Source: Octopus sinensis (lineage: Eukaryota). Taken from it: a DNA stretch of 20,023 nt. Positions 1 through 20,023 of this stretch are shown here, piece after piece. The notes beneath the pieces were generated by a model, which did no database searches, was not told the origin of the DNA, and saw only the letters and a program-made list of their open reading frames with translations. The translations under genes and the position numbers were made by a program. The stretch covers positions 1 through 20,023 of the forward strand of contig NW_021824076.1 in assembly GCF_006345805.1 (NCBI RefSeq), in the 5' to 3' direction. The first letter of the stretch is position 1, and the number at the start of each line of letters is the position of its first letter.

Positions 1-299
1 TTAAATAGCCAAAATGGAAAATATCCATTAATTAAGTTCCGTTAATTGGAAACAAAAATTAATTACTGCTACTGTTTTCTTTTAATCTCCTTAGGGTCAT
101 GATTTTAATTTATTGAAAAATGTTTCGATTCAATGCATTAAGTATACGAGCTTGCATTTAACTGTGTATTGGCCATGCAGAGAGCACCCTTGGGAAATGT
201 TCTATTTAACATTATTTTAATGTGCTTAGTCTATGAATGTCCTTCACACACACATAAAAAATCTATTTATGCTCGTTGTTTTGAGATAGTAGCAACCAT

Positions 300-387
300 T
301 GAATGGAACTGTTTCGCTGATGAGGTTTAATAATGTCAAAACATGTCTAGAATGCTCACAGTAGTTACCACAGATCAGTTCCATTCA
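300..387 (+). ncRNA. Degenerate type-I hammerhead-like motif enclosed by a 12-bp inverted repeat
   Basis: CTGATGA at 317-323, weak stem II, then AAAACATGTC (GAAA mutated to AAAA; palindromic ACATGT stem III; GUC triplet). Flanked by TGAATGGAACTG (300-311) and its exact reverse complement CAGTTCCATTCA (376-387). Confidence 0.4.
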
Positions 388-929
388 CACCGTTCTTAAG
401 CTGACTGTATTAGTTTTCACCCGGATGAAATTGCAGGAATGCTCTCCCTTGTCACTTCTGATGATAATTTTCAGTAACGCTGATAACCTCTCATATCTTC
501 TTATCATTGTCTTCTTGTCAAGGTTATCTTTTGATTTTTCTTCTCTCAGTCATTGCATTGTGGCAATACTGAGGCAAAATTTTAAAATTATATTTTTCAA
601 AAACTGGTTTGGTTTCGTCAGCAATTTGTTTTTTTTTTTTTTTTTTTTATGTGGTGGGCAGCATACAAGATAATTCGAAATTACGAACCGCAGAAGAGTT
701 AATCTCTGCCGCTGCGTCTACAGACGACAGAGAAGATATAGTTCCTTCAAACACTGTAGAATACTTGATTATAACTGCCTTCTTATGTTTAACATCCAAC
801 GCGGAAAAGCAATTAACTCTAGCCAAAAAGAAAGTAAAGAAACTGGAAGGTTAACAGACAACATGAAGGAGCAGACGAACGACATTCCATCACCAGGGTA
901 TCATTCATTTCCTTAACGACAGAACAAAA

Positions 930-1021
930 TAGCTTTGGTGGGATTTGAACTCAGAGCAGTTGCAACAAACAGGGTGAAGTAGTCTTGCTGACGATTTAAT
1001 AAATTTACTGCTTTGCCGCTT
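930..1021 (-). mobile_element. Highly decayed head of the Nin-type SINE
   Basis: GGATTTGAACTCAGAGC is the reverse complement of the B-box region (TTCTGAGTTCAAATT) of the better copies, and the segment ends in TTGCCGCTT, similar to the 5' end seen at 9680-9693. Confidence 0.4.
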
Positions 1022-1119
1022 TGTACGGTGGAATAGTATAGCGTTATGTACAAGCAGATGCTCGTGGGCAGAGCTTATATACGTAACTCCGAATATTTGT
1101 AGGTGAATGTATGTGTTAT

Positions 1120-1183
1120 AGAGAGAGAGAAACAGAAAGAGAGAGAGTGACAGAGAGAGAAGTGGTGAGAAAGAGAGAGAGGT

Positions 1184-1226
<43 letters not shown>

Positions 1227-1452
1227 ATCTAATAACAAATTGGACAGGAGATAGTTTTTTAACATACATCAATATCTGTAGTTCCTTAGAAATATATTTA
1301 CAAAATGCCTGCAAATGCAAAAGAAATAAACACACACAGCTGTAAATATATACACACACACACACACACAACACATATATATATATATATATATATACAT
1401 ACATATATATATACATATATATGTGTGTGTGTGAGTGAGTGTATATATATAT

Positions 1453-1489
<37 letters not shown>

Positions 1490-1677
1490 TTATCAGCAAG
1501 CCTTATTAGAAACAGATGCGCAGTCCCCGACTTCTAATGCAGGAAGTTGTTTAACGAGCTAAAACTTGTGTACAGTTAAGTGTATCGGTTGTGTTTCCTC
1601 ATAATACATTCCCCCTCTTCATCTCCCCCGCCCCCCACCGCCGCCTCTCTCTCCTTATTATGTGTGTGTGTGTGTGG

Positions 1678-1708
<31 letters not shown>

Positions 1709-1709
1709 G

Positions 1710-1740
<31 letters not shown>

Positions 1741-1960
1741 GATATATATATATATATATGTGAGTGTGTGTGTGTGTGTGTATCTATATATACATACGCA
1801 TGTAAATAAATAAATAAATACACACATGCACTCACATATATGAATTGCAAGTATACACGCATACCTCTCAATTACAAATGAGCGCGTGCATGAGCGTACA
1901 AACGCACATATACGTGCACACCCACACGCAAAAGCATGTACACATATAATGTACGTGTCG

Positions 1961-2003
<43 letters not shown>
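1120..2003. repeat. Cluster of (GA)n, (CA)n, (TA)n and (TG)n microsatellites
   Basis: Directly visible. Includes a three-fold higher-order unit (TG)n-GA-(TA)n at about 1659-1760. Confidence 0.95.
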
Positions 2004-2005
<2 letters not shown>

Positions 2006-2229
2006 TTGAAGTGTGTCTTGAAGTTGCAGCCATTATGCATGATTACTAAGGGAGTATGTGTCAGTGATTGCGTAGGTCACGTTGTACGTATTGAAAGGAT
2101 GTATGGATGGATCCGACATTTGCATGATATATGAGCTAGCTTTCTGATAAATTTTGAAACCATAGGATTATTATTTTTGTTATTGTTTCAGACCCCTCCT
2201 GCAAAATTTTAGGTCTTGTGCCTATTATT

Positions 2230-2457
2230 CGTGAACTATATTTGTCACCTAAATGTGGCTGACCCATATAGGACTATGCTACTGTTGTTTATAGCCCCAG
2301 GAAGACATCTCCTCCAGCTGGCTAACGACACACTGTCTGTGTCCGATCAGTTTTTGCGAAGGGAAATCATCCTTCCCATCTCTAGCCTTACGGGATACAC
2401 ACGGACCCGGGTTTATGGATAGTAACCCGTCATCAGTGTGTGAGACATTTAATATTG

Positions 2458-2458
<1 letters not shown>
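2230..2458. mobile_element. Unclassified, hairpin-rich interspersed repeat next to (ATT)n
   Basis: GC-richer complex block that abuts an (ATT)n tract and has several hairpins (GACACA/TGTGTC, GGGAA/TTCCC, CGGGTT/AACCCG). Repeat status rests on recollection of octopus repeats and is not shown within this window. Confidence 0.4.
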
Positions 2459-2509
<51 letters not shown>

Positions 2510-2553
2510 GCATCATCATCATCATCATCATCATCATCATAATCATCATCATT
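2459..2553. repeat. (ATT)n/(CAT)n microsatellite
   Basis: Directly visible. Confidence 0.95.
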
Positions 2554-2729
2554 AGCGATACATATATAGTCAGCCACTAAGGGACATGCCCAACTTTTTT
2601 ATGTCAAGCATCTGACAAGCAAATCTGTGGTATTGAGCAGAATATTTGGTGTGGCCCATCTTTTATACCAAGACAAAACAATGTGCATGATAACACTTCC
2701 AATCAGTTAAGATCAGAAGCTATTGTTTT

Positions 2730-2940
2730 GTGAACTGGCCGAGTGTTTAGTGCGCCGGGCTGAATGCTTAGTGACATTTCGCCTACCTGTACGTTCTGAG
2801 TTCAAATTCTATCGAGGTCGACTGTACCTTTTATTTTTTCGGCGTCGAAAATTAAAGTACCAGATATACACTGGGGTCAAGGTAATCGACTAGTCCCCTC
2901 CCACAAAATTGCAGGCCTTCTGCCTTTATTAGAAAGGATT
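2730..2940 (+). mobile_element. tRNA-derived Nin-domain SINE, near full length
   Basis: Aligns by eye with the 3465 and 13486 copies: B-box GTTCAAATT, GAGGTCGAC, Nin-like core TTTCGGCGTCGAAAATTAAAGTACCAG, CTGGGGTC..AATCGAC, tail CAAAATTGCAGGCCTT..AGAAAG, then an (ATT/ATC)n tail. Confidence 0.8.
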
Positions 2941-3464
2941 ATTATCATTATCATCGTCATCATCATTTTCTTTAATATCAAAATTATTAATATCAAATTC
3001 ATAATCAACATCATCTCCGACTTCATCATCATCCTCATCATCACCATTATAATCAGTATCATTCCTATTATCATTATCGAAGCAGTGATTATTACTTCTG
3101 CTTACTTGGTAGTTTCACAATAACAACTGTCACTCTGTCACGGTGGCTATAATTGCCTGTTTTGTGAGATCAGCGTTAAGATGAAATTATTAGTTACTTC
3201 GATAAGAAAGAATGTCCACAATCTAGAACAGACAGACGGATAGATAGAAAATTAGACAGAGACCGACAGAAATAGATAGACACACAGACAGACAGATAGA
3301 TAGAACATCGCTTGTATGCCAGTCCCAGAATGCTAAGTTACGGATCCTACCGTTATCTATTCTATATTCGAATATATGTTTAAAATCTTAGATATCATAT
3401 GTAAATTACCTTACCTATCGTGCACTGGCAAAAGTTTGGCAGCTACACACACACACGATCACGC

Positions 3465-3677
3465 AAGGCGGCGAGCTGGCAGAAACGTTAGCACGCCGGG
3501 CGAAATGCGTAGCCGTATTTCGTCTGTCGTTACGTTCTGAGTTCAAATTCCGCCGAGGTCGACTTTGCCTTTCATCCTTTCGGGGTTGATTAAATAAGTA
3601 CCAGTTACGCACTGGGGTCGATATAATCGACTTAATCCGTTTGTCTGTGCTTGTTTGTCCTTTCTGTGTTTAGCCCC
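3465..3677 (+). mobile_element. tRNA-derived Nin-domain SINE, well preserved, alternative 3' subfamily, truncated by the next element
   Basis: AAGGCGGCGAGCTGGCAGAAACGTTAG head (A-box-like), GTTCAAATTCC B box, Nin core GCCTTTCATCCTTTCGGGGTTGATTAAATAAGTACCAG and GTCGAT-ATA-ATCGAC hairpin. The 3' part (TTAATCCGTTTGTCTGT...) differs from the other copies. Confidence 0.85.
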
Positions 3678-3878
3678 ACGTGTGTACCGTTGGCGATTTT
3701 TTTTTTCCTCTGTCTTCCCTTCTCTGGATCTTTCCTTTTCCTATGTTTCCTGACGAAGAGCTCCGCTCGAAACGTTTAAACCCTCCTTCTTTCCTCTTTC
3801 CTGAGCGTCCAATAATACTATATGTGTTCCACGTCCTCGCGTTGATGTGTTTTTTGTGCTTTCTTGTTTGGATTAACT
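3676..3878 (+). mobile_element. ~200-bp hammerhead-bearing non-coding repeat (Penelope-like pLTR or retrozyme-like), copy A
   Basis: Reverse complement of 4327-4529 over its whole length with scattered differences. Contains a hammerhead core and ends GGATTAACT directly into (TA)n. Confidence 0.8.
3745..3781 (+). ncRNA. Minimal type-I hammerhead ribozyme motif
   Basis: GTTT(C)-CTGACGA-A-GAGC-TCC-GCTC-GAAA-CGT-T-(T)AAAC. Intact CUGANGA/GAAA core, 4-bp stem II, palindromic ACGT stem III, GUU triplet, and GTTT/AAAC stem I with a C.T mismatch next to the core. Confidence 0.7.
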
Positions 3879-3888
3879 ATATATATAT

Positions 3889-3926
<38 letters not shown>

Positions 3927-4094
3927 GCATATATAAATATGAGAGGTGTTGGTGTTTAGAAGACCCAAAGAGTATCGGGTAACGCTAAGTAAATGCCATA
4001 GACAGACCATGGTTAAACTCTTGGTTCGATAATGATACGAGTGAAGAGTCTGATGTGGGTCCTGCATATATGTATTAAACATACATATATGTAT

Positions 4095-4290
4095 TAGACA
4101 GAATGAGAGAACAAAGCCAAGGCTGGGAGTTTTCAGGACATTTATAATAAAATAGTCTTACAGCTGTTTCTGGTATGTTATGGATATCCCTTCATCAGAG
4201 ACGGTGTGAGAAAATATTTGAGTATGAATTATTGTGGAAAATGAGGAGTTGGGGAATCTAGACGAAAATAAGAGAAAGAAAATAGAAATA
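4095..4290 (-). mobile_element. Second family of hammerhead-bearing short repeat between TA-rich tracts
   Basis: Complex block bounded by TA-rich simple repeats that contains the ribozyme at 4155-4202. No similarity to the flanking arms outside the core. Ends are approximate. Confidence 0.55.
4155..4202 (-). ncRNA. Minimal type-I hammerhead ribozyme motif
   Basis: Minus strand reads GTCT-CTGATGA-AGGGATATCCATAACATACCA-GAAA-CAGCTG-TA-AGAC. Stem I GTCT/AGAC, intact core, palindromic ACAGCTGT stem III, GUA cleavage triplet. Stem II is imperfect. Confidence 0.75.
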
Positions 4291-4326
4291 AGATATATAT
4301 TTATATATATATAGGTATATATATAA

Positions 4327-4534
4327 AGTTAATCCAAACATGAAAGCACAAAAAAAAACACAACAACGTGAGGATGTGGAACAAATATAGTATTATTGGA
4401 CGCTCAGGAAGGAAGGGAAGAAGGAGGGTTTAACGTTTAGAGCGGAGCTCTTCGTCGGAAACATAAGAGAAGGAAAGATCCAGAGAAGGGAAGACAGAGG
4501 AAAAAGAATCGCCAACGGTACACACGCGGTCACA
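4327..4534 (-). mobile_element. ~200-bp hammerhead-bearing repeat, copy B (inverted relative to copy A)
   Basis: Reverse complement of 3676-3878, flanked on both sides by (TA)n. Confidence 0.8.
4428..4462 (-). ncRNA. Mutated hammerhead motif, probably inactive
   Basis: Minus strand reads GTTT-CCGACGA-A-GAGC-TCC-GCTC-TAAA-CGT-T-AAAC. Stems are perfect but the core carries U4>C and G12>U. Confidence 0.65.
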
Positions 4535-5414
4535 TATATATATATATATATATATACATGTAGTTATATGTGTAGATATATATGTATATATATATGTGTG
4601 TTTCTATATATATGTGTGTGTGTGTGCACATATATGTCTGTGTACAGGTGTATGTTTGTGCACACACACAAACACACACAAGCAAACATCTTATTACAAG
4701 CGTTCTATTATTTTGTGAAACAAAGAAAGACCGCTCAAGAAATTGTAGAAGTAGGAAACGAAAATGGTAACATCGGCAGGCAGAACGAAAGAGAACGAAA
4801 TATCATATTATCTGTTTGGGCATTTAAACTGGCCATTGTATGCATGAATATAAATGTGTTTTTCATTTTCATAAGCGGCTGTTTATGATTTATCGGTGCA
4901 GATGTTTTAAACGGCTGCTTCGGGTAGCCATTATGCTTATTGTCATGTTAGCATATTAGCGTGAAGAGAGTTGCTTTAATACATTAATATATCGTTGTAG
5001 TCATTCACACGTTTAATTAATTAAGCTAAAGATGCTTAATTGATGCTTGGAAGGGCAAGACACAACCATAAATATATTTAAATCGTTATTTTACAAGATG
5101 AAATAACAATTTCGCTGACAGATGGCGCTGTAATATTAATTTCTCAGTGAAAGATGAAACAAAACGATTTAATCATGGAACAATTTAATATCTCACCGAA
5201 GTGATACCGTTATATAATTAATTATTCAGGATGTGTGTGCGTGCTTTGCCAGTGTGTGTGTGTGTATGTGTGTGTGTATGTGTGTGTGTGTGTGTGTTTG
5301 TGTGTATCTGCGCATCGGTGTATGTGTCCATGCATATGTATAAAGAAAACGTTTACATGTGTGTGTATATATATATATTTATATACGATAAAGATACACA
5401 TGCATACATACATA

Positions 5415-5640
5415 TATCACGTGATCACGGGACCGACCAGGCTATCAGATATTGTTACACGTAGCTGAACACAATGCGTTTTGCATTGTTTTATCCTCCG
5501 AATGGCGCCGCTCCGCTCGCTGAGCGAGCAGGCCAACATCGCACCCCCACATACACACACACAAAGGGGACTGGAGCAACGTGGAATGAGGTATTTTGCT
5601 GAAGTACACAAAAAGACAGCCTCAATCGATTATCGAACCG
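5415..5640 (-). mobile_element. Probable internally deleted SINE of a third family
   Basis: 5569-5640 on the minus strand resembles a B box (GGTTCGATAATC) followed by a GTGTACTTCAGCAAAATACCTCATTCCACGTTGCTCCAGTCC SINE-body-like segment. 5415-5540 has an ACAATGC/GCATTGT hairpin. Single copy here; family recognised from memory only. Confidence 0.45.
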
Positions 5641-5914
5641 CACTGCATTCCCATCAGAAATGTTTACATCACGTGACCAATCCTAGAGAAAAAAAGTAAC
5701 CAATCAGCTTGTTCCTGTCTTTGGGTAAAACAAAATACAGGCGGGGCAGTTAATTAGGATTTTATTCCACATATTTCTCTCTCAGATTCACACACTTATT
5801 GCAGCGGTCCTTAAGTTTTTCTGAACCCTGTAAAGGAAGTTGGAATGTTAGGACTCTAACTAAGGCTTTTGCGATACCTTCAAAGCCAGGAATAATTGAA
5901 CAATCCCCTCGTAA

Positions 5915-5941
5915 ACACACACGCACACATATACATATATA

Positions 5942-5978
<37 letters not shown>

Positions 5979-6230
5979 TGTGTGTGTGGTGTGTGTGTGT
6001 ACGTGTATATAATAGTGTGTATGTATATGCATGTATTATATTTCATATATATATATATAAGTGTATGCATGTATACATATATATATATATATGTATATAT
6101 GTATATATATATATTATATGTTGTGTGTGTATGTGTGTGTATGTGTATATATACATATGTACCTATATATGTATATATATATTATATATATATATATATA
6201 TAGGTATATATGTATATCTATGTGTATATT

Positions 6231-6269
<39 letters not shown>

Positions 6270-6433
6270 CCATTTTCAAAGGTGTATCCTTTGATCTAGT
6301 TTTATGTTTGATTATATCGTCATTTCTGTCCCTCTAACGAAACCGTCCGTCCGACGACGGGAACGTGAAACTCTGTGTAACAGTTTTTGTGATATTTCTG
6401 CTGCTTGATCCATTCTTGATGCTTTTTTCTTGG

Positions 6434-6478
<45 letters not shown>

Positions 6479-6540
6479 CATACATGCATGCATACATAAC
6501 ACACACTCATACACACATACACGCGCATGCACATATACAC
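5915..6540. repeat. Degenerate (TA)n/(TG)n/(CA)n tracts
   Basis: Directly visible, interrupted by unique sequence at about 6267-6435. Confidence 0.9.
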
Positions 6541-6698
6541 ACGATGGCATCCCACACACTTTCCGTCTATCAAATTCACTCACAACGTATTGGTGGGACC
6601 GGGGCTACAATAGAAGGCATTTGCCCAACGTGCTGCACAGTGGAACTTAACCCGAAATCACGTGTTCGCCAGGCGAACCTCTGATCCACACAGACATG
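6541..6698 (-). mobile_element. Diverged 5' half of the tRNA-derived SINE found at 17053-17560
   Basis: TTTCCGTCTATCAAATTCACTCACAA..GCTACAATAGAAGGCATTTGCCCAA..AGTGGAACTTAACCCG..CCACACAGACA is colinear with 17419-17550. Confidence 0.75.
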
Positions 6699-7130
6699 AG
6701 TGTTATTTAATATACATCGGTGTTTGAATGTTTATTTACATATACGCATTCATACTGTTATTGATAAACATAGCCATGCGCAGGTCTACCATATTTATAT
6801 ATGCATCCGTTATCTTTGCGCACGTCCGTCTGCATATACACATCCGTATGTACGTTGTGCGTATTCGTGTCTGTTCTAAGTATTTGTGTTCCTACGTGTT
6901 TTATCAGCTTTTTATCTTTTCGTATCCATTAAGATTCCGTCTTGCATAACTTTTCTTTATCCCTTTTTTTCTCTTATTTATATTGTTTTTATATTTCCTT
7001 GTTTTCATTGAAGTCTCTATCGGTGTTGATGTGGCCTTGGTGGTGGTGGTCGTCGTGGTGGTGGTTCACCGCTTTCATGCAACGTCCCCTGGCTACACTC
7101 GTCGCCCCTTATACAAAGAATGAAAACACT

Positions 7131-7318
7131 AAGGCGATAGATTGATAGAACCATTACATTGTTACATGCTGAGCATTTGGGTTTTGAGTTCAAATCACGA
7201 CGAGGCCCCTTTTCCCATAGATTTCTCTGCATCGACAAAACCATCTACAAACTAGGGTCGATATAACTACCACAATCCTTCCCCCAAATTTCTGGTCATG
7301 TACCTTTATCTGAGATTA
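7131..7318 (+). mobile_element. Decayed Nin-type SINE
   Basis: AAGGCG start, TTGAGTTCAAATC B box, CTAGGGTCGATATAA, CCCCCAAATTTCTGGTCATGTACCT tail. Confidence 0.6.
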
Positions 7319-7403
7319 TGATTTTTTTTTTTTTGTTTTCTTGTTTGTTTTGTGGGATAGGGTTCATTTTTTCCACGGGGGGGGGGCAGTTTGTTTGTTT
7401 TTT

Positions 7404-7607
7404 GGAATCGGTAGAGCATCATAGACATGTTTTGCGTTATTACTTCTAGCTCTTTACATTCAGGGTTCAAATCTCGTCAATGTCGGTTTTGCATTAGATG
7501 TCATTGGGTCGATAAAAATATAATATCAATCACTATCTGTAGGTAATATAATTGACTTTTTCTTTCTTTTTTTCACCTCCGAATTTCAGGTTTTATGGCT
7601 ATAACAT
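7404..7607 (+). mobile_element. Decayed Nin-type SINE
   Basis: GAATCGGTAG, GGGTTCAAATC B box, GGGTCGATAAAATA core remnant, AATTTCAGGTTTTATGGCTAT tail. Confidence 0.6.
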
Positions 7608-7754
7608 ATCCATTCACTCTTAATACGTTCAAGCAGATTCAAAAGTGAATATCTGGTCACCGATGTTTTACCTCATCGGAGAGCACCTTCTCACTTTAAA
7701 CGATGGGTATTCTTAACACTCTGTTCACCATTGTAAAGAAAGTGAAAACCTCAT

Positions 7755-7793
7755 GGTGTTTCGACCTCGTTGAGTGTCTCATCAGTCAACGTT
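7755..7793 (-). ncRNA. Hammerhead core with intact stem II; stems I and III unresolved
   Basis: Minus strand reads CGTTGA-CTGATGA-GAC-ACTCAACGAG-GTC-GAAA-CACC. No convincing NUH plus stem I partner found nearby. Confidence 0.45.
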
Positions 7794-7934
7794 ACCCCCA
7801 CCGGATCGGGGAATCTCACAAGAGTAGTAATTTTCCATAACCAATTATTTAATGTTATCGATTAATAATGCATCTAAGTTACAGGATGTAAACGGCCATA
7901 GGACAACATATAGGTAAGCAGTGCGCATATTCAA

Positions 7935-8031
7935 ACACAAACACACGCACATATACATAGACATATAGATATATATAATACACATACACGTTTACATATA
8001 TATATATATATGCGCGTGTGTGCATGCATAC

Positions 8032-8091
<60 letters not shown>

Positions 8092-8861
8092 TTATATATA
8101 TATAATATGTACATATGTTTATATACATATATATAACATATATACATATCCGATATATATAATAATATAAATGTATATAAATATAATATATATATACACA
8201 CACACACACTATATATATATTATATGTATATATATATGCGTGTGTATCTATAGAGTATACGTTTACAAAGAATGCATATGATGTATAGATTTACACAAAT
8301 ACGCACACACATATATGTATATATATTCATATATGCATGCTTATATATATATATATACAATTTAAATAAGTATACATATATATGTATGTAAATGCCTGCA
8401 TATGTATATGTATATACATATATGGATATATGCACATCCGTCTATCTATTTATATATGTAAGTATGTATGTATGAATGTATATAAAAATGTGCGTCTCTG
8501 CGTGTGTGCGCGCGTGCGGACGTGTATATTTCAGTTTTGAAATGTTTATATTCTCTTCATGTTATGCGAAAACAAGATAAGGATTTTTGCTGTATAGTTT
8601 CATAGCAGGAGTCACACAGTTAGTGAGTTGCTGGTTCGACTCGTAAGATTATCAGACGTATACAGATATACACATATATACATATGTATATATACCCGAT
8701 GTATATTATATAAATACATTATATATGTATATATAATTATATATATATACAAGCTAATCCACCTATATAATTATATAAATATATCGTTTTTCGTTTTTCT
8801 TGTTTCAGCTCAGAGCTGCAGCCATGTATTTATATTTATATATATATATATTTATATATAT

Positions 8862-8908
<47 letters not shown>
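7935..8908. repeat. Long degenerate (TA)n/(CA)n low-complexity region
   Basis: Directly visible. Confidence 0.9.
8802..8826 (-). mobile_element. Ultra-short 3'-terminal fragment of the CR1-group LINE/SINE tail
   Basis: GTTTCAGCTCAGAGCTGCAGCCATG matches GTTTCAGCTCATGAGCTGTGGCCATG at 13144-13169. Confidence 0.6.
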
Positions 8909-8913
<5 letters not shown>

Positions 8914-9359
8914 TGAGGGAGATAAATTGATATTAATTTTAATATCAATTTAAAACCAGTAGTCCAGCATACAAAAAATCTGAGAAGTCAGAGAAAATTC
9001 TAATATATGTGTATATTGGCAAGGCTTACTGCTAGGAAGTAGGCCGTATGCTAGAAACAGATCATCAACGATCAAACTACAAGGAAATTCTCTAGAAGAA
9101 AAATTCAGCGAACACCAGAACCAAATTTGGCGGGCAGGACAGATGAAAATTTATATATAAAACAGAATTAAATGCATATATATATATATATATAACTAAT
9201 ACATACATATGCACCCTAACACAACTCACACACACACGAAAACACGCAAATACCGCAGACGCACTCTCGCGGTAATCATACTCATATTTATGCGAAGCTT
9301 TTTGAAATTTGAATAATAATGGATTTTTTGTTTTTTTATTTTTTTAGCGAAGCATTGAG

Positions 9360-9495
9360 TGAAGGCCAAAAAATGAAGGGGATCAAAGCGTTTTGTTCAT
9401 ATCCTCACCCCGATTATTTGCTGGTATTTTACTTTATTTCATTGATTCGGCAGGATGAAAATCTAGGTTGCTCCTAAAGAAACGAGATTCGAACC
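9360..9495 (-). mobile_element. Very decayed Nin-type SINE
   Basis: AAGGCCAAAAAAT..ACCCC..CTGGTATTTT..GGATGAAA..GATTCGAAC appear in the order expected for a reverse-strand copy. Confidence 0.4.
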
Positions 9496-9522
9496 ATCAA
9501 AATAAAGAATAGAAGAAATAAA

Positions 9523-9693
9523 GGTTTCACATGTTGGCACAGGGCCAGCAATGTGATGGGATGGTACAAGTCGATCAACTGGTCGAAAAGCAAAGTCGAC
9601 CTGGGCGGAATTTGAACTCAGAACTTCAAGACTGACAATGTGCCGCTGAGCATTTATTCAGTCGTGCTAACGATTCTGCCAGCTCGCCGCCTT
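9523..9693 (-). mobile_element. Nin-type SINE with internal deletion of the core
   Basis: The reverse complement begins AAGGCGGCGAGCTGGCAGAATCGTTAGCACG, has GTTCTGAGTTCAAATTCCGCCCAGGTCGACTTTGC and ends TGCTGGCCCTGTGCCAACATGTGAAACC. Confidence 0.85.
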
Positions 9694-9813
9694 AATCGGA
9701 ACAAATAACGCAATGTGTTTTTTTACAGCTTTGAAGCAATTCTGCCATGATATTTCTGTTTTTATTTTAGAACAAAGGCCAACATTTTTGAAGTGAGGGC
9801 TATTAGTCTATAC

Positions 9814-20023: not shown

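What the first reader, a model, noticed from the sequence alone, without database searches (positions are those of the whole stretch)
3676..4534. Triple-hammerhead block: inverted ~200-bp ribozyme arms converging on a third, unrelated ribozyme
Seen: 3676-3878 and 4327-4529 are inverted copies, each with a hammerhead motif and each ending GGATTAACT into (TA)n. The ~450-bp spacer holds a different hammerhead repeat (4155-4202, minus strand). Known: Penelope-like elements carry minimal type-I hammerheads in their pseudo-LTRs and often leave inverted pLTR pairs, and non-autonomous retrozymes are short hammerhead repeats. Inference: this is either a non-coding, ribozyme-bounded composite mobile unit or repeated targeting of one (TA)n tract by ribozyme-bearing elements. 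Read-through transcription would also form a ~200-bp dsRNA stem.
Basis: partly seen in the sequence, partly recalled or inferred. Interest (0 to 1): 0.75.

Follow-up and report, generated by a model that had tools for sequence, protein, structure and literature searches.

The report
Three Penelope retroelement tails piled up
The block is three cut-off tails of two common jumping-gene families, each with a small hammerhead-ribozyme motif, that likely landed separately in the same TA-repeat patch, so it is an ordinary pile-up and not a new mobile unit.

Summary
The inverted arms and three hammerhead-like motifs are there, but a composite unit is not supported. The arms (family A) are 3' ends of a Penelope-like element with a Neptune-type GIY-YIG endonuclease. 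The spacer (family B) is the 3' end of an unrelated one with Hydra-type motifs. Both are abundant and end in (TA)n (26 of 29 and 24 of 29 copies; background 10%).

No second arm-spacer-arm block was found; one-sided A-B neighbours occur. Each arm has over 50 closer relatives among 112 copies than its partner. The arms point tail-to-tail, whereas B's own Penelope-type inversions sit at the 5' side (10 of 29 loci; none at the 3' side).

All three local ribozymes are damaged: the right arm has U4C and G12U, the left arm has two extra bases, and B has a broken stem II. One side result remains: exact A cores with U4C outnumber canonical ones 3,342 to 1,670 (CpG-decay control 160), and sampled copies mostly stop at about 215 bp. 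Cleavage and transcription were not tested.

The parts
3463..3675 (+). Abundant SINE-like repeat, cut short at its 3' side where the left arm begins; flanking context, not part of a unit
   Evidence: Many copies in the window and in fetched loci. Other copies continue past 3677 with a different tail (loose ends). The label SINE is recalled, not from a call.
3676..3878 (+). Left arm: 5'-truncated 3' end (pLTR) of family A, a Neptune-type Penelope-like element
   Evidence: 39 other copies at 93-96% among 40 scored of 1,757 candidates. Longer copies run through a CA-rich 3' region to a GIY-YIG/RT frame.
3745..3781 (+). Minimal type I hammerhead motif of the left arm: core CUGACGA 3750-3756, extra A after A9, 4-bp stem II, GAAA 3769-3772; two extra bases leave a mismatch at the base of stem I
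   Evidence: Sequence, motif scan, alignment. No Rfam hit. Activity untested.
3879..3934 (.). (TA)n tract joining the 3' ends of the left arm and of B
   Evidence: TRF period 2, 3878-3940
3935..4299 (-). Spacer: 5'-truncated 3' end (pLTR) of family B, a Hydra-type Penelope-like element
   Evidence: 4,060 candidates, best other full-length copies 75-85%. Copies extend about 1 kb further 5' to a GIY-YIG-like frame. 16 of 30 endonuclease loci have B downstream on the same strand (hand count).
4155..4202 (-). Minimal type I hammerhead of B: CUGAUGA core, GAAA, palindromic stem III, 4-bp stem I; stem II is damaged in this copy
   Evidence: The window copy does not fold stem II; natural copy L052 does and folds as a dimer with stems I-III. 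CUGAUGA in 25 of 29 family copies.
4300..4326 (.). Interrupted (TA)n between the right arm's 3' end and B's truncated 5' end
   Evidence: Sequence
4327..4535 (-). Right arm: second 5'-truncated 3' end of family A
   Evidence: Its 5' end falls in the family's truncation hot spot.
4428..4462 (-). Degenerate hammerhead motif of the right arm: U4C (lineage allele) plus G12U at 4439 (private)
4536..4643 (.). (TA)n/(TG)n tract at the right arm's 5' side
   Evidence: TRF

Best explanation
The block consists of three 5'-truncated 3' ends of two unrelated Penelope-like retrotransposon families (two of family A, one of family B), which likely inserted one at a time into neighbouring (TA)n tracts. Shown: both families are abundant, both end in (TA)n, both trace 5' to GIY-YIG endonuclease frames, and the three-part block was not found again. 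Inferred from what is known of Penelope-like elements: the endonuclease nicks (TA)n, reverse transcription starts at the RNA's 3' end and usually stops early, so only the pLTR with its hammerhead is laid down, flanked by TA tracts that are targets again. B is the more diverged family and was probably there first. The hammerheads are passengers from the parents, where they would cut tandem transcripts as dimers; at this locus all three are damaged and on a mixed-strand layout, so they are predicted not to cleave. If the locus is read through, the arms would form a roughly 200-bp double-stranded stem like any pair of nearby inverted repeats.
For: Abundance: at least 5,172 exact 34-nt A cores; 4,060 B candidates. 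TA link: 26 of 29 A and 24 of 29 B copies are followed by (TA)3 within 22 nt, background 885 of 8,778. Parents: 12 of 16 loci link an endonuclease frame through the 3' region to A; 16 of 30 link one to B. Homologs of A's parent: 11 of 14 carry PF00078 and 5 of 14 PF01541. Independence: the partner arm ranks 59th and 55th of 112 by identity, the only shared non-majority column lies in a T-run, and the arms' common ancestor holds 57 of 113 copies. No recurrence: 0 of 29 A loci hold B; 0 of 29 B loci hold two arms, 3 of 29 hold one A piece nearby; no other A-B-A among the 40 scored of 7,372 candidates; the exact tail-to-tail junction pattern matches only this window; a looser, shorter pattern gives 7 matches (control 3), 1 with B by BLAST and 1 B-like by eye, none with a second arm. 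Convergent A pairs with unrelated spacers occur in 2 of 29 A loci. Chance estimate: about 5 such blocks per genome (very wide range 0.003-128).
Against: The genome search scores only 40 candidates per DNA query and the patterns are exact, so a few diverged A-B-A copies could be missed (one search's pattern missed the known one-sided junction in L055). Arm-arm divergence alone (7%) does not exclude a joint insertion: it is about the sum of their distances to the family majority (2.5% and 4.0%), and the 200-bp tree has little resolution. Both arms share two of three lineage-linked alleles, so they are from the same broad sublineage. No empty or partly filled orthologous site was recovered, so the order of insertion is inferred. 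Target-site duplications cannot be read in TA tracts.
Confidence: 0.9

Rival explanations
1. The block is a non-coding composite mobile unit whose inverted arms bound it and which moves as one piece.
For: The arms are of like length and 90% identical; one-sided A-B junctions exist elsewhere (L038, L055, L254).
Against: No second full block. Junction points differ between one-sided cases. B is far more diverged from its relatives (75-85%) than A (93-96%). The arms are not near relatives. The hammerheads lie inside the arms on opposite strands and could not release one RNA.
Confidence: 0.03
2. The arms came from one event: a Penelope-type inversion during a single insertion, or a later local inverted duplication of one A copy.
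For: Penelope-like elements do make inverted partial copies (PMC8557442). Local duplications of A exist in this genome (L097 inverted with flanks, L099 and L100 tandem). Arm-arm distance is compatible with equal age.
Against: Penelope inversions are 5'-adjacent (10 of 29 B loci at the 5' side, 0 at the 3' side); these arms are tail-to-tail around another family. Homology stops at the element ends, with no duplicated flank, unlike L097. No private variant is shared outside a T-run.
Confidence: 0.05
3. The block is kept by the host as a double-stranded RNA or ribozyme element (for example an RNA-editing substrate).
For: Predicted long stem. Inverted repeat pairs are the usual ADAR substrates (PMC5625713 passages). 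Family A sequence is present in 4 of 4 runs guessed to be RNA.
Against: Cores are decayed at this locus. The upstream low-copy flank 3290-3389 had no cover in 4 of 4 runs of other organisms at 90% likeness (weak, contigs can have holes). No gene was found in the window (no Pfam hit for 3 window frames; no hit of Penelope or LINE proteins). One search is family-level, contig-only and the RNA label is a guess.
Confidence: 0.02

Closest known systems
Neptune-type (or Nematis-type) EN+ Penelope-like elements, parent of family A
   Same: [quoted passage not shown]
   Different: A roughly 1.5-kb CA-rich non-coding region lies between the frame and the hammerhead. The commonest core is U4C. Sampled copies stop in a narrow 5' window near 215 bp. 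Neptune versus Nematis was not separated by an RT tree.
Hydra clade of Penelope-like elements, parent of family B
   Same: CxCX5C linker (21 of 30), no cysteine pair between GIY and YIG (0 of 22), CxxC and CxH near the C-terminus (28 and 26 of 30), canonical hammerhead core, (TA)n targets (PMC8557442 section 11).
   Different: All copies seen are broken; RWK and DKT motifs and the RT tree were not tested.
Minimal PLE hammerheads (Cervera and De la Pena 2014, PMC4209133)
   Same: Type I, 4-bp stem I, extra base after A9, very short palindromic stem III, mostly single motifs from truncated elements; the paper also notes pairs 100-700 bp apart on opposite strands.
   Different: A has a 4-bp stem II rather than 7-8 bp; U4C is not mentioned in the two of four parts I read.
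Animal non-LTR retrozymes (PMC7229834; bioRxiv 10.64898/2026.07.22.740005)
   Same: Short, non-coding, type I hammerhead, derived from or related to PLE pLTRs.
   Different: Retrozymes are head-to-tail tandem repeats with a hammerhead per unit. A and B here are dispersed truncated ends that run on into coding parents.

Membership tests
EN+ Penelope-like element (family A) | RT and GIY-YIG endonuclease 5' of the pLTR on the same strand | tested here: met
   12 of 16 loci link the endonuclease frame to A; RT motifs in L217, L218, L226; 11 of 14 homologs carry PF00078. Own Pfam hit is weak: GIY-YIG E 0.004, below cut-off, 1 of 4 peptides.
Neptune/Nematis clade (family A) | CX2-5CxxC linker and cysteine pair between GIY and YIG | tested here: met
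   Seen in translations of L225, L226, L221, L218 and in P0001-P0003; definition.
Neptune/Nematis clade (family A) | Placement in an RT phylogeny | not tested
   No reference RT set was in hand; frames are broken.
Hydra clade (family B) | CxCX5C linker, no CCHH cysteines, C-terminal CxxC and CxH | tested here: met
   21 of 30, 0 of 22, 28 of 30 and 26 of 30; definition. L061's peptide has no Pfam GIY-YIG hit itself but matches L057's peptide (39.8%, E 8e-27), which hits GIY-YIG at E 1.8e-4, just under cut-off.
Hydra clade (family B) | RWK and DKT motifs in RT; RT phylogeny | not tested
   Only RT-like fragments were seen upstream, with no Pfam hit.
EN+ Penelope-like element (A and B) | Variable 5' truncation, fixed 3' end, (TA)n targets | tested here: met
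Penelope inverted-pLTR structure | Inverted truncated copy adjacent to the 5' end | tested here: not met
   The arms converge by their 3' ends. B shows the true form in 10 of 29 loci; none of 29 A loci shows it.
Type I hammerhead ribozyme | Core C3 U4 G5 A6 N7 G8 A9, G12 A13 A14 A15, U16 H17 with stems paired next to the core | tested here: inconclusive
   Family B: CUGAUGA 25 of 29, with GAAAC 19 of 29. Family A: canonical in 1,670 versus U4C in 3,342 exact cores. Window copies: right arm fails (G12U), left arm has a stem I mismatch, B has a damaged stem II. Criteria from PMC3088659. No Rfam hit.
Type I hammerhead ribozyme | Self-cleavage | not testable with these tools
   Only contigs were available for RNA-like runs; they cannot show ends.
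Non-LTR retrozyme | Head-to-tail tandem units each with a complete hammerhead | tested here: not met
   No such array in the block. The direct A pairs examined are segmental duplications or separate insertions.
Composite or TIR-bounded mobile unit | Recurs as one piece in new flanks | tested here: not met
   limited to scored candidates and exact patterns.

The most novel reading that the evidence does not exclude
A Neptune-type sublineage with a U4C hammerhead core out-amplified its canonical sister two to one, mostly as 215-bp pLTR-only copies that start in a narrow window, because a weakened ribozyme leaves short pLTR transcripts uncut and so lets them retropose like a SINE. This would be a natural test of whether Penelope elements need their ribozyme.
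Probability: 0.2. Interest if true: 0.55.

Novelty: new member of a known kind. Interest (0 to 1): 0.22.

Why it matters
The block itself matters little: it is what dense, TA-targeted Penelope debris produces by chance. The families behind it have some value. The role of hammerheads in endonuclease-bearing Penelope elements is called unclear in PMC8557442, which raises the idea that they may be dispensable. A genome holding thousands of copies each of a canonical-core and a U4C-core sublineage of one family offers a direct comparison. Such short, abundant, strand-balanced repeats are also a likely source of double-stranded RNA.

Tried and rejected
Rfam scans found no hammerhead family. CpG decay as the source of the canonical core was rejected: the mirror change gives 160 matches against 1,670. 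The idea that close A pairs flank a shared internal sequence was rejected: six pairs picked from the pattern lists were tandem or inverted duplications with their flanks or separate insertions. The idea that U4C copies are a fixed-end SINE with no parent was weakened: 41 of the first 100 of 210 matches that keep the upstream motif are U4C (hand count), 20 fetched ones extend 2 to 1,252 bp, and L247 reaches the end of the endonuclease. The strong long-copy versus short-copy split of cores (31:1 versus 13:46) is not relied on, because long copies were picked with a canonical-lineage query. One search's query was mostly TA repeat and only its last 60 bases were useful. The 5'-end counts were wrong (bad reference anchor) and were redone. 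The search for an orthologous empty site failed: repeat matches swamped the output and no piece spanned the stretch. cannot show cleavage or strand. The GIY-YIG remnant 4.4 kb upstream in L171 belongs to another family and was not used. An initiator-like TCATTC and a 5-bp hairpin sit at A's truncation hot spot; neither was tested. An assembly-made inversion is unlikely because the arms differ by 7%, but the left arm's extra bases lie in or beside homopolymers and could be sequencing errors; this was not checked. Earlier findings of the scan and the Lunse 2016 paper on Penelope hammerhead dimers were not available, so overlap with them is open.

Full report
Setting. The window is the whole of contig C547 of G000, a 2.72-Gb genome in 13,516 contigs. 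It is rich in microsatellites (56 TRF rows). The repeat content recalls an octopus; that is from memory and from no call.

Observation. The arms at 3676-3877 and 4328-4529 align at 90.3% over 206 columns and both end GGATTAACT into (TA)n. A motif scan finds CUGANGA...GAAA at 3750 (+) and 4198 (-) but not in the right arm. Rfam has no hammerhead hit in the block (0 of 6 hits at E up to 10) or the window. Alignment to 29 relatives explains this. The right arm reads CCGACGA and has G12U, which 0 of 69 other short copies share. The left arm has an extra base before the core (0 of 69) and one after GAAACG (2 of 69), leaving a C-U mismatch at the base of stem I. The spacer copy has two changes in stem II and does not fold it, whereas natural copy L052 folds stem II and, as a dimer, stems I-III. 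By the criteria in PMC3088659 (passages) the two arms would be rejected; B keeps its core but is weakened.

Family A. The arm has 1,757 candidates; the 39 best others are 93-96% identical. Exact 34-nt cores number 3,342 (U4C), 1,670 (canonical) and 160 (CpG-decay control), each balanced between strands. The canonical form is ten times the decay control, so two source lineages exist; linked sites agree (49:4 versus 5:24 among 82 called of 131 copies). Following rare longer copies 5' led through about 1.5 kb of CA-rich sequence (8 of 8 chosen loci share it) to a reading frame: 14 of 16 loci have the endonuclease there and 12 of these also have A downstream. Translations show RT motifs, a CX4CxxC linker and two cysteines between GIY and YIG, the Neptune/Nematis pattern of PMC8557442 (passages). 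Of 14 homologs, 11 carry PF00078 and 5 PF01541; the element's own Pfam hit is weak (E 0.004).

Family B. The spacer has 4,060 candidates; the 29 best other loci are 75-85% identical and many extend 5'. Three reach a GIY-YIG-like frame. Conversely, 16 of 30 loci found with that peptide (its own locus included) have B downstream on the same strand within 1.5 kb (hand count). The peptide has the Hydra-clade marks of PMC8557442 section 11: CxCX5C in 21 of 30, no cysteine pair between GIY and YIG in 22 of 22 callable, CxxC in 28 and CxH in 26 of 30. A and B are unrelated in DNA and endonuclease.

Is it a unit? None of 29 A loci has B within 1.5 kb. Of 29 B loci, 3 have an A piece within about 130 bp, on one side only. 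The whole block as query returned no other locus with all three parts among 40 scored of 7,372 candidates. The exact tail-to-tail junction with a 35-65 base gap occurs only here. A looser pattern with an 8-38 base gap gave 7 matches against 3 for the control; 5 have A, one has B by BLAST and one looks B-like, and none has a second arm. These searches are not exhaustive. Among 113 distinct A copies the partner arm ranks 59th and 55th of 112, and the one shared non-majority column is in a T-run; both arms do carry two of three U4C-lineage alleles, and a 200-bp tree resolves little. Geometry also differs from the Penelope inversion, which is 5'-adjacent: B shows that form in 10 of 29 loci and never at the 3' side, while the arms converge by their 3' ends, as unrelated A pairs do in 2 of 29 loci. 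With each one-sided junction at 1 in 29 and 4,060 B candidates, about 5 such blocks are expected by chance (range 0.003-128).

Mechanism. Shown: fixed 3' ends followed by (TA)n in 26 of 29 A and 24 of 29 B copies against 10% background, variable 5' ends, coding parents. Inferred from known Penelope biology (PMC8557442; PMC4209133 parts 1-2 of 4; review PMC6765202 passages): endonuclease nicking at (TA)n, target-primed reverse transcription from the 3' end, early termination. B is older and probably came first. The left arm's 5' end abuts a SINE-like repeat cut short at 3675. In the parents the minimal hammerheads are thought to work as dimers in tandem transcripts, with low activity in vitro. 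Here one motif is on the plus strand and two unlike ones are on the minus strand, and in a plus-strand read-through the long stem is predicted to absorb the left motif (193 of 203 bases paired). Cleavage at this locus is therefore unlikely; it was not tested. RNA evidence is family-level only.

What is left. In 45 of 47 arm-like copies the 5' end falls within a 20-base window (the lower edge is set by my query), and only 210 exact matches keep the motif just upstream. U4C copies can be long (up to 1,252 bp of extension, one reaching the endonuclease), so this is a sublineage with a steep truncation hot spot rather than a separate SINE. U4C is reported to lower activity in vitro yet allow viroid infectivity. 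Searches for U4C with hammerhead (1 paper), for solo pLTR non-autonomous elements (0) and for cephalopod hammerhead retrotransposons (1 listed) showed no description of this case, but the library is partial, the Lunse 2016 paper was not available and no supplements were read; those of PMC8557442 and PMC4209133 may list these families. Other papers seen as passages: PMC6962438, PMC13282606 (Penelope-like elements are a recognised class there, 'ribozyme' 0 times), PMC7229834, PMC5625713, bioRxiv 10.64898/2026.07.22.740005 (part 1 of 5 and passages).

Verdict. Real sequence, ordinary cause: new members of known Penelope clades in a chance arrangement. Interest 0.22. The U4C side finding has about a 0.2 chance of being the more interesting story.

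Noticed in passing
L255:584-1518 (G000:C23, about 23,273,495-23,274,430): A 358-bp tandem repeat, 2.6 copies, 98% matches, with a canonical-core type I hammerhead motif at three places 359 bp apart; a family A copy ends in (TA)n right at its start. It looks like a young non-LTR retrozyme array.
   Followed up: partly
window 10385-10440, minus strand: Another CUGAUGA...GAAAC motif with the extra A after A9, in a repeat (10308-10468) that recurs in 2 fetched loci; possibly a third Penelope-like end.
   Followed up: partly
window 7740-7790, minus strand: CUGAUGA...GAAAC hammerhead-like motif in a stretch with no match among fetched loci; may be chance.
   Followed up: no
window 15048-15131, plus strand: tRNA-Leu(AAG)-like sequence; ARAGORN call and Rfam 36.7 bits above the gathering score of 29. 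Gene or tRNA-derived repeat not resolved.
   Followed up: no
window about 13780-14640, minus strand: Broken reading frames that by eye resemble the C-terminal part of a non-LTR retrotransposon protein, next to (TAA)n tracts; recalled resemblance only, no Pfam hit.
   Followed up: partly
window 2747-2891, 3463-3675, 9585-9711, 13483-13804, 19424-19507: Several copies of one abundant SINE-like repeat family in both orientations.
   Followed up: no
L065:954-4130 (G000:C2, about 156,783,950-156,787,130): Two long stop-free frames (534 and 524 aa) of a LINE-like element inserted inside a family B element between its endonuclease and its pLTR.
   Followed up: no
L058:1323-1501: A 46-bp 3' fragment of A fused directly to an inverted piece of B with no TA between them; could be a template switch between the families or an insertion.
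   Followed up: no
G000:C18:3,674,283-3,851,918: Four near-identical diverged A copies at roughly 45-90 kb spacing, suggesting a large tandem segmental array.
   Followed up: no
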